This document shows positions 1-62,754 of a DNA stretch of 62,754 nt, in pieces; the first letter of the stretch is position 1, and each line of letters opens with the position of its first letter. The position numbers and the translations under genes were made by a program. A model generated the notes under the pieces. That model saw only the letters and a list, made by a program, of their open reading frames with translations, did no database searches and was not told the origin of the DNA. This DNA comes from Candidatus Pacearchaeota archaeon (GTDB lineage Archaea; Nanobdellota; Nanobdellia; Pacearchaeales; GW2011-AR1): positions 1-62,754 of the forward strand of contig JAFCEE010000004.1 in assembly GCA_017609285.1 (NCBI GenBank), written 5' to 3'.

Positions 1-113
1 GTCTCAGAATATACAACTTTTCCTGTTTCTGGATCAGTTACTCGCATCCAATACCACATATCTGGATCGTGCCATCCGTCCTGATAATCTATACTTATTC
101 TTTTCATTCTCAT
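1..113 (-). CDS. hypothetical protein, N-terminal fragment (gene runs off window start)
   Basis: ATG at 113-111 on minus strand, open to nt 1: MRMKRISIDYQDGWHDPDMWYWMRVTDPETGKVVYSE...; too short for the ORF track; no family recognised. Confidence 0.3.
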   Translation of the reverse strand, partial: MRMKRISIDYQDGWHDPDMWYWMRVTDPETGKVVYSE

Positions 114-205
114 TTCCCCAGAAACAGCTGAGGTACTGATCACCTCTATTACGAGAGTTCTACTATGTTTATAAACTTTTCGTAAAAATCGCACTTATCT
201 ATTTT

Positions 206-466
206 CCCACCCTGAAAGAAAAATTAAAACTCACGAGGTCGCTTCTTGCTCCACTCGTGCCTTCCGCTTCGCTTCAGGTCAAGCAACAGCAGATTAAGCG
301 GAAAATTTCTCTCGCATTCGCTCGTGCTTTTCGTAAGCACCAAAATTTTACCCATATTTTTCCTTCGGAAAAACAACTCGGGGTCGTTTCACTCCGCCCG
401 AGCCCTACGGGTCGCTTAATCGCGATGTTTCAATTGTCGGACATTTATTATTAAGGGGCTGGCTCG
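206..466 (+). ncRNA. Unclassified GC-rich structured element, copy 1, 5' arm (candidate large ncRNA or structured DNA element)
   Basis: Visibly GC-richer than flanks. Identity blocks with copy 2: 206-238 vs 7960-7992 (32/33), 277-301 vs 8028-8052 (23/25), 376-429 vs 8079-8132 (52/54). Conserved helices 232-237/254-259 and 292-300/413-421, hairpin 356-372. Strand suggested by one U.G-compatible change. Confidence 0.45.
434..463. repeat. Left half of two-tier inverted repeat enclosing ORF 536-1267
   Basis: TTGTCGGAC (434-442) and AGGGGCTGGC (454-463) are perfect reverse complements of 1304-1312 and 1281-1290. Confidence 0.85.
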
Positions 467-535
467 CTAACGAAAGCTTCAATCAAATTTGCACACATCA
501 ATACATTTTTATACCATTTATTCATAACATATAGT

Positions 536-1267
536 ATGCAGAATAAAAATTATCTTTATATTGGAATAATCGCAGTTTTAGCTGTTGTAATTGTCTTCTT
601 AATTGTTGGCTCTAATCAACAACAGCAAAAAGTTCAAATGAAACCATCTACTTTAATATTTAAATTAAAAAGCGATTATTCTGGGAATTATCTTGGAGCC
701 ATCAATTACTATAGTGATACCAACACTTATCGCTCATTTTATACAATGGAATTATTTGATTATTGTTATATGGCCACAATTGAAAACTGGGTTTGCCTAT
801 TGGACGAAAACACAGGCGAAGAAGATTGTCATTGTAAAGGTAGCCCAGGTGTTGAAGATAAAAGATATTGTTTGGCATCAGAAGAAGAAATCTGTTTTAA
901 TATGGACTCTGATAAACAATTAAAAAATGGCGGTGTCAAAAAACTATCAAATAATTATTATGCTGTGATTTATCCTGCTTCAGAAGAAATGGTTAAGAGA
1001 TTTGCGGTTTTTGATAAATCAATAATCACCAAAGCTATAAGTGAAAGTGATAGGGTATCAATAGTTCCTGCAACATTTCCGAAAGGAATTAAGCCTGGAA
1101 TGGGAGATTCTATGGAAATGTCTCGGGAAGAGTTTTATAGCTATGTAATTGATGAGAATCCTTTGATTGAAGCATATTTCTGTGATGAACCAGAACAAAA
1201 TTTAAATGCTGTTGCAAGAGATTTATCCAATGGAGAAATCCCAATCACTTGCAAACAAATTATATAA
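536..1267 (+). CDS. hypothetical membrane-anchored Cys-rich protein (cargo of element copy 1)
   Basis: 243-aa ORF with N-terminal TM (YLYIGIIAVLAVVIVFLIVG). TATA-like TTTTATA at 507-513, about 23 nt before the ATG. No family recognised. Confidence 0.6.
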   Translation: MQNKNYLYIGIIAVLAVVIVFLIVGSNQQQQKVQMKPSTLIFKLKSDYSGNYLGAINYYSDTNTYRSFYTMELFDYCYMATIENWVCLLDENTGEEDCHCKGSPGVEDKRYCLASEEEICFNMDSDKQLKNGGVKKLSNNYYAVIYPASEEMVKRFAVFDKSIITKAISESDRVSIVPATFPKGIKPGMGDSMEMSREEFYSYVIDENPLIEAYFCDEPEQNLNAVARDLSNGEIPITCKQII

Positions 1268-1275
1268 TTCTAAAA

Positions 1276-1645
1276 CGCTCGCCAGCCCCTACTTTTAATT
1301 TTAGTCCGACAACTTTGATTTTTTGCCTTCGGCATCGTTGCACTAAAAATCAATCCCTCCAAGTATTCGGGAGAAACTAACAGGGCTTAAAGGGTTCCGT
1401 TCGGTTGCACCTCACTACACCCAAATTCAATTTCAGCTCTGAAAAAATTCTCAACTCTGTTTCACGAGGAGAATTTTTTCGAGGAAATTGAACTTCTTTA
1501 AGCCCGATGTTAGTTTCAATTTTTGAGAATGTGCATAAATTTTTTATAATGAAGTGCCCAAGAAATGAAATAAGATAGCGTCCCGCCATCTAAGGCTTCC
1601 CAGTAACTCTTCGGATTTTTTGCTTCGCAAAAAACTCTACGCAAG
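1276..1645 (+). ncRNA. Unclassified GC-rich structured element, copy 1, 3' arm
   Basis: 1336-1358 vs 8679-8701 (22/23: CGTTGCACTAAAAwTCAATCCCT). Shared CTTTG(G)ATTTTT + C/G-closed TTC hairpin. Nested helices 1383-1392/1496-1505 and 1441-1452/1469-1480. Confidence 0.4.
1281..1312. repeat. Right half of two-tier inverted repeat enclosing ORF 536-1267
   Basis: GCCAGCCCCT (1281-1290) and GTCCGACAA (1304-1312) pair with 454-463 and 434-442. Confidence 0.85.
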
Positions 1646-1726
1646 ATTATTTTAGCTATATATCCTCACCCAAAGCAAAAGATACTCCAAAAGTTTAATA
1701 AATACCAAGTTTCTTAAATTTAAAAG

Positions 1727-2314
1727 ATGGTGCTAGGAAACAAATTTATTGTAAAACAAGAAATAGAAGCATTAGAAATTTTTACTGGTTTTGAAACAGG
1801 CAATAGATATTCTATTCTTGACGAAAGAGGAAATAAATTTCTTTATGCCTATGAAGATGAAAGTAATTTCATAAGCAAACAATTCCTAGGACAACACAGG
1901 GGATTAAAATTACATATATTAGACAATAATAAAAATGAGATTTTCACTATCGAAAGACCTTTTTATTTTTTGAATTCTAAGGCAAAAATAAAATTAAGCG
2001 ATGGAAATTTATTTGGCTCAATCATCCAGAGAAAATGGTTGGCCACAAAACAATTTGATTTTATTCTTCCAGATGGAAGAATTTTATTCTCTTGTATTTC
2101 AAAAGTGCCACATATTTGGACATTTAAGGTTTTTATGAATAATCAAGAGATAGCCCAAATACTGAAAAAATGGAGTGGTTCCGGAAAAGAATTTTTTACA
2201 GATACAGATAATTTTATGATTGATGTGTCTAATATTCAAGATGATTCAACTAAATACGCTGTTTTAATAACTGCCTTTATTATAGACTTAAGGGTTTTTG
2301 AAAGGAGAAGTTAA
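1727..2314 (+). CDS. phospholipid scramblase (PLSCR)-family protein
   Basis: Full-length resemblance to eukaryotic PLSCR core as recalled: QEIEALEIFTGFETGNRY...ERPF...FTDTDNF...ITAFIIDLRVFE versus QQIELLEVLTGFETNNKY...ERPL...FTDADNF...GACFLIDFMFFE. Confidence 0.8.
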   Translation: MVLGNKFIVKQEIEALEIFTGFETGNRYSILDERGNKFLYAYEDESNFISKQFLGQHRGLKLHILDNNKNEIFTIERPFYFLNSKAKIKLSDGNLFGSIIQRKWLATKQFDFILPDGRILFSCISKVPHIWTFKVFMNNQEIAQILKKWSGSGKEFFTDTDNFMIDVSNIQDDSTKYAVLITAFIIDLRVFERRS

Positions 2315-2315
2315 A

Positions 2316-3044
2316 ATGGACATTATTGTTTTAGATAAGATTCTAAAAAGATTTAGAAAAAAAGATATTCTTGATTATTTGTCCTTGAATATAAGGGAAG
2401 GCGAAATTTTTGGGATTGTTGGACGAAGTGGTTGCGGTAAAACAACTTTATTAAAGGTTCTTATAGGGATGTTGAATTATGAATTAGGCAAAATTTACTT
2501 TGATGGACAGAAAATTCATATTTTCAATAAAGATTTTTTGAAAAATAATATTGGCTTTGCAAGTCAAGAAAATATGCTTTATGACGAATTAACTTTAATG
2601 GAGAATATTTTCTATTATGGAAAATTGTATAATCTTTCAGGGAAAATAATAAAGAAAAATGCTTCGTCATTACTAAAATTAGCAGATTTGGATGGTGCCA
2701 AAAATTCTCTAATTAAGACTTTTTCAGGAGGGATGAAAAAGAGAGCAAATATTCTCGTTTCTCTTATCCATAATCCAAAAGTTTTAATCCTAGATGAGCC
2801 AACTGTTGGGCTTGATCCGGTTCTTCGAGATTCAATATGGGATTATATTAATGAAGTTAATAAAACTGGAAAAACAATAATTGTAACATCGCATTTATTA
2901 GAAGAATTGCAAGACAATTGTTCAGGAATAGCATTTATGGATAAAGGCAAAATAGTTTCTGTTTATGACATCAAAGATAAAAAGAGATTTTCAAATAAAT
3001 CTCTTAATGATATTTTCAAGGAGTGGGTTTCAAAAAATGGTTAA
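2316..3044 (+). CDS. ABC transporter ATP-binding protein
   Basis: Walker A GRSGCGKTT, signature FSGGMKKR, Walker B LILDEP. ATG at 2316 lies 1 nt after the scramblase stop (the track start 2298 is a TTG). Confidence 0.9.
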   Translation: MDIIVLDKILKRFRKKDILDYLSLNIREGEIFGIVGRSGCGKTTLLKVLIGMLNYELGKIYFDGQKIHIFNKDFLKNNIGFASQENMLYDELTLMENIFYYGKLYNLSGKIIKKNASSLLKLADLDGAKNSLIKTFSGGMKKRANILVSLIHNPKVLILDEPTVGLDPVLRDSIWDYINEVNKTGKTIIVTSHLLEELQDNCSGIAFMDKGKIVSVYDIKDKKRFSNKSLNDIFKEWVSKNG

Positions 3045-4740
3045 ACTATTTTCAATAATATCTAAAAATGTAAAAGTTGTGTCTAGAAGTTGGATTTATG
3101 TTGCACTCTTGATAATATTGCCTACAATTTTTGTTTTGGCTACGAGTTTGTTATTAGATTCTGTAGATGTTAATAATGTTAAAATTGGAATTGTCAATAA
3201 CCCTGGTTCTTATGAAATAAGAGAATTAATACCTAATGCAAAATTCTCGGATTATGCCTCTTTTGAAGAATGTGAAAAAGACCTTAAGTCACATTCTATT
3301 CCTGTTTGTATTAATCCAACCCAAGATTTTAATGAGACAAAAATAGATATTTATTTCGATAATTCAAAACTTCTTATTTCTCAATATGCAAAACAATATG
3401 TTTCTAAAAAAGTTTTGCAAGAACAGCTTGTAGCTTTTGAATTAACATTGGATGAAGTTTTAACAAAAATGACTTCTCTTGCTGGTGATGTAGCTTTGGC
3501 AAAAACCGAATTAGAAAATGCTTATTCAGAGTTAGTTGCACAAGAAGAAAGAATCTTGTCTTATCAAGAAAATTTTACAGAAATTGAAGAAGATTTTCAA
3601 AGAGTTTATTCTGATGTTAAACACTATCAGCCATTAATTGAAGATAATATCGAAACTCTAAAGGAGGTTAAAAAATATTTGGGAGATAATTTAACTGAGT
3701 TTAATCAACAGAGTCAAAATCTTCGTAATCAGGTAGATTTAATTAAACCAATTTTACAAAGCACACTTTCCCAAGAAGATTATGAAGATATTTCTAATCG
3801 GATTGATGGGACGATTAACACAATGGGTATTTTGGAAAGAGATCTAAACGAACTTAATTCAAGGCTCTATTATGATGACCCCGATTTAATGCTTGCAGAT
3901 TTTAATAATGCAGTTTCAACTTTAGACCAAACTAAAACCCTTTTTGAAAATTTAGACAAGGAAATCGAACAAGGAATGGAAATTATACAAAAAAATAAGG
4001 ATAGGGCTCAAGAAATTTTAAATGAAATTGAATCAAATAAAGAAGAACTTGAAAAAATAAGAAGTAAGGTTAAATCTACATCAAATTACAAGATTGTTTT
4101 GAACGATGCCTTTAAAATTAATGAATCTGCCTCTTATTTATTTTTTCCTCTGCTTCTTGTTCTAATAATTGCATTTACTTCAATAATCTTATCTAATATG
4201 ATCATAGTAGAACAAACACACAAACAAAGTTATATTAGGGAAATTATAACTCCTACAAAAGATTTTACTTTTCTTCTAGGGGATTTTATTGTTGCTTTGT
4301 TCATTGTCCTCATACAAGTAATTATTCTTTTCTTTATAGGTGAATTTATGTTCGGTCTTCCAATATTCTCAAATATCCATTATCTTTTGCCAATAGCAAT
4401 TTTGATTTCTTCAATTTTTGTTTTGATTGGAATGTCAATAGGTTATATTGTTAGATCTAAAAATATATCAATTTTAGTTTCAACATTTACTTTATTATTT
4501 TTAATAATCTTTTCAGACTTATTAATTCCTAGGCAATTAACAGGAACATTTATTAGAATACTGACTAGTATAAATCCCTTTGTAATTGCTGACAAGCTCT
4601 TTTTTAATATGATGGTCTTTTCAGAAACAATTAAATTCACAACCCTATATATTGTTCTTTTATCAATATTTTTAATTTTTGTTTTTCTTTTTGCATATAT
4701 TTGTAAAAAAATAGGAAAGTACAAATTAATGAAAGAATGA
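3037..4740 (+). CDS. ABC-2 type permease with long coiled-coil extracytoplasmic insert (YhgE/Pip-like topology)
   Basis: In-frame ATG at 3037 overlaps the upstream stop (ATGGTTAA). One N-terminal TM, about 330 aa of coiled-coil, then a C-terminal multi-TM bundle. Confidence 0.7.
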   Translation: MVKLFSIISKNVKVVSRSWIYVALLIILPTIFVLATSLLLDSVDVNNVKIGIVNNPGSYEIRELIPNAKFSDYASFEECEKDLKSHSIPVCINPTQDFNETKIDIYFDNSKLLISQYAKQYVSKKVLQEQLVAFELTLDEVLTKMTSLAGDVALAKTELENAYSELVAQEERILSYQENFTEIEEDFQRVYSDVKHYQPLIEDNIETLKEVKKYLGDNLTEFNQQSQNLRNQVDLIKPILQSTLSQEDYEDISNRIDGTINTMGILERDLNELNSRLYYDDPDLMLADFNNAVSTLDQTKTLFENLDKEIEQGMEIIQKNKDRAQEILNEIESNKEELEKIRSKVKSTSNYKIVLNDAFKINESASYLFFPLLLVLIIAFTSIILSNMIIVEQTHKQSYIREIITPTKDFTFLLGDFIVALFIVLIQVIILFFIGEFMFGLPIFSNIHYLLPIAILISSIFVLIGMSIGYIVRSKNISILVSTFTLLFLIIFSDLLIPRQLTGTFIRILTSINPFVIADKLFFNMMVFSETIKFTTLYIVLLSIFLIFVFLFAYICKKIGKYKLMKE

Positions 4741-4776
4741 AAAGATTTAAAAAGATGTAAAAGATTATACAATAAA

Positions 4777-5106
4777 ATGGAATCAAAAACAGGTTCAATA
4801 CTTTTAATGATTAGTGGAATCTTAACACTTCTAGTTTCTTTGGGTCTTATTGTTCTTTCAATTCTTGTATTTGCAGGAGTTTTGGAAGGAGAAGGTAATG
4901 TTGCATTAGGCGGAGCATTTTTATTAGTTATTGGAATTGTTATTTTAATATTCTCTTTATTGAAATTTTGGGCTTCTGGATTAATGAAAGATCCAGTTAC
5001 GACTTCTAAAGGAGGGGTTGTTGCCCTAATAGTTGGAATTCTAAACGGTGGCGACTTGTTATCAATAATTGGAGGGGTGCTGGGAATTGTTCAGGGTGGA
5101 AAATAA
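4777..5106 (+). CDS. small Gly-rich multi-pass membrane protein
   Basis: 109-aa ORF, almost entirely hydrophobic/Gly segments, directly downstream of the ABC operon. Confidence 0.5.
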   Translation: MESKTGSILLMISGILTLLVSLGLIVLSILVFAGVLEGEGNVALGGAFLLVIGIVILIFSLLKFWASGLMKDPVTTSKGGVVALIVGILNGGDLLSIIGGVLGIVQGGK

Positions 5107-5118
5107 AAACAATAAAAA

Positions 5119-5823
5119 TTATTTTTTTATCCTTTCTATCTTTCCGTCTTTCAACAGAATAATTCTATCAAAATATTTTTCGAAGGCTTTTTCGTGATTT
5201 ATGACAAAGATTGTTATACCCTTTTCTTTATTCAATTTTTTTAGAGTTTCCATTATTTTTATTCCAGCTACAGAATCTAAATTTGCAGTTGGCTCATCTG
5301 CAAGGATCATTTCAGGTTCTTTAATCAATGCCCGCGCAATTGCAATTCTTTGTTGTTCCCCTCCAGATAATTCCGCAGGATAATGGTCTTTTCTTTCTAA
5401 TAGCCCCATTTCATTTAAGATTTTTTCCGCTTTTTTCTTTATTTCTGTTGTTATTCCTTTATCTACCATCAGGGGAAGATAAATATTTTCTATCGCGGTT
5501 AATTCAGGCAATAATTCATAGTGCTGAAAAACATAACCAATTCTCTTTAATCTAAAATTTGATTTATCATCTTCATTTAATTTTATAATATTTTGCCCAC
5601 AAAAATTTATAATTCCCGAAGTAGGATTATCTAATAAAGAGAGTTGATGAAATGTTGTAGATTTTCCACTCCCTGACGGTCCAGATAAAGCAATAAATTC
5701 TCCTTTTTTCACATCAAAAGAAATTCCTTTTACTGCTTCTGTTTTTGCCTTTCCTTCCCCATAAGTTCTTACTAAATTTTTAACAGATAAGATTATTTTT
5801 TTAGCCATGGAAAATTGAGTCAA
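5119..5823 (-). CDS. ABC transporter ATP-binding protein (MacB/LolD-type)
   Basis: GPSGSGKST, LSGGEQQR, ILADEPT. An alternative ATG at 5808 would reduce the overlap with the permease. Confidence 0.9.
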   Translation of the reverse strand: MTQFSMAKKIILSVKNLVRTYGEGKAKTEAVKGISFDVKKGEFIALSGPSGSGKSTTFHQLSLLDNPTSGIINFCGQNIIKLNEDDKSNFRLKRIGYVFQHYELLPELTAIENIYLPLMVDKGITTEIKKKAEKILNEMGLLERKDHYPAELSGGEQQRIAIARALIKEPEMILADEPTANLDSVAGIKIMETLKKLNKEKGITIFVINHEKAFEKYFDRIILLKDGKIERIKK

Positions 5824-7012
5824 TTATATTTTGTTTAGTTATTTTTTTAGATACAATGTATCCGGAGATTATTGATGCAAAAATAATCGCAGAACTGACA
5901 AAAATAAAAATATTTATTTTAACTTGAGGAACTAATTCTCCCACTTCTGTTTGTATTGGATTAAATCTAAAGTATTTTATCATTAACAAAGTCAAGAGAA
6001 TTCCCAATACAGAGCCGATAATTCCCAAAAAAAATGAAAGCATAACATAAGATAAAGCCACTATTTTTGATTTTATCCCAATCGCTTTAATAATCCCAAT
6101 TTGAGTTTTTTTGTTAAGAATATTTATGTATAAAATTACATAAATAGAAATTGATGAAATTAGAATTCCAATAAAAAAAGATATATTTCCAATTATTGTA
6201 AAAGAATCTACAACAGAAGAAAATTTTGAAGATTTTTCTTTCCAGTCAGAAATTTCCACATTTAGATTCATCTTTGATAATTCTTCGATAATTTCACTTG
6301 TACATTCTCTTTTAGGCAATAAAATTATTATTTGGTCTGCTTTTGTGGCATTATAATCAGAAAAAACCTCTTTAGCTGTTTCTTCGTTAATATAAGATGT
6401 TCTCTCAACTTCAGCATATCTATGGTCATAAATTCCTTTTAGGGTTAAGAAAGTTTCGGGGTATCCATTTGGAACAATACGGGCTTTTTCCCCAACATCT
6501 AATTTAATTGTATCAAATGCTTTTATTTCATTACAACTTTCAATATTTACACAACCCATTAAGATTTTATCATTTTCTCCTTTATAAACAAAATCTCCTT
6601 TTTCGATTATATTATCTACAATTGAAACTTCTGAAAATTCTTCGGGATTAATAACTAATATTTCTGTATCAATATAATTTTCATCTTCATCATAAATACG
6701 GGCAGATTTTTTAGTTATTTTTGCAATACCTAAAATATTGGACAAAACTTTTATTTTTTCAACAACATTATTAACATTCTCAATTTTATCTTGATTTTTG
6801 TAGGGTTCTAAGATCACATGCCCCATATTTGTTTCTATAAAATTTTCTTGCAAATCATAACTAACATCTTGCAAAACCCCATAAATTATAATTGAAGAAA
6901 TGAAACCTAAAGAAATAATTAAAATTGTAAATAACAAAGAATTTTTATTTTTGATAATGTTTTTTTTTGCAATAAAAAAAGCTGTGAGAATTTCATTTTT
7001 TTTCATTCTCAA
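5801..7012 (-). CDS. FtsX/MacB-like ABC transporter permease
   Basis: N-terminal TM, large extracytoplasmic domain, C-terminal 3-TM FtsX-type bundle. Overlaps both neighbouring genes. Confidence 0.8.
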   Translation of the reverse strand: MRMKKNEILTAFFIAKKNIIKNKNSLLFTILIISLGFISSIIIYGVLQDVSYDLQENFIETNMGHVILEPYKNQDKIENVNNVVEKIKVLSNILGIAKITKKSARIYDEDENYIDTEILVINPEEFSEVSIVDNIIEKGDFVYKGENDKILMGCVNIESCNEIKAFDTIKLDVGEKARIVPNGYPETFLTLKGIYDHRYAEVERTSYINEETAKEVFSDYNATKADQIIILLPKRECTSEIIEELSKMNLNVEISDWKEKSSKFSSVVDSFTIIGNISFFIGILISSISIYVILYINILNKKTQIGIIKAIGIKSKIVALSYVMLSFFLGIIGSVLGILLTLLMIKYFRFNPIQTEVGELVPQVKINIFIFVSSAIIFASIISGYIVSKKITKQNIIDSIFHG

Positions 7013-7839
7013 TTTTTCGGATTTAATTTTTTCCGATAAAGGAAATAACCTAAAACTCCAAATATTAAAATTATTCCCGCAATATAATAATGATTTGTTC
7101 CATTTGAAAATATTTGAATTTGTATTGGAAAATTTAATTCCTTATTTTCTCCAGCAAATTTATAATTAACTTTTATATTTCCTTCATAAATTCCTTTTTT
7201 GTTTCCCTCAAAAACAAATCTCGCAGGTATATTTTCGTCTGATTCTATTTTTCCAAGATATTTTTGTTTAACTCCTTTTAATTCTAACTTTTCTAATTCT
7301 ACTCTAACATCCTTGGCTTTTCCGTTTCCGGCGTTTTCTATATCTATTGTTAGAATAATTTTTTCACCCTCAGAAATAATTTCGGGATTTGTGTAAATCC
7401 TGGAAACTGCCAAATCTGGTTTTTGTGTGTTTATTGTAATTGAAAAATTATCTTCTTTTTCTATATGAAAATTTTTATTTCCGTAAGTAATCTTGGTTTC
7501 AAAAACATGTTCTCCAGGACTTGCGTCGGGAGAAGAATGCATATGGTAAAGAATAAATCTTTGGCTGTTTGCATAACCCATTTTCCCAATATGATTTATT
7601 AAAGGTTCTTTTATTTCTATATCTTCACTATGCCTCAAAATTTCAAAAGTTATATTTTCTGGAATCTTATCCCCACAATTATCTATAACAATTCCAACTG
7701 TAAAATCCTCATCAGCTTCTATTGAACTAGGATTTATAGAGGTTATTTCCGCTGTTACACAATAACCTCTTTGAAGTGCAGAAACAGAGCTTACTAAAAA
7801 TAAAATTACAAATATTAATATCATTCCTCTTTTTATCAT
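7009..7839 (-). CDS. secreted beta-rich protein with C-terminal TM anchor (CARDB / S-layer-domain-like partner of MacB-type ABC systems)
   Basis: Signal peptide, two Ig-like beta-rich segments, C-terminal TM. 4-nt overlap with the permease gene. Confidence 0.5.
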   Translation of the reverse strand: MIKRGMILIFVILFLVSSVSALQRGYCVTAEITSINPSSIEADEDFTVGIVIDNCGDKIPENITFEILRHSEDIEIKEPLINHIGKMGYANSQRFILYHMHSSPDASPGEHVFETKITYGNKNFHIEKEDNFSITINTQKPDLAVSRIYTNPEIISEGEKIILTIDIENAGNGKAKDVRVELEKLELKGVKQKYLGKIESDENIPARFVFEGNKKGIYEGNIKVNYKFAGENKELNFPIQIQIFSNGTNHYYIAGIILIFGVLGYFLYRKKLNPKN

Positions 7840-7959
7840 AATAAAATAATTGAATACAGGTTTTTAAATCTTATTGGAAATTTCTTTTTTAGAAAAAAGA
7901 AACAAAAAGCGAGCGGGCAATATCTCAAAATTAAATGGTCGTCGGAACCATCCTCCTCC

Positions 7960-8177
7960 CCCACCCTGAAAGAAAAATTAAAACTCATGAGGGGCTTTTT
8001 TAGCCCAGCTCGTGCCTCACTTCGTTCGGTCAAGCAACAGTAGATTAAGAGGTAATTTCTTTTTGCTTCGCAAAAAACACTCGGGGTCGTTTCACTCCGC
8101 CCGATCCCTGCGGGTCGCTTAATCGCGATGTTAGTTTCAATAAAAAATCAGCTAAATATAGAAAGGGCTTTGGACTT
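7960..8177 (+). ncRNA. Unclassified GC-rich structured element, copy 2, 5' arm
   Basis: Paralogue of 206-466 (same blocks). Lacks about 40 nt present in copy 1. TATA-like AAAATTAAAT at 7927-7936. Confidence 0.45.
8141..8177. repeat. Left half of two-tier inverted repeat enclosing ORF 8177-8524
   Basis: TAAAAAATCAGC (8141-8152) and AGGGCTTTGGACTT (8164-8177) are perfect reverse complements of 8640-8651 and 8591-8604. Confidence 0.85.
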
Positions 8178-8524
8178 TAACTCATCATAGTAAAAACAGG
8201 TTTATCATACTTAACAGAGTTATCATCATTTACTAAATATTCAAGTTCGGCTCCTCCACCTGAAAGTAGAGCAATATCCTGAAATCTGAGTTTTGCTCTT
8301 GTTTTTTCTGGTCTCGAAAATGAAGTAATTGTAAATCTTCCCATTCTTTGGCCTTCTGAATATTGTTGGAAGATTTTATCAAGACTTGCTTCTGTTTCTA
8401 AATCCTCTGGAACATAAATTCCCATAGGTCTTTTTTCTCTATTATCTCGCAAGTCCCTTAATACATTTCTAAATACTTCTTCATTTTCTTTTGCAGTTTC
8501 ATAATAATCTTGTACGCCGAACAT
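8177..8524 (-). CDS. hypothetical protein (cargo of element copy 2, opposite strand)
   Basis: 115-aa ORF. TATA-like TTTAAATA (plus-strand 8547-8554) about 23 nt upstream of the ATG at 8524. No family recognised. Confidence 0.5.
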   Translation of the reverse strand: MFGVQDYYETAKENEEVFRNVLRDLRDNREKRPMGIYVPEDLETEASLDKIFQQYSEGQRMGRFTITSFSRPEKTRAKLRFQDIALLSGGGAELEYLVNDDNSVKYDKPVFTMMS

Positions 8525-8590
8525 ATTATATGATGATGATAACTAATATTTAAAGTTTTCGGATATTTACTACTAAGAAGTTACCATGAT

Positions 8591-8651
8591 AAGTCCAAAG
8601 CCCTAGAAGTTTTAACTAATGGTGCTTCGCACTCGATATGCTGATTTTTTA
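8591..8651. repeat. Right half of two-tier inverted repeat enclosing ORF 8177-8524
   Basis: AAGTCCAAAGCCCT (8591-8604) and GCTGATTTTTTA (8640-8651). The spacer contains hairpin GTGC-TTC-GCAC. Confidence 0.85.
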
Positions 8652-8814
8652 CTTTGGATTTTTCGGACTTCGTCCGAACGTTGCACTAAAATTCAATCCC
8701 TAACAGGGATTATAACACGGGTTTTATGGTTCGAGCCTTGCAGGCTCTCGGGCTAAAGCCCTCGGAGGACTTAACAGCGATTAGGCGGAAAAATCCTCAG
8801 CTCGGATTTTTCCC
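8591..8814 (+). ncRNA. Unclassified GC-rich structured element, copy 2, 3' arm
   Basis: Homologous to 1313-1392. Hairpins 8664-8676 (CGGAC-TTC-GTCCG), 8696-8710 (ATCCCT-AAC-AGGGAT) and 8733-8747 (GAGCCT-TGC-AGGCTC). Confidence 0.4.
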
Positions 8815-8883
8815 AAATTTCTTACATAAAAATTTTCCTGAAAAAATTTAAATACTTTCTTGTTTAGTGATAAAGAAATAAAA

Positions 8884-9474
8884 ATGAGTACTGACTCATT
8901 AACAGATTTTGAACAAAAAATAGAAAGATATGATGGAAGGAGAAATCTTTTCGAATCTTTTCTTGTTTGTTCTATGCAAAAGGGGAGGAAAGAATTTCCT
9001 ACTATTGAAAAATTTTTGTTATCAGAATTGATTAATGGTGTTGTAACATATGTCGGAGGAAAAGTTGAACAAGTAGATTATTGGGCATATTATTTTGGAG
9101 ATGGGGGATTGGAGGAAAAATTAGTTAAAGAAATTTTTCAAAGAGAAATGACAGAAGAGAGAAGGAAGAAAATTCAGCCAAAAATAATGAGGGCTATAGA
9201 TAAGATGATAAATTATTCTTATGTTAGTCCATCTGGTCTTTCTTTTGATACTTTCCCTTACTGTGAGGTATATGGTTTTGCTGGAGATATTTTTGGAGTT
9301 CCAAAACCAATCAGTTATTTAACAGATAATGTTATAAACAGAGCTGATGAAATGCTTACTTCATTAAAAGAACAAGAGAGAGAAAATGTCTACGGAATAG
9401 GAAGAGTTATGAGGCCTTTTATTGAACAAGATATAGACTACATAAAAAGAGTATATTTTTGGCGAAAGTTTTAA
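8884..9474 (+). CDS. hypothetical protein
   Basis: ORF-track frame 8860-9474. First ATG is at 8884, about 30 nt after A/T-rich box 8841-8855. No family recognised. Confidence 0.5.
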   Translation: MSTDSLTDFEQKIERYDGRRNLFESFLVCSMQKGRKEFPTIEKFLLSELINGVVTYVGGKVEQVDYWAYYFGDGGLEEKLVKEIFQREMTEERRKKIQPKIMRAIDKMINYSYVSPSGLSFDTFPYCEVYGFAGDIFGVPKPISYLTDNVINRADEMLTSLKEQERENVYGIGRVMRPFIEQDIDYIKRVYFWRKF

Positions 9475-9513
9475 AAAGCAACTATCTTTCTTTTATTTTT
9501 ATAATATTGTTTT

Positions 9514-9858
9514 TTATATAGGAACAGATTCTGATTCTAAATCAGGGTCAGAATCCATATGCTTTTCTTTTAATTCCCTCACTCTAAAATAAAATGTTTC
9601 ATCAAAAGGATTTGTTCTTGCTGCGATTAAATCAACTTTATCTTGTAATGTTTTTTTTCTTCCGTACCCTTCTGGTGATGGATATTTTTTATCAATTTTC
9701 TCCATATATGTTCTATAAAAACTTTCAGGTGTTAATTTTCCTCCAGATACTCCTATTTCTACTAATATCTCTCTTAAAAGAGTGGAATATATTATATCCT
9801 TATCTATAATTGATAGTTCCTCTATTGTTGGCATAATTTTATCATCTCGGCTTTTCAT
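9514..9858 (-). CDS. hypothetical protein
   Basis: 114-aa ORF with balanced composition; no family recognised. Confidence 0.45.
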   Translation of the reverse strand: MKSRDDKIMPTIEELSIIDKDIIYSTLLREILVEIGVSGGKLTPESFYRTYMEKIDKKYPSPEGYGRKKTLQDKVDLIAARTNPFDETFYFRVRELKEKHMDSDPDLESESVPI

Positions 9859-10233
9859 TTTGTGTAATTAAAATACCTTTTGCATAATTGAATTTATTAA
9901 ATTAAACTGGAAAAAGCCAGTAAACTTAATAAGAACATTAATCCTGGTTTTCTTATGTTTTTAAATATTTCTGTTAATCTTCTTTATACTAATATGTCTA
10001 AAAAATCTCCTATTTTGTTTTGTTTTTTTACTCTGCCTTGGCCATCATAAATATTGAATTCCTGTTGTTTTTGTGTAGAACTTCTTGTATCCCCATATTT
10101 TATTAATTTTTCAATTGGTTGAATTATAGTTTCGGAGTTATTACTAGGAATATTTCTTATTTTAGCAGAATAGATTATTCTAATCTCCATATTTTTTGTT
10201 AATAAATCAGTTTTAAAACACTTCTTATTTGAT

Positions 10234-10863
10234 TTATATCTCAATTATCTTGCCTTTCCTCCCTACATTTATCACTTTTGTTTTCCCAATTTTCTCTTCA
10301 ATACCTTCAGCTTCATGTATATGCGAATGAATAGCTAAATCTGGTTGAAATTTTTCTATAGCTTTCCTTATCCCTTCACTTCCTTTGAATCCGGAAAATT
10401 CTGATTTTGTTTTAGAAGGATGCATATGAGTTACCATTATTTTCTTTCTTACATCTTTTAAAGAATCGTGCCCTTTTTTTAAAGTAGAGAAAATTTCTTT
10501 TTCTGTTCCTTCTACACCGCTTGCTCCAAATATTCCTACCCTCTTATATTTTACAGAATAGCCATGAATATTCTTCATGCCATAAAGTTCAGCAAGAAAA
10601 TCAACAGTAGCTATACTATCCCAGTTTCCAGGAATAAGGAGAACTTTTTTATGTTTTTCTTTGAACGGCCTAACTAAATTTGGAGTTTCTATAGGGGAAG
10701 TAATGTCGCCAGCAAGGATAACTAAATCTACTTTTTTCTTACTTGCTTTTTCAGCTAACTTCTTCACCAAGCCTGTATCACCGTGAATATCCCCTACTGC
10801 TAAAATTTTAAGTTTCTTTCTTGCTTGTTTTCCAGTTTGCTTTTTTCTTGCTGGTTTTTTCAT
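10234..10863 (-). CDS. metallophosphoesterase (calcineurin-like)
   Basis: Motifs GDIHGD, GDITS, GNWD, HMHP, HSHIHE. Confidence 0.8.
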   Translation of the reverse strand: MKKPARKKQTGKQARKKLKILAVGDIHGDTGLVKKLAEKASKKKVDLVILAGDITSPIETPNLVRPFKEKHKKVLLIPGNWDSIATVDFLAELYGMKNIHGYSVKYKRVGIFGASGVEGTEKEIFSTLKKGHDSLKDVRKKIMVTHMHPSKTKSEFSGFKGSEGIRKAIEKFQPDLAIHSHIHEAEGIEEKIGKTKVINVGRKGKIIEI

Positions 10864-10935
10864 AACTAATTAAAAGAATATGAATTTATAAATGTTGTTT
10901 TAAGATTAAAGAAAAATATAGTATAAGAGAATTAT

Positions 10936-12198
10936 TTATTTTTCTGTTTTTATAACTTTAAAGCCAGTATATTTCCATAAACAGCTTGGAATTTTTATGC
11001 TTCCATCTTTTTGCAAGAAATTTTCTACTAAACAGGTTATCATTCTTTCTGTTGCTATTGCTGTACTATTTAGAGTATAGACAAATTTTAATTCATTTTT
11101 ATCCGGAAATTTTATATTGCTTCTTCTTGCTTGGTAATCTAAACAATTTGAGCAAGAACCTAATTCCCTATATTCGCCTTGGCTAGGGTAGTAACCTTCT
11201 AAATCAATTGTTTTGGTGGAGGTTTTAGAAGTATCGCCAGCTGCTAGCAACACGGTTCTAAATGGGATTCCTAATTTTTTATACATCTCTACTGAATTTT
11301 TTAATATTAAGTCAAATTCTTTCCAACTATCCTCTGGTTTTGAAAAAACAAACTGCTCAACTTTTTCAAACTGATGTGTCCTGAAGATGCCTTTAGTGTC
11401 TTTTCCATGAGCCCCCGCTTCTCTTCTAAAACAAGGAGAGATGGCAGCTAATCTTAATGGCAGTTCTTTCTGACTGAGGACCTCATTAAACTTGTAAGCA
11501 TTTAAAGCATGTTCTGCTGTTCCTATTAAATAGAGGTCTTCAGTTTCTACTTTATAGATAGCATCTTTGAATGTATCAAGGGTAACTGCTCCTTCTAATA
11601 CCTGTTTTTTTAACATATACGGCGGCTGTATTAAATTAAAGTCTTTTTTTCTTAAAAAATCAAGAGCAAAATTTATTAAAGAAAGATTTAATTTTACTAA
11701 CTCATTCTTTAAATAATAAAATCTACTTCCAGCAACCTCAGAAGCTTTTTTAGTATTTATTAAGCCAAGATTTTCAAGTAACTTTGCATGTCCTTCTTTT
11801 AATTTTTTTCTTGCTACACCATATTTTTTAATCACCTTATTTTTAGCTTCATCTCCTGCAGGGACATCATCATTTACAATATTCGGAATCTCCCTCCAAA
11901 GTTCAAGCCTTTTCCTTCCTATATCCTCAAGGCTTTTTTCTTTTTCCAATAATTTTTTAGGAATTTCCTTTGCTTCTTTTATTAAACTATTTATACTTTT
12001 TCCACTTTTCTTAGCTAAATTAATTTCTTGGCTTATCTTATTTCTTCTCGCTCTTAAATTATCTACTTCAACTTTTAGGATTCTCCACTTGTTATCTATT
12101 TTTAGAAAATTATCTACAATTATTTCTGGCAATAATCTTTTTTTTAAACTCTTTTTTACTTCTTCTGGCTTCCCTCTCAGCAGATTTATGTCTAACAT
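10936..12198 (-). CDS. serS: seryl-tRNA synthetase
   Basis: N-terminal coiled-coil arm plus class II core (FRREAGAHGKDTKGIFRTHQFEKVE...). Confidence 0.95.
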   Translation of the reverse strand: MLDINLLRGKPEEVKKSLKKRLLPEIIVDNFLKIDNKWRILKVEVDNLRARRNKISQEINLAKKSGKSINSLIKEAKEIPKKLLEKEKSLEDIGRKRLELWREIPNIVNDDVPAGDEAKNKVIKKYGVARKKLKEGHAKLLENLGLINTKKASEVAGSRFYYLKNELVKLNLSLINFALDFLRKKDFNLIQPPYMLKKQVLEGAVTLDTFKDAIYKVETEDLYLIGTAEHALNAYKFNEVLSQKELPLRLAAISPCFRREAGAHGKDTKGIFRTHQFEKVEQFVFSKPEDSWKEFDLILKNSVEMYKKLGIPFRTVLLAAGDTSKTSTKTIDLEGYYPSQGEYRELGSCSNCLDYQARRSNIKFPDKNELKFVYTLNSTAIATERMITCLVENFLQKDGSIKIPSCLWKYTGFKVIKTEK

Positions 12199-12267
12199 AC
12201 CTATTTTACTTTAAGTTTATATTTAAATCTTGCGAAGATTTATTAATACCTTAGTTTTTTATTAGGT

Positions 12268-12993
12268 ATGAGAAATGGTGAAAAAATTATAAGGTTAGCA
12301 AAAAAAAGAATGCAAGGAATGTTATTCTCTGTTTTGGATTATAACTCCTCCTTTTCTTTAAATAAAGAACAGGGGTTGTTACTTCAGAAAATACTGTTTG
12401 CTATGTCTATTATAGACAGGAAGTTTTTTTATGAAGGTAAAGAAGCATATGCAGATTATGCCTTGCCAATAGGAGAGGGCCAGACAATTTCTCAGCCATC
12501 AACTGTTGTGAGAATGTTAGTCTTGGCAAAATTGAAAGAAGGAGATGATGTTTTAGAGGTAGGAACAGGAAGTGGTTGGAATGCTTCTCTTATAGCTTTC
12601 ATTGTTTATCCCGGACATGTTACAAGTGTGGAGAGAGTAAATGTCTTGAAGGAAAGGGCTGAGAGTAATCTTTCTGCTCTGAGAAATCATTTAAAGCAGA
12701 AATCTCCTCAAGATGTACAAAAGATAGGAAAAATAAACTTTTATGCAGAAAATATTTTTGTTAAGGGAAAAGCATGGAAAAAGAGATATGATAAAATTAT
12801 TATAACTGCTGGCATTGAGGTTGGAGAAGAAAAGAAAATAGAATTTTTAGCAAGAAGATTGTTAAAGCAGGGAGGTTTATTAATATGTCCTTATGTGTAT
12901 GGACCTTTAATGATTTATAAAAAAGAAAAACATGGGAAATTAAAAAAAGAAGAAACTGAGGAAAGTTATGTTTTTGTGCCTTTGTTAAAATGA
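12268..12993 (+). CDS. pcm: protein-L-isoaspartate O-methyltransferase
   Basis: GQTISQPSTVVRML...VLEVGTGSGWNASL SAM-binding motifs. Confidence 0.85.
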   Translation: MRNGEKIIRLAKKRMQGMLFSVLDYNSSFSLNKEQGLLLQKILFAMSIIDRKFFYEGKEAYADYALPIGEGQTISQPSTVVRMLVLAKLKEGDDVLEVGTGSGWNASLIAFIVYPGHVTSVERVNVLKERAESNLSALRNHLKQKSPQDVQKIGKINFYAENIFVKGKAWKKRYDKIIITAGIEVGEEKKIEFLARRLLKQGGLLICPYVYGPLMIYKKEKHGKLKKEETEESYVFVPLLK

Positions 12994-13475
12994 AAATTTT
13001 AGTTATTATAATAGTTGCATTATTGGGTTTGATATCTATCGTTACTCTTCTTTTAGTTCCGAGTCAACAGATATCTATGCAACAAAACATTCCTGATATT
13101 AATAAGAGTGTAGTTGGAGAGCAGCAGATAAATTTAATTTTGTATTCGCTGAAGGCATATGAGTTGCATAATCCTCCCCTGTCTGGAAATACTCCAAAAA
13201 TAGAGTTTGTTATAGATGGAGAAATTTATGGTAGCGAAATTGTTAAGGGTGAGATAATAACTGTTAAAGGCAGGAAAGGGGAACCGGATATTAGAATAAT
13301 TATGTCTGGCGAGGAATTTTTGAATATTTTAAAATCAGATTCTAAGCTGTATTTTCAAGAATCATTAAAACAGGGCAAGACAAAAATTGAACTTTTAGCT
13401 GGGAAAACAGAATTATTCACTAAGGGCTATCTTTCTCTATATAAGGAGATTACTGGGAAAAATTTTCCAGTATAG
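12990..13475 (+). CDS. hypothetical membrane-anchored protein
   Basis: N-terminal TM; 4-nt overlap with pcm. Confidence 0.45.
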   Translation: MKILVIIIVALLGLISIVTLLLVPSQQISMQQNIPDINKSVVGEQQINLILYSLKAYELHNPPLSGNTPKIEFVIDGEIYGSEIVKGEIITVKGRKGEPDIRIIMSGEEFLNILKSDSKLYFQESLKQGKTKIELLAGKTELFTKGYLSLYKEITGKNFPV

Positions 13476-13578
13476 CTTTTTGTGTTTCTGCCTAGTAGTT
13501 AATTTTATTAATCGAAAAGTTTAAAAATATATAATTTAATATATAGTTTAGAATATACATAATAGACTGAGGGAAAAA

Positions 13579-13845
13579 ATGAAAGATAATTTTGATATCT
13601 TTTTTAGAAGAAAGCCAGCTTTAATGTTGATAGCTCTAAAAAAGGTTTCAAGGGCGAGGTATGGAAGTATTTTGGCTAAAGAGGTTGATTGTACATATAG
13701 TCATGCTGTTAAGATATTACAGACTTTAGAAAAATTAGGTTTAGTTACTTTTGAAAAAAAAGGGAGGACAAAGTTAATTAAGCTGACAAAAAAAGGTCTG
13801 GAAATTGCCGATAATATTGAAAATATAAAGAGAATTGTTGGTTAA
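13579..13845 (+). CDS. winged-helix DNA-binding protein
   Basis: 88 aa; HTH-wing pattern ...SILAKEVDCTYSHAVKILQTLEKLGLVTFEKKGRTKLIKLT. Confidence 0.55.
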   Translation: MKDNFDIFFRRKPALMLIALKKVSRARYGSILAKEVDCTYSHAVKILQTLEKLGLVTFEKKGRTKLIKLTKKGLEIADNIENIKRIVG

Positions 13846-13963
13846 TTATTATTAGGCCCGCTCACTTATAGCCCGCATATTTAAAATAAAATTCTCACCA
13901 CTCTATGCTCTTCTCGCACAAAGACTCATAAATATTTAATATCAATAAAAATTTGTCTCGTCT

Positions 13964-14542
13964 CTATGCTCGACCTTTACTTTCTCCAAAATATACACCA
14001 GAAGCAATAATATGAGCTACTCTTAATGGTTCAGGAATTGTTGAATGTAGAGAAGTTAATTTTAAAATCTTTTCAGCTTTTTTTAAGGATATACCCGCTA
14101 ACTGAATATAAAGATTTTTTCTATTTACATTTGAATTATGGATTTTGCCAGCTTTTCTTATTATCTTTTCACCTTTTTTATTTATTTTTTTTAGAGCTTT
14201 AAGAAATTTTTTCATTTCTGGTTTTTTTCTCATTACTATAATGACTGGCAATTTTGTTTTTTTGCTAACTTCTTTAATGTCCACAAGATTGAAACCCGCA
14301 AGAGTTATACCGTCTATCATTATAATTTGAAGTTGGTCTTTATGTTTTGTTTTTTTAATTGTTTGAATAATTTTTTTTGTCGCATCTCTTCCATCTCTTT
14401 TTATTTTAAAAGAGAGCAAGCCGTCAATATAACTTCCCCCTCTATAAACTACTCCTATACACAATACATTTTTATCTTTTCTTGTGTAAGGAGAGTCATC
14501 TATTCCTAAAATTCTGATTTCTTTTTTTACTACTTTTTTCAT
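13964..14542 (-). CDS. DUF99/UPF0215 family protein (EndoV-like fold)
   Basis: ILGIDDSPY...GVVYRGG.YIDG...DG.DAT pattern typical of archaeal DUF99. Confidence 0.65.
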   Translation of the reverse strand: MKKVVKKEIRILGIDDSPYTRKDKNVLCIGVVYRGGSYIDGLLSFKIKRDGRDATKKIIQTIKKTKHKDQLQIIMIDGITLAGFNLVDIKEVSKKTKLPVIIVMRKKPEMKKFLKALKKINKKGEKIIRKAGKIHNSNVNRKNLYIQLAGISLKKAEKILKLTSLHSTIPEPLRVAHIIASGVYFGESKGRA

Positions 14543-14543
14543 A

Positions 14544-15218
14544 TTACCTACTCTTTAATACACCAACTTTTTTACAATATTTGTTTATAGGACATTTACT
14601 ACAAAGAGGACTTCTTGGCTTACAAATAGTTTGGCCATGCAAAACAAATAAACTATTGAATTCTCTCCAGTATTTTTTTGACAAAATTTTCTCAAGCTCC
14701 TTTTCTGTTTGTTCTGGTGTTTTTGTTTTTATCCAACCTAATCTGTTTGGAATTCTGTGGCAGTGTATATCTATTGGTAGTGCTAACTTGTTGAAAGCAA
14801 AATTTAAAACTATGTTAGCTGTTTTTCTTCCTATACCTTTAATACTAAGAAGTTCTGATTCTGTATCTGGAACTTTTCCTTTATATTTTTTTAATATAAC
14901 TTCAGAAACAGATTTTATAGTACGAGCTTTATTTTTATAAAAGCCAGACGAGTAGATTAATTTTTCTAATTTTTTGATAGGCAAGTTAGCTATTTTCTTT
15001 GGCGTATCTGCAACACTAAACAATTTTTTAGAAACAATTTCTGTATTTTTATCTTTAGTTCTAAGTGAGAGAAGACAAGCAATTAAAGTTTTGAATGCCT
15101 TTTCCTTATCCTTAGTTTGAGAAGTTCTTCTTATTGTTGGTTTTCTATGTTTTTTGTAATAATTCTCTAATGTATTTATTGCCTTCGCTATTTCTTGTTT
15201 TTTTACTGTTTTTTTCAT
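14544..15218 (-). CDS. nth: endonuclease III
   Basis: HhH-GPD core (GIGRKTANIVL) and C-terminal 4Fe-4S Cys cluster CKPRSPLCSKCPINKYC. Confidence 0.9.
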   Translation of the reverse strand: MKKTVKKQEIAKAINTLENYYKKHRKPTIRRTSQTKDKEKAFKTLIACLLSLRTKDKNTEIVSKKLFSVADTPKKIANLPIKKLEKLIYSSGFYKNKARTIKSVSEVILKKYKGKVPDTESELLSIKGIGRKTANIVLNFAFNKLALPIDIHCHRIPNRLGWIKTKTPEQTEKELEKILSKKYWREFNSLFVLHGQTICKPRSPLCSKCPINKYCKKVGVLKSR

Positions 15219-15561
15219 TTTTTAAAAAACTGGAAATACCTTCAATATGGCTTATATTTAATTTTAAAAGCAAGTTTCTAAGAGTATTATCAAGATGGAC
15301 TCTTCTCTTACTTAATTCTGATTTTATAAGCAAATAGAGTTTCTTCCCTCTTTTGTCAAAATCTGTTAAAATACAAATTTTTTTTCTGCCAGCAAGATTT
15401 TCAATTTCCTCTATTTTTTCACATATAGTTTTAGATGTTTCATGAATCATGAAAATATTTTTGAAACCTAATTCTTGTAAGGCTTTTTTGTCTTTTTTAC
15501 CTTCTACAACAACAAGCATATCTTTTGCTTTTTCAATTTCTTTTTCTATATTCTTAGTCAT
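15145..15561 (-). CDS. Toprim domain protein
   Basis: VVVEGKKDKKAL...ILTDFDKRGKKL Toprim motifs. The 3' end overlaps the nth start by 74 nt. Confidence 0.6.
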   Translation of the reverse strand: MTKNIEKEIEKAKDMLVVVEGKKDKKALQELGFKNIFMIHETSKTICEKIEEIENLAGRKKICILTDFDKRGKKLYLLIKSELSKRRVHLDNTLRNLLLKLNISHIEGISSFLKNEKNSKKTRNSEGNKYIRELLQKT

Positions 15562-15570
15562 TCTTCAGTT

Positions 15571-16077
15571 TTAATCTATCTTTTTTAAATCCTTTTTTAT
15601 TACCTCAATAATTTCTTCTTGTTCTTTTGTTGGATATTTTCTTTTTATTTTTCCTTTAATAAACTCTCTTACTTTTCCTGTTTCTTCACTTAAAGTGTAT
15701 ACTGAAGCTTTTGTTGTTGATGAGGTAGCTAAAGCTGCAATATGTCTTGCGCAAAATTCTGGTTCTATTTCTTCCTTATCTATACTAAAAAGGCTGACAT
15801 TTAGATATACTGGGGGGCTGTAAATATAACCTTTTTTGTCTATCAAAACTGCTCCATCCTCACCAACCTTTTTTAATATTTCTCTAGCATTTTCAGAGCT
15901 GATATAGGCAATTTCATTAAAATCTTTAAATTCTTTTTTCTTTCCTAAAGGATATGCTCCTCTTGCCAAGACATTTGGCAAATCTGAATAAACTACAAGG
16001 AGACCATTATGATTTTTACTTTCACTTATTTCTTTAAGCATTTCAAAAATTTTATTTCTTATTTCTGTTTTTCTCAT
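15571..16077 (-). CDS. diadenylate cyclase (DAC/DisA_N) domain protein
   Basis: DGAVLID, ARHIAALATS (RHR-like) and LSEETGKV motifs. Confidence 0.6.
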   Translation of the reverse strand: MRKTEIRNKIFEMLKEISESKNHNGLLVVYSDLPNVLARGAYPLGKKKEFKDFNEIAYISSENAREILKKVGEDGAVLIDKKGYIYSPPVYLNVSLFSIDKEEIEPEFCARHIAALATSSTTKASVYTLSEETGKVREFIKGKIKRKYPTKEQEEIIEVIKKDLKKID

Positions 16078-16155
16078 TCTGGCCGGAGCCCTTGCTTCTA
16101 CTTCTTTTTTATTAAGAAAAAGAAGTTTTTATATTTTGTCTAAAAAAACAGAAAG

Positions 16156-16230
16156 TGGACCTGGAGGGATTTGAACCCTCGACACCCAGATTAAGAGTCT
16201 GGTGCTCTAACCAGGCTGAGCTACAGGTCC
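16156..16230 (-). tRNA. tRNA-Lys (CUU)
   Basis: Hand-folded cloverleaf: GGACCTG/CAGGTCC acceptor, GCTC/GAGC D stem, CCAGA-CTCTTAA-TCTGG anticodon arm, GAGGG-TTCAAAT-CCCTC T arm, discriminator A. Confidence 0.9.
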
Positions 16231-16382
16231 TTGAACGAAGAGGCGAGACTAACTTTTTTAACCATCCACGAGCCTCTGCGAGTATATAACTCAAAAGATA
16301 TTCTTCATTTAAATATTTTTAGAAATCTATTTGTACTCTCTACTCAAGCACAGATAACCCAATAACACAACAAACATTACTG

Positions 16383-16691
16383 TTATCTGTACTCTCGCCA
16401 CGTATGTTTACATTTCGTACATCTATAGAAACGGGTTTCTGCTTCATCTGCAGCACGAGTTTGAGCAGACCAGAAATAAGCTTCTCTATTTCCACATTTT
16501 GGACATGTTTCAGTTGTGGTTGGAAAAACATCTGTATCCTTGTCTTTAATAATACCAACTTCTTGTTTTTTAGCAATTTTTTCACTTGCTTCTATTTTAA
16601 CTTTTTTCTTAGCAACATAATTGCATTTTGCACATCTATATTTTTTATTCTTTTCGATTAAAACAGAACCACATTTTGGACAAAATTCCAT
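16383..16691 (-). CDS. tfs: transcription factor S (RpoM/TFIIS-like)
   Basis: Two Zn ribbons: CPKCGS...CAKC and CPKCGNREAYFWSAQTRAADEAETRFYRCTKCKHTW. Confidence 0.9.
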   Translation of the reverse strand: MEFCPKCGSVLIEKNKKYRCAKCNYVAKKKVKIEASEKIAKKQEVGIIKDKDTDVFPTTTETCPKCGNREAYFWSAQTRAADEAETRFYRCTKCKHTWREYR

Positions 16692-16754
16692 TATGGCTGT
16701 TATTTTTGACTATATTTAAACTTTACTATTTTTGTTTTATAACAAAAAGAAAAA

Positions 16755-17372
16755 TTATCTAAGGTTTTGGAAAAGCTTGACAAAAGCAAGTTTGACCCAC
16801 CCTAAAAAAGGAATTCTAAATACAGCTTTTCCTATTACAGCATTTTCAGGTATGGATTTTTCAATAGAGAGTTGTCCAGAATTATTGTCACCTTTTGTTT
16901 CATAGTAAACTTTTCCATTAATTTCTTTAATTTTAACTATCCTATGGATAATTGGATGTTTTTTTCCAGCTTCGAATATAATTATATCTCCTACTTTAAG
17001 ATTGTCTTTTCTTGAAACCACTACAATATCACCCATTTCAAGACCTGTTTTTAAAGGCCATTTTTCAGCTTCTGTTTTGTTTAGTCCCATGTTAAAATAC
17101 CATTTACTTTCCTCTTTCCACCAAATTTCAAAATTATCTTCTAAACCAATAACATTACCTATAAAAGAGCCTGGATGATGCATGCTTCCACTCTCAACTA
17201 CAACCAGGGGCATACTTGTACCTAGAAAGAGAGAAAGAAAAGGAAAGAAAATAAACTTTACTATGATAAAAGCTAAAATTAAAGAGAATAACCAACTAAG
17301 CAGTGAGTCATCTTTCCATAAAAAATCCCATATTTTTTTTGCTATTTGTTTAATTGTCATCTTTTTATACAT
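16755..17372 (-). CDS. signal peptidase I (archaeal Sec11-type)
   Basis: N-terminal TM; ESGSMHH (Ser box), GDIIIF...HRIV, TKGDNN. Confidence 0.8.
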   Translation of the reverse strand: MYKKMTIKQIAKKIWDFLWKDDSLLSWLFSLILAFIIVKFIFFPFLSLFLGTSMPLVVVESGSMHHPGSFIGNVIGLEDNFEIWWKEESKWYFNMGLNKTEAEKWPLKTGLEMGDIVVVSRKDNLKVGDIIIFEAGKKHPIIHRIVKIKEINGKVYYETKGDNNSGQLSIEKSIPENAVIGKAVFRIPFLGWVKLAFVKLFQNLR

Positions 17373-17610
17373 AAACTTACGCTTTTAAATGTTTTTATTT
17401 TTTATTCAAGAGTAGTAAAATAAATGAATTTATATATAGAATTTAGAAAACTAAAAACCGAAAACTTTATAAATATATATCTTTTGTATATACCAGTATG
17501 TATACACATACCTCCTTTCAACTGTCTTGTCTTTTCTGGCAAGGCGGTTTTTATAATCAAAAGTCCAGAAAATTTTAAATTTTCTGCTGATTAAACTTCA
17601 AAAATTCAAC

Positions 17611-17946
17611 ATGACAGATATATTTGATAATAAAGTATTATGTAAAAATTGTGGAAAAGAAATGAAAAAAGCTAAATTAGTAAAGAGGGGTTTCCAAATG
17701 CGTGCACTAATATGTGAGAATTGTGGCAATAAAATTATTCATCCGCAAGATGAGTTAGAATATAAAAATTTTCTTGGACTAAAAAACAAGGTTTTTAAAG
17801 TTAAGTTACGACTTGTTGGAAATAGTTATGCTGTATCAATTCCTAAGGAAATAGTTTCATTTATGAGAGAACAAGAAAAAATGTTTAATGATCTTGTTAA
17901 GTTAACTTTTGAGGATGCTAAAAAATTAAAGTTAATATTTGATTGA
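17611..17946 (+). CDS. Zn-ribbon + AbrB/SpoVT-like domain protein
   Basis: CKNCG...CENCG followed by [14 protein letters not shown]. 4-nt overlap with cdc48. Confidence 0.55.
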
Positions 17947-20234
17947 AAATGCCACAAGAACAAGAAGTTAAGTTGAAAGTTGTAGAAGCATTACAAGATG
18001 ATGCATACAAAGGAATAGCTAGAATTGATACTGAGATAATGAGAAGATTGAGGGTGAGAAGAGGAGATGTTATAAGTATAACTGGAGGAAGAGAGACTGT
18101 AGCTATAGTAGATAGAGCTTATCCTGCTGATATTGGAGAAGGAATAATAAGAATAGATGGTATAATAAGGAGAAATGCAAGAACTGGAATTGGCGAAATA
18201 GTTTCTGTTAAAAAAGTTGAAATAAAAGAAGCTAAAAGAATCAATATAGCTCCAAGTCAAAAGGGAGTAATGGTACAAGCAGATCCAGAAGTTTTGAAAA
18301 GGGGCTTGTTAGGAAGAGCAGTAGTTAAAGGCGATGTAGTTGTTTTAGGCGGGACAGCAAGAAGAAGGGATATTATGTCTGATATGGATTTATTTAATGA
18401 TATTTTTGCTGAAGCTTTATCTGGAATAGGAGGTTTTGGCTTTTCTGGTTTACAGACTAGATTTTTAATAGTAAGTACACAACCTTCCCAACCTTGCATT
18501 ATAACTGAAAATACAGATATAATTCTTAGTCCTAAGGCTGTAGAAATTACAGAAGAGAAAATACCTGATGTTACTTATGAGGATATAGGTGGTTTAAATG
18601 AGGAAATTAAGAAAATAAGGGAAATGGTAGAGCTGCCTTTAAAACATCCGGAGATTTTTGAGAGACTAGGGATAGAAGCTCCTAAAGGTGTCTTATTGCA
18701 CGGACCACCAGGAACAGGAAAAACTTTACTTGCTAAGGCAGTAGCTAATGAGTCTGAAGCAAATTTCATACTAATAAATGGTCCAGAGCTGATGAGCAAA
18801 TTTTATGGTGAGAGTGAGAAAAATTTAAGAGATAGATTTGAAGAAGCAGAAAAGGCAGCTCCCTCTATTGTATTTATAGACGAGATTGATGCTATAGCTC
18901 CGAAAAGAGAAGAATCTTATGGTGAAGTAGAAAGAAGAGTAGTCTCCCAGTTATTAACGTTAATGGATGGTTTGCAAAGTAGAGGAAGAGTAGTGGTTAT
19001 AGGAGCTACTAACAGACCAAATGCTATTGATCCCGCTTTAAGAAGGCCAGGAAGATTTGATAGAGAAATAAGCATAAATGTTCCAGATAAAAAAGGCAGA
19101 CTCGCAATTTTAAAAATCCACACGAGAAATATGCCTCTCGCAAAAGATGTTAACTTAGAAGAAATAGCAGGAGTTACTTATGGTTTTGTAGGAGCAGATT
19201 TGGCTTCTCTTGCTAAAGAAGCTGCTATGAATGTTTTGAGGAAAGTTTTGCCAAAAATAAAAATGGACGAAGAAGAGGAAATCCCAAAAGAAGTTTTGGA
19301 GAATTTGAAAATAACTAAAAAAGATTTTTCTGAGGCTTTGAAATCAGTTAGACCTTCTGCAATGAGAGAAGTTTTAGTTGAAACACCAAATATTAAATGG
19401 CGGGATGTTGGTGGTTTAGATAAAATAAAGCAGGAATTAATAGAAACAGTAGAATGGCCTCTGAAATATCCTGAGAATTTTGTGAGAATGGGCATAAATC
19501 CGCCAAGAGGAATTTTACTTTACGGACCTCCAGGAACAGGAAAAACTTTACTTGCTAAGGCAGTAGCTAATGAGTCTGAAGCAAATTTCATACAAGTTAA
19601 AGGTCCTTCTTTATTAAGCATGTGGGTTGGTAAATCTGAGGAGGGTGTTAGAAAAATATTTGAAAGAGCAAGGCAGGTAGCTCCCTGTGTAATATTTTTT
19701 GATGAGGTAGATGCTTTAGCTTCAAGGAGGGGTTTAAGTGTAGGGACAAAAGTTACTGATCAGGTTTTAAACCAGTTGTTAGCTGAAATGGATGGTTTAG
19801 AAGAGTTGCAGAATGTAATTGTAATAGGAGCTACTAATAGGCCAGATATGTTAGATCCTGCTTTATTAAGGCCAGGAAGATTTGATAGGATTTTATTAGT
19901 CGGTCCTCCAACTAAAGAAGGTAGATTAGAGATATTAAAAATCCACACGAGAAATATGCCTCTCGCAAAAGATGTTAATCTTGATAAATTAGCTGAAATT
20001 ACAGAGGGATATGTAGGGGCGGATATTGAAGCTTTATGTAGGGAAGCTGCTCTGTTAGCTTTAAGAAAAGATAAAAATGCCAAAGAGGTTAAGAAAAAAC
20101 ATTTTGACGAGGCCATGAAAAAAATTAAAGCAAGTGTAAGTAAACAGGCAATTGATAGATATAAAAAAGTTGAACAAGACTACTTGAAATCAGCTAAAGC
20201 CGCTCTTGAGAATAATGCTGGTTATTTAGGTTAG
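17943..20234 (+). CDS. cdc48: CDC48/VCP-like AAA+ ATPase
   Basis: N-domain plus two AAA modules ([15 protein letters not shown] twice, DEID/DEVD Walker B motifs). Confidence 0.95.
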
Positions 20235-21119
20235 AACTTTTATCTTATTTTTTGCGATTAAAACAGTATGTTCAGCCTGGGAAACTTTCCCATGACTTTT
20301 TTCTACTAATACAGGATAATTATATAGAATTCTTTCTTTTTCAAGGAAATTTAAGGCAAGCAAACTTTTTGTTCCAAACTCTTTAACAAGCCATCTTTCA
20401 CAAAACGGCAAAGTTTTATATTTTTCTTCAATAAAAGCTAAAATCTTTCTTGCAAGCAAATTCCTTATCGGTTTTTTTTCTTGTAATATATAGATTCCAG
20501 AAGATTTGCTTTCGTTTACTAATCCAGAACCTGTTGTCGAAAAAGGTTCTATTGCATAAACTCCACTTCCTAATCTTGTTTTATTGTTATTATTGTAATT
20601 GGGAATAGTTAGACCTGCGTGAACTTTGTATTTTCCTAATTCATGTCCAGAAAGATTTCTTATTGGAGAAAAGTTGAAAGAGGTAATTGTTTCTTGTATA
20701 GCCTGACCAATTTTCCAAATTTCTATCCCTTGCTTTGTTACTTCAATAGCTTTTTGTAAAGCTTTTTCACTTGCAAGAATCAAGGTTTTGTTTTCATTAT
20801 TATTTTCCAAATCTAATGAAAAAGCAGTATCTATGATAAAACCAGAAATATGTACACCTAAATCCACTTTTAATAAACCAGAAGCTTTAGTTTTATCATT
20901 ATGTCCAGGTGTATAATGAGCAGCAATCTCATTAATGCTTAAATTAACAGGAAATGCTGGTTTTCCCCCTAACCTAACTATTTTATCTTCGATTTTTTCT
21001 GCTATCTCTATCAAAGGCACCTCTGACTTTACAGTCTCTCTTGCATATTCTTTAACTTCTTTCGCAATATGGCCAGCTTTTCTATATTCCTCAACTCCTT
21101 CTATTTCTTCTTTTGTCAT
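20226..21119 (-). CDS. map: methionine aminopeptidase, type 2
   Basis: Pita-bread fold motifs (AAHYTP..., [13 protein letters not shown]). Confidence 0.9.
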
Positions 21120-21207
21120 TTTTTATATACATTAAGATAGTTTAAAAATTTCTTGTTTTTTTGGAATAATGCAGGTTTATAGAAAACTCTAAAAATTATT
21201 TTCTTTT

Positions 21208-21981
21208 ATGCTTACCATGAATTTAAGAAAACTTGTTAAAAAGTTTTGGAATCAAGTTTATTGTAGTTTTTCTCGTTTTTATAATGATTTCTATCCTATC
21301 AAAGAACTTAGGAAATTAAAAAATAGAAATTCAGAGTTGGAGGAAATAAACGCTGGTTTATTAGAACAACTTGTAAGGAATGAAGCAGAATTAAAGCAAG
21401 CCTACTTTGGACTTGAACAGGCTGTAGAGGTTGAGACAAAATTAAAAAAACAAATTGAACTTCAACAAGGTTTAATTTCACATCTAAAACGAAATGAAAA
21501 AGAATATAAAAAAGCTATTTCAGAAATATTAAGAAGCTATCCAAGATTTTTAGGAGAGCTTATCACAAGTCTGACAAAAAAACCAGTTGCTATCCTTGAT
21601 GATTCAGGAAAAATCGTTGCTGCTACGGAATCAATGAAAAAAATGTTTGGAGTTGAACATATAGAAGGTTTAGATTATAGAGAGATTATTAGAGTAGAAA
21701 AAGATTATGAAGAGAGATTTAGAAAATTTAATGAGGACTCTTCATTAAATGAAATTGAAGTAATTGCAAAAGTAAGGGGTGAAAATAGAAGAAGGGAGGG
21801 TCTGATTATCTCAAAAAGAACATCTCCAAGAGTTAATTTGGAAAGTATCCATTTTAGATATAAAGAAAAAATATCTGTGCCTATATGTACCTATATCTGT
21901 GCTAAAAAATCAAGAGTTGTTGTAAGAAAAGAAATTGAAAGACTAGTAAATTATATTGAGGGAATTATAAAAAAACATTAA
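21208..21981 (+). CDS. hypothetical coiled-coil protein with PAS-like segment
   Basis: 257-aa ORF; coiled-coil N-terminal half, then PVAILDDSGKIVAATESMKKMFG. Confidence 0.4.
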   Translation: MLTMNLRKLVKKFWNQVYCSFSRFYNDFYPIKELRKLKNRNSELEEINAGLLEQLVRNEAELKQAYFGLEQAVEVETKLKKQIELQQGLISHLKRNEKEYKKAISEILRSYPRFLGELITSLTKKPVAILDDSGKIVAATESMKKMFGVEHIEGLDYREIIRVEKDYEERFRKFNEDSSLNEIEVIAKVRGENRRREGLIISKRTSPRVNLESIHFRYKEKISVPICTYICAKKSRVVVRKEIERLVNYIEGIIKKH

Positions 21982-22030
21982 TCTGGGTTGTGAAGGTTCT
22001 GTTAACTTAAATCCTGATTTTATTTGATCG

Positions 22031-22053
22031 AAACCCATCAAGCTTTTTTTGTT
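22031..22053. repeat. Direct repeat, copy 1 (relic of polB 3' end)
   Basis: AAACCCATCAAGCTTTTTTTGTT, identical to 23039-23061. Confidence 0.9.
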
Positions 22054-22127
22054 CTGTGGCTTATTTCAATCTTTAATATTTAAACAACTAACTGAAATTT
22101 TATAAACTAACTTTTTCTTGATTATTT

Positions 22128-23039
22128 ATGATAAAGTATTATAAAACAAAGAATAGGAAGTTAATAAAACTTGAACACAAAGTTGTTAATTCCTGGGTTC
22201 AGGTTATCGACCCTACAGAACAGGAAATCGAATATCTAGTATCTGAGTTTGGAATTGAAAAAGATTATTTGATAGACGGATTAGATATTTATGAAACTCC
22301 CAGAGTAGATGAGGATAATAAAATTATTTACATTTACTTAAGAGTTCCTACAAATAAAGGAGAATCTCCTACTTCAAGCTTTTTGATAATACTGACTCCG
22401 AAATATATTTTTACAATAAGTAAGGAAAATTTAGAAATATTTGAGAAAATAATTGAATCAAAAAGGCCAATAAATACTTCTTTCAAACTTAATTTTGTTA
22501 TGAGATTCTTATCTTTAGTTTCTATATTCTTTAGTGTATATGTTAGAAAGATTATAAAAGAAGTGAAAAGAGATAGAAGCAAGTTAGCGAATTTGAAAGA
22601 GAGGGATATTTTAAGTTTAATTTTAAAAGAAGATATCCTGAATGATTATCTCTCTTCATCCTCCCCCTTGGTTGGAATGCATAAAGACCTTATGAAAATA
22701 AAAACCCTAAAATTCTCAGAGGCTAATAAAGAATTTATTGAAGATTTGGTTATTGATTTAGAACAGACGTATAAAACCTGTAAGTCTGCTTTGAAAAGCA
22801 TCTCTAATATGAGAGATTACTACTCTGTAACCCTATCAAATGATTTGAATAAAATTATTACTATTCTGACTATATTCACTATTTTTTTGACTATCCCTAC
22901 CTTATTCTCTGGGATTTACGGTATGAATATCTCTTTGCCTTTACAGAAACTCAGTTACGCATTTTGGATAATAATGGGGATAATTGTTCTGGTTTGGACA
23001 ATAATGTTAGTTCTTTTAAGAAAGTTAAGAATAATTTAA
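22128..23039 (+). CDS. corA: CorA-family Mg2+/Co2+ transporter
   Basis: C-terminal two TMs with the GIYGMN signature. TATA-like box at 22098-22106. Confidence 0.85.
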   Translation: MIKYYKTKNRKLIKLEHKVVNSWVQVIDPTEQEIEYLVSEFGIEKDYLIDGLDIYETPRVDEDNKIIYIYLRVPTNKGESPTSSFLIILTPKYIFTISKENLEIFEKIIESKRPINTSFKLNFVMRFLSLVSIFFSVYVRKIIKEVKRDRSKLANLKERDILSLILKEDILNDYLSSSSPLVGMHKDLMKIKTLKFSEANKEFIEDLVIDLEQTYKTCKSALKSISNMRDYYSVTLSNDLNKIITILTIFTIFLTIPTLFSGIYGMNISLPLQKLSYAFWIIMGIIVLVWTIMLVLLRKLRII

Positions 23040-25450
23040 AACCCATCAAGCTTTTTTTGTTTCATGCCTTCTAATAATTCTTTTGTATTTATATTAAAGA
23101 CCTCAAAAATATTTTCTATAGCAGGTAAGATTTGATTGTTTAAATAATAATTTATGTCATACGCTCCTTTTTCTTCAGGCAACCTTGCTCGCTCCCTTAC
23201 TAAAGCTTTTTTTTCTTTTGATTCGGCTATATAATAAGAGATAAGCATACCAGCGTCTACTGGCAAACCTAAAGATAACATTTTTTTAGCTATAGTTACA
23301 TGCGGACCTTCTGATAGATACTCAGAAACAGGTTTTTTGAGTTGCGTTCTTATTATAAGCTGTTGCTTGTCAACTTTTCTATTTTTTATTTGCTTTATTA
23401 TTTTCTTTACATATTGCAATGCTGATTTTTCATTACCTTCTCTTAAAATTTTTTCGAGAACTTTATTTTGAATTTCTCTTGACAAAAAGCACCAGTCCCT
23501 TCTTACTGTTTCAAATCCACGAATTTTTATCTTCCCTTTATAATTAATTAAAGCATACTTCTTTTTTGCTCCAAATTCTCCAGTACGTTTAGTTACCCAT
23601 ATCCCTCTTTTATAAAAATCCTCTAATTCGAGTTCCATAATCCCTGGAAGATTCTTGTTTATTTCTTTTAATAAGTTTAAAGTTTCTTGTTTTGTATGTT
23701 TGTTCAGCTCGAATGCTATAGAATCTGTATCACTATATATAACAGAAAAATTTTTTTTGTTTATTATATTAATTGTTTTTTTAATAAATTTTCTACTGAT
23801 TGCTGTTGCAGCTGCTGAAGCTTCAGGACAATAATAGCGAGCTCCAAAAAATCCCTGGTAGCCGTAAGTTGCATTTGCAAGTAACTTAAAAGCATTGCTT
23901 CTAACTTTTTTTATTGGGTCTGGGTTTTTTTTCAATTCAACTTTATACTTTTTCCTTAACTTTATTATTTCCTCTAGGAGTTTGGGAATAAAACCTTTTT
24001 TCTTTGAAAAATAAATTCTTTTATCTCCCAAATCTACTTCTAAACTGTTTTTTTCTTTTTTTTCTCCTAAAAATGTAGTTTTTGATAAATTAAATGTTAC
24101 AATTATAGAAGGCCAGTAACTTGTGAAATCAAAAATAGCAAGATTTTCGTAGAGAGCAGCTTTTGGTTGTAAGACAAAAGCTCCCTCATATCTTTTCCTA
24201 AATCTTCTTTTCTGTATTTCTTCATGGAGGGGTCTCTTTTCAGCTATTTCATTGAATCTTTCTAAATTATGCAAAAAATAATTTTCAACCAAACTACTCA
24301 TTGAGTATCTTGTTATATTGAATAGAGGTTCTTGTATTATTTGTGTAAGGACTGACATGTCTTGCCATAATTTTTGGAATAGTTTGTAAGTTAGAATAGA
24401 ATCTTGTAAGTTATATTTGAAATAATCTAACCAATCTTTTATTTTTCTCTCTTCTGAATTTAGGTTGTGGTCTATTTCCAGCTTTTTTTCTCCAAGCAAT
24501 TCAAAAGCAACATCATTTAAACTTAAGGTTTCTGATTGTAAATATTGAGAATAGCAAGTTTCGATGAATTTCAAAATATCAATATGCACTAAACCTTTTA
24601 TTCTTGCGTTTAATGGTCTGCCTCGAGAAAATATAATCCTGCTATTATCTTTGCCCAATTTTAAATCAATATGGTTTTTTTCAGCTCTTGCTCTTAGATA
24701 TGGCAAATCAAATCCGTCTGAGAAGTATCCTGTTATTATGTCTGGATTTAATTTTTTAATGTAATTTTCAAAAGCCTCAATCATTTCTGCTTCATCTTTG
24801 AAATATTCTACATATTGAGGAACAGAAGAACATTTTTTCCAGGTAAGGACTTTTTTAACATTTTCAGAGACTAAAGAAATCATTAAAATGTCGCCTCTTC
24901 CAATCTCAAATTCTTCTGTTTCAATATCAAAAGCCAGAACTTTTGGTTTAAAAGTTGGCTGCTTTTTTAATTCTTCTGCTTTCTCTAACTTTAAAACAAA
25001 ATCTACATCAAGAGAGTCAGATAAACCATTTAATTCATCAGAAGCTAGGATAGGGCCAGAAATATCATACCATATCAAGGGTTTCAGCTTTTTATTTATA
25101 ATATACTTTGTAATTAGATTTATGTCTCTCTCACGAGTTTCAGATTTTGGATTAAGTTTTTTTATTTTATGAACTATTTCTGTCATTTTATTATATTCAC
25201 AAAAAACTTTTATGGCTTTAACTGGTTTCTCCAAATAATTTTTATCTATTAATTCAGCTTTTTCCACTTCTTTTATTTTCTGTATTTTTTTTAGAAGTTT
25301 TTCTGTCACATTAAGGACGTAGAAAAAATTAACTGCCCTATCTATAACACAACAACTCTTTTTTTGTGAGGTTTTGCCAAATATCTTCATGTACGTTTTG
25401 CCCTCTATTGTTAAGTAGTCATAATCAAGAGGTATGAATTTTAGATTCAT
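23036..25450 (-). CDS. polB: DNA polymerase B
   Basis: Exo I FDIET, Pol motifs SYWPSII and YSDTDS; no intein-sized insert. Confidence 0.95.
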   Translation of the reverse strand: MNLKFIPLDYDYLTIEGKTYMKIFGKTSQKKSCCVIDRAVNFFYVLNVTEKLLKKIQKIKEVEKAELIDKNYLEKPVKAIKVFCEYNKMTEIVHKIKKLNPKSETRERDINLITKYIINKKLKPLIWYDISGPILASDELNGLSDSLDVDFVLKLEKAEELKKQPTFKPKVLAFDIETEEFEIGRGDILMISLVSENVKKVLTWKKCSSVPQYVEYFKDEAEMIEAFENYIKKLNPDIITGYFSDGFDLPYLRARAEKNHIDLKLGKDNSRIIFSRGRPLNARIKGLVHIDILKFIETCYSQYLQSETLSLNDVAFELLGEKKLEIDHNLNSEERKIKDWLDYFKYNLQDSILTYKLFQKLWQDMSVLTQIIQEPLFNITRYSMSSLVENYFLHNLERFNEIAEKRPLHEEIQKRRFRKRYEGAFVLQPKAALYENLAIFDFTSYWPSIIVTFNLSKTTFLGEKKEKNSLEVDLGDKRIYFSKKKGFIPKLLEEIIKLRKKYKVELKKNPDPIKKVRSNAFKLLANATYGYQGFFGARYYCPEASAAATAISRKFIKKTINIINKKNFSVIYSDTDSIAFELNKHTKQETLNLLKEINKNLPGIMELELEDFYKRGIWVTKRTGEFGAKKKYALINYKGKIKIRGFETVRRDWCFLSREIQNKVLEKILREGNEKSALQYVKKIIKQIKNRKVDKQQLIIRTQLKKPVSEYLSEGPHVTIAKKMLSLGLPVDAGMLISYYIAESKEKKALVRERARLPEEKGAYDINYYLNNQILPAIENIFEVFNINTKELLEGMKQKKLDGF
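23039..23061. repeat. Direct repeat, copy 2 (encodes last 8 codons of polB, KQKKLDGF)
   Basis: Identical 23-mer to 22031-22053. Confidence 0.9.
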
Positions 25451-25559
25451 GATTGAAGTAATTTAAACAGATATTTAAAGTTTCATATCCCCCGATGTTA
25501 TGTTACTTTGTAGTAGTGATAATAGAAAAGTTTATAAATATCATGAGCCTTTAAAAAAT

Positions 25560-26087
25560 ATGGATCCAAAAGAAGAATTTTATGATGGAAGAACTCCTGC
25601 TATAAGGAGATGGGAAACAAGAAAATTACGAGCTTTAGCTAGGGGCGATTTTGCTGATTATGCTAGAGCTTGTGATGCTCTTGGACAAAAGCCAGAGTTC
25701 CCTGACTTTTATGAAAGAGGCAGAGCTGACTTAGAATCTGATTTAGAAAATTTAGCTTATAATCATGGAGATTTTCAAGTTAGTAGAAATATGGCAGAAA
25801 GAGAGAGATGGGGCAATATAACTAAAATAGCTTTAAAAAGATTCCCAGAATTAGAGAGGGGGGAGAGAATTAGTGTTACTGAAATTAAAAGAAGATTAGG
25901 ACAAATTAGAAAAGCTGGCTACGATGTCAGGCCATATTCTAAAATGAGAAAAGAAGAAGCATGGGGATATTTAATGCAGATTAGGAGAGAAGTGTATGAG
26001 AAAGCAGGACAATATTGCCCTGAAGTTCTTGCTGAGATTAAAAAAAGGAATATGAGGCAAAAAAGAGATGCAAGGAAAATAAGATAA
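25560..26087 (+). CDS. hypothetical charged protein
   Basis: ORF-track frame 25500-26087. ATG at 25560 follows TTTATAAA (25531-25538) by about 22 nt. No family recognised. Confidence 0.45.
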   Translation: MDPKEEFYDGRTPAIRRWETRKLRALARGDFADYARACDALGQKPEFPDFYERGRADLESDLENLAYNHGDFQVSRNMAERERWGNITKIALKRFPELERGERISVTEIKRRLGQIRKAGYDVRPYSKMRKEEAWGYLMQIRREVYEKAGQYCPEVLAEIKKRNMRQKRDARKIR

Positions 26088-26098
26088 ATATCAAAATA

Positions 26099-26239
26099 AT
26101 GGATATGGTTTTAGTAAATGGAATTTATGTTCCTATTGATGACATTGATAAAAAAGATATACTTGAAACTTATAGGATAATCAGAAAAAAATTAGAAAGA
26201 GAAACTTTGAATGTGTTAATGAGAAAAAAGCTCCAGTAA
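26099..26239 (+). CDS. possible small ORF (46 aa)
   Basis: MDMVLVNGIYVPIDDIDKKDILETYRIIRKKLERETLNVLMRKKLQ; below track cut-off; speculative. Confidence 0.2.
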   Translation: MDMVLVNGIYVPIDDIDKKDILETYRIIRKKLERETLNVLMRKKLQ

Positions 26240-26316
26240 AAGAAGAAAGGCAAAACGAGAACATATTGATTTGTATGTATAGGTAATTTTTTATATTATC
26301 TTTTTCTTATTTTTAT

Positions 26317-27321
26317 ATGGGTTTGAATATAGGAGAGATTATACAAAAAAAAGCTATTGAGTTTAATGATTTGAAAGGAAAGATAATAGGAGTGGATGCT
26401 TCTAATATTATTTACCAGTTTCTTTCAACAATAAGACAGCCAGATGGAACTCCTTTGCAAGATAAAAAAGGTAGGATTACAAGCCATTTAAGTGGTTTAT
26501 TTTACAGAAATATTAATTTATTAAACGAAGGCTTAAAGTTGGTGTATGTTTTTGATGGTAAAATGCCTTCTTTGAAAAGGAGTACTATAGGTAAAAGGGA
26601 GGAGGTAAAGGAGAAGGCAAGAAAGAGATATGAAGAGGCGAGAAAAAAAGAAGATATTGAAGTTATGAGAAAATATTCTCAACAATTAGCTAGATTAACT
26701 CCTGAAATTAAAGAAGAAAGTAAAGAGCTTTTGGAAGCAATGGGAATTCAGGTTGTTCAGGCTCCTTCTGAAGCTGAGGCACAAGCTTCTTATATGTGTA
26801 AGAAAAGGAAGGTTTATGCTGTTGCTTCTCAAGACTATGATGCTTTACTTTTTTCTACACCAAGATTGTTACAAAATTTAACTTTAGCAAGAAAAAGAAA
26901 GACAATAAGTGGTTATGTTGAAATAAGCCCGCAAATGATTGAACTTGACAATGTTTTGAATTCTTTAGGAATAAATCAAGATCAGCTTATATGTTTGGGC
27001 ATTCTTTCTGGAACAGATTATAACCCTGGTGGTATTAGAGGAATAGGTCAGAAAAAAGCTTTGGAATTAGTAAAAAGATATAAGTATCCTGTGAAAATAT
27101 TTGAAGCTGTAAAAGAGCAGGTTGATTTTGACTGGCAAGAAATTTTTGAATTGTTTCATAAGCCAAAAGTAAAAGATGTTGAAATTAAATTTCCAAAATT
27201 ACAAAAGGAGAAAGTTAAGAAAATTTTACTTAATAGAGATTTTTCTGAGAGTAGAGTAGAAAGTGGTTTAGAAAAGCTAAATAAAGCTATAGAAGAAAGG
27301 AAACAGAGGACGCTTTTCTAA
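26317..27321 (+). CDS. fen: flap endonuclease 1
   Basis: XPG-N/I motifs (GVDASNIIYQF..., SQDYDALLF) and H3TH. Confidence 0.95.
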   Translation: MGLNIGEIIQKKAIEFNDLKGKIIGVDASNIIYQFLSTIRQPDGTPLQDKKGRITSHLSGLFYRNINLLNEGLKLVYVFDGKMPSLKRSTIGKREEVKEKARKRYEEARKKEDIEVMRKYSQQLARLTPEIKEESKELLEAMGIQVVQAPSEAEAQASYMCKKRKVYAVASQDYDALLFSTPRLLQNLTLARKRKTISGYVEISPQMIELDNVLNSLGINQDQLICLGILSGTDYNPGGIRGIGQKKALELVKRYKYPVKIFEAVKEQVDFDWQEIFELFHKPKVKDVEIKFPKLQKEKVKKILLNRDFSESRVESGLEKLNKAIEERKQRTLF

Positions 27322-27407
27322 TAAAAAAGTATGACCGAACCCGAGCTTGCGAGGGTGAGGGAAGTTTGTTTTAGAAAGAAATTTAAATATTAAAAATATG
27401 TAAAAAT

Positions 27408-28049
27408 ATGAAAAAAGAGTTTATTATAGGGGGTTTTGTGGTATTAATTTTAGTTTCACTTTTTTCTATTTGTTTTGTCTACGCCCAAGATAATGGTGAG
27501 AAAAGTCCTGAAGATGCTGAAGATATAAAACAAGAAGCAGAGAGATTAGGACAAGAATTAAAGCAAAAAGAAAAAAAGGTTTTGGAAACAGAAATTGAAA
27601 TCCCTGAAAATTTACAGGTTGTTGTGAGAATTCTTTTTGGAGTTAAAGGCAGTATAAATCTACAAGAGTTTGTGGTTTTAATTGCTGTTTGGGTTATGTT
27701 GTTGCTTATTATAGTAAGTTTTTTACAGCTAACTCCTCTTCTTAGTGGATGGAAATCGTGGGCGGGGGCTATTACTATCACTTCCATTATATCAGTAATA
27801 GGGGTTGTAAGAAACATAAGTATATTTTTCTTCAATCTTGGAAATGCCTTTTCTTTTCTTCAAAAATGGAGTATTTTGAAAATTGTTTTTGTCATTGTCT
27901 TAGCTATTGTTTTAATTTGGCTTGCTAGTTTTGTCTCTAAAATTATAAAGAAAAAATTGATGTTAGAGGAAGCAGAGATGAAAGGAGCAAAAGCAGGGGC
28001 AGGGGCTAAAATAATGGAAGAAACTTTTGAGCAGGTAACTGGAGAATAA
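27408..28049 (+). CDS. signal-peptide multi-pass membrane protein, paralogue family A
   Basis: Signal peptide, acidic ectodomain, about 4 TM, charged tail. Shares the RILFG...W motif with 28050-28724. Confidence 0.5.
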   Translation: MKKEFIIGGFVVLILVSLFSICFVYAQDNGEKSPEDAEDIKQEAERLGQELKQKEKKVLETEIEIPENLQVVVRILFGVKGSINLQEFVVLIAVWVMLLLIIVSFLQLTPLLSGWKSWAGAITITSIISVIGVVRNISIFFFNLGNAFSFLQKWSILKIVFVIVLAIVLIWLASFVSKIIKKKLMLEEAEMKGAKAGAGAKIMEETFEQVTGE

Positions 28050-28724
28050 TTATTTCTTAATTAATCCTTTTGTGAATTTTTCAAGTGCTTTTTGTCTTGT
28101 TTCGGTTTCTTTTTCCCTTTTCTTTTTCTCTCTTTCTTTTAAGTATTTGGAGAGTATGCTAAAGAGATAATAAAGCAAAACAAAAATTAGTATTATGACT
28201 AGTATCATTGAGATATTCCATAAAGTCCCTTTTTTTGCAAATACGAGCCAGCCAAGAAAGTTTATAATCATTTTTAGGACCTGAATTTGGGCTAGAATTA
28301 TAGCGAGTGCTGCTCCTATGAGATAAGCAGACCATCCTTTTACTAAACCCCAGGAGTTTATTATGTCTCCTGATTTTAAAACTATGAAAAGCCAGAGAAT
28401 TATTATTGCAAGTAAGGTTATTGAAAATGAGTAAGGTTGGCCAAATAAAATTCTGAAAACTATGCTAATTTTTGTAAAAAAAGTATCTGCAGCAGAAATA
28501 AGCTCATTTTTAAGGAAAATTTTTGGCCACTCTTTACTTAAATACTGCCATTCGGTTTCTGTTTTATTTTTTACCCCCTCTATCAATTCCTCTGGATCTT
28601 GTCCTAATTGAGGAGGCAAGCCAGGAGGTGTTTCTTGTGCTTTAGTTAAGTTAGTTTGGATAAGAGTTATGGCTAGTAGATTTAGGAATAATAAACTTAT
28701 TAATAATATACCTGCTTTTTTCAT
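28050..28724 (-). CDS. signal-peptide multi-pass membrane protein, paralogue family A
   Basis: Same architecture (FRILFGQPYSFSITLLAIIILW). Confidence 0.5.
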   Translation of the reverse strand: MKKAGILLISLLFLNLLAITLIQTNLTKAQETPPGLPPQLGQDPEELIEGVKNKTETEWQYLSKEWPKIFLKNELISAADTFFTKISIVFRILFGQPYSFSITLLAIIILWLFIVLKSGDIINSWGLVKGWSAYLIGAALAIILAQIQVLKMIINFLGWLVFAKKGTLWNISMILVIILIFVLLYYLFSILSKYLKEREKKKREKETETRQKALEKFTKGLIKK

Positions 28725-28761
28725 GATAGAAATAGTTAGAAGGAGTTTTTAAAGTTTTTAG

Positions 28762-29511
28762 TTAATCACCAGCACCAGTGGCTCTTCTTGCTGCTTCTCT
28801 TTCTGCTCTTCTTATATCCCACACTTCTTCTAACATTTCTTCAGTAGCTTCTGTATGTTCTTCTATAAAGCGTCTTACTATCATCCTTAGAATTCTTTTG
28901 TTGAATGCAAAAACTATTGTAGCTATTATTGCTGTTGCAAGAATTATACCATTTAGAATTCCGCTTCCTTCTTTACTAAAAAACCAGTCATAAACAAATC
29001 TATAAATTGAATATACAGCAAATAAACCCCATGCAAACCATTGCAGCATGACAAGTTGAACTTTGCCTTCTGTAGCAGTTGCTGCTTTGTAAGTAAATCC
29101 TGCCAAAAGTGCTAGGGGAATTAGAGTTGTTAGAGTTAGCCCCAAAGCAGTATAAGAAATAAGTAAGCTATACACCTCTTTTGGAGTTATATAAGCAGTA
29201 GCAAGAAATGCGATAAGAGCAGACAATATGATCACTAGGGTTTGATGTTTTTTAAAGATTGCTCCTAAAACAAGCATAATTACAATAGTAATCATAACAA
29301 AAAAGAAAATTTTTGCTATATTTGGAGTCAAATTTCCTTCTGTCCAACCAGTTCTTGAAAATAAATCTGAAAATGTTCCTGCTATTATCTTCATAGTATC
29401 TTTGGCTTTTTCTCCTGCATCTTGGGCAGCAACAAAATTAGCCAAAAAAGAAACCATCAAAACTACTAATAAACTTAAAGCCAAAATTTTCCCTGCTTTT
29501 TCCATACTCAT
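28762..29511 (-). CDS. signal-peptide multi-pass membrane protein
   Basis: Signal peptide, several TM segments, Arg/Glu-rich tail. Confidence 0.5.
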   Translation of the reverse strand: MSMEKAGKILALSLLVVLMVSFLANFVAAQDAGEKAKDTMKIIAGTFSDLFSRTGWTEGNLTPNIAKIFFFVMITIVIMLVLGAIFKKHQTLVIILSALIAFLATAYITPKEVYSLLISYTALGLTLTTLIPLALLAGFTYKAATATEGKVQLVMLQWFAWGLFAVYSIYRFVYDWFFSKEGSGILNGIILATAIIATIVFAFNKRILRMIVRRFIEEHTEATEEMLEEVWDIRRAEREAARRATGAGD

Positions 29512-29602
29512 TTTAATCTTTTTATGTTTTTAAATATTTTGTTTATTAGCTTTTAAAAATTCTCGCTTCATCATCCCTAAATACAGTTTGATTAAAGTCC
29601 AA

Positions 29603-30244
29603 TTATTTTACCCTTCTTCCTAAAATGTCTGCTAGTGTTTCTTTTTTCTTTTTCTTTCCCCACAACCAATTCTGCCACCATTCTTTCCTATTATCATTCT
29701 CTCCAGTATAAGCCAATAGCAATATTATGATAAAAGCAATGGTAAGTAACAGCAAAAATAATTGACTGGCTAAAAACTGCCAGACTGGTAAGATAGGAGT
29801 GTCTAAAATCTCATAGGGCAAGAAATCATAAGGATCAAAACTCCTTAATATAAGCCATAAACCAAATAAACTTATAAATAAACCAATCCCCCCTATTAGA
29901 CTAATTAAAGTTTTAATTAAAATTATGGTTCCTAAAATTATTGCTACAATTAAAAGATAATTTCCTATAGTTTCACCAACATAACCATAAAAATATGTTC
30001 TTTGAGATATAGTAACACTGATAAACAAAGAGATAACAAGAGAAATAACTACCGCCACTCCAATATTTTCTTTCATTGTCTTAGAGAGAGCATAAAAAGT
30101 CATTGCAAAAATGACAATAAAAATCAAGGCAAAAACAAACCACTCATTATCAAGTAGTTGGGAAGGAGAATACCAATACCAACCATTATAAGCAAAGACA
30201 ATAGGTAAGCAAAATAAAAATAAGATTAATATTGGGAATTTCAT
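29603..30244 (-). CDS. multi-pass membrane protein
   Basis: Signal peptide, 5-6 TM, Lys-rich tail. Confidence 0.5.
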   Translation of the reverse strand: MKFPILILFLFCLPIVFAYNGWYWYSPSQLLDNEWFVFALIFIVIFAMTFYALSKTMKENIGVAVVISLVISLFISVTISQRTYFYGYVGETIGNYLLIVAIILGTIILIKTLISLIGGIGLFISLFGLWLILRSFDPYDFLPYEILDTPILPVWQFLASQLFLLLLTIAFIIILLLAYTGENDNRKEWWQNWLWGKKKKKETLADILGRRVK

Positions 30245-30480
30245 TTTCTCCTATATCCAACAATTTTCTCACCCTGATAAATAGGAACCTCTTCCCCTAA
30301 TTGTTTGCCCCTCTTCATCTGTTTTAAAAACAAAAAACCAGTTACAATAAGAATTAATCCGATTACAATTGTCCAAAGAATATTAAATTGAGATATCAGA
30401 GGAAGGTTAATCTTTAAGAGATTTAAAACTATCAAAGCTAAACCAAGCAATATTAAAACCCAGCCCAAAAGTTTTGCCAT
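30241..30480 (-). CDS. small two-TM membrane protein
   Basis: 79 aa; 4-nt overlap with the downstream gene. Confidence 0.45.
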   Translation of the reverse strand: MAKLLGWVLILLGLALIVLNLLKINLPLISQFNILWTIVIGLILIVTGFLFLKQMKRGKQLGEEVPIYQGEKIVGYRRK

Positions 30481-30564
30481 TTTCTTTTCTCTTTTATTCT
30501 TTTTAAGAAAAGAAGTTTTTAAATTTTTCCACAGGTTTTTAAATATAGGTTCTTTGTTTTTTTT

Positions 30565-31353
30565 ATGAATAAAGTAAAAGTTCCAAGTTCATATGATTGT
30601 ATAGGAAGTATTGCTATCTTAAAATTTCCACAAGAGACAAAGCTGAGGGAAAAAAAGAAAATAGCTGAAAAATTGTTGGGGGAAAGGAAGAATATTAAGA
30701 CAGTTGTGGAGAAAATAGAGAAAGTTAAAGGAAGATTAAGAACTTTTAAAACAAGATATCTGGCTGGCGAAAAAACTAAAGAGACTATACATAAAGAATC
30801 TGGTTGTTTATTTAAGTTAGATGTTGATAAGACCTATTTTTCTCCTCGTTTAAGTGGAGAAAGATTAGAGGTAGCTAAGAAAATAAAAAAGAAAGATAAA
30901 GTTTTGGTGATGTTTTCAGGAGTTGCTCCTTATTCTATTGTTATAGGGAAAGTAAGTAAGCCGAGAAAAGTTGTGGGTGTCGAAATAAATAGAGTAGCTA
31001 GCAGATATGCGAGAGAAAATGTAAAGTTAAATAAGTTAGATAATGTTGTTGTCTTACAGGGAGATGTAAAAAAGATTGTTCCAGAGTTAGCAAAAAAAGA
31101 AAAATTTGATAAGATAGTTATGCCTCGTCCTCAATTAAAAGAAAGTTTTTTAGATCTGGCTTTTAAAGTTTGTAAGAAAAATTCTGAGATTTATTATTAT
31201 GATTTTGGTAGAGATGTAAGTGGAATTTTGGAGAAAATTTATAAAGAAAGTAAAAAAACAAGAAATAAAATTGAAATTTCAAAAGTTAAAAAAGCTGGGG
31301 AGATAGCTCCTTATAAATATAGGTGGAGGATTGATATACGAATTCTTAATTAG
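30565..31353 (+). CDS. trm5: tRNA (m1G37) methyltransferase Trm5/Taw2 family
   Basis: Met-10+-like: YFSPRLSGER, class I SAM-MTase core (VLVMFSGVAPYSI...GVEIN). Confidence 0.75.
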   Translation: MNKVKVPSSYDCIGSIAILKFPQETKLREKKKIAEKLLGERKNIKTVVEKIEKVKGRLRTFKTRYLAGEKTKETIHKESGCLFKLDVDKTYFSPRLSGERLEVAKKIKKKDKVLVMFSGVAPYSIVIGKVSKPRKVVGVEINRVASRYARENVKLNKLDNVVVLQGDVKKIVPELAKKEKFDKIVMPRPQLKESFLDLAFKVCKKNSEIYYYDFGRDVSGILEKIYKESKKTRNKIEISKVKKAGEIAPYKYRWRIDIRILN

Positions 31354-31419
31354 TTTTTGTATTTTGAGCAAGTTAAGAAGCAAAATTGATTTTTAAGCTT
31401 TATAAGTAGAAAAATTCTG

Positions 31420-31842
31420 TTATGTAGCAATTGTTCTTTTATATATTTTAATATCATTTGGAGGGATTATTCCGCGATAAGCGCAAGTTCCTCTTATTTC
31501 CAAACTTTTCCTCCAATTTTTTCTTAATACAACTGCAAAGCCAGAATCTTCGTCTGGAAAAAGATAATGAGAAGAAACTCTTGCCTCTAAAACAACTGGT
31601 GTGCCCCCATAAACTTCCACAGCGCGATAACCAATGTTCCTTGCTTTTTCTGGTGTTGAAGCAAGATAAACTAATTCTGGATTAGAACTCATATCTATCC
31701 AAGATTCTGGGACATCCCAATTTGAGATACCAGTATACTTTCTTGGAAGAAGTCCTTGCTTAAAAATTCTTTCCAAAAAAACAGAACTGGTTCCATGGTA
31801 TAATACTAATATTTCTTCTTGAGATACAGCAAGGCATGGCAT
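31420..31842 (-). CDS. stand-alone ADP-ribosyltransferase-fold protein resembling the NAD-binding C-lobe of Tpt1/KptA
   Basis: LYHGTS...GLLPRK...VYLASTPEKARNIGYR...TPVVLEARV...IIPPNDI parallels my recollection of Tpt1 (YHGT...GL.P..R..VHLS...A..G.R...PVVLEV...VPP..I). The N-terminal RNA lobe is absent. Confidence 0.45.
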   Translation of the reverse strand: MPCLAVSQEEILVLYHGTSSVFLERIFKQGLLPRKYTGISNWDVPESWIDMSSNPELVYLASTPEKARNIGYRAVEVYGGTPVVLEARVSSHYLFPDEDSGFAVVLRKNWRKSLEIRGTCAYRGIIPPNDIKIYKRTIAT

Positions 31843-31955
31843 ATTACTACTTAATAATTAATATTTTTTAAAGTTTTCTAAATCCTTTTTCTCTTTGGTA
31901 ATACCTTCCCCTCATAATTTTTACTTAGAGCCCCAATTTTTAATTTCTGTATTTC

Positions 31956-33074
31956 TTATATGATTCCTGAATCGATTATTTGAGTAAGAGGAATTTTTTC
32001 TCCCGGTTCTGTGTTGAAGAAAGAATTTCCTAAATAAGGCATGTCAGGCATTCTTAGTTCATTTCTTTTAATCCTATCTCTGAACTCATCTAAGGTTTCA
32101 ACAACATAGCTCTCCATTTTCCCCTCCAGATATCTTTCAGGATGTTTTAAAGTATCTCTAACTTGTAAAAGATTTGTTGGGCGAGCCACAAAGCAATAAT
32201 TTACAATGCTGTTGTGATAATCCTCTGAAAGCATTTCAGTTGGGGTGCATGCAACTCCAATTAGTCCTAATGGTTGTGTAGAAAAACCAAATTCTTCTGC
32301 CCCCTCTTTTACACAACAGCTTATTGGATCCAGATTTAAAGATTTTACAGATTTTGGAGTCTCTATTTTTCCGCCAGCATATCCCGGATAATTATCCCTT
32401 TTCCTTTTTATGAGGACAGTATGTAGAATTTCGCTTTCATTAGGTCTGTAAACAAGCAGCATACTTGATACAGCTAAACCACACCCTAATCTTCTTTCAT
32501 CAGTTTCAGTTTGAGGAGGAACACTAATGCAGGGGATTCTTTTAAACCAAGAAGTATCTAATTTATGCCAATCAAAATGGTAAGCTATATCTGTTGCTAT
32601 TCTTGAAACAACTTGGTTATCTGGAACAACCCATTCAATCGGTACCCTTTTGGAAGTGTCTCCAAAACGAAAAGCGAAACCACTCCCCCCTATTCCCTGC
32701 CCTGAATCTGCAACATATACTTGCCTACCATCATTTCCTTTTCCTGTTTCAGTTCCTTCTACGAAACCCAAGAAAATATTTCTAAAAATCCATTGATTAT
32801 CATGCCTGCTTCTTGTAGGTATTACTGCTCTTAAACCTAAACTTTTCTGAACTTCTAAACCAGTTTGTTCTTGAAATCTTTCAACAGCTACATCTTCTAA
32901 TGTCTGTCCTGGTTTAGGAGCTCTAAATCTCAATCCAGGAAACTTTAATTTAGGATTTTGTCCTCTGTCAGAATTAATTAAAATATATTGGGGTCTTCCA
33001 TAATATCTTGTTATCCCTATAAATGTAATACTACTCTCTGCATAATTTGGGTCTTTTTTAATTTGTAACGACAT
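31956..33074 (-). CDS. tandem Nudix-like domain protein
   Basis: C-terminal half has GGKIE...CVKEGAEEFGF (close to Nudix REx2EExGU). N-terminal half has the degenerate PGQTLEDVAVERFQEQTGL. Confidence 0.5.
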   Translation of the reverse strand: MSLQIKKDPNYAESSITFIGITRYYGRPQYILINSDRGQNPKLKFPGLRFRAPKPGQTLEDVAVERFQEQTGLEVQKSLGLRAVIPTRSRHDNQWIFRNIFLGFVEGTETGKGNDGRQVYVADSGQGIGGSGFAFRFGDTSKRVPIEWVVPDNQVVSRIATDIAYHFDWHKLDTSWFKRIPCISVPPQTETDERRLGCGLAVSSMLLVYRPNESEILHTVLIKRKRDNYPGYAGGKIETPKSVKSLNLDPISCCVKEGAEEFGFSTQPLGLIGVACTPTEMLSEDYHNSIVNYCFVARPTNLLQVRDTLKHPERYLEGKMESYVVETLDEFRDRIKRNELRMPDMPYLGNSFFNTEPGEKIPLTQIIDSGII

Positions 33075-33137
33075 CTCTTATTAAAAAGTTCGGTTGTTTA
33101 AAAGAATTATTATATTAAATTATATTCTTTTTTTTAA

Positions 33138-34442
33138 CTATATCCTCTTTTCTATTTTTACAGCAGTAGGGGCTTCTCCACCATGCCATGTGAATCTTGG
33201 TCGAATTCGGCAGGGATATATACGTTCAGAATTGTCATCAAGTATTATTGCTGAACCCTTTAATGCTGGCAAGTCATCCATATATTTTTTAATGTCTGCG
33301 AGTAAGTAAGACTGCATTATCTCATTTAAAGCTGTAATGTCTGGTAAGGCAGTAACTCTATGGCTTATTATGATGTCAGCTTGGGTAATTGCGTCTCTTG
33401 CTAAAGCTCCTGGTTGTTGAGTTGCCATAACAAGGGATAGGCCTGGTTGTCTCCCTTCTCTTAAAATCTGTATAAGGGCGTCAGTAGCTGAAGTTTTCCC
33501 TTTATCAGGCAAAAATTCATGGATTTCGTCAATAAAAAGCCAGACAAGAGGCATTTCTCTTTCTGTTTTGAAGCTTAGGTAATCAACTCCATGCTGAACT
33601 GCTTGTATTTCCTCTGCTTTCCTTGACAACATTCTTTGATTAAATAGTTTTCTTGAAATTAAACTAATGACTAAAGCACGAACATTAAAAGCTCCAACTG
33701 AGCTGTACATAGATAAATCTAATACTGTTGTTTTTCCTCCCTGGACTAATTCTGAAATAGGTGTTGCTTTATCAGAGAAGACTTTCCAAGAGGAAGCAGC
33801 TTCAAATAAACCTATAGCTGAATTTTTTGTTTCTTTTCCAGAAGATGTATCTTTTTCTATAGTTGTGATTATATCCTTTATATTGAAATTTCCTATTGTT
33901 TCTTTAAGTTTAGTTATTGTCCTTTCTATTAGTACAGAAGTTGGATGAGTCATATCCAAATTGAAAGTTAAAATCCAGTCTTCAGCTTCAAGTTCAGAAG
34001 GGTTTATGCTAAATTTTTCGTCTATTGGGAGCCCTTTTTTTTCATACTTTTCAAAGTAACCAAAAGGAACAAAAATTCTTACTGGTGTTTTTTTTGGCTT
34101 TAAGTTCCATTGCTCTAACAAATCTCTTTCTTTTTCATTTTCATACTTCATAGTCCAGAAAATCCCCATTGTGTCAAAGATTAGGCCAGCAATATTCTTT
34201 CTTTCTTCACTCGGTAAACTTGCTAATTCTTCTGCTATTACACTTAGAGTATATGATTTTCCAGAACCACGCTTTCCAGCAACAAGAATTACATGACTTC
34301 TCGCTATATCCATATATATAGGATTAGATAAAGAGGTATATTGTCCCATTTTTACATAGCCTTTTCCTACGAAAATTAAACCTTTTTTACCAAACCTTTT
34401 TTTATCTGCTTCATCTCTACCTACTATTATATCATATGGCAT
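33138..34442 (-). CDS. HerA/DUF87-like P-loop ATPase
   Basis: Walker A AGKRGSGKS, Walker B LFIDEIHEF, ATQQP sensor motif. Confidence 0.8.
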   Translation of the reverse strand: MPYDIIVGRDEADKKRFGKKGLIFVGKGYVKMGQYTSLSNPIYMDIARSHVILVAGKRGSGKSYTLSVIAEELASLPSEERKNIAGLIFDTMGIFWTMKYENEKERDLLEQWNLKPKKTPVRIFVPFGYFEKYEKKGLPIDEKFSINPSELEAEDWILTFNLDMTHPTSVLIERTITKLKETIGNFNIKDIITTIEKDTSSGKETKNSAIGLFEAASSWKVFSDKATPISELVQGGKTTVLDLSMYSSVGAFNVRALVISLISRKLFNQRMLSRKAEEIQAVQHGVDYLSFKTEREMPLVWLFIDEIHEFLPDKGKTSATDALIQILREGRQPGLSLVMATQQPGALARDAITQADIIISHRVTALPDITALNEIMQSYLLADIKKYMDDLPALKGSAIILDDNSERIYPCRIRPRFTWHGGEAPTAVKIEKRI

Positions 34443-34520
34443 AATTGGATTAAAGAAAATGAATATATAAATTTAATTAAGCAACACAAGATTTATAAAT
34501 GCTAATTTTCTAAGAAAAAA

Positions 34521-35303
34521 ATGATGAAGAACAAGGAAATTAGAGAAGAAGTGAATGAAGAAGAATATAAAGAAGATAAGAGAAAAGATTTTGTTTCTGC
34601 GATAAGGGAAAATCCTTGGATTATTTCTACAATTACTCTTGGAGTTCTTTGTTTAATATTACTTATTTTAGTTTTGAAACCACAAGCAACTGGAAATGTT
34701 ATTAAAGGAGATGACGCTGGAGAAAATTTAATTGAATTCGCTAAATCTAGAGGAGTTAATTTAGAAGTTGTTAATGTTCTTGATAAAGGCAGTTTTTATG
34801 AAGTAGTTTCTTTAATGAACGGAGAACAAACATCTTTTCCGGTAACAAAAGATGGCAAATATCTTCTGTCAGTTATGATTCCCATAACTGGACAAGTGGT
34901 TCAACAAACACAGCCTCAAGAAGTAGAAGACTGGTCTGTTTTTGAGAATTCCTTACCAGAAGATTTAAAACAAACTATCTTGAGTTTTCCAGACTCTGAA
35001 ACAAGTCAGACCTCTAATCAGAGAGTTATTGAATTTGAAGATTATGAAGCTTGTGAGAATAGTCTTATAGTTTTTTATCATCCTGGTTGTGGTTGGTGTA
35101 AAAGATATTATCCTGTTCTAGTAGAAGCTAAACAGGATTATCCTGAGTTTGAGATTTATGCTCTGGACATGAGCGAAAATGGAGATATCGCAGATAAGTA
35201 TGGAGCTAGAGGAACTCCAGCAAATATAATTAACTGTAAATATTTTGCTAGCGGGTATATGGACAAGGAAGTTCTTTATGATATTTTAGATCAATATAGT
35301 TAA
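34521..35303 (+). CDS. membrane-anchored thioredoxin-fold protein
   Basis: N-terminal TM; CGWC redox motif in YHPGCGWCKRYYP. Confidence 0.6.
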   Translation: MMKNKEIREEVNEEEYKEDKRKDFVSAIRENPWIISTITLGVLCLILLILVLKPQATGNVIKGDDAGENLIEFAKSRGVNLEVVNVLDKGSFYEVVSLMNGEQTSFPVTKDGKYLLSVMIPITGQVVQQTQPQEVEDWSVFENSLPEDLKQTILSFPDSETSQTSNQRVIEFEDYEACENSLIVFYHPGCGWCKRYYPVLVEAKQDYPEFEIYALDMSENGDIADKYGARGTPANIINCKYFASGYMDKEVLYDILDQYS

Positions 35304-35414
35304 TGTGTTCTCTAAATAAGTTCTCTTTAAAACTATATACTTTACTATACAAATATTTATATATTAGTTTCCCTTATATATAAGTATATCTAATAAATTT
35401 AAGAAAAATAAAAA

Positions 35415-35555
35415 ATGGTGAGAAAACCTTTAACAATATCTATTGAAAAAGAGGTGTTGAAAAAATTTAAGCAGTATTGTGAAGATGAAGCTATAAATTT
35501 ATCAAGAAAAATAGAGAAATACATGAAAGAAGAGTTAAAGAAAAAGAAGAAGTAA
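35415..35555 (+). CDS. small ribbon-helix-helix (CopG/Arc-like) protein
   Basis: 46 aa: MVRKPLTISIEKEVLKKFKQYCEDEAINLSRKIEKYMKEELKKKKK. Shows the beta-strand/helix/helix pattern. Stop lies 1 nt before the next ATG. Below track cut-off. Confidence 0.45.
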   Translation: MVRKPLTISIEKEVLKKFKQYCEDEAINLSRKIEKYMKEELKKKKK

Positions 35556-35556
35556 A

Positions 35557-36369
35557 ATGTCTAATGAAATTGGGAATAAAAAAATTGATAAGTTAGCATT
35601 AGTCATTGGCCACATATATGGAGATGGGGGAATTACAAGTAAAGGGAGAATTCATTATTGCAACTCAGAAGATTTTCTTATTAAAGAGTTTGTGAGTTCT
35701 ATGAGTAAGGTTTTTGAAGTTAAACCATGGATTAATAAAGAACCTAATGTTACTAGAATTAAATATCGTGTAGAAATAGGTAGGGTTCTTTGGAGTATTT
35801 TTGGGAAATTTAGTTCAGGAAAAGATACAAAGATAATAACAAAAGAAATACAGAACATGCCCCTAAAATGGAAAATCAAAATGTTAAGAGCGTGGTTTAA
35901 TGATGACGGAAGTGTTTCTAAATACGGGGTTGTTGCTATCAAACAAAAACTTAAACCTTTAATTCTTTTTATTAAAGAAACTTTAGATGAACTCCAGATA
36001 AAATCACAAATAATGGAAGATCATGGAAAATGGCTCTTGAGAATTTGTGGATATGAAAATTTAGTGAAATTTAGAGATAAGATAAATTTTTCAAAAGGTT
36101 ATCGGAAGGCTAAGGCATTAAATGAAATTATAAATAATATTAAGAACCCACATTTTCAAATGAAAAATAGAATTTTAGAATTATTAAAAGACTCGCCTAA
36201 AACAAGAAAAGAATTAGCTACATCCCTTAAGATAGAACTGGGCACTATTTATGGCCATTTGCATGGATGGAAAAGGAAAATTAGAAAAAGTAATTTGGGT
36301 CTTATAGATTTGGGTTTAGTAAAGATTAAAAAAGAAGGAAGAATAAATGTTTATTCAGTTCAATGCTGA
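35557..36369 (+). CDS. LAGLIDADG-type protein fused to C-terminal winged helix
   Basis: Two LAGLIDADG motifs (LALVIGHIYGDGGI, LRAWFNDDGSV) plus a wHTH tail. The 3' end overlaps the rfcL 3' end by 10 nt. Confidence 0.75.
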   Translation: MSNEIGNKKIDKLALVIGHIYGDGGITSKGRIHYCNSEDFLIKEFVSSMSKVFEVKPWINKEPNVTRIKYRVEIGRVLWSIFGKFSSGKDTKIITKEIQNMPLKWKIKMLRAWFNDDGSVSKYGVVAIKQKLKPLILFIKETLDELQIKSQIMEDHGKWLLRICGYENLVKFRDKINFSKGYRKAKALNEIINNIKNPHFQMKNRILELLKDSPKTRKELATSLKIELGTIYGHLHGWKRKIRKSNLGLIDLGLVKIKKEGRINVYSVQC

Positions 36370-37520
36370 TTTAGAAACTCAATCTCTTTTTCATCTAATT
36401 TTAATTCTTCCCGAATTTTTTCGTTTTTCATTATTTCTCTAATTATAGGAAATTCTTTTATTGTTCTTTTTATGCTAGTATGAGTAGCTTTTGCATATTT
36501 TTTAGCTATACTTTTCTTATATTTTTGTTTTTGATTGAGGTGCCAGATTTTCAATATGCGAGAAGGTCTTTTGTATTTAGTAAATCCTATTTTAACCTGT
36601 CTTTTAGCTGTGGCCATACCATAAGACAATAGGAAATTTTGATAGATTAGAAAACGCCAGTGTTGCTGTCTATGTATTCTTCCACGAAAAACATCTGCTT
36701 TACTTAAAGCTTGAAAAGCTTTGTAAAGTTCCTCTCCTTTATATTCTAAAGGCAGGTTTTCTTCTAACCACAAAAGAATTTCATCAAGAGAAAGGGAAAC
36801 TTTATCATACAAAAATAAAGTCTCTTTTGTTGGTAATTGCTGAAAAACTTGTTTTAATGTATTAAAAATATTTTCTTCTTTGTCTCTTTCATGTATCTCA
36901 TCATGAGAAGTTTCAGAATCTATACCTTGTAAATCATTTATAGCTGCCCTAACATCACCTCCTGATTTTATTGCTATACTTTTTAACAAATCCTCTTTTA
37001 TTTCAAGAGACTCTTTTTCTGCTATCTCTTTAAGAATCTCGAATATAATTTTATAGTCTATCTTTTCTAATTGTACTAATTCTGCCTTTCTTCTTAATCC
37101 TGAAAATTTTTTATGCCAAATATCATTTGCTGTTATTATGATAGGAAAATTTGTTTTTTGTATAAGTTTTGTTAGTTCTTGTAAGCCTCCAGAATCGTCT
37201 CTTGAAATACCATCGACTTCATCTACTAATAGGACTTTATTTTTTCGAAAAAGAGACTGTTGTTTAGACGCTTGCCCTATTATTCTTGCCACCTGTTCTT
37301 TATTTCTTAAATCAGAAGCGTTTAATTCAATAATTTCAGAGTTTGTTTCATTAGCAAGGGCATAAGCTAAAGAGCTTTTCCCTGTTCCTGCATGACCTAA
37401 TAAAATTAGAGCTTTCTTTTTAGGAAAATTTTTTATAAAAAACAGAACTCTTTCTATAGCTGAATTTTGTCCTTTAATATCAGAAAATCTTTTTGGCCTA
37501 TATTTTTCAGTTAATGTCAT
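36360..37520 (-). CDS. rfcL: replication factor C large subunit
   Basis: GHAGTGKSS Walker A, DEVD, RFC-box pattern; adjacent to rfcS. Confidence 0.85.
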   Translation of the reverse strand: MTLTEKYRPKRFSDIKGQNSAIERVLFFIKNFPKKKALILLGHAGTGKSSLAYALANETNSEIIELNASDLRNKEQVARIIGQASKQQSLFRKNKVLLVDEVDGISRDDSGGLQELTKLIQKTNFPIIITANDIWHKKFSGLRRKAELVQLEKIDYKIIFEILKEIAEKESLEIKEDLLKSIAIKSGGDVRAAINDLQGIDSETSHDEIHERDKEENIFNTLKQVFQQLPTKETLFLYDKVSLSLDEILLWLEENLPLEYKGEELYKAFQALSKADVFRGRIHRQQHWRFLIYQNFLLSYGMATAKRQVKIGFTKYKRPSRILKIWHLNQKQKYKKSIAKKYAKATHTSIKRTIKEFPIIREIMKNEKIREELKLDEKEIEFLNQH

Positions 37521-37532
37521 TTTAAATTATTT

Positions 37533-38495
37533 TTACATCTTTCCATGACCAGCAATCACGAAGGAAGCTAGTAAAGCTTCTAATTGGATAAACTCATCAC
37601 TTCCTTCAACTAATCTAAATTCTATTTCGCCAGTTTTTTCTGTTAACTTAACCTTTAATTCTGGTTCTATGTTAAGATTCCAGATTTCCTTTTGTATCGC
37701 TTTAATTACATCTTGTCCTGAAATGCTTTCTTTTAACATTATATCAAGTAATTTTTCTCTTGCATTTTGAAAGTCTCCAGATAAAGCATATTCTAAAACT
37801 ATTTTTATGTCAGAAGGTTTTGCTTGGCTTACAACCGTGTTAATGAGTTCTGTTGTTATTCTTGGTGAGATAGAGGATGTAGCTTGTAAAAGATTTATAA
37901 CTCTTCTACAGTCTCCTTCACTTGCTTCATATAGTATGTCTATGGATTCTTCTTGAATTTCTAAATTTTCAGATTCAGCTATTCTTTTTATTATCTTTTC
38001 TATATCTTTTTTTTCTAGCAACCTAAAACGGAAAACAGCACATCTTGATTGGATAGGGTCTATAATCTTACTACTATAATTGCAGCTTAATATAAATCTG
38101 CACGTATTAGTAAAATTCTCCATAGTTCTTCTTAGAGCTTGTTGAGCTTCTCTTGTTAAAGCATCTGCTTCATCAAGAAAAATAACTTTAAATGAAACTT
38201 GTGAAAGAGAACGGGTTCTAGCAAAATCCTTGACTTTCTGTCTTATCACATCGATACCTCTCTCATCACTTGCATTCAACTCGAGATAATTTTCTCTCCA
38301 TTTATCTCCAAACAACTCTTTTACTATAATTAAAGCTAAAGAACTTTTACCTGTTCCAGCAGGACCTGTAAACAAAAGATGGGGAATGTTAAGGGAATTA
38401 GTCAGGTTTTTTATTCTTTTTACTATTTCTTCTTGCCCCACTAGCTCATCAAAAGTTTTTGGCCTATATCTCTCAGTCCATATCTCAGTATTCAT
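37533..38495 (-). CDS. rfcS: replication factor C small subunit
   Basis: GPAGTGKSS, LDEADALT, SRC motif. Confidence 0.95.
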   Translation of the reverse strand: MNTEIWTERYRPKTFDELVGQEEIVKRIKNLTNSLNIPHLLFTGPAGTGKSSLALIIVKELFGDKWRENYLELNASDERGIDVIRQKVKDFARTRSLSQVSFKVIFLDEADALTREAQQALRRTMENFTNTCRFILSCNYSSKIIDPIQSRCAVFRFRLLEKKDIEKIIKRIAESENLEIQEESIDILYEASEGDCRRVINLLQATSSISPRITTELINTVVSQAKPSDIKIVLEYALSGDFQNAREKLLDIMLKESISGQDVIKAIQKEIWNLNIEPELKVKLTEKTGEIEFRLVEGSDEFIQLEALLASFVIAGHGKM

Positions 38496-38563
38496 ATTTT
38501 TCTTTTATCTTTCAATTTTATAAAGATTTATGTAGAGAAGAATATAATTTAATTATGAAGAAG

Positions 38564-38680
38564 CTATTTGCTCCTCTGTCTATGCAGTTTTCTTTTCCTT
38601 TTTTCTTTTCTAAGTCTTTTTCTTTGCCACTTCCATCTCATCTGGCGTTTCTTTTTCCACCTTCTACTTGATCTTTTCAT
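38564..38680 (-). CDS. rpl41e: ribosomal protein L41e (eL41)
   Basis: 38-aa Arg/Lys peptide MKRSSRRWKKKRQMRWKWQRKRLRKEKRKRKLHRQRSK. The C-terminal RQRSK is as in eL41. Below track cut-off. Confidence 0.6.
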   Translation of the reverse strand: MKRSSRRWKKKRQMRWKWQRKRLRKEKRKRKLHRQRSK

Positions 38681-38942
38681 ATTAAACAAGAAAATTTTTT
38701 GTTTATAAATTTAACTGGGAATATATTTTTGAACATAACCAATTATTTAAACTATTTATCAGGGCTAAATAATATGCGAGGAGAAGATAGAGTTTATATA
38801 TCTTCTGATAGCCTAATTTTTTAAGTGGTAACAGTGGTTTTTAAAACTTGTTAGTTATATTAAAGAGTTGATTTAGTTAACGATAAATTTAAGTTTTGAT
38901 TTGATAAGAAGGAGATAGAACTTAAAAAAGGCAGAATATAAT

Positions 38943-39362
38943 TTAACCTATATAAGAATGTAAAGGTTTAAGTAATTTTTCAGGTTCTAAAACTCTGTCT
39001 TCCATCAGCCCTTCTATAATCTTTACTGATTCATTAGAAAAAACATGTTCTAGCTTATGGGCCTCTTCCCTAGCTTTTTCTTCTTTATGTTTAAGAATTT
39101 TTTTAAGAAAACTTTTTACTACATAATATCTATTATAAAACATTTCTACTTTTCTTTTACCTTTTGCTGTCAGAAAAATTTTTGAGTAAGGTTTTATTTT
39201 TATTAAGTTTTCAAGTGCTAATTTACGTAGCATTTCTGATACACTCGCTTTTGAAATTTTTAGTTTTCTTGCCATATCTATACTTCTGACTCCTTTGCCT
39301 TCATCTAGCTCATATATAATCCTGAGATAATTCTCTCTTGCTTCTTTCCTCTTTTTTTCCAT
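38943..39362 (-). CDS. DtxR/MntR-family metal-dependent transcriptional regulator
   Basis: N-terminal wHTH (ARKLKISKASVSEMLRKL) plus dimerisation helix pattern. Confidence 0.8.
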   Translation of the reverse strand: MEKKRKEARENYLRIIYELDEGKGVRSIDMARKLKISKASVSEMLRKLALENLIKIKPYSKIFLTAKGKRKVEMFYNRYYVVKSFLKKILKHKEEKAREEAHKLEHVFSNESVKIIEGLMEDRVLEPEKLLKPLHSYIG

Positions 39363-39381
39363 TAAGTTAGGTAATCCTAAC

Positions 39382-42021
39382 TTATTTATATATTTTTCGG
39401 AATTTTAGAATTCTTCTAATCATAAAAAAGACAAAAAGAACAAAAACAATTATTAAGAAAGAAGAGAGGAAAGTGTCTGTTTTTGTTTTATTTAAGAAAA
39501 TAGCTAATCCGCCAATGTATGAGGTTCCCAAGATAATTTCTTCCTGTACGAAAGTAGAGTATACCTCTGAGTTTGCATTAATCAACAGATTGAGGTCGCC
39601 TTTTATATTGTCTGGAATTTTAAGTGTTTCTTGGAATGCTTGTTTTGAGTTTGCTTTTAGTGTTCTTGTTGTAGATTTTTCTGCTGTTCTTTCATTATCA
39701 TAGCCAAATAGTATTATTTCTACTTCTATCTCTTGTTTTTTTCCAGTTAATTCTGTTAAAGAGTAATTGATCTTGATGTTATTTTTGAAACTTTCTACAT
39801 TGATTAATTCTAAGCTAAACTTCTTTTCTATTATTTCTACAGTAAGGTTAGTTGACTGGATTGTTTCTTGACAGCTTATCGCTATATTCAATGTGTAGGG
39901 TTTTGGTTCTGCTGTTTCTGGAACTTTTAATGTGAAAATAAAATCGTGAAGCTCTCCAGGGCTTAAGTCTTTTATCTCCCCAGGAGAAGAGATCCACTCC
40001 GAATGTTTTCCTGTTCCTTGAAGTTTGCAATCATTTAAAAATTTAGTTCCTATACTTTTGACTGGCAATACCATCTTTTTTATTTCTCCAGGATTTACAA
40101 TTAAATCCGGAATTTTAGTAAAATGTAATCTATAATATCTTGACGTGATATTTCCTGTTAGTATTCCACCGCCCCCACCACTGCCTCCGCCACCACCACC
40201 TCCACTGCTTGGTGGAGTAGTTCTGTCAGAGGAAGTTGTTGAAACTGAAAACTCTGAGCTTGTATAATCTAGATTTCCTAATGAGTTATTTGCGTATAAA
40301 TTTAAAATATAATCGCCATCTGTTGAAACATTAAAACTTGAATCTGAACAATTTTCGAGAGTTGTATTTTCTATGATAGAACCTCCAATAGAGGTCTTAA
40401 CATTATACCAACAAGTCAGATTATTTCCTATAGCTGTAAATTCAAGTGGTATGTTTGTTCTTGATGTTTTAGTTCCAGAAGGTTCAACAATACTTAATGA
40501 AATTCCTGTTACATCGACATTAAATGAAACAGAATCACTTGATTCTAAACCATTTGTATCGTTCGCATAAATGTTTATTATGTGTGAACCTTCAGCAACA
40601 TCAAAAGTTGTATTTTGGCAGTTGGGAATTGTTATATTTTCTCCTGAATCAATATTATACCAGCAGCTGTCCAAATTGCCGTCGATATCAGATACAGAGA
40701 TGTTAAGGGGAAGAGAGTTATTGTATGTGTAAAGTAAATTTTGTGGCTCAACTAAAGTTATTGTAGGGGGAGAATTAATTAAATTGTAGTTTACTTCTAG
40801 ATTTGTTAGTGTTGGTGTTATAGAAGAATCAGGGCTTTTAAACAAAACTTTGTACTGAAAATATCTTCCTTGTAAGTTCAAGTTACTTAAATCTGCTGAA
40901 AAAAAATTCGCGTCGCTACAATCAGGAAGAGAGCAGTTTCTTACTTGAAAAGTTAAGTGAGTATTTTGAATAAATTCAGTTATGCCTTTTGGGTCATTTG
41001 TAGCTGCATTATTACAGTCTCCAATTTCCTGCCAGCTTATGCCATAGTCATTTGATTTAAAAACTCTCCCAGCTGCGTCTAAAATAAAAAAATTGTCTTC
41101 ATTTGTAATTAAAATTTTAACTAATGTATTTGCATAAGGACTTATACTATCATTTAAAATACTCCACGAAACTCCAGAATCAGAAGATTTGTAAATTTTT
41201 GTATTCATAAGAATATAAAGGTTATCTAGGCTGTCTGATTTCATTCCATCTGTTCCTGTTGAGCCTCCATAATTATCATTAACTTTTGTCCATGAAACTC
41301 CAGAATCAGTTGATTTGAATACTTTACCTGTTCCGTCAACAGCATAAATATAATCTTTACTATCAATTGCCATTCCTTTTGGGTTATTTGTAGCAGCGCC
41401 ATTAATATCTCCTTGTTTTACCCAACTTAAACCATTATCTGTTGATTTCCAAACCTCTCCTGAACCTACTGCAACATATAAATTCTCAGAATCTGAAACA
41501 CCAACATAAGGAGACTTTCCTTCAAAACCACTATACACAACTTTAAAATCTGTTCCATCTGAAGAATTCCAGACTTCATTTCCAACACTTGAAAGAATAT
41601 AAAGATAATTAGAATTTGAAAACATATCTGCTGTAGCTGTGGTTCTTCCAAAGTTTTCTTGGCTTAGGCTCCATGTAATTCCTGAGTCGGTTGATTTATA
41701 AACAGCTCCAGAGCCATCAACACAGAATAAACTTGTAAGACTGGGTTCAGAACCTTGCCAAGTTAAATTATTCCAAATAGCATCATTCCCCGCATCAAAA
41801 ATTTTGCTTTCATAAGTTCCTGTTAAGTCGTCTCCAGATAAAATGATAGTAGAACCATTATATTCTGTATTATTGTAAGTTCCTTCATCAAATTCTGATT
41901 GATTTCCTTGAGTGAGTACAGCAAAACCAGTCATGTTTGTTTTTAAATAATACAATGACGAGAAAGCTACGCTTAAAATTATGATAATGAAAACATAAGT
42001 TACAAATCTCTCTTTTTTCAT
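39382..42021 (-). CDS. secreted BNR/Asp-box repeat beta-propeller protein with Ig-like domains and C-terminal TM anchor
   Basis: Signal peptide; five SxDxGxSW repeats (STDSGITW, STDNGLSW, STDSGVSW, SSDSGVSW, SNDYGISW); poly-Gly linker; C-terminal TM. Confidence 0.7.
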   Translation of the reverse strand: MKKERFVTYVFIIIILSVAFSSLYYLKTNMTGFAVLTQGNQSEFDEGTYNNTEYNGSTIILSGDDLTGTYESKIFDAGNDAIWNNLTWQGSEPSLTSLFCVDGSGAVYKSTDSGITWSLSQENFGRTTATADMFSNSNYLYILSSVGNEVWNSSDGTDFKVVYSGFEGKSPYVGVSDSENLYVAVGSGEVWKSTDNGLSWVKQGDINGAATNNPKGMAIDSKDYIYAVDGTGKVFKSTDSGVSWTKVNDNYGGSTGTDGMKSDSLDNLYILMNTKIYKSSDSGVSWSILNDSISPYANTLVKILITNEDNFFILDAAGRVFKSNDYGISWQEIGDCNNAATNDPKGITEFIQNTHLTFQVRNCSLPDCSDANFFSADLSNLNLQGRYFQYKVLFKSPDSSITPTLTNLEVNYNLINSPPTITLVEPQNLLYTYNNSLPLNISVSDIDGNLDSCWYNIDSGENITIPNCQNTTFDVAEGSHIINIYANDTNGLESSDSVSFNVDVTGISLSIVEPSGTKTSRTNIPLEFTAIGNNLTCWYNVKTSIGGSIIENTTLENCSDSSFNVSTDGDYILNLYANNSLGNLDYTSSEFSVSTTSSDRTTPPSSGGGGGGGSGGGGGILTGNITSRYYRLHFTKIPDLIVNPGEIKKMVLPVKSIGTKFLNDCKLQGTGKHSEWISSPGEIKDLSPGELHDFIFTLKVPETAEPKPYTLNIAISCQETIQSTNLTVEIIEKKFSLELINVESFKNNIKINYSLTELTGKKQEIEVEIILFGYDNERTAEKSTTRTLKANSKQAFQETLKIPDNIKGDLNLLINANSEVYSTFVQEEIILGTSYIGGLAIFLNKTKTDTFLSSFLIIVFVLFVFFMIRRILKFRKIYK

Positions 42022-42101
42022 AAGTCTACTTGTAAGTTGGGGTTTAAATATTTTTTTCTGACAATCGATATTTTTAAATATACCTTAAACTTAAGATTAA
42101 T

Positions 42102-42899
42102 ATGAAAAGAATGAGGAGATGGTTGGTCTTAATATTTTGTATCATATTTTTGTCAGCTCTAACAATGGCACAAGGAAATAAGATAGAGGTTTCTACAATA
42201 AAAGAAAGTTTTCAGGCAGGAGAGAAAATAACATTCAAGGTTTCTTTATATGATTATGAAAATAATTTGGTTGATGATGAGGTTTCTGTTCTAGTAGAGG
42301 ACGCAGAGAAAAGAGTGAAATTAGAAAAGATAGTACCCTCTAACAAACTTGTAGATATAGATCTAGGAGAGAATGCACCTAATGGCTATTGGAAAATTAC
42401 TGCAAAATATCAGGATATAGAGGCAACAGGATTGTTTTATGTAGAAACAAATGAATTGGCGAGGTTTGATTTGGAGAATGATATGCTGACTGTAACTAAT
42501 GTTGGAAATACTAAATACTCAAAAAATATTCAAATTATAATAGGAGATACTATTGGGGTTAAAAAAGTAGAATTAGATGTTGGGGAAAAAATAAAATTTA
42601 GGTTGATTGCTCCTGATGGAACTTATAATGTAAAAATAACTGATGGCAAAACATCTATTTCTAAAAGTGGTGTTGTATTAACTGGTGAGGTTGTTGGTAT
42701 TTTAGATGAGAGATTAAGTGAGAGGAATCCTCTTACAGGAGGGATAAATCCGGGGGGAGGAGATTCTGGACCATTTAATTTGAGAAGAAGCAGTTTCATT
42801 TATGTTTTTTTTGTTGTTGTGTTGGGAGGAATTATACTTCTAACTATAGAGAAAAGAGTTAGGAAAAAAGCAGTTGAAAGTCAGGTTGAGAGTCAATGA
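42102..42899 (+). CDS. secreted beta-rich protein with C-terminal TM anchor
   Basis: Signal peptide, Ig-like segments, Gly-rich linker, TM. Confidence 0.5.
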   Translation: MKRMRRWLVLIFCIIFLSALTMAQGNKIEVSTIKESFQAGEKITFKVSLYDYENNLVDDEVSVLVEDAEKRVKLEKIVPSNKLVDIDLGENAPNGYWKITAKYQDIEATGLFYVETNELARFDLENDMLTVTNVGNTKYSKNIQIIIGDTIGVKKVELDVGEKIKFRLIAPDGTYNVKITDGKTSISKSGVVLTGEVVGILDERLSERNPLTGGINPGGGDSGPFNLRRSSFIYVFFVVVLGGIILLTIEKRVRKKAVESQVESQ

Positions 42900-42945
42900 A
42901 GAGAGTTTTTATTTTTTCTATATATTATTTAAAGTATAGTTAGAA

Positions 42946-43072
42946 TGCCCCGACCGAGATTCGAACTCGGGTCACAGCCTTTCTCTGTCCTTTTCATCTC
43001 GAGAGGGCTGTATCCATAGCCTTCCTTTAGCTGATTAAGGCTAAAAGAATTTGGCCACTAGACTATCGGGGC
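42946..43072 (-). tRNA. tRNA-Glu (CUC) with two introns (D-loop about 35 nt; anticodon loop 37/38 about 19 nt)
   Basis: Exons assemble to a 73-nt cloverleaf: GCCCCGA-TA-GTCT-AGTGGCCAA-GGAT-A-CAGCC-CTCTCGA-GGCTG-TGAC-CCGAG-TTCGAAT-CTCGG-TCGGGGC-A. The GGCCAA D-loop and 4-nt variable loop are typical of archaeal tRNA-Glu. Confidence 0.7.
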
Positions 43073-43972
43073 GTTCATTTGTAATTTTTCCAATCTTTTT
43101 AAATGTTTTTGATTATTGAAACCTATCTTTTTGATGTATTTATTAACCTGTTCTTTACCTGAAATGAAGATTTGTTTTTTTCTTATTATTTTTGATGTTT
43201 TGATATTTAATTTATTAAGAGATTTATGTACATCCTCAATTAAATTTGGAATATAACTTGTAAAACATATTCTAAGATTTCTATTTTTTCTTGAAATATG
43301 ATGAACAGAACCATCAGTATCAATTAAACCTCTTAAACATGCCTCTAAAAATGAATTATTCTTTTTTATCCAATCTGGAATATTTTGATTATTTATTTTT
43401 TTATTTCCTGATTTCAATCCCAATTCATTTAACATTTTAATAAGATTTTTTCCATGAATAGTTAAAAATATTTCATTCTTTTTTGGAATTTCTCTTATTT
43501 TTCCAGGCTCTTTAAATATGCTTATAAATAGCTTTGAGATATACTCTGATAAATATTCATAATCTTGAGATAGATTTCCTGCAATTTTAAGAGCATAACA
43601 TCTTGCGTTATCTTTTTTATAAACTTCTAAATGCCCATCACCTAAAATTATTCCGAATAACTCTGCTAATTTTTTATCTTTCTTTATTTTACCAAACTTT
43701 TTGGTATTGCCATTTGATCTTAAACCTCCCTTAGAGCGCCCCCAATTATCATCTAATCTTCTAGTTATGAATTTATCATAATTTTCTTTAGCAATTTTAC
43801 ATAGTTTATTATAAACTTTTTCTGATATAGTTCTCCTCTTTTCATTTCCTAACTCATTTTGTAAATACTTTTTGTTAAGCCCTACCCTTTTGGACAATTC
43901 TAACCAGGTTATCTTATTTCTAGCTTTCTTAATCAATTCTTTTTGCTTACCTTTTGTAAGGACGATTCTCAT
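43058..43972 (-). CDS. LAGLIDADG-type protein with N-terminal HTH
   Basis: LAELFGIILGDGHL and LRGLIDTDGSV motifs. TTTATAAA box at 43994-44001. The last 5 codons and the TAG stop lie inside the tRNA-Glu 5' exon. Confidence 0.75.
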   Translation of the reverse strand: MRIVLTKGKQKELIKKARNKITWLELSKRVGLNKKYLQNELGNEKRRTISEKVYNKLCKIAKENYDKFITRRLDDNWGRSKGGLRSNGNTKKFGKIKKDKKLAELFGIILGDGHLEVYKKDNARCYALKIAGNLSQDYEYLSEYISKLFISIFKEPGKIREIPKKNEIFLTIHGKNLIKMLNELGLKSGNKKINNQNIPDWIKKNNSFLEACLRGLIDTDGSVHHISRKNRNLRICFTSYIPNLIEDVHKSLNKLNIKTSKIIRKKQIFISGKEQVNKYIKKIGFNNQKHLKRLEKLQMNAPIV

Positions 43973-44026
43973 AATTGTTAGAAGTTATCATTATTTATAA
44001 ATCTTCTTGTTCGCTGAACTGCCTTT

Positions 44027-44057
44027 AAGAATTTCTTGGCTACTAGACTATCGGGGC
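44027..44057 (-). pseudogene. duplicated, degenerate 5' fragment of tRNA-Glu
   Basis: 27/28 identity plus a 3-nt indel versus 43045-43072. Conserved G18 is changed (AGTAGCC vs AGTGGCC). No matching 3' half follows. Confidence 0.65.
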
Positions 44058-44060
44058 AGA

Positions 44061-44133
44061 TAGCCCTGCCAGGATTCGAACCTGGGTCTCAGGATCCAGA
44101 GTCCTGCATACTTGACCACTATACTACAGGGCT
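44061..44133 (-). tRNA. tRNA-Gln (CUG)
   Basis: AGCCCTG/CAGGGCT acceptor (A1-U72), CAGGA-CTCTGGA-TCCTG anticodon arm, CCAGG-TTCGAAT-CCTGG T arm. Confidence 0.9.
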
Positions 44134-44228
44134 ATATCTCTACTTACTTAAGAAAACTTAAAAACTTAACTACTCACCCTAACTAGTAAATTATTTAAAT
44201 CCTTGAACTTTTATAAAAATAGAAAAAA

Positions 44229-44525
44229 ATGGTGAATTGGGTAGTAATAGCAATTTTGGTTTTTTTGGTATTATTGTTTCTTAAAGCTAAAACAATGCAA
44301 CATAAAGCTTATGCTATTCTAATTACTATCATGCTTATTTTCTTTTATTTAACAGGAGCGAAGATTATTGCAGAGAATAATGTTGATATTAAAACATTTA
44401 ATGGAATAGTTACTGCAGGCGAATTATATTTTAGCTGGCTAGGACATGTTCTTCAAAATACCAAGGTTTTAGTAGGAAATGCCGTCAAAATGGATTGGAA
44501 AGGAAATATAACTATAGAAAAATGA
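44229..44525 (+). CDS. small membrane protein (paralogue pair, first)
   Basis: Two TMs; motif FSWLGHVLQNTKVLVGNAVKMDW. Confidence 0.45.
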   Translation: MVNWVVIAILVFLVLLFLKAKTMQHKAYAILITIMLIFFYLTGAKIIAENNVDIKTFNGIVTAGELYFSWLGHVLQNTKVLVGNAVKMDWKGNITIEK

Positions 44526-44731
44526 AACTCTTACTTTTAATTACCATGTTTCTCTTAATAGGAAGTTTTTTTATTATTTCTGAAAATAATCTAGCTTTAA
44601 AAGACGAGGAAGCAAGAAAAGAATTTGGCAAGCTTTATATTTCATGGTTTAATCAAATTTTTGAAAATTCTAAAAATTTAGTTGGATATGTAGTTAAGCT
44701 GAATTGGTTGCCTAACAATACTTCAACTTAA
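44522..44731 (+). CDS. small membrane protein (paralogue pair, second)
   Basis: ATG at 44522 overlaps the upstream stop (ATGA); motif ISWFNQIFENSKNLVGYVVKLNW. Confidence 0.45.
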   Translation: MKLLLLITMFLLIGSFFIISENNLALKDEEARKEFGKLYISWFNQIFENSKNLVGYVVKLNWLPNNTST

Positions 44732-44764
44732 ACTTTTTATACCTATCTTTTTTTTAAAAAACAA

Positions 44765-44882
44765 GCCTCAGTAGCTCAGTCGGTTAGAGCGTTACCTTGG
44801 TATGAAAATCACCAGCAGGTTTTCTATCCTGCGACCAAAAACAAAAAGGTAGAGGTCGTGGGTTCAATTCCCACCTGAGGCT
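44765..44882 (+). tRNA. tRNA-Thr (GGU) with 44-nt intron at 37/38
   Basis: GCCTCAG-TA-GCTC-AGTCGGTTA-GAGC-G-TTACC-TTGGTA[intron]A-GGTAG-AGGTC-GTGGG-TTCAATT-CCCAC-CTGAGGC-T. Confidence 0.85.
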
Positions 44883-44936
44883 TTGGAATTAAATTGAAAA
44901 GTAAAGTTTTATAAATCTGATTCAGATTAAAAAAAT

Positions 44937-45425
44937 ATGTCAAAAGAAATTTCTGAACTTGAAAGCTTAAAGAAACAATACGAAAAATTAAGGAAAAAAT
45001 ATTCTTTGCCTAGTTTTCAGGAGTTAAATAAGGATTTTGAAATAGAAAGGCTACAAGAAAAAGAGACTGAATTATTGTCTAGGGAAATAAGGAGAGCTAT
45101 TGTTGAAAAAAATACACTCTACTTGAAATTTGTGGAGATGTTTATGAATCCTTCTCAAGCTCCTATGTTTTTCCTTGCTTTAGTTAAAACTCTTGATGCT
45201 ACAGAAAGGAAATTATTGAATGAGTTGTATTTAGAATTAGGAAAATTTGAAATTAGAAGTATAGCTTTAGATAATGAATATGATGAGAAGAAAGATGCAG
45301 AGTTCATTAAAAAATTTTGTAAGGAATGGCAGGACATAAAGAGAAGATTTGGAAAAATAATGAAAGCTATTGAAGAAGCATGGGAGAGGAAATCTGAAAA
45401 AGGAGAAAAAGGTTATTTAGGATAA
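44937..45425 (+). CDS. hypothetical coiled-coil protein
   Basis: 162-aa ORF; no family recognised. Confidence 0.45.
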   Translation: MSKEISELESLKKQYEKLRKKYSLPSFQELNKDFEIERLQEKETELLSREIRRAIVEKNTLYLKFVEMFMNPSQAPMFFLALVKTLDATERKLLNELYLELGKFEIRSIALDNEYDEKKDAEFIKKFCKEWQDIKRRFGKIMKAIEEAWERKSEKGEKGYLG

Positions 45426-47054
45426 ACTTCCAAAAATTTCTTCTAAACTTAGTTCTAGGTAAGTGAGAGGCATTTTTAGATTCCATGATTTGAGTAAAGA
45501 AGGATGTACTTCTCCGAGAAAACCCAATTCTTTATCTTTAAGTAAAATTTTTCCGACCCTTCCTTCTATGAAATTTTCTTTTTCTGTTTCTTCTATTTTA
45601 AATTCAAGAGCCAACATTCTTGCCAGATACTCAAAAATCTGCTTTAGTTCAGTGAAATTTCCCGGTGTTATTGCAATTGCAAGATGTTTAGATTCTTTTA
45701 TTCCTGTTTCTTGTTTGTCATCTTTATCGAAAACTACACCAACTTCAAATATTTTTTGAGGATATTCCGCATCTATATTTTTACTCAGAACCCTTAGAGT
45801 AGATGGTAATAAAGAAAGCCTTAAAATTTTATAATCTGTTTTGCTATTCTCTACTTCTATTTTTGGTTTTAATCCTGTTTTTTTAATGTCTTGTTTTGTT
45901 AGCAAATGATGTGTATTTATTTCAATTAAGCCTAGACCAGTTAAAATTTCAGATATTTTTCTTATTATTTTTTCCTCTTTTGCTTCTTCTCCTATAGTCG
46001 CTATAGAGGGTATTTCTGGTAAGAAGTTTTCGTAACCATAAGCAATAGCTATGTCTTCATAAATATCAACTGGATGTAGTATATCTGTTCTCCATGCAGG
46101 AATTTCAACTTCATTATTTTTTGAGTTGTAATTATAACCCATTTTTTCAAGAAGTTTTTTTATTTGTTTTTCCTGCAAGCTTAGGCCTAAAAGTTTGTTT
46201 GCTTCTTCAATAGAAATTTTCATTTTTTCTGGTTGTAAGTCAGGGGTAAGCTCTTCTTTTTTATATCTTAATTTCATTTGATAAATCTTGCCCCCCATTT
46301 CAGCTAACATTGTTACTAAAATGTTTAGGGTTTTTTTCAAAATCTCAAAATCAGAGCCAGAACATTCAATAAAAATATCTTTTGTTTTTTCTGTTATTTT
46401 TCCTGTTTTTTCTGAGTTTATAATAGGGGGCATACTTAAAATTTCTCCTTTACTGTCGACGAAGATTGGAAACTTTTCTTTTCCTTGCAAAAGATGGGCA
46501 TATTCTCTTCCAGTAGGATGCTGTCTAAGAATTTGTGAAGCAGTCATCTCTTTTTGAGATTCTAGTGGTTGGAATTTGATGTCTTGAGATTTTCTTGCTT
46601 CAAATTTTATTGGCAAATCTATTTTTTCGAGAGGATAAATTCCTATAGCTATCTTCTTTCTGTTTCTTCCTAAAGTAGAGTGAATCTTTTCTTGTATATC
46701 TATTACCTCCTTTATTTTTTCATCATCAAATTTGAGATTTTTAACTATGGCACAAGCTGTATATGGCCTCACATCCTTAACTGATTTGTCAATAATAACC
46801 TCATAATTTTTTTCTGGTTTATGCGCCTTATATTTCTTTAAACCTGTCTTCTTTCCTAAGAAAGCTAAGAAAGAACGTAGATAGCTTTGTAAAGAATATA
46901 AATCTGGACGATTTGGGAAAATCTCTATTCCTACTTCTTCATCTGTTAAAAATTCTAAAGGAGTTCCAAACATAGTAATTCTTTCTTGCATTTTTTCATC
47001 TATTTTTCCTATAACTTTTTCAAATTCTTTTCTTGGAAAAGTTACTACTGCCAT
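45417..47054 (-). CDS. pheT: phenylalanyl-tRNA synthetase beta subunit (archaeal)
   Basis: B3/4 and B5 domain pattern; directly downstream of pheS. Confidence 0.9.
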   Translation of the reverse strand: MAVVTFPRKEFEKVIGKIDEKMQERITMFGTPLEFLTDEEVGIEIFPNRPDLYSLQSYLRSFLAFLGKKTGLKKYKAHKPEKNYEVIIDKSVKDVRPYTACAIVKNLKFDDEKIKEVIDIQEKIHSTLGRNRKKIAIGIYPLEKIDLPIKFEARKSQDIKFQPLESQKEMTASQILRQHPTGREYAHLLQGKEKFPIFVDSKGEILSMPPIINSEKTGKITEKTKDIFIECSGSDFEILKKTLNILVTMLAEMGGKIYQMKLRYKKEELTPDLQPEKMKISIEEANKLLGLSLQEKQIKKLLEKMGYNYNSKNNEVEIPAWRTDILHPVDIYEDIAIAYGYENFLPEIPSIATIGEEAKEEKIIRKISEILTGLGLIEINTHHLLTKQDIKKTGLKPKIEVENSKTDYKILRLSLLPSTLRVLSKNIDAEYPQKIFEVGVVFDKDDKQETGIKESKHLAIAITPGNFTELKQIFEYLARMLALEFKIEETEKENFIEGRVGKILLKDKELGFLGEVHPSLLKSWNLKMPLTYLELSLEEIFGSLS

Positions 47055-47055
47055 T

Positions 47056-48582
47056 TTAAACCCAAAACTTTATTTTTCTCAATTTAGTTAAATCATTTTT
47101 GTACATTTCTCTCATGTCTTTTATGTTATAGTAATCCATTAAAATTCTGTCAAATCCAGGGCCCCAAGCTAAAACAGGGATATATTCTCCTAACAAAGGA
47201 ACTACAACCTCAGGCCTAAAAATTCCTGCTCCTCCTAATTCAAGCCACACTTTTCTTTCTTCATTCCAAGCAGAAATTTCAACTGAAGGTTCTGTATAGG
47301 GAAAATAAGCAGGGGCAAATCTAATATTTTTGAAACCCATTTTTTTGAAAAACTCTTTTAAATAACCTAATAAATGCTTAAAGTTAGCGTCTTTATCTAC
47401 AACAATACCTTCTGTCTGATTAAATTCGAACTCATGTGACCAATCAAGAGTTTCATTTCTAAAACACTTGCCAATTGCAAAAAATTTTCCTTTTTTATTT
47501 TTTAAATTTCTTAAAGATGCTAATGTATGTGCAGACAAGGCAGTAGTATGTGTCCTTAAAATTATTCTTCTTGCTTCTTCTTTGTTCCAGGAATATTTCC
47601 AGCCTTTGCTTCCACTAATGCCTTTTTCATGGGTTTTTTCTACTTGCCCCACTAATTTTTTATCTGGCAATTTTCCTTCAACATTTTTGATATAAAAAGT
47701 ATCATGCATCTCCCTAACCGGATGATCTTGAGCTGTAAACAAGGCATCAAAATTCCAAAAAGAAGTTTGCGTTAATGTAGAAGTCATTTCTTTAAAACCT
47801 AATTCTAACCAAATTTTCCTTGCATGTTCTACAGCCTGATTTACAAAATGCTTCTTTCCGCCATTTATGGCCGGAACCTTACTAACCACATCGTATTTTC
47901 TGAATTTTTTTCCTTTCCATTCCTCTTTTTTAATCATTTCAGGAGTTAATTCTTCTATCATATCTTTATATTTGGTTAATTTAGTTAAATCCTCTGTAAT
48001 GATCTGCTTACCTAATTCTGTTAAATCTACTTTTATCTCTTTTTCTACATTCACTTCAATTATGTCCTTCCTTTTCCTTAAATTTTCAAAAGCTAATTTT
48101 TGTTCTGGTTTAAGTTTATCATAAGGAAGAGGTAGACTTTCTATTAATTGCTCTTCCAAACTCCTCTTTTCTATTTCCTCTAAAGCTCCTATGAAAATTA
48201 TTTTTCCTTTTTTTACTTCAATTAAAGCTTTCTTTTTCAATGCACCAATTCCAGCTTTTAACTCATTCTCAGATAATTTTCCTTGCTCCCTTGCTTCTTC
48301 TAAAGAGAGAGTTTTTCTTTCTGAAAGTAAGTTGAGAAGTCTTCTCTCGGGTAAGCCAATCCTTAAGTAAATTACACCATTATTTCCTAAATCTATAATT
48401 TTCTTTTCTGTTTTTTTTATTTTTATTATATTTTTATTATTCAAAAACTCTAATGCTCTTAAAACTCTTATTTTATCTAAATTAGATTTTTCTGATATCT
48501 TTGTTAGAGTTTTTTCTGTTAAATAAGGAAGAATAGCTCTTTCATCAGGATTTAATCTTTCTATTAACTTTTCTATCTCCAT
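47056..48582 (-). CDS. pheS: phenylalanyl-tRNA synthetase alpha subunit
   Basis: Class II core (FRNETLDWSHEFEFNQTEG..., GAGIFRPEV). Start moved to the MEIEKL ATG at 48582. Confidence 0.9.
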   Translation of the reverse strand: MEIEKLIERLNPDERAILPYLTEKTLTKISEKSNLDKIRVLRALEFLNNKNIIKIKKTEKKIIDLGNNGVIYLRIGLPERRLLNLLSERKTLSLEEAREQGKLSENELKAGIGALKKKALIEVKKGKIIFIGALEEIEKRSLEEQLIESLPLPYDKLKPEQKLAFENLRKRKDIIEVNVEKEIKVDLTELGKQIITEDLTKLTKYKDMIEELTPEMIKKEEWKGKKFRKYDVVSKVPAINGGKKHFVNQAVEHARKIWLELGFKEMTSTLTQTSFWNFDALFTAQDHPVREMHDTFYIKNVEGKLPDKKLVGQVEKTHEKGISGSKGWKYSWNKEEARRIILRTHTTALSAHTLASLRNLKNKKGKFFAIGKCFRNETLDWSHEFEFNQTEGIVVDKDANFKHLLGYLKEFFKKMGFKNIRFAPAYFPYTEPSVEISAWNEERKVWLELGGAGIFRPEVVVPLLGEYIPVLAWGPGFDRILMDYYNIKDMREMYKNDLTKLRKIKFWV

Positions 48583-48662
48583 ATTGAAAGTAAAGAAGGT
48601 AAGTTTAAAAATATTAGCATGGTTTTGCATAAATTTTTATATTAATTTTTTCTTGTAAATTT

Positions 48663-49702
48663 ATGGTAGGGCAAAAAAGAGGCAAGTTTTTTTCAGCACT
48701 GGGTTTTGTTTTGTTTTTGTATTTATTTATTTTTTCTATTACACTTATGAAGCAATCTTTTTCCTCTTTAGGGGAGAGTATCCTTAGAATAACAAGTAGG
48801 GATTTAAGTCCTGTTAATGCTTTTGGGATTGGATGGCTTTCTACTTTAGTTATGCAATCTAGTGGTGCGGCTACTGTAGCTTTAATTACTCTTTATTCAG
48901 CTGGCTTAATCGGATTTAGAATACTGGTTTATATGATTTTAGGGACGAGAATAGGAACTACTATCACTGCTTTATTTGTTGCTTTATTGATTCATGCGAA
49001 AAGAAGAGATTTTAGACATGGTTTTGAAATAGGTTTAGCTAATTTAGTTTATGCTTTTCCCATAGCTATCTTAATGTTTCTTTTAGAATATTTTTTCAAA
49101 CTTTTTTCTCAAATAGGAAATTATTAGGTATAAATTTTAAACTGAACTTTATTGAAACTATTACTTCTCCCTTACTTAATTTACTCTCTTTTTTACCTAG
49201 TATTATTTTAGTTTTACTCGCTGTACTCATTTTGATTATTAGTTTGAGGGTAATGCCTAAATTCATGCTTTCTTTGTGGGGAGAAAAATATTTGAGGGAA
49301 AAAATAAATAAGTATCTTGGAAATAAATGGATGGCTTTTTTAATTGGCTTTTTAATTACTGCTATTTTAATGTCGACAAGTATCACCATTACTTTACTTG
49401 TTCCAATTGTTGTTTTAAGATTAGTTAATCTGAAAAAAGTTTTGCCGTATATGATAGGGGCTAATGTTGGTGGTGTTTTTGATGTTGTTATGGGAGGTTT
49501 AGTTATTGGAAGTTCTGCTTTTTCAGCTATTTTTGTTTATGTTTGTTTTAGTGTTTTTGGTCTGTTATGGCTTTTTAATACTCAGCTTTTATTTGACATA
49601 ACTAAATTTATCTCAAAAAAAATCGTGCGTGTTTCTAGAAAAAGAGCTTTTCTTTTCTTGTTGTTTTTCATTTTACTTTCCTTAGTTTTAGCATTTGCAT
49701 AA
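48663..49702 (+). pseudogene. Na/Pi-cotransporter-family membrane protein, split by a frameshift near 49043-49127
   Basis: Two ORFs (48663-49127 in frame 0; frame 2 open from 49043 to 49702) each carry a Na_Pi_cotrans-like repeat (GIGWLSTLVMQSSGAATV...; LMSTSITITLLVPIV...). Confidence 0.5.
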
Positions 49703-49726
49703 ATTTTTATATTCAAAGAATTATTA

Positions 49727-50560
49727 TTGTCTATGTCAGATGTAAGAAAAGCTATTGTTGCAGGACAGTTTTATCCTTCTGACAAAGCTGTCTTAGAAAG
49801 TCAGGTGAAAAATTTTCTGAGTAAAGATAAGAAAGAAAATGTTAAAGCAGGAATAGTACCCCATGCTGGCTATGTTTTTTCTGGTTCGCTGGCAGGGAAA
49901 GTAATTGGTAAGATTAAAAAGAAAAAAAATTTTATTATTATTGGAGTAAATCATTCTGGTATTGGTGGAAAATTATCTTTTTCTGCTAAAAATTTTGAAA
50001 CACCACTTGGTATAGTTAAAAATAATCAAAAGATAGGAGAGAAAATTCTAGAAAAGTTGAAAAAAGAGATAGATGTAAGTATAAATGAACAAGCTCATCA
50101 ATTTGAACATAGCATAGAGATAGAGTTGCCTTTTTTACAAATTTCACAGAAAAAATTTTCTATTGTGCCAATCTTGCCTAAAAATTTGAATTATGTTGAT
50201 TGTAAAAAAACAGCTGAGATTCTTTCTGAATTTATAAGAGAAGATACTTGCTTGATTGTTTCCTCAGATTTTACTCATTATGGCTTTAATTATGGTTTTA
50301 TTCCTTTCACTGAAAATGTTAAAGAAAATTTATACAATTTAGATAAAGACATTATAGATGAGATTTTAGCTTTGAATTCAAGAAGAGTGTATGAAAAAGC
50401 AGGGAAAAGTACTGTATGTGGAGTATTAGGCTTGACTATTTTAACTGAAATAGCTAAGATTAAGAAGTGGAAAGCTAAGTTAATTGGCTACTATACTTCT
50501 GGTGACGTTCTTGGAGATTGGGGAAATGCTGTCGGTTATGCTGGGATTGTGTTTACTTAA
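49727..50560 (+). CDS. MEMO1 / AmmeMemoRadiSam system protein B
   Basis: GIVPHAGYVFSG, HQFEHSIEIELPFLQ motifs. Confidence 0.8.
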   Translation: MSMSDVRKAIVAGQFYPSDKAVLESQVKNFLSKDKKENVKAGIVPHAGYVFSGSLAGKVIGKIKKKKNFIIIGVNHSGIGGKLSFSAKNFETPLGIVKNNQKIGEKILEKLKKEIDVSINEQAHQFEHSIEIELPFLQISQKKFSIVPILPKNLNYVDCKKTAEILSEFIREDTCLIVSSDFTHYGFNYGFIPFTENVKENLYNLDKDIIDEILALNSRRVYEKAGKSTVCGVLGLTILTEIAKIKKWKAKLIGYYTSGDVLGDWGNAVGYAGIVFT

Positions 50561-50952
50561 TCTAAAGCTTTTTTGGCAAGGTCAGTTGGCAAACCTAATG
50601 TTAGGAGAAAAGAAAATGCCTGTTTTTTATTTTTATAATTTAAAAGCTTAAAATTATTTTTATATTTTTTAATCAATCTTATGTTCTGTAACATTCTTCC
50701 GAGGATTATAGCTTTTATTTTTTTATCTTTTTCTTTTGCCAACTCATTTAAATCAAAAGCTATGGCAATAGAGTTTTTTTTAGCTATCTTACATAAAACC
50801 TGGTTAAGTCCAGAATCTCTCTGCTTTAATTTGTCTTTTTTATTTTTGTGGGAGAGAATGAGCATTTCTGCATTTTTGTTTTCTAAAGCTTTTCTATTAA
50901 AAGCTATGTCTTTTCCCTGTATTATTTTACCTTGTCTTTTTATTTTTTCCAT
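50557..50952 (-). CDS. short RNase P protein component 3 (Rpp30)-like protein
   Basis: 131 aa. Pattern DSGLNQVLCKIAKKNSIAIAFDLNEL...ILGRMLQNIRLIKKYK...LGLPTDLAKKAL resembles the C-terminal half of archaeal Rpp30. Confidence 0.4.
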   Translation of the reverse strand: MEKIKRQGKIIQGKDIAFNRKALENKNAEMLILSHKNKKDKLKQRDSGLNQVLCKIAKKNSIAIAFDLNELAKEKDKKIKAIILGRMLQNIRLIKKYKNNFKLLNYKNKKQAFSFLLTLGLPTDLAKKALD

Positions 50953-51020
50953 TTTTACATAATGTTTTTAAACTTCAAAAATCTTTGGTTTTTGCTTTTA
51001 ATCTTGGTCCAGCTGTTAAA

Positions 51021-51296
51021 ATGAATGAGGAAAATGTTGTGTTATATAGAAAGGGATTCCCTTATGGAAGTGGGTGTGCTTGGTTCAGAGATGTAAGAGA
51101 TGCTATAAATTATGATGGCTGTGTTTTGGATAATAAAATATATTATCTGCCTGTTGGTAAAGATAAATTTTTAAGATATTTCAGAGAAAATGGCATTGGC
51201 TATGTTTTAAAAGAATCAGAAAGAAGGATATGGGAGTCGATTTCATTAAGAATTAAAGTTGTTCCTTCTTGTTTGGTGGAAAGGATTTTATGTTAA
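51021..51296 (+). CDS. hypothetical protein
   Basis: First ATG within ORF-track frame 50985-51296; no family recognised. Confidence 0.35.
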   Translation: MNEENVVLYRKGFPYGSGCAWFRDVRDAINYDGCVLDNKIYYLPVGKDKFLRYFRENGIGYVLKESERRIWESISLRIKVVPSCLVERILC

Positions 51297-51300
51297 AAAT

Positions 51301-51987
51301 CTAGCCATAGATTACTGTGCCTTTAAATCTCTTTCCTGACAGTAAATTATTGAGGTTTTTTATATTTTTTCCCAAAATATAGGTTTTTATCTTATATTTT
51401 TTAATTATCCTGGCTGCTGACTGGTCTAGAACAAAATGTTGTCCTGGCTCGAATTCAATTTTTTTTGCTTTATCATAAAAATCCCTCCATGAGATTTTTG
51501 GTATGAATTTGGCATTTTTGTATTTTAGGGGATTTTTTGTGTAAAGTCCAGAAACTAATGTTAGATTTATAAATTCACAAGAAAAAAACCTTGCTAATTT
51601 AGCTGATGTAGCGTCAGAAGTTTCGTTTTCAGCATATCTTAGAGCACCACAAAAAACAGGGTTGTTTTTTTTCAAGAGATTTGAAACTTGTTTCATGTCA
51701 TGAGGAATGCCTTCATTGGCATCTTTGCCAAACAAATATGTAAGAAAACGAGCGTTTAATCTTGTTGCTCCTATCCCAGCCAAACTTTGGAAATATTCTG
51801 ATTTTCCGGCTTGTTTCAAAGCTTTAATGTATTTTCTAGCTACAGAACCACCCCCTGTAACTATGACAAATTTATAATTTTTTTTATGTTTATTTATGAC
51901 TTTTTTGAATTTTTCAAGGAAATTTATATTTACATTATTTGGAATAATCAAACTGCCACCTAAACTTATCACCAATACTTTTTTCAT
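51301..51987 (-). CDS. pyrH: UMP kinase (archaeal type)
   Basis: Amino-acid-kinase fold: VISLGGSLI, TGGGSVARKY. Confidence 0.8.
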   Translation of the reverse strand: MKKVLVISLGGSLIIPNNVNINFLEKFKKVINKHKKNYKFVIVTGGGSVARKYIKALKQAGKSEYFQSLAGIGATRLNARFLTYLFGKDANEGIPHDMKQVSNLLKKNNPVFCGALRYAENETSDATSAKLARFFSCEFINLTLVSGLYTKNPLKYKNAKFIPKISWRDFYDKAKKIEFEPGQHFVLDQSAARIIKKYKIKTYILGKNIKNLNNLLSGKRFKGTVIYG

Positions 51988-52078
51988 TCATACTTAAAGA
52001 GATAAGAGTATTTAAGGTTTTTTAATGTATATACTTTATTATAACAATTGTTTTTAATATAGTTTCTCTAATAAATAG

Positions 52079-52528
52079 ATGAGTAAGGCAAGGAGCTATG
52101 AGAGATGGCTTAAAAATTATATTCTTCATAAATATGGATTTATTTTAGAATCAAAAAGAGAAGAGAGATATATCCCTGATTGGGGTTTAGTTCGGGAGGT
52201 TAATTTAAAATTTCCAAAAGGAGTTTCATATCGTATATCTTTTCGTGGAGATAAAGCACAATATTTTTTTGCAGATCTTGAAATAAGTGAGAGCGAGAGA
52301 GATAGACTTATTGAAATTTTGAAAGAGGCAGACAATAATATTTTATTAGATATCAAAACCAAAAAAGGGATAAGGAAAAGATTAAGAAAACTTTCAAGAG
52401 AAAACGGTGTTGCTGAAAGTGAAGTAGCATGTGAAATTAAAAGGTTAGGATCTCCGCCAGAAATTCTTTACAATGATTTAACTAAATACATAATTCTTCC
52501 TATTTATAGAGCTATAGCTAAGGGATAG
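52079..52528 (+). CDS. hypothetical protein
   Basis: 149-aa ORF; no family recognised. Confidence 0.4.
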   Translation: MSKARSYERWLKNYILHKYGFILESKREERYIPDWGLVREVNLKFPKGVSYRISFRGDKAQYFFADLEISESERDRLIEILKEADNNILLDIKTKKGIRKRLRKLSRENGVAESEVACEIKRLGSPPEILYNDLTKYIILPIYRAIAKG

Positions 52529-52805
52529 TAAAAAGATTTTCGTCTTTCACATTAAATATACCTAATCTAGAACCAGAATCAAGCCAACCATGAGCATAGT
52601 TGAGGCAAGCAAAAGAGTTAACATAATCTCCTTTTTCTTGGAAATATTTTGCATCATTTAAATAAGCAGAAGCCATCTCGAGAATTTCTTTGGCTTCCTG
52701 TTCTCTTTTATGATTTATTTTTTTCTTTGCTATTTTTAGTGCTTTCTCAGTTATAGAAAAATATTTTTTGAGTCTTGCTTTACAAATTAAGTTGATTTTT
52801 GGCAT
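52518..52805 (-). CDS. DUF357-like small helical protein
   Basis: A..YL.DA.YF...GD...A...L.YAHGWLD.G..LG pattern. Confidence 0.5.
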   Translation of the reverse strand: MPKINLICKARLKKYFSITEKALKIAKKKINHKREQEAKEILEMASAYLNDAKYFQEKGDYVNSFACLNYAHGWLDSGSRLGIFNVKDENLFTIP

Positions 52806-52837
52806 AATTTTATATACCTATAGGGATTTAAAAGCTT

Positions 52838-53221
52838 ATGGAAATTAAAGTTAAGACAAGAAAAAGAGAAGAGATTATAGATATAACTGAAAAAGTTAGG
52901 AGATTAGTTGAAGGTAAAGAAGGGAAAGCTTGTTTAGTTTATGTGCCTCATGCTACTTGTTCTGTTATCATAAATGAGAACTATGATGAAGCTGTTTGTC
53001 AGGACATTTTAACTTTTTTAAGAAAACAAATTCCAAAAGGGAAATGGGAACATGATAAGATAGATAGTAATGCTGACTCTCATATCAAAGCAAGTTTACT
53101 TGGGCCTTCTCAAATAATCCCAGTAAAAAATGGCGAGTTAGCATTAGGAAGATGGCAAGGTATAGGCTTGGCTGAATTTGACGGCCCAAGAGAGAGGAAA
53201 GTTATTATTAGGATTTTGTAA
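52838..53221 (+). CDS. YjbQ/UPF0047 family protein
   Basis: HATCSVIINENYD...NADSHIKASLLG...GELALGRWQGI. Confidence 0.85.
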   Translation: MEIKVKTRKREEIIDITEKVRRLVEGKEGKACLVYVPHATCSVIINENYDEAVCQDILTFLRKQIPKGKWEHDKIDSNADSHIKASLLGPSQIIPVKNGELALGRWQGIGLAEFDGPRERKVIIRIL

Positions 53222-53321
53222 TTTCAAGAATTTTTGTAGGGTAAAAAGCTTTAAATACTGTCTTTACTTATATTCTCTGTATAATTTGTAAAATAAAAGA
53301 GGACTCTGAGGTGGTTGTAGT

Positions 53322-56300
53322 ATGAGTTATAAGAAATATATTAAAAGAGGTAATAAAATTTATGGACCTTATATTTATAAAAGCGAGAGAAGAGGAGAAA
53401 AAGTTGTTACACAATATATGGGTAAAGGAGAAATTGATAAAAAAAGAAGAAACAAACTCAAATTTTTGTTGGTAATTCCTCTTCTTGTAATTGTTGCTTT
53501 AATTTTTTTTAAAACTTTTCTAACTCCTACTGGGAAGATTGTTTTGGAACCTATTCCTATTTATAAAATCAATGAAACAATAATGGGAGATGTAAAAATA
53601 AATCTAAACCGTGGTGAATTAATCCCTGCTGATTCTTTGATATTATTAAAATTAGATGGGCAAGAAAAAGAAATTTCTTTATCTCAAATCACTTCTATGG
53701 AACCTATAGAAGGGGATTTTTATGCTGAGAATACTGGATTGAGTGGACATGGTTTAGGTTATGGTTTTCCTGGTGAAAAGAAAATTTACCCTACAATTTC
53801 TTTTAAGATTTTAGTTTATGAAATATCTGAAGACATAGAAGAAAGCGAGGTTTCCCAAGAATCCAATGAGGAAAACATTACAAAAGCAGTAGAAGAAGAA
53901 ATCACCTCTGAACCAACAGAAGAAACAACACAAGCAGAAGAACCTGCTCTAGAAATAACAGAACAACAAGCAGAAGAAGAAACTATTACTGAACCAACAG
54001 AAGAAACAAAAGCAGTAGAAGAAGAAATCACCTCTGAACCAGTAGAAGAAACAACACAAGCAGAAGAACCTGCTCTAGAAATAACAGAACAACAAGCAGA
54101 AGAAACATCATCATCCGAAGAAACAAAAGCAGTAGAAGAAGAAATCACCTCTGAACCAGTAGAAGAAACAACACAAGCAGAAGAACCTGCTCCTGAATCG
54201 ATAACACAAACGACAGGAGATGTTAAAGGAGAGGCAGGGATAACTGGAGCAGTAGTCGGAGGTTCAAGAGTTATCGATGGCAAGGTTTCTTATGGCGAAG
54301 AATTCGAGTATGTTCTTGGACCGGGAGAAACAGCTGCAATAATTTCAGAAAGTGTAAAAACTGATGATAAAAATTTAACATCAGATGTTCTAGAGTTTGA
54401 GATTAAAAACAACAAAGTAATAATAACAACACAATATTATGAAACAGAACAAGGTTTTGGTCCTGAGTATCTAACTGATGAGGTTGAAAGCTTGACTGCA
54501 GAACTGGAAAAGTTTAATCTAAAAGCTTTGCCAGGAATTTTAGAGATTTCGATTTTGTATAAGAATACGACAATAACAGAGTTATCAAAAAAAATCAGGG
54601 TTTCAAAACAAGAAATCCCTTTTGAAATAGAGAACATAACTATTAACATAACAGTTACTCCTAACGCAACCTCGATAAAACAAATAAAAACAATTCCAGA
54701 TATAACAATGTTGAAGAATTCTAGATATATATTAAATCTTTCTCATTACTTTTATTCTAATTTTAGTATAACTTATACAGCAATACAGCCAGAAAATATG
54801 AGTATAATTGTGGAAGGCAATAAAGCTGAAATAATTCCTCAAACTAATTTTACTGGAACTCGGGCAAGCAAAATAATAGCTCAAGTAGGAGATTTAATAA
54901 TAGAAAGCAATCTTTTCAATATTATTGTTTCTGAAAGAGATATAAGTTTAAGAACAAGTAAATTGATAAGATTAGGAAAACCAGTTAAGTGGAAAAAGAA
55001 CATTAGGTTGGAGACCCCAACTAATTTTACTATTCAAATCCCAGAAAAATCCAAAAATATAACCATTAGGAAGATTGAGAATGGCAAACAAAAAAAGACA
55101 GAAATTAAAAACTTTAAGGTTAGGGCAGGGACTCTGACAGGGTATCTAACTCTTGAACTGAAACTTGAGAGAAAGCCATCTTTTTTAAAATCTCTAAAAA
55201 ATTTATGGATGGGTCTAAAAAAACTGACTGGTTTGGCAATTGAGAATGAGACAGAAAATACGTTTGTTATAGAAGAAAAATTAACAGAAAATGTTATAGA
55301 AATAGTTATTGAAGATAATGCTACAGAATATGAAATTGAGTATGAAACATCAGCTCCTGAGGCAAGAGAGATAAGAATAGGGAAAGGAAAGAAACAAATT
55401 ACTATTGAGGCTGAACTGCCCTATACTGATATACTTGCATATACTTTTATAGAGGAAAGCAAAGAAGAAGAAATTATTGTAGAGGGAGCAGAATATTATG
55501 AGTTAGTAGATAACAATAATGATGGTCTTGTTGACGAGGTTGACTGGATTGCGAATGTAGGAGATGAGATTTTAATTAGTATAAACAAGACGGATAATCA
55601 AACAAAAAAGGTATTTAATAGAACTAAAAACGCTGATATTTATTATCTTGGGGATAACACTTACAAAGCAGTTATTAGTTTAAAGCAGAAAAATGTTAAA
55701 GTAAACAATACTTATGTTCCTTTAACTGATGTTTTAGAAATGTATTCTAATTATAAGGGCAATATTTATATTAATTTTAACAATACTGAAATTAAATTAA
55801 CACCCTATTACTATTCTGGTTCAGAAAAATTTTATTTAAGTAATATTTCAGATTATGATGTTTTGTATCATTCTCATGTTTATGATAATAAAGGGGGTTA
55901 TAAATATGCTTTTGGGATTTTTAATTTTTCAAAACTTAATACTAATAAAATTGGTTTTGAAATAAATAGTAATAAAAATATTGTTATAGAAAATAATAAA
56001 ATTATTACTGAAAATATTTTAGTTGATTTTTCTGATGTTGCTGAAAGCAATTATTCTTTGAATATGAGTTCAGAATATGTTGAGATTACTGGGGAATTTG
56101 GCGAGAATCTTTATTTAGACCCAAGTGTCACAACACCAGACCCTACTTGGGACAGAACTTGCTATTGGGATGATAGTGCAGGAAATTATAAATTTGATGA
56201 TGCAGCTTCTACAACTTTACCTTGGGGTTATCATAGTACTCTTGGTGACATAAGAAGAGGTGCAATAGACCTTGATATTTCAGCTATTCCAGATGATGTT

Positions 56301-58964
56301 GAGTCAATAGATGATGTTCATTTAAAGATTTATGTTGATAGTGTTCCCGGAGCAGCATTTAGAGATACTTCACTTTACATAACAGAAATGACAGATAAAG
56401 GTGCTAATTATGCAACTGCCCAAGCTTTATTTCAAGCAGTAGATGACAATACTAAATATTTTACTTGGGGAAAGGCAAACTGGGCAACTGGATGGCAGGA
56501 TTTTGATTTAGGAACAAGTGCTGATACTGATTTACAAAACAGACTTGCTAATGATTGGTTTTCTATTGGTTTCTATACTTCAGAAGACGGAAATGCTGGA
56601 ATGTTTAGTTCTTTCCGTTCAGTAGATTATGCAGGGACTACTTCAGACCCATATTTAGAAGTTACTTATACCTTAGCTTCAAATGTTTTAGGATTAAATG
56701 TATCTCTTAATCCTCAATCAGTTTCTTGTAATGAAAATGTTAATATTAGTGGAACATTTACTTTAAATTCTGTTGGAGTCGGAGGTGTTCCAATTGATAT
56801 TTTTATGGATGGGGTTAGATTAAATTATAAAAGGAACTTTACATCTGGAAAAACTTTTTGGGATAATGGTTCTTATTCAAATACAATTAGAACAGATAAT
56901 TATATTCTATTAGATTTAGATTCTAATTATGATATTGTAACAAATGGAAATATGGAGGGAAATTATGTAGGAGGAGTTGCTCCAAATTGGGCTGAAGCTG
57001 CTTATGGAACAAATACTTATAGTTTAGACGAAGAAACTTCAAATCCTTTGCAAGGGAGTTCATCACAAAAAGTTACTATAACTGCCTGGACTGATGGGCA
57101 AGTTGGAATTAAACAAACTCAATCTGTAACTTCTGGAACAAAATATATCTATAAATTAAGAGGAACTTCAACTAATCCTTCAGCAAGTTATTTTATAGCA
57201 TTTCAACAAGATGGAAGCCCATATACTACTTATCTTAATTTTGGAGATTCTTTTAAACCAACTACCACAAATGATTATTATACAGGAGAAAAAACATCTT
57301 CTGGAACAGATGCTGCTTGTAACTTATTAATTAGGGTCAGTAAAGTTGGAACTTATGTTTGGGATGAATTTATAATTTCAACTGCTTATCTTAGTTCTGG
57401 AACTTATACTTCTCCTCCTATTGATTTAGGAACAGGTAATGGAAGCTTGATGATTAAATGGGGAGAATCTTTGCCAGAGAATACAGATATAAAAATACAA
57501 ACACAAACTTCTCCAGATGGCTCATCTTGGGGTGATTGGAGTTCAAATTATACTAATAGTTCAGGAGAGGTTGTAGAAAATCCTCAAAGATATATTAAAT
57601 ATAAAGCTATTTTGGAAACTTCAGACACTACAGAAACTCCTAAATTATATAATGTTACTTTTTATAGTGTTTTAACAGATTCAGCAGGGAATTATAATTT
57701 TAATATAACTGCTCCGTGTGTAGCAGGAACATATAATATTACAGTAAATGCAACTTATGAAGGCTCTTCTGTTACGAATAGTAGTATTTTGAGTGTAAGT
57801 GGAGTGGGAGATACAACTTCGCCAAAAATTAATTTTACAGATCCTACCCCTAAAAATGGAACCACAATTTCAGATACAAGTTTTGAAGTAAATGTTACTA
57901 TAAACGAAACCAATTTAAGAGATGTTATATTTAATTGGGATAATACAAATTATACAATTTATAATAATAGTTTATTTGTAATGTATAATTTTGACAATGT
58001 TTCTGCTTTAGGTGAAAATGATACCTATGTTATTGATTTAAGTCCTGATAGCGAGAATAATAATGCAGTCATAAGTTCTTCTACCTTTGTGGCAGGGAAA
58101 TATGGAAAGGCAATTGAATTAGATGGTTCTAGTTCTACAATAACTCCTTTAAGTTCTGATCCTGGAAATTTCCATGACTCTTTTTCTAAATTGTTTTTTG
58201 AATCTTGGTTTAAAGCAGATGATACTTCAAGCATTAATGGAAGAACTATTTTAGATATTGGAGGAGAATCAAATGGATTTTGCGTAAGGATAAAAGCAAA
58301 TAAACTTATTGTTTGTATCCAAGATGATGATTCTACAGAAAGTATTTCTTACCCATTTACAGATACTTCTAATTGGCATCATATAACTGCAGGTTTTAAT
58401 GACAGTACTCTTTCTTTATATCTTGATGGAGAACTTAAAAATTCCACTAATACCTCCTTTTCTTCTATTTCAGAACATATAAGCGAACCAGGAATAGGTT
58501 ATACTCAGGATTCAGATGCATGTGACTGGTCTTCTTCTGGAAATTATTTTGATGGAAAAATTGATGATCTGAAAATATGGAAAGGAGTAACTTTTAATGC
58601 AGAGGAGATAAAACAACATTATTATTCAAATTTGTATAAAACTTCTGCTTCAGATTGGAATTTATATGTAAATCAAATTAACTATACTAGTGGGAGTTAT
58701 AATTATTATGCTGCTGTTTATGATTCAAGTGATAATTTTAATATGACTGAGGTTAGAAATATTATTATAGATAAAACCTCTAGAATAGGTTTAGGTTTAA
58801 TTTATCCTACTAGGAACATTAATGTAACCCAAAATCAATTTTTTAATGTTACTGTAAATGTTTCTTGTTTTCAGGAAAACTGTGGGGAAGTCAATGTAAG
58901 CTTGGATCCTGTACATACTGGATTTGTGGACCCTAATGGAGATGAGCGATTATGTTTATACTGA
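53322..58964 (+). CDS. giant surface protein (N-terminal TM anchor, acidic repeats, CBM-like and LamG/ConA-like domains)
   Basis: 1880-aa ORF; TM near residues 48-66; LamG-like region about 58030-58600 (...GKAIELDG...FDGKIDDLKIW); very many N-x-S/T sequons. Confidence 0.8.
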   Translation: MSYKKYIKRGNKIYGPYIYKSERRGEKVVTQYMGKGEIDKKRRNKLKFLLVIPLLVIVALIFFKTFLTPTGKIVLEPIPIYKINETIMGDVKINLNRGELIPADSLILLKLDGQEKEISLSQITSMEPIEGDFYAENTGLSGHGLGYGFPGEKKIYPTISFKILVYEISEDIEESEVSQESNEENITKAVEEEITSEPTEETTQAEEPALEITEQQAEEETITEPTEETKAVEEEITSEPVEETTQAEEPALEITEQQAEETSSSEETKAVEEEITSEPVEETTQAEEPAPESITQTTGDVKGEAGITGAVVGGSRVIDGKVSYGEEFEYVLGPGETAAIISESVKTDDKNLTSDVLEFEIKNNKVIITTQYYETEQGFGPEYLTDEVESLTAELEKFNLKALPGILEISILYKNTTITELSKKIRVSKQEIPFEIENITINITVTPNATSIKQIKTIPDITMLKNSRYILNLSHYFYSNFSITYTAIQPENMSIIVEGNKAEIIPQTNFTGTRASKIIAQVGDLIIESNLFNIIVSERDISLRTSKLIRLGKPVKWKKNIRLETPTNFTIQIPEKSKNITIRKIENGKQKKTEIKNFKVRAGTLTGYLTLELKLERKPSFLKSLKNLWMGLKKLTGLAIENETENTFVIEEKLTENVIEIVIEDNATEYEIEYETSAPEAREIRIGKGKKQITIEAELPYTDILAYTFIEESKEEEIIVEGAEYYELVDNNNDGLVDEVDWIANVGDEILISINKTDNQTKKVFNRTKNADIYYLGDNTYKAVISLKQKNVKVNNTYVPLTDVLEMYSNYKGNIYINFNNTEIKLTPYYYSGSEKFYLSNISDYDVLYHSHVYDNKGGYKYAFGIFNFSKLNTNKIGFEINSNKNIVIENNKIITENILVDFSDVAESNYSLNMSSEYVEITGEFGENLYLDPSVTTPDPTWDRTCYWDDSAGNYKFDDAASTTLPWGYHSTLGDIRRGAIDLDISAIPDDVESIDDVHLKIYVDSVPGAAFRDTSLYITEMTDKGANYATAQALFQAVDDNTKYFTWGKANWATGWQDFDLGTSADTDLQNRLANDWFSIGFYTSEDGNAGMFSSFRSVDYAGTTSDPYLEVTYTLASNVLGLNVSLNPQSVSCNENVNISGTFTLNSVGVGGVPIDIFMDGVRLNYKRNFTSGKTFWDNGSYSNTIRTDNYILLDLDSNYDIVTNGNMEGNYVGGVAPNWAEAAYGTNTYSLDEETSNPLQGSSSQKVTITAWTDGQVGIKQTQSVTSGTKYIYKLRGTSTNPSASYFIAFQQDGSPYTTYLNFGDSFKPTTTNDYYTGEKTSSGTDAACNLLIRVSKVGTYVWDEFIISTAYLSSGTYTSPPIDLGTGNGSLMIKWGESLPENTDIKIQTQTSPDGSSWGDWSSNYTNSSGEVVENPQRYIKYKAILETSDTTETPKLYNVTFYSVLTDSAGNYNFNITAPCVAGTYNITVNATYEGSSVTNSSILSVSGVGDTTSPKINFTDPTPKNGTTISDTSFEVNVTINETNLRDVIFNWDNTNYTIYNNSLFVMYNFDNVSALGENDTYVIDLSPDSENNNAVISSSTFVAGKYGKAIELDGSSSTITPLSSDPGNFHDSFSKLFFESWFKADDTSSINGRTILDIGGESNGFCVRIKANKLIVCIQDDDSTESISYPFTDTSNWHHITAGFNDSTLSLYLDGELKNSTNTSFSSISEHISEPGIGYTQDSDACDWSSSGNYFDGKIDDLKIWKGVTFNAEEIKQHYYSNLYKTSASDWNLYVNQINYTSGSYNYYAAVYDSSDNFNMTEVRNIIIDKTSRIGLGLIYPTRNINVTQNQFFNVTVNVSCFQENCGEVNVSLDPVHTGFVDPNGDERLCLY
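53881..54205 (+). repeat. in-frame tandem acidic repeats (126 + 117 + partial unit)
   Basis: Unit KAVEEEITSEP(T/V)EETTQAEEPALEITEQQAEE..., starting at 53881, 54007 and 54124. Confidence 0.85.
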
Positions 58965-59415
58965 CTCGATTTATGCACAGGATTATTATAATATGACCAC
59001 AATAGATATGGGCTGGGGGATAGCAAGTTCAGTTAAAATATGGGTTTATGCAAGGAAAGATAGTGAATATCAGGCACCATTCAATGTTAATGCTTATCTT
59101 AATGGAGAATGGAAAACTCCACAATTTATAACATTGACAACAGACTGGGCATGGTATAGCAAAGAATATACAGGAACTTTTACTCAAAATGATATAGACA
59201 ATCTTCAAATCAGGTTAAAATATGGAAACCCTCCTGGCGAGTCTTCATCTGTAGAAGTAGCAGCAGCATATGCAGAAATAAATTATACAAAAAAAGGACT
59301 AATTTCAACAACAATAGGAGCCACTCCTTTCTACACAAATGAATCAAATCCAAGAAGCATAAATTTAAATAAAGATGAAAGTCAGCTTGTTACATTCTGG
59401 GTAAATGCTATGTAA
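58924..59415 (+). CDS. surface-protein segment in +1 frame (possibly a separate gene from ATG 58936/58942, or joined to flanks by frameshifts)
   Basis: Ends ...[41 protein letters not shown]. Overlaps both neighbouring frames. Confidence 0.5.
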   Translation: MWTLMEMSDYVYTDSIYAQDYYNMTTIDMGWGIASSVKIWVYARKDSEYQAPFNVNAYLNGEWKTPQFITLTTDWAWYSKEYTGTFTQNDIDNLQIRLKYGNPPGESSSVEVAAAYAEINYTKKGLISTTIGATPFYTNESNPRSINLNKDESQLVTFWVNAM

Positions 59416-61862
59416 CTATACAAGAAGCTGAAGATACAACTCCACCAACCTGCAGTTTAATTTCAGCTACTCCTTCTAACATAACAGCAAATTCAACAGG
59501 AACATATGAAGTTATAATTAATTGTACTGATATTAGTGGAATAAATATAAGCAGATTTGCAATAACAAGAACAGTAGAAGGAGGAGATGCTTGGGGAGTT
59601 CCTAATTACTGGAGCATAAGACCACCTGCAAACAATAAAGCAGAAGAATATATTGATGAACATGGACATAATCAAGGAAACATATTAAGGGCAGACGGAA
59701 GAGCTGACAACAAGTGGTATGATGCTTTATTTTCTGACAATTATACTTATGCTGTAAATGACATATCAAGTCCAAGAGTAAGCATAACTAATGGTAGTAA
59801 TTGGGCTTTATTGAACTTTACATGGGATGTTGAGCCTTCTGTTTTCAGAAGTGCAGTTTATTTAAGCAGGAGACATATAGAGAGCGAGGAAAAGAAAGAA
59901 TATAAAGTATATAAAAATAATCCTTTATTAATTAAAGGCTGGGATTTAATGTATATGAGAAATGACACAAACTACTCTATGTGTGCATTCAGAAATATAA
60001 ACTATACTGACTCTCCAAACTTCCCATTAAGAGTTTATTATTGTAATAGCAGTTATAATCCAGCAACAGGAGGAGATTTAGACAATTCTGTTAATTGTGT
60101 TCACTTATATTCTTTAACAACTTCAGATTTAGACACCACCTACTATAGTTCAAGAAATTCATCTTATTCAAAAACATGCTTTTCAGTTATAAATAATAGG
60201 TTAGATGGAGTTAAAGCAAGTGAAATTTTTTATTATGGTTATTATAGTCAGGTTCCAGCAGGAAAATCTTATTTAGTCAGATATGCAAACGGCTCGTCAG
60301 GAACAAATGTCAGCTTTAATGATAGCAAGGTAGCTTGGTATTCTTCTGATGACGGTTCATCTTGGACACAGGCAGAATTTACCCCTGATATTTGGTATAG
60401 TGGAATTGTTGCAGGCGACCAATTACAAACAGGAGTTTATGTTGAGGATTTACTTGGAAATAATTACACTAATTTAACTCTATACACAGATGATGTTGGA
60501 TTAGTTAATCTGCCAATTACAACACCAGACATATTATCTTACTACTCATCTGCTTATGGCTTAGATGAAGACTTGAATGGCACTCATAGTGGAATTATGA
60601 CAATTAAAGTAGGAGTAAGCAAAGACCCTAATGCTCTTGGGACTGTTAATCATTCTTTATATCTCACATATCCTAATGGGACAATAGTTTACACAATAAA
60701 CAAAAGCTTCTATTCACCTTTAGACACACCAATAAATATAACTTTCAACACTTCTTTAGTTTCTGATGGCATATACAAGATAAATGTTACTGCTGTAGCT
60801 GATGACAATCCTAATGATATAAGGAGTTTTTTAACTGCACATAATTTTACAATTGCAAATGCAGATATAACACCGCCATATTTCACTTACATAGATAATG
60901 TTACAATTTATGATACTGAATCTGTAGGAATTGACTTTAATGCTTCTGATGATATTGCTTTTGATTGTTGGGGTGTAAATGATACTACTCATTTCAGTAT
61001 AAACTGTTCAGGTTGGCTTGAAAATATAACTGCCTTAAATATAGGTGTTTATTATCTTAACATAACTATAAATGATACAGCAGGAAATGAAAATTTCACC
61101 ATAATTTATGTAAATGTAACTGCTGTTCCAGACACAACTCCTCCACAAATTACTAATATATCTTCAACAGTAACAACTTCAACAGCGACTATAACCTGGA
61201 CTACCGATGAGCAAGCTAATTCAACAGTTTATTATGGAACTACTCAAGCAACCACTTCAACTTCAAGTTCCTCAAGTTTAGTGACTTCACACTCAATAAC
61301 CTTAACTGGTTTGTCATCATCTACTCTTTACTATTACAATGTGAGTAGTTGCGATTCTAGTGGGAATTGCAATACTTCTGTCCAATATACTTTCACAACT
61401 TCTACTGGGGGAGGAGGGCCTGGATGTACAGATGATTGTGATGAGGAAGGACAAGAAGAAAATGAATGTGTAAATTCCACTACCCTTAGGACAAGGACTT
61501 GTGGGGATTATGATGCTGATTCTTGTTTAGAATGGTCTAGCTGGAATTATGTCAGTTGCGGAGTTAATGAAATTTGTCAAGATGGTGCTTGTATTTCTAC
61601 TGCAGAACCAGAATTAGAGATTGAGCTTATAAAACCAGAAGGAGACATAAATGTAACTCAAAATGAGGTGTTTAATGTTTCAGTTAAGATAACTTGTTTG
61701 CAAGGTTATTGTGGTGAGGTTGAAGTTGCTTTAGACCCTCTAAAAACTGAAGAAGATAAGGAAAGGAAAAAAGGTTTGCGACTCGGACTAGAAAGATTAA
61801 ATATTATTAAATATTTAGATAAAATTTATAATAAAATCATATCACTTGTAAAAAATGAATAA
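59379..61862 (+). CDS. surface-protein segment (Ig-like, FN3-like, Cys-rich); no ATG in its first 432 nt
   Basis: Frame open from 59379 with protein-like sequence ([15 protein letters not shown]...) but the track start is a TTG at 59811. FN3-like segment about 61130-61400. The C-terminal module duplicates the one at 58800-58910. Confidence 0.6.
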
Positions 61863-62754
61863 GCTAAAAAAGAGGTTGATTGAAATTATGACTTTACTAG
61901 TTGTTACTTTACTAATATTTACGTCAGGAGTTCATGCTAATACGAATGTCATAGTGCCTGTTCCTGATGGATGGAAAGGTTTTGCTTGGGCAGGACAGCA
62001 TGATGCTTGGTGCGATACTTCATGTGGTTGGAAAGGAGATAGGTACATAAAATTTTGTTCAGAAAATGAATGCACAAAATTAAGCGAAACAAAAATACAT
62101 GGCAGTTCAGAAATTGTTACTATGATTAGGATTTTTTTTGACCACGATGGTAAAAAAAGTAAAGTTGATATTTATGGTTATAATCAAGATAATGAGTTTT
62201 TAATAAAGAAAGATTTTGAGATAAGCAAGAATAATAAAGAAGGAAGAGTTTGTGGTTATCCTGGTTGCGAAGCATGCAATCAGGAGTGTAGTTGGGATAT
62301 CCCTGTCAATTTACCTGAACCAATTACAGGAATAAGAATAAATACAAAAGGAAGGAAAATACCGGCAGATTATTTTGGCTTGTTTTATAAGCCTTGCCCA
62401 GATGCTGATGGAGATGGCTATGCTGATGCAATATGTGGGGGAAATGATTGTGATGATTCTAACCTCAACATATACCCGGGAGCTACAGAAATATGTGGAA
62501 ATGGTATGGATGAGAATTGTGATGGTCAAGACGATGTATGTCCTCATACTTGCTCATCTCCAGACCAAATAATTTTAAAGCTCTCAGATAAAACAAATGC
62601 TTATGGTGAAGTTTGGGATGGTGCAGGAAATTATCAGGTTGAAATTTGTTATGATGAGATTTTTGGACAGGATTATTTAGGAGAAAATCCTCATGAATGT
62701 ACAGGAACAAATAAAGTTTTAGGTTTGTCTAATATAACTGAAGCTTTAGCTGAA
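61855..62754 (+). CDS. secreted Cys-rich protein, partial (runs off window end)
   Basis: ATG at 61855 overlaps the upstream stop (ATGAATAA). Signal peptide ...[53 protein letters not shown] resembles the MopE-type putative metal-binding repeat. Absent from the ORF track because it has no stop. Confidence 0.6.

What the first reader, a model, noticed from the sequence alone, without database searches (positions are those of the whole stretch)
42946..44133. LAGLIDADG gene wedged between a degenerate and an intact copy of the tRNA-Glu 5' region; ORF terminates inside the tRNA
On the minus strand, tRNA-Gln (44133-44061) is followed after 3 nt by GCCCCGATAGTCTAGTAGCCAAGAAATTCTT (44057-44027). This is a copy of the first 28 nt of the tRNA-Glu gene: 27/28 identical plus a 3-nt indel. 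It extends 6 nt into the D-loop intron, and the conserved G18 is mutated.

Next come a TTTATAAA box (44001-43994), a 304-aa LAGLIDADG+HTH ORF, and then the intact tRNA-Glu (43072-42946). The ORF's last codons (N-A-P-I-V) and its TAG stop are read from the tRNA 5' exon.

The ancestral arrangement was evidently tRNA-Gln followed directly by tRNA-Glu. A promoter+ORF cassette of about 985 bp was then inserted with duplication of the tRNA 5' end. Classical homing does not duplicate its target.

The parallel with corA and with the stem-enclosed cassettes suggests a common, unidentified single-gene insertion mechanism in this genome.
Basis: seen in the sequence. Interest (0 to 1): 0.65.

Follow-up and report, generated by a model that had tools for sequence, protein, structure and literature searches.

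The report
Homing-endonuclease cassette invading tRNA genes
The odd gene wedged next to tRNA-Glu is one copy of a widespread, apparently undescribed family of selfish nuclease cassettes in tiny (DPANN) archaea that sit at the front of tRNA-Glu/Gln genes, rebuild the tRNA they interrupt, and go together with unusual introns in those tRNAs.

Summary
A 22-nt copy (21/22) of the tRNA-Glu 5' end lies 3 nt after tRNA-Gln. It is followed by a TATA box and a 304-aa two-domain LAGLIDADG ORF whose TAG stop is tRNA-Glu positions 13-15.

It is not a one-off. In 67 of 82 related loci from DPANN archaea (383 matches in the genome collection), the homologous ORF runs into the 5' end of a tRNA-Glu or tRNA-Gln gene. 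ORF clades follow the isoacceptor. In 54 of 71 loci a tRNA D-arm-like fragment (TAGTnTAGTGGTCAA) sits directly upstream of the ORF's TATA box, against 4% of control windows.

At the syntenic PheRS locus of the window's nearest relatives, the sites are almost always empty: 0 of 24 tRNA-Glu and 2 of 35 tRNA-Gln genes carry the ORF. In some relatives tRNA-Gln and tRNA-Glu are 1-3 nt apart.

tRNAs next to the ORF have D-loop introns or 1-nt D-loop insertions in 36 of 65 cases, against 5 of 79 without it.

Best reading: a free-standing homing-endonuclease cassette that replaces the tRNA 5' segment with an immune version and supplies a new tRNA promoter inside its last codons. Cleavage and homing are inferred, not shown.

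The parts
44061..44133 (-). tRNA-Gln(CUG), intronless, with no endonuclease gene upstream (empty Gln site). Its A/T box TTTTTAAG ends 24 nt before +1.
   Evidence: ARAGORN; Rfam; upstream sequence
44027..44057 (-). F_new: the displaced native 5' end of tRNA-Glu. Positions 1-22 match at 21/22, with G18 changed to A. It is followed by GAAATTCTT and starts 3 nt after tRNA-Gln.
   Evidence: the native position is inferred from empty-site relatives L018, L106, L124 and L031
44007..44022 (-). F_old: a probable degenerate D-arm-like motif, GCAGTTCAGCGAACAA. It ends 34 nt before the ATG, at the family-typical position directly upstream of BRE/TATA. It may be a half-site, operator or homology arm.
   Evidence: conserved in L082 (GTAGTTTAGCGAACAG) and L084; the family motif is at -45..-28 in 54/71 loci against 16/414 control windows
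43994..44001 (-). TATA box of the endonuclease gene. It ends 22 nt before the ATG, which implies a leaderless or near-leaderless mRNA.
   Evidence: the same placement occurs across the family
43058..43972 (-). 304-aa protein with an N-terminal helix-turn-helix-like domain and a two-domain LAGLIDADG endonuclease. Both catalytic Asp residues (D112, D220) are invariant in the family. The last 4 codons and the TAG stop lie inside tRNA-Glu.
   Evidence: Pfam; alignment; AlphaFold2 pLDDT 91.9; Foldseek top hits I-Tsp061I, PI-PfuI and I-DmoI; profile against PDB finds I-DmoI
43096..43103 (-). TTTAAAAA inside codons H290-K292 (the KHLKR motif). It ends 24 nt before tRNA-Glu +1 and is the probable promoter of the rebuilt tRNA-Glu.
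   Evidence: The same 8-nt A/T box ends 24 or 23 nt before +1 at the three other tRNA genes of the window. AAACATTTAAAAAGA is conserved in the Glu-CUC clade.
42947..43072 (-). Intact tRNA-Glu(CUC), with the discriminator at 42946. Its 5' 15 nt overlap the ORF.
   Evidence: cloverleaf model; fold z -5.4
43018..43050 (-). D-loop intron of about 33 nt, forming a relaxed helix-bulge-helix (GGCC/GGCU helix, AAA bulge, UUCU/GGAA helix). The boundaries are uncertain by 1-2 nt.
   Evidence: introns at this position were found almost only in endonuclease-adjacent tRNAs
42981..42999 (-). 19-nt intron at the canonical 37/38 position.
   Evidence: sequence

Best explanation
The locus holds a free-standing LAGLIDADG homing-endonuclease cassette of a DPANN-wide family specialised on the 5' part of tRNA-Glu and tRNA-Gln genes.

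Shown by sequence comparison:
- The cassette carries its own TATA box and a leaderless ORF.
- Its last codons contain an A/T box at the standard distance from the tRNA start, and the ORF runs straight into a complete tRNA.
- A tRNA 5'/D-arm fragment sits upstream of the cassette promoter.
- The site is empty in most close relatives.
- tRNAs that carry the cassette very often have a D-loop intron or a 1-nt D-loop insertion, whereas the upstream fragment and cassette-free tRNAs keep the normal D-loop.

Inferred mechanism:
- The enzyme cuts cassette-free tRNA-Glu genes in the D-arm.
- Break repair, or crossover with a cassette copy, installs promoter, ORF, tRNA promoter and a replacement tRNA 5' segment whose altered D-loop is no longer a target.
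- The old 5' segment is pushed upstream and becomes a dead fragment.
- Its D-arm core is kept because it is still a half-site. It may be bound by the protein (autoregulation) and/or serve as the left homology arm for the next homing event.

In this window the displaced native end (44057-44027) is still nearly intact. A probable older fragment that appears to have travelled with the cassette (44022-44007) lies next to the TATA box.
For: Family architecture:
- 353 homologues, with the C-terminus AP[IV]V conserved.
- 383 matches in species-level genomes.
- The ORF abuts a tRNA-Glu or tRNA-Gln in 67/82 loci.
- Neighbour-joining clades follow the four isoacceptors Glu-CUC, Glu-UUC, Gln-CUG and Gln-UUG.

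Nuclease:
- Two LAGLIDADG motifs with invariant catalytic Asp.
- The fold matches the archaeal intron endonucleases I-Tsp061I and I-DmoI.

Upstream fragment:
- The motif is at -45..-28 in 54/71 loci, against 16/414 control windows.
- The tRNA-invariant positions T8, G10, T11, A14 and G15 carry 1.3-2 bits. The acceptor columns carry 0.1-0.5 bit.
- Where the fragment's first base is recognisable, it fits the downstream tRNA type: it starts AGCCC next to tRNA-Gln and GCCCC/GCTCC next to tRNA-Glu (by eye; not counted).

Empty sites:
- In the PheRS-anchored sample of nearest relatives, 0/24 tRNA-Glu and 2/35 tRNA-Gln genes carry the gene.
- No ORF remnants were found in the Gln-Glu gaps.
- Gln-Glu gaps of 1-3 nt occur in L106 and L018.

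Incongruence: the endonuclease is 71% identical between the window and L082, while flanking PheRS-beta is 39% and p162 is 48%. Other same-type pairs at similar host distance are about 50%.

Immunity signature:
- D-loop introns occur in 23/67 adjacent tRNAs against 1/23 non-adjacent tRNAs in the same contigs (p = 0.005). The single exception, L069, is itself adjacent.
- Adding the PheRS-anchored set gives p = 2e-7.
- Any D-loop length change occurs in 36/65 against 5/79 (p = 4e-11).
- Among loci where the upstream fragment keeps the normal-length D-loop, the resident tRNA has +1 nt in 12 and an intron in 8.

tRNA promoter in the ORF tail.

Precedents: PMC3293823, PMC7315562, PMC2790892, PMC6083498.
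Against: - No cleavage, binding, transcript or transfer data exist. Target site, immunity and autoregulation are inferences.
- 29/65 cassette-adjacent tRNAs have a normal D-loop, so D-loop change cannot be the only protection.
- The protein is unusually well conserved for a selfish gene (floor about 45% identity, 38 invariant columns). No pseudogenised copies were seen. Both facts also fit a host function.
- The counts are not phylogenetically independent, and most genomes are metagenome bins.
- Two stacked fragments were seen only in this window, and no simple single homing event explains them.
That sits badly with intron-based immunity.
- The A/T box in the ORF tail is clear for the Glu-CUC clade but not for the Gln clades.
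Confidence: 0.6

Rival explanations
1. Domesticated resident gene. The LAGLIDADG/HTH protein is a vertically inherited host factor, for example a regulator of tRNA-Glu/Gln transcription that binds the D-arm-like operator. It has been lost many times by recombination between the flanking repeats, and there is no homing today.
For: Strong conservation, with a floor of about 45% identity that is often higher than neighbouring genes. Clades are isoacceptor-specific. No pseudogenes were seen. The fragment sits at a classical operator position next to BRE/TATA. WhiA is a precedent for a LAGLIDADG-derived regulator and gives weak hits.
Against: Both catalytic Asp residues and the GDG/DTDG motifs are invariant, unlike known domesticated forms. 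Occupancy among nearest relatives is very low. The window-L082 identity is an outlier. D-loop alterations are specific to carrier tRNAs. The nearly intact displaced 5' end in the window argues for a recent insertion.
Confidence: 0.2
2. Recombinase-type integration. The 985-bp cassette is a non-autonomous integrative element, or the remnant of one, moved by a tyrosine recombinase acting on a tRNA 5' att site. The two tRNA 5' copies are attL and attR, and the LAGLIDADG gene is cargo.
For: Direct repeats of a tRNA end flank an insert next to a reconstituted tRNA, exactly as for pNOB8-type elements. In the Caldiarchaeum tRNA-Thr case an intron near position 24/25 was also gained (PMC3293823). corA in the same window is also flanked by a 32-nt direct repeat.
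Against: There is no recombinase in the cassette, and none was noticed next to the gene in the relatives whose neighbouring genes were listed. Recombinases were not searched for systematically. The only constant gene is the nuclease. In most loci the upstream copy is an old, diverged D-arm fragment, not an att-like identical repeat. No close relatives occur on IMG/VR viral contigs.
Confidence: 0.1
3. Giant intron or alternative 5' exon. The upstream fragment is a functional 5' exon, and everything up to the 3' end of the D-loop intron is a roughly 1-kb ORF-bearing archaeal intron, so the locus encodes a tRNA with two alternative 5' exons.
For: The fragment can pair with the 3' part of the tRNA in the same architecture (cofold -47.2 against -56.0 kcal/mol for the native 5' part). 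ARAGORN itself calls such a 1-kb-intron 'tRNA' in L068. The closest structural relatives of the protein are archaeal intron-encoded enzymes.
Against: A complete tRNA with its own promoter lies downstream. In the fragment G18 is mutated and the splice-site bulge would be 6 nt instead of 3. The fragment is absent in L082. In most family members the acceptor part of the fragment has decayed.
Confidence: 0.05
4. Assembly artefact or chance similarity.
For: The window comes from a metagenome assembly. tRNA 5' ends are similar to one another.
Against: Zero matches are expected by chance. An independent contig has the same structure. The same architecture occurs in dozens of independent assemblies.
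Confidence: 0.02

Closest known systems
Archaeal intron-encoded LAGLIDADG homing endonucleases (I-DmoI, I-Tsp061I, I-PorI of rRNA introns)
   Same: Monomeric two-domain LAGLIDADG fold with both catalytic acidic residues. They are the best structural and sequence matches. They also occur in an archaeal host and target a conserved stable-RNA gene.
   Different: The gene here is not inside a spliced intron. It lies upstream of a complete tRNA, has its own promoter and an extra N-terminal HTH-like domain of about 100 aa, and the target is a tRNA gene. The open-access papers searched did not link LAGLIDADG genes with archaeal tRNA genes or tRNA introns.
Free-standing homing endonucleases with 'collaborative' introns or marker exclusion in phages (F-CphI/psbA intron; MobE/I-TevIII; SegB in the T4 tRNA cluster)
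   Same: The nuclease gene sits beside its target gene rather than inside it. The carrier allele differs from the target at the recognition site, by an intron or by polymorphisms. Spread is expected by break repair with co-conversion (PMC6083498, PMC2790892, PMC2988022, PMC13096335).
   Different: Those are HNH, GIY-YIG or EndoVII-type enzymes in phage genomes with group I introns. Here the enzyme is LAGLIDADG, the genomes are cellular archaeal, the introns are protein-spliced, and a piece of the target is duplicated.
Mobile elements integrated in archaeal tRNA genes (pNOB8/SSV type; Caldiarchaeum tRNA-Thr case)
   Same: A tRNA 5' fragment is left upstream, a reconstituted tRNA lies downstream, the element's gene lies immediately next to the tRNA on the same strand, and a new intron appears near the D-arm (PMC3293823).
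   Different: Those elements move with a tyrosine recombinase and are kilobases long. This cassette is about 1 kb and encodes only a nuclease.
Fungal mitochondrial endonuclease-bearing elements that carry a duplicate of part of the host gene
   Same: The insertion brings a replacement copy of one end of the host gene and leaves or creates a truncated duplicate. The result is 'host gene fragment exchange' (PMC7315562).
   Different: Those involve organellar protein-coding genes and group I introns. No promoter is supplied and the target is not a tRNA.
I-TevI autorepression
   Same: A homing endonuclease binds an operator that resembles its homing site and overlaps its own promoter.
   Different: This is only an analogy for the conserved D-arm fragment next to the TATA box. 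Binding was not tested here.

Membership tests
LAGLIDADG homing endonuclease (protein superfamily) | Two LAGLIDADG helices, each ending in a catalytic acidic residue | tested here: met
   LAELFGIILGDGH (D112) and LRGLIDTDGSV (D220). G111-D112-G113 and D218-T219-D220-G221 are invariant in 31 homologues. Pfam PF14528 at E 9e-11.
LAGLIDADG homing endonuclease (protein superfamily) | Double alpha-beta-beta-alpha-beta-beta-alpha fold | tested here: met
   AlphaFold2 pLDDT 91.9. Foldseek gives probability 1.0 for I-Tsp061I, PI-PfuI, I-DmoI and I-SceI.
LAGLIDADG homing endonuclease (protein superfamily) | Site-specific double-strand cleavage of the allele that lacks the gene | not testable with these tools
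   Needs a cleavage assay on an intronless tRNA-Glu(CUC) gene.
Homing element (mobile) | Presence/absence polymorphism at a fixed site among related genomes | tested here: met
   Among nearest relatives, 0/24 tRNA-Glu and 2/35 tRNA-Gln genes at the syntenic locus carry it. More distant relatives carry it at the same site.
Homing element (mobile) | Gene phylogeny incongruent with the host | tested here: inconclusive
   The window-L082 pair gives 71% for the endonuclease against 39% for PheRS-beta and 48% for p162. Few comparable pairs exist and the family is slowly evolving.
Archaeal intron-encoded endonuclease | ORF located inside a bulge-helix-bulge intron of the target RNA gene | tested here: not met
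   The ORF lies upstream of a complete tRNA. The 33-nt D-loop intron has no ORF. It would only count as intronic if the decayed upstream fragment were taken as the exon.
Collaborative homing (free-standing endonuclease plus ORF-less intron) | The intron interrupts the recognition site of the neighbouring endonuclease | tested here: inconclusive
   There is a strong association of D-loop introns and insertions with carrier tRNAs, but the recognition site is unknown and 29/65 carriers have a normal D-loop.
tRNA-targeting integrative element (SSV/pNOB8 type) | Encodes a tyrosine recombinase (integrase) | tested here: not met
   The 985-bp unit holds a single ORF, and it is LAGLIDADG.
tRNA-targeting integrative element (SSV/pNOB8 type) | Direct repeat of a tRNA end flanking the insert, with the tRNA reconstituted | tested here: met
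   44057-44036 against 43072-43051 at 21/22, with an intact tRNA downstream.
Split or permuted tRNA | No contiguous gene copy; halves joined through complementary leaders | tested here: not met
   A contiguous tRNA-Glu with all arms exists. The fragment has G18 changed to A and is missing in L082.

The most novel reading that the evidence does not exclude
Non-canonical D-loop introns and D-loop insertions in DPANN tRNA-Glu/Gln genes are produced or maintained by an arms race with a dedicated family of tRNA-targeting LAGLIDADG cassettes. The cassette delivers an 'immune' tRNA 5' segment together with a new promoter. That would make a nuclease-encoding selfish element a direct driver of tRNA gene disruption in archaea, through introns and displaced tRNA fragments, and possibly a first step toward split tRNAs. 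The retained D-arm fragment would double as operator and portable homology arm.
Probability: 0.35. Interest if true: 0.85.

Novelty: new variant of a known kind. Interest (0 to 1): 0.72.

Why it matters
Why archaeal tRNA genes carry introns at odd positions, and how they become fragmented, is an old open question. The main idea so far is protection against integrating viruses and plasmids (Randau and Soll, as summarised in PMC4090602).

This locus and its relatives offer a concrete and testable agent. The candidate is a nuclease family tied to four specific tRNA isoacceptors, with the D-loop changes found almost only in the tRNAs that carry it.

It also shows how a selfish gene can invade an essential RNA gene without being an intron, by bringing a replacement gene end and a promoter. 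The family could also be a source of new rare-cutting nucleases with tRNA-gene specificity.

In practice, these loci cause standard tRNA finders to miss tRNA-Glu and tRNA-Gln genes in DPANN genomes.

Tried and rejected
- ARAGORN and Rfam do not find the tRNA-Glu. I replaced them with a strict cloverleaf search of my own.
- A single-protein locus search in genomes found nothing. The alignment-based search worked.
- The p162 alignment was too variable for a locus search. PheRS-beta was used as the anchor instead.
- An exact-pattern search for the tRNA-Gln/tRNA-Glu junction of this lineage in JGI metagenome contigs gave 0 hits, so there is no strain-level empty allele to compare.
- Only one public run holds any of the region. 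It gives one identical 151-nt contig and no informative joints, so there is no RNA evidence.
- IMG/VR viral contigs hold only distant LAGLIDADG genes (25-41% identity), so no viral vector was found.
- No endonuclease remnants were found in the Gln-Glu gaps of empty loci, even at E 10. Apparent truncations turned out to be contig ends or variant N-termini.
- I considered and rejected reading the region after the fragment as a decayed copy of the whole intron plus anticodon arm. The similarity is weak, and L082 and L084 show that it is the family D-arm motif.
- NCBIfam has no family for this protein.
- Literature searches found no description of tRNA-linked LAGLIDADG genes in archaea. Only open-access text was searched.
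Full report
**1. Observation**

The minus strand reads as follows:
- tRNA-Gln(CUG) at 44133-44061;
- the spacer tct;
- GCCCCGATAGTCTAGTAGCCAA-GAA-ATTCTT at 44057-44027;
- TTTATAAA at 44001-43994;
- an ATG at 43972 that opens a 304-aa ORF ending at 43058;
- a tRNA-Glu(CUC) gene at 43072-42947.

The ORF's last codons, GCC CCG ATA GTC TAG, are tRNA positions 1-15. The two 22-mers differ at one base, the G18 position. A search allowing 3 mismatches finds only these two copies in the window, with none expected from shuffles.

ARAGORN and Rfam miss the tRNA-Glu. A strict cloverleaf model finds it, requiring 7/7 acceptor pairs, 5/5 T-stem pairs, a TTCRA loop and 5/5 anticodon-stem pairs. It has a D-loop intron of about 33 nt and a 19-nt intron at 37/38. 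The precursor folds as a cloverleaf with the D-stem extended by the intron hairpin (z = -5.4). An independent 3.9-kb JGI contig has the same structure, with one mismatch elsewhere.

**2. The protein**

- Pfam gives LAGLIDADG_3.
- The two motifs, LAELFGIILGDGH and LRGLIDTDGSV, keep their catalytic Asp residues, and these are invariant in 31 homologues.
- The AlphaFold2 model (pLDDT 91.9) matches the archaeal intron-encoded enzymes I-Tsp061I and I-DmoI and the intein enzyme PI-PfuI. A profile search of PDB sequences also finds I-DmoI.
- Residues 1-75 form an extra helix-turn-helix-like domain, joined to the nuclease by a low-confidence linker.
- NCBIfam has no model for the family.

**3. The arrangement is the rule for a large family**

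- The word-indexed search gave 353 homologues of about 300 aa at 40-71% identity, mostly from Pacearchaeota and Woesearchaeota bins.
- The exhaustive profile search gave 627 clusters (at 50% identity) with E <= 1e-30.
- The C-terminal AP[IV]V, SPVV or AP is conserved. This only makes sense if the ORF ends inside a tRNA in the relatives too.
- Of 383 matching loci in the species-representative genome collection, I examined the best 80. In nearly all, the ORF runs into GCyCC... (tRNA-Glu) or AGCCC... (tRNA-Gln). The strict model places a tRNA-Glu or tRNA-Gln at the ORF end in 67 of 82 loci, most often with +1 lying 12 or 7 nt before the stop.
- tRNA 5' ends carry TAG at positions 8-10 and 13-15, so the 'stop inside the tRNA' is an automatic result of the abutment. 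The abutment itself is the non-trivial feature.
- A neighbour-joining tree splits the proteins into clades that match the isoacceptor: Glu-CUC (which includes the window), Glu-UUC, Gln-CUG and Gln-UUG.
- A 28%-identical relative abuts a tRNA-Thr(GGU).

**4. Upstream fragments are also the rule**

In 54 of 71 loci with a defined start codon, a match to TAGTGGTCAA (up to 3 substitutions) ends 28-45 nt before the start codon, directly followed by BRE/TATA. Control windows give 16/414, and coding sequence gives 7/79.

The four specified columns 5' of the anchor (T8, A9, G10, T11) are also conserved, at 0.7-1.5 bits. The acceptor-stem columns carry only 0.1-0.5 bit.

By eye, the start of the fragment, where it is still recognisable, fits the downstream tRNA: AGCCC for Gln and GCCCC/GCTCC for Glu (not counted). 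At variable tRNA positions the fragment mostly does not match the resident tRNA. In a few loci the two copies are identical over 22-27 nt (L027, L068).

The D-arm core is therefore retained at protein divergences where neutral DNA would be unrecognisable. This implies either selection or repeated renewal.

GCAGTTCAGCGAACAA (44022-44007) ends 34 nt before the ATG. It is conserved in the two closest loci, L082 (GTAGTTTAGCGAACAG) and L084. It is degenerate, matching 9 of 14 consensus positions.

**5. Promoters**

All three other tRNA genes of the window have an 8-nt A/T box ending 24 or 23 nt before the mature 5' end. The same spacing holds for TTTAAAAA (43103-43096), which lies inside ORF codons H290-K292.

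The invariant C-terminal KHLKR motif of the Glu-CUC clade is encoded by AAACATTTAAAAAGA. I infer that the cassette supplies the promoter of the tRNA it has cut off from its former upstream region. This is clear for the Glu-CUC clade and unclear for the Gln clades. The ORF's own TATA box ends 22 nt before the ATG, which implies a leaderless mRNA.

**6. Empty versus filled sites**

The upstream neighbourhood is shared by many loci: PheRS-beta, a 162-aa protein (p162), tRNA-Thr and small membrane proteins.

I sampled this neighbourhood without reference to the endonuclease by fetching the 80 genomes whose PheRS-beta is closest to the window's (57-74% identity). There, 24 tRNA-Glu(CUC) genes and 33 tRNA-Gln genes lack the endonuclease. 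Only two tRNA-Gln genes carry it (L148, L159), and no tRNA-Glu does. The Gln-Glu gaps show no remnants.

Empty arrangements include tRNA-Gln followed by tRNA-Glu after 1 nt (L106), 3 nt (L018), 29 nt (L124) and 40 nt (L031). The window's fresh fragment begins 3 nt after tRNA-Gln, which is where the native tRNA-Glu should start.

More distant genomes (L082, L008, L012, L010) carry a Glu-type gene at the same locus. Others (L017, L018, L022, L023, L025, L031, L038) carry a Gln-type gene upstream of tRNA-Gln and have an empty tRNA-Glu.

The window-L082 pair is 71% identical in the endonuclease but only 39% in PheRS-beta and 48% in p162. Other same-type pairs at similar host distance are about 50%. 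This suggests a more recent common origin of the two endonuclease genes, but the sample is small.

**7. D-loop changes go with the cassette**

| Comparison | Cassette-adjacent tRNAs | Non-adjacent tRNAs | Fisher p |
|---|---|---|---|
| D-region intron, same contigs | 23/67 | 1/23 (the one is L069, itself adjacent on inspection) | 0.005 |
| D-region intron, adding the PheRS-anchored set | 23/67 | 2/81, one of them L069 | 2e-7 |
| D-loop one or more nt longer, intronless tRNAs only | 14/43 | 5/79 | 4e-4 |
| Any D-loop length change | 36/65 | 5/79 | 4e-11 |

The upstream fragment has the normal D-loop, like the cassette-free tRNAs, in loci where the resident tRNA has +1 nt (12 loci) or an intron (8 loci). 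In L068, L071 and L027 the fragment continues into the 3' strand of the D-stem as in a spliced, intronless tRNA, whereas the resident gene has the intron.

There are three caveats. The counts are not phylogenetically independent, although altered states occur in several clades. Most genomes are metagenome bins. And 29/65 carriers have a normal D-loop.

**8. Mechanism**

Shown: the architecture, its distribution, the empty sites, and the D-loop association.

Inferred:
- The enzyme recognises the D-arm region of normal tRNA-Glu or tRNA-Gln genes.
- Break repair from a carrier copy, or crossover with an excised cassette, installs promoter, ORF, tRNA promoter and a replacement 5' segment whose D-loop is altered and therefore protected.
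- The former 5' segment is displaced upstream.
- Its D-arm core persists as a half-site that can no longer be cut. It may bind the protein at its own promoter and may provide tRNA-derived homology on the left side, so the cassette can enter the same tRNA gene in any genomic context.
- Recombination between the fragment and the tRNA 5' end would delete the cassette cleanly. This would explain the lack of pseudogenes.

The window's two stacked fragments imply either an irregular left junction or two rounds of insertion. I cannot tell which.

The sequence GAAATTCTTAAAG after the fresh fragment can be read in two ways. The alternative is the family-typical CAA-GAAA-A/T-box module. The second reading fits the immunity idea better.

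**9. Rivals**

- A domesticated regulator fits the strong conservation and the operator-like position. It fits poorly with the invariant catalytic residues, the low occupancy and the fresh displaced end.
- Recombinase-mediated integration has the closest published look-alike: the Caldiarchaeum tRNA-Thr case, with a 5' fragment 1.8 kb upstream, a recombinase gene next to the tRNA, and intron gain at 24/25 (PMC3293823). But no recombinase is present in this cassette.
- Use of the fragment as an alternative 5' exon is thermodynamically possible but unlikely.
- Artefact and chance are excluded.

**10. Known or new**

Each ingredient has precedents:
- LAGLIDADG enzymes in archaeal rRNA introns;
- free-standing endonucleases with co-operating introns in phages (PMC6083498, PMC2790892);
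- endonuclease-bearing elements that carry a piece of the host gene (PMC7315562);
- tRNA fragments left by integrating elements (PMC3293823).

The full-text searches found no paper that ties LAGLIDADG genes to archaeal tRNA genes or tRNA introns. A 2014 review of tRNA introns never uses the word 'homing'.

I therefore rate the system a new variant of a known kind, found here as a whole family rather than a single oddity.

Noticed in passing
window 22031-22062 and 23039-23070 (corA 22128-23039, +): A CorA gene (Pfam E 9e-41) with its own A/T box is flanked by a 32-nt direct repeat at 88% identity. The right copy is the 3' end of the family-B DNA polymerase gene on the opposite strand (23036-25450). 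This is the same 'single gene between a decayed and an intact copy of a neighbour's end' pattern, but without a nuclease.
   Followed up: partly
window 16156-16230, 44061-44133, 44765-44882, 42947-43072: All four tRNA genes have an 8-nt A/T box ending 23-24 nt before the mature 5' end. Transcription therefore probably starts at or next to +1, giving leaderless tRNA transcripts. From memory, this is what was reported for Nanoarchaeum equitans, which lacks RNase P.
   Followed up: partly
L118 6579-7580 with tRNA-Thr(GGU) 7566-7638: A distant relative (28% identity) with the same domain layout ends inside a tRNA-Thr gene. The wider family therefore targets further tRNAs.
   Followed up: partly
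relatives' tRNA-Glu(CUC) genes (L087-L166, L002-L081): Almost all tRNA-Glu(CUC) genes of these archaea carry very large introns at the canonical 37/38 position (45-220 nt), whether or not the endonuclease is present. tRNA-Gln genes are mostly intronless.
   Followed up: no
protein family: Many family members are only about 200-220 aa and lack the N-terminal HTH-like domain. Others are about 330-340 aa with a different N-terminus. L079 has a short alternative N-terminus.
   Followed up: no
window 53880-54248: Three tandem 126-nt repeats (72-88% identity) lie inside the 1880-aa ORF (53322-58964). This is probably a repeat-domain surface protein.
   Followed up: no
L068 611-1678: ARAGORN calls a single 'tRNA' running from the upstream fragment to the 3' end of the real tRNA, with the whole endonuclease gene as a 1-kb intron. 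Such loci can therefore produce wrong tRNA annotations.
   Followed up: partly
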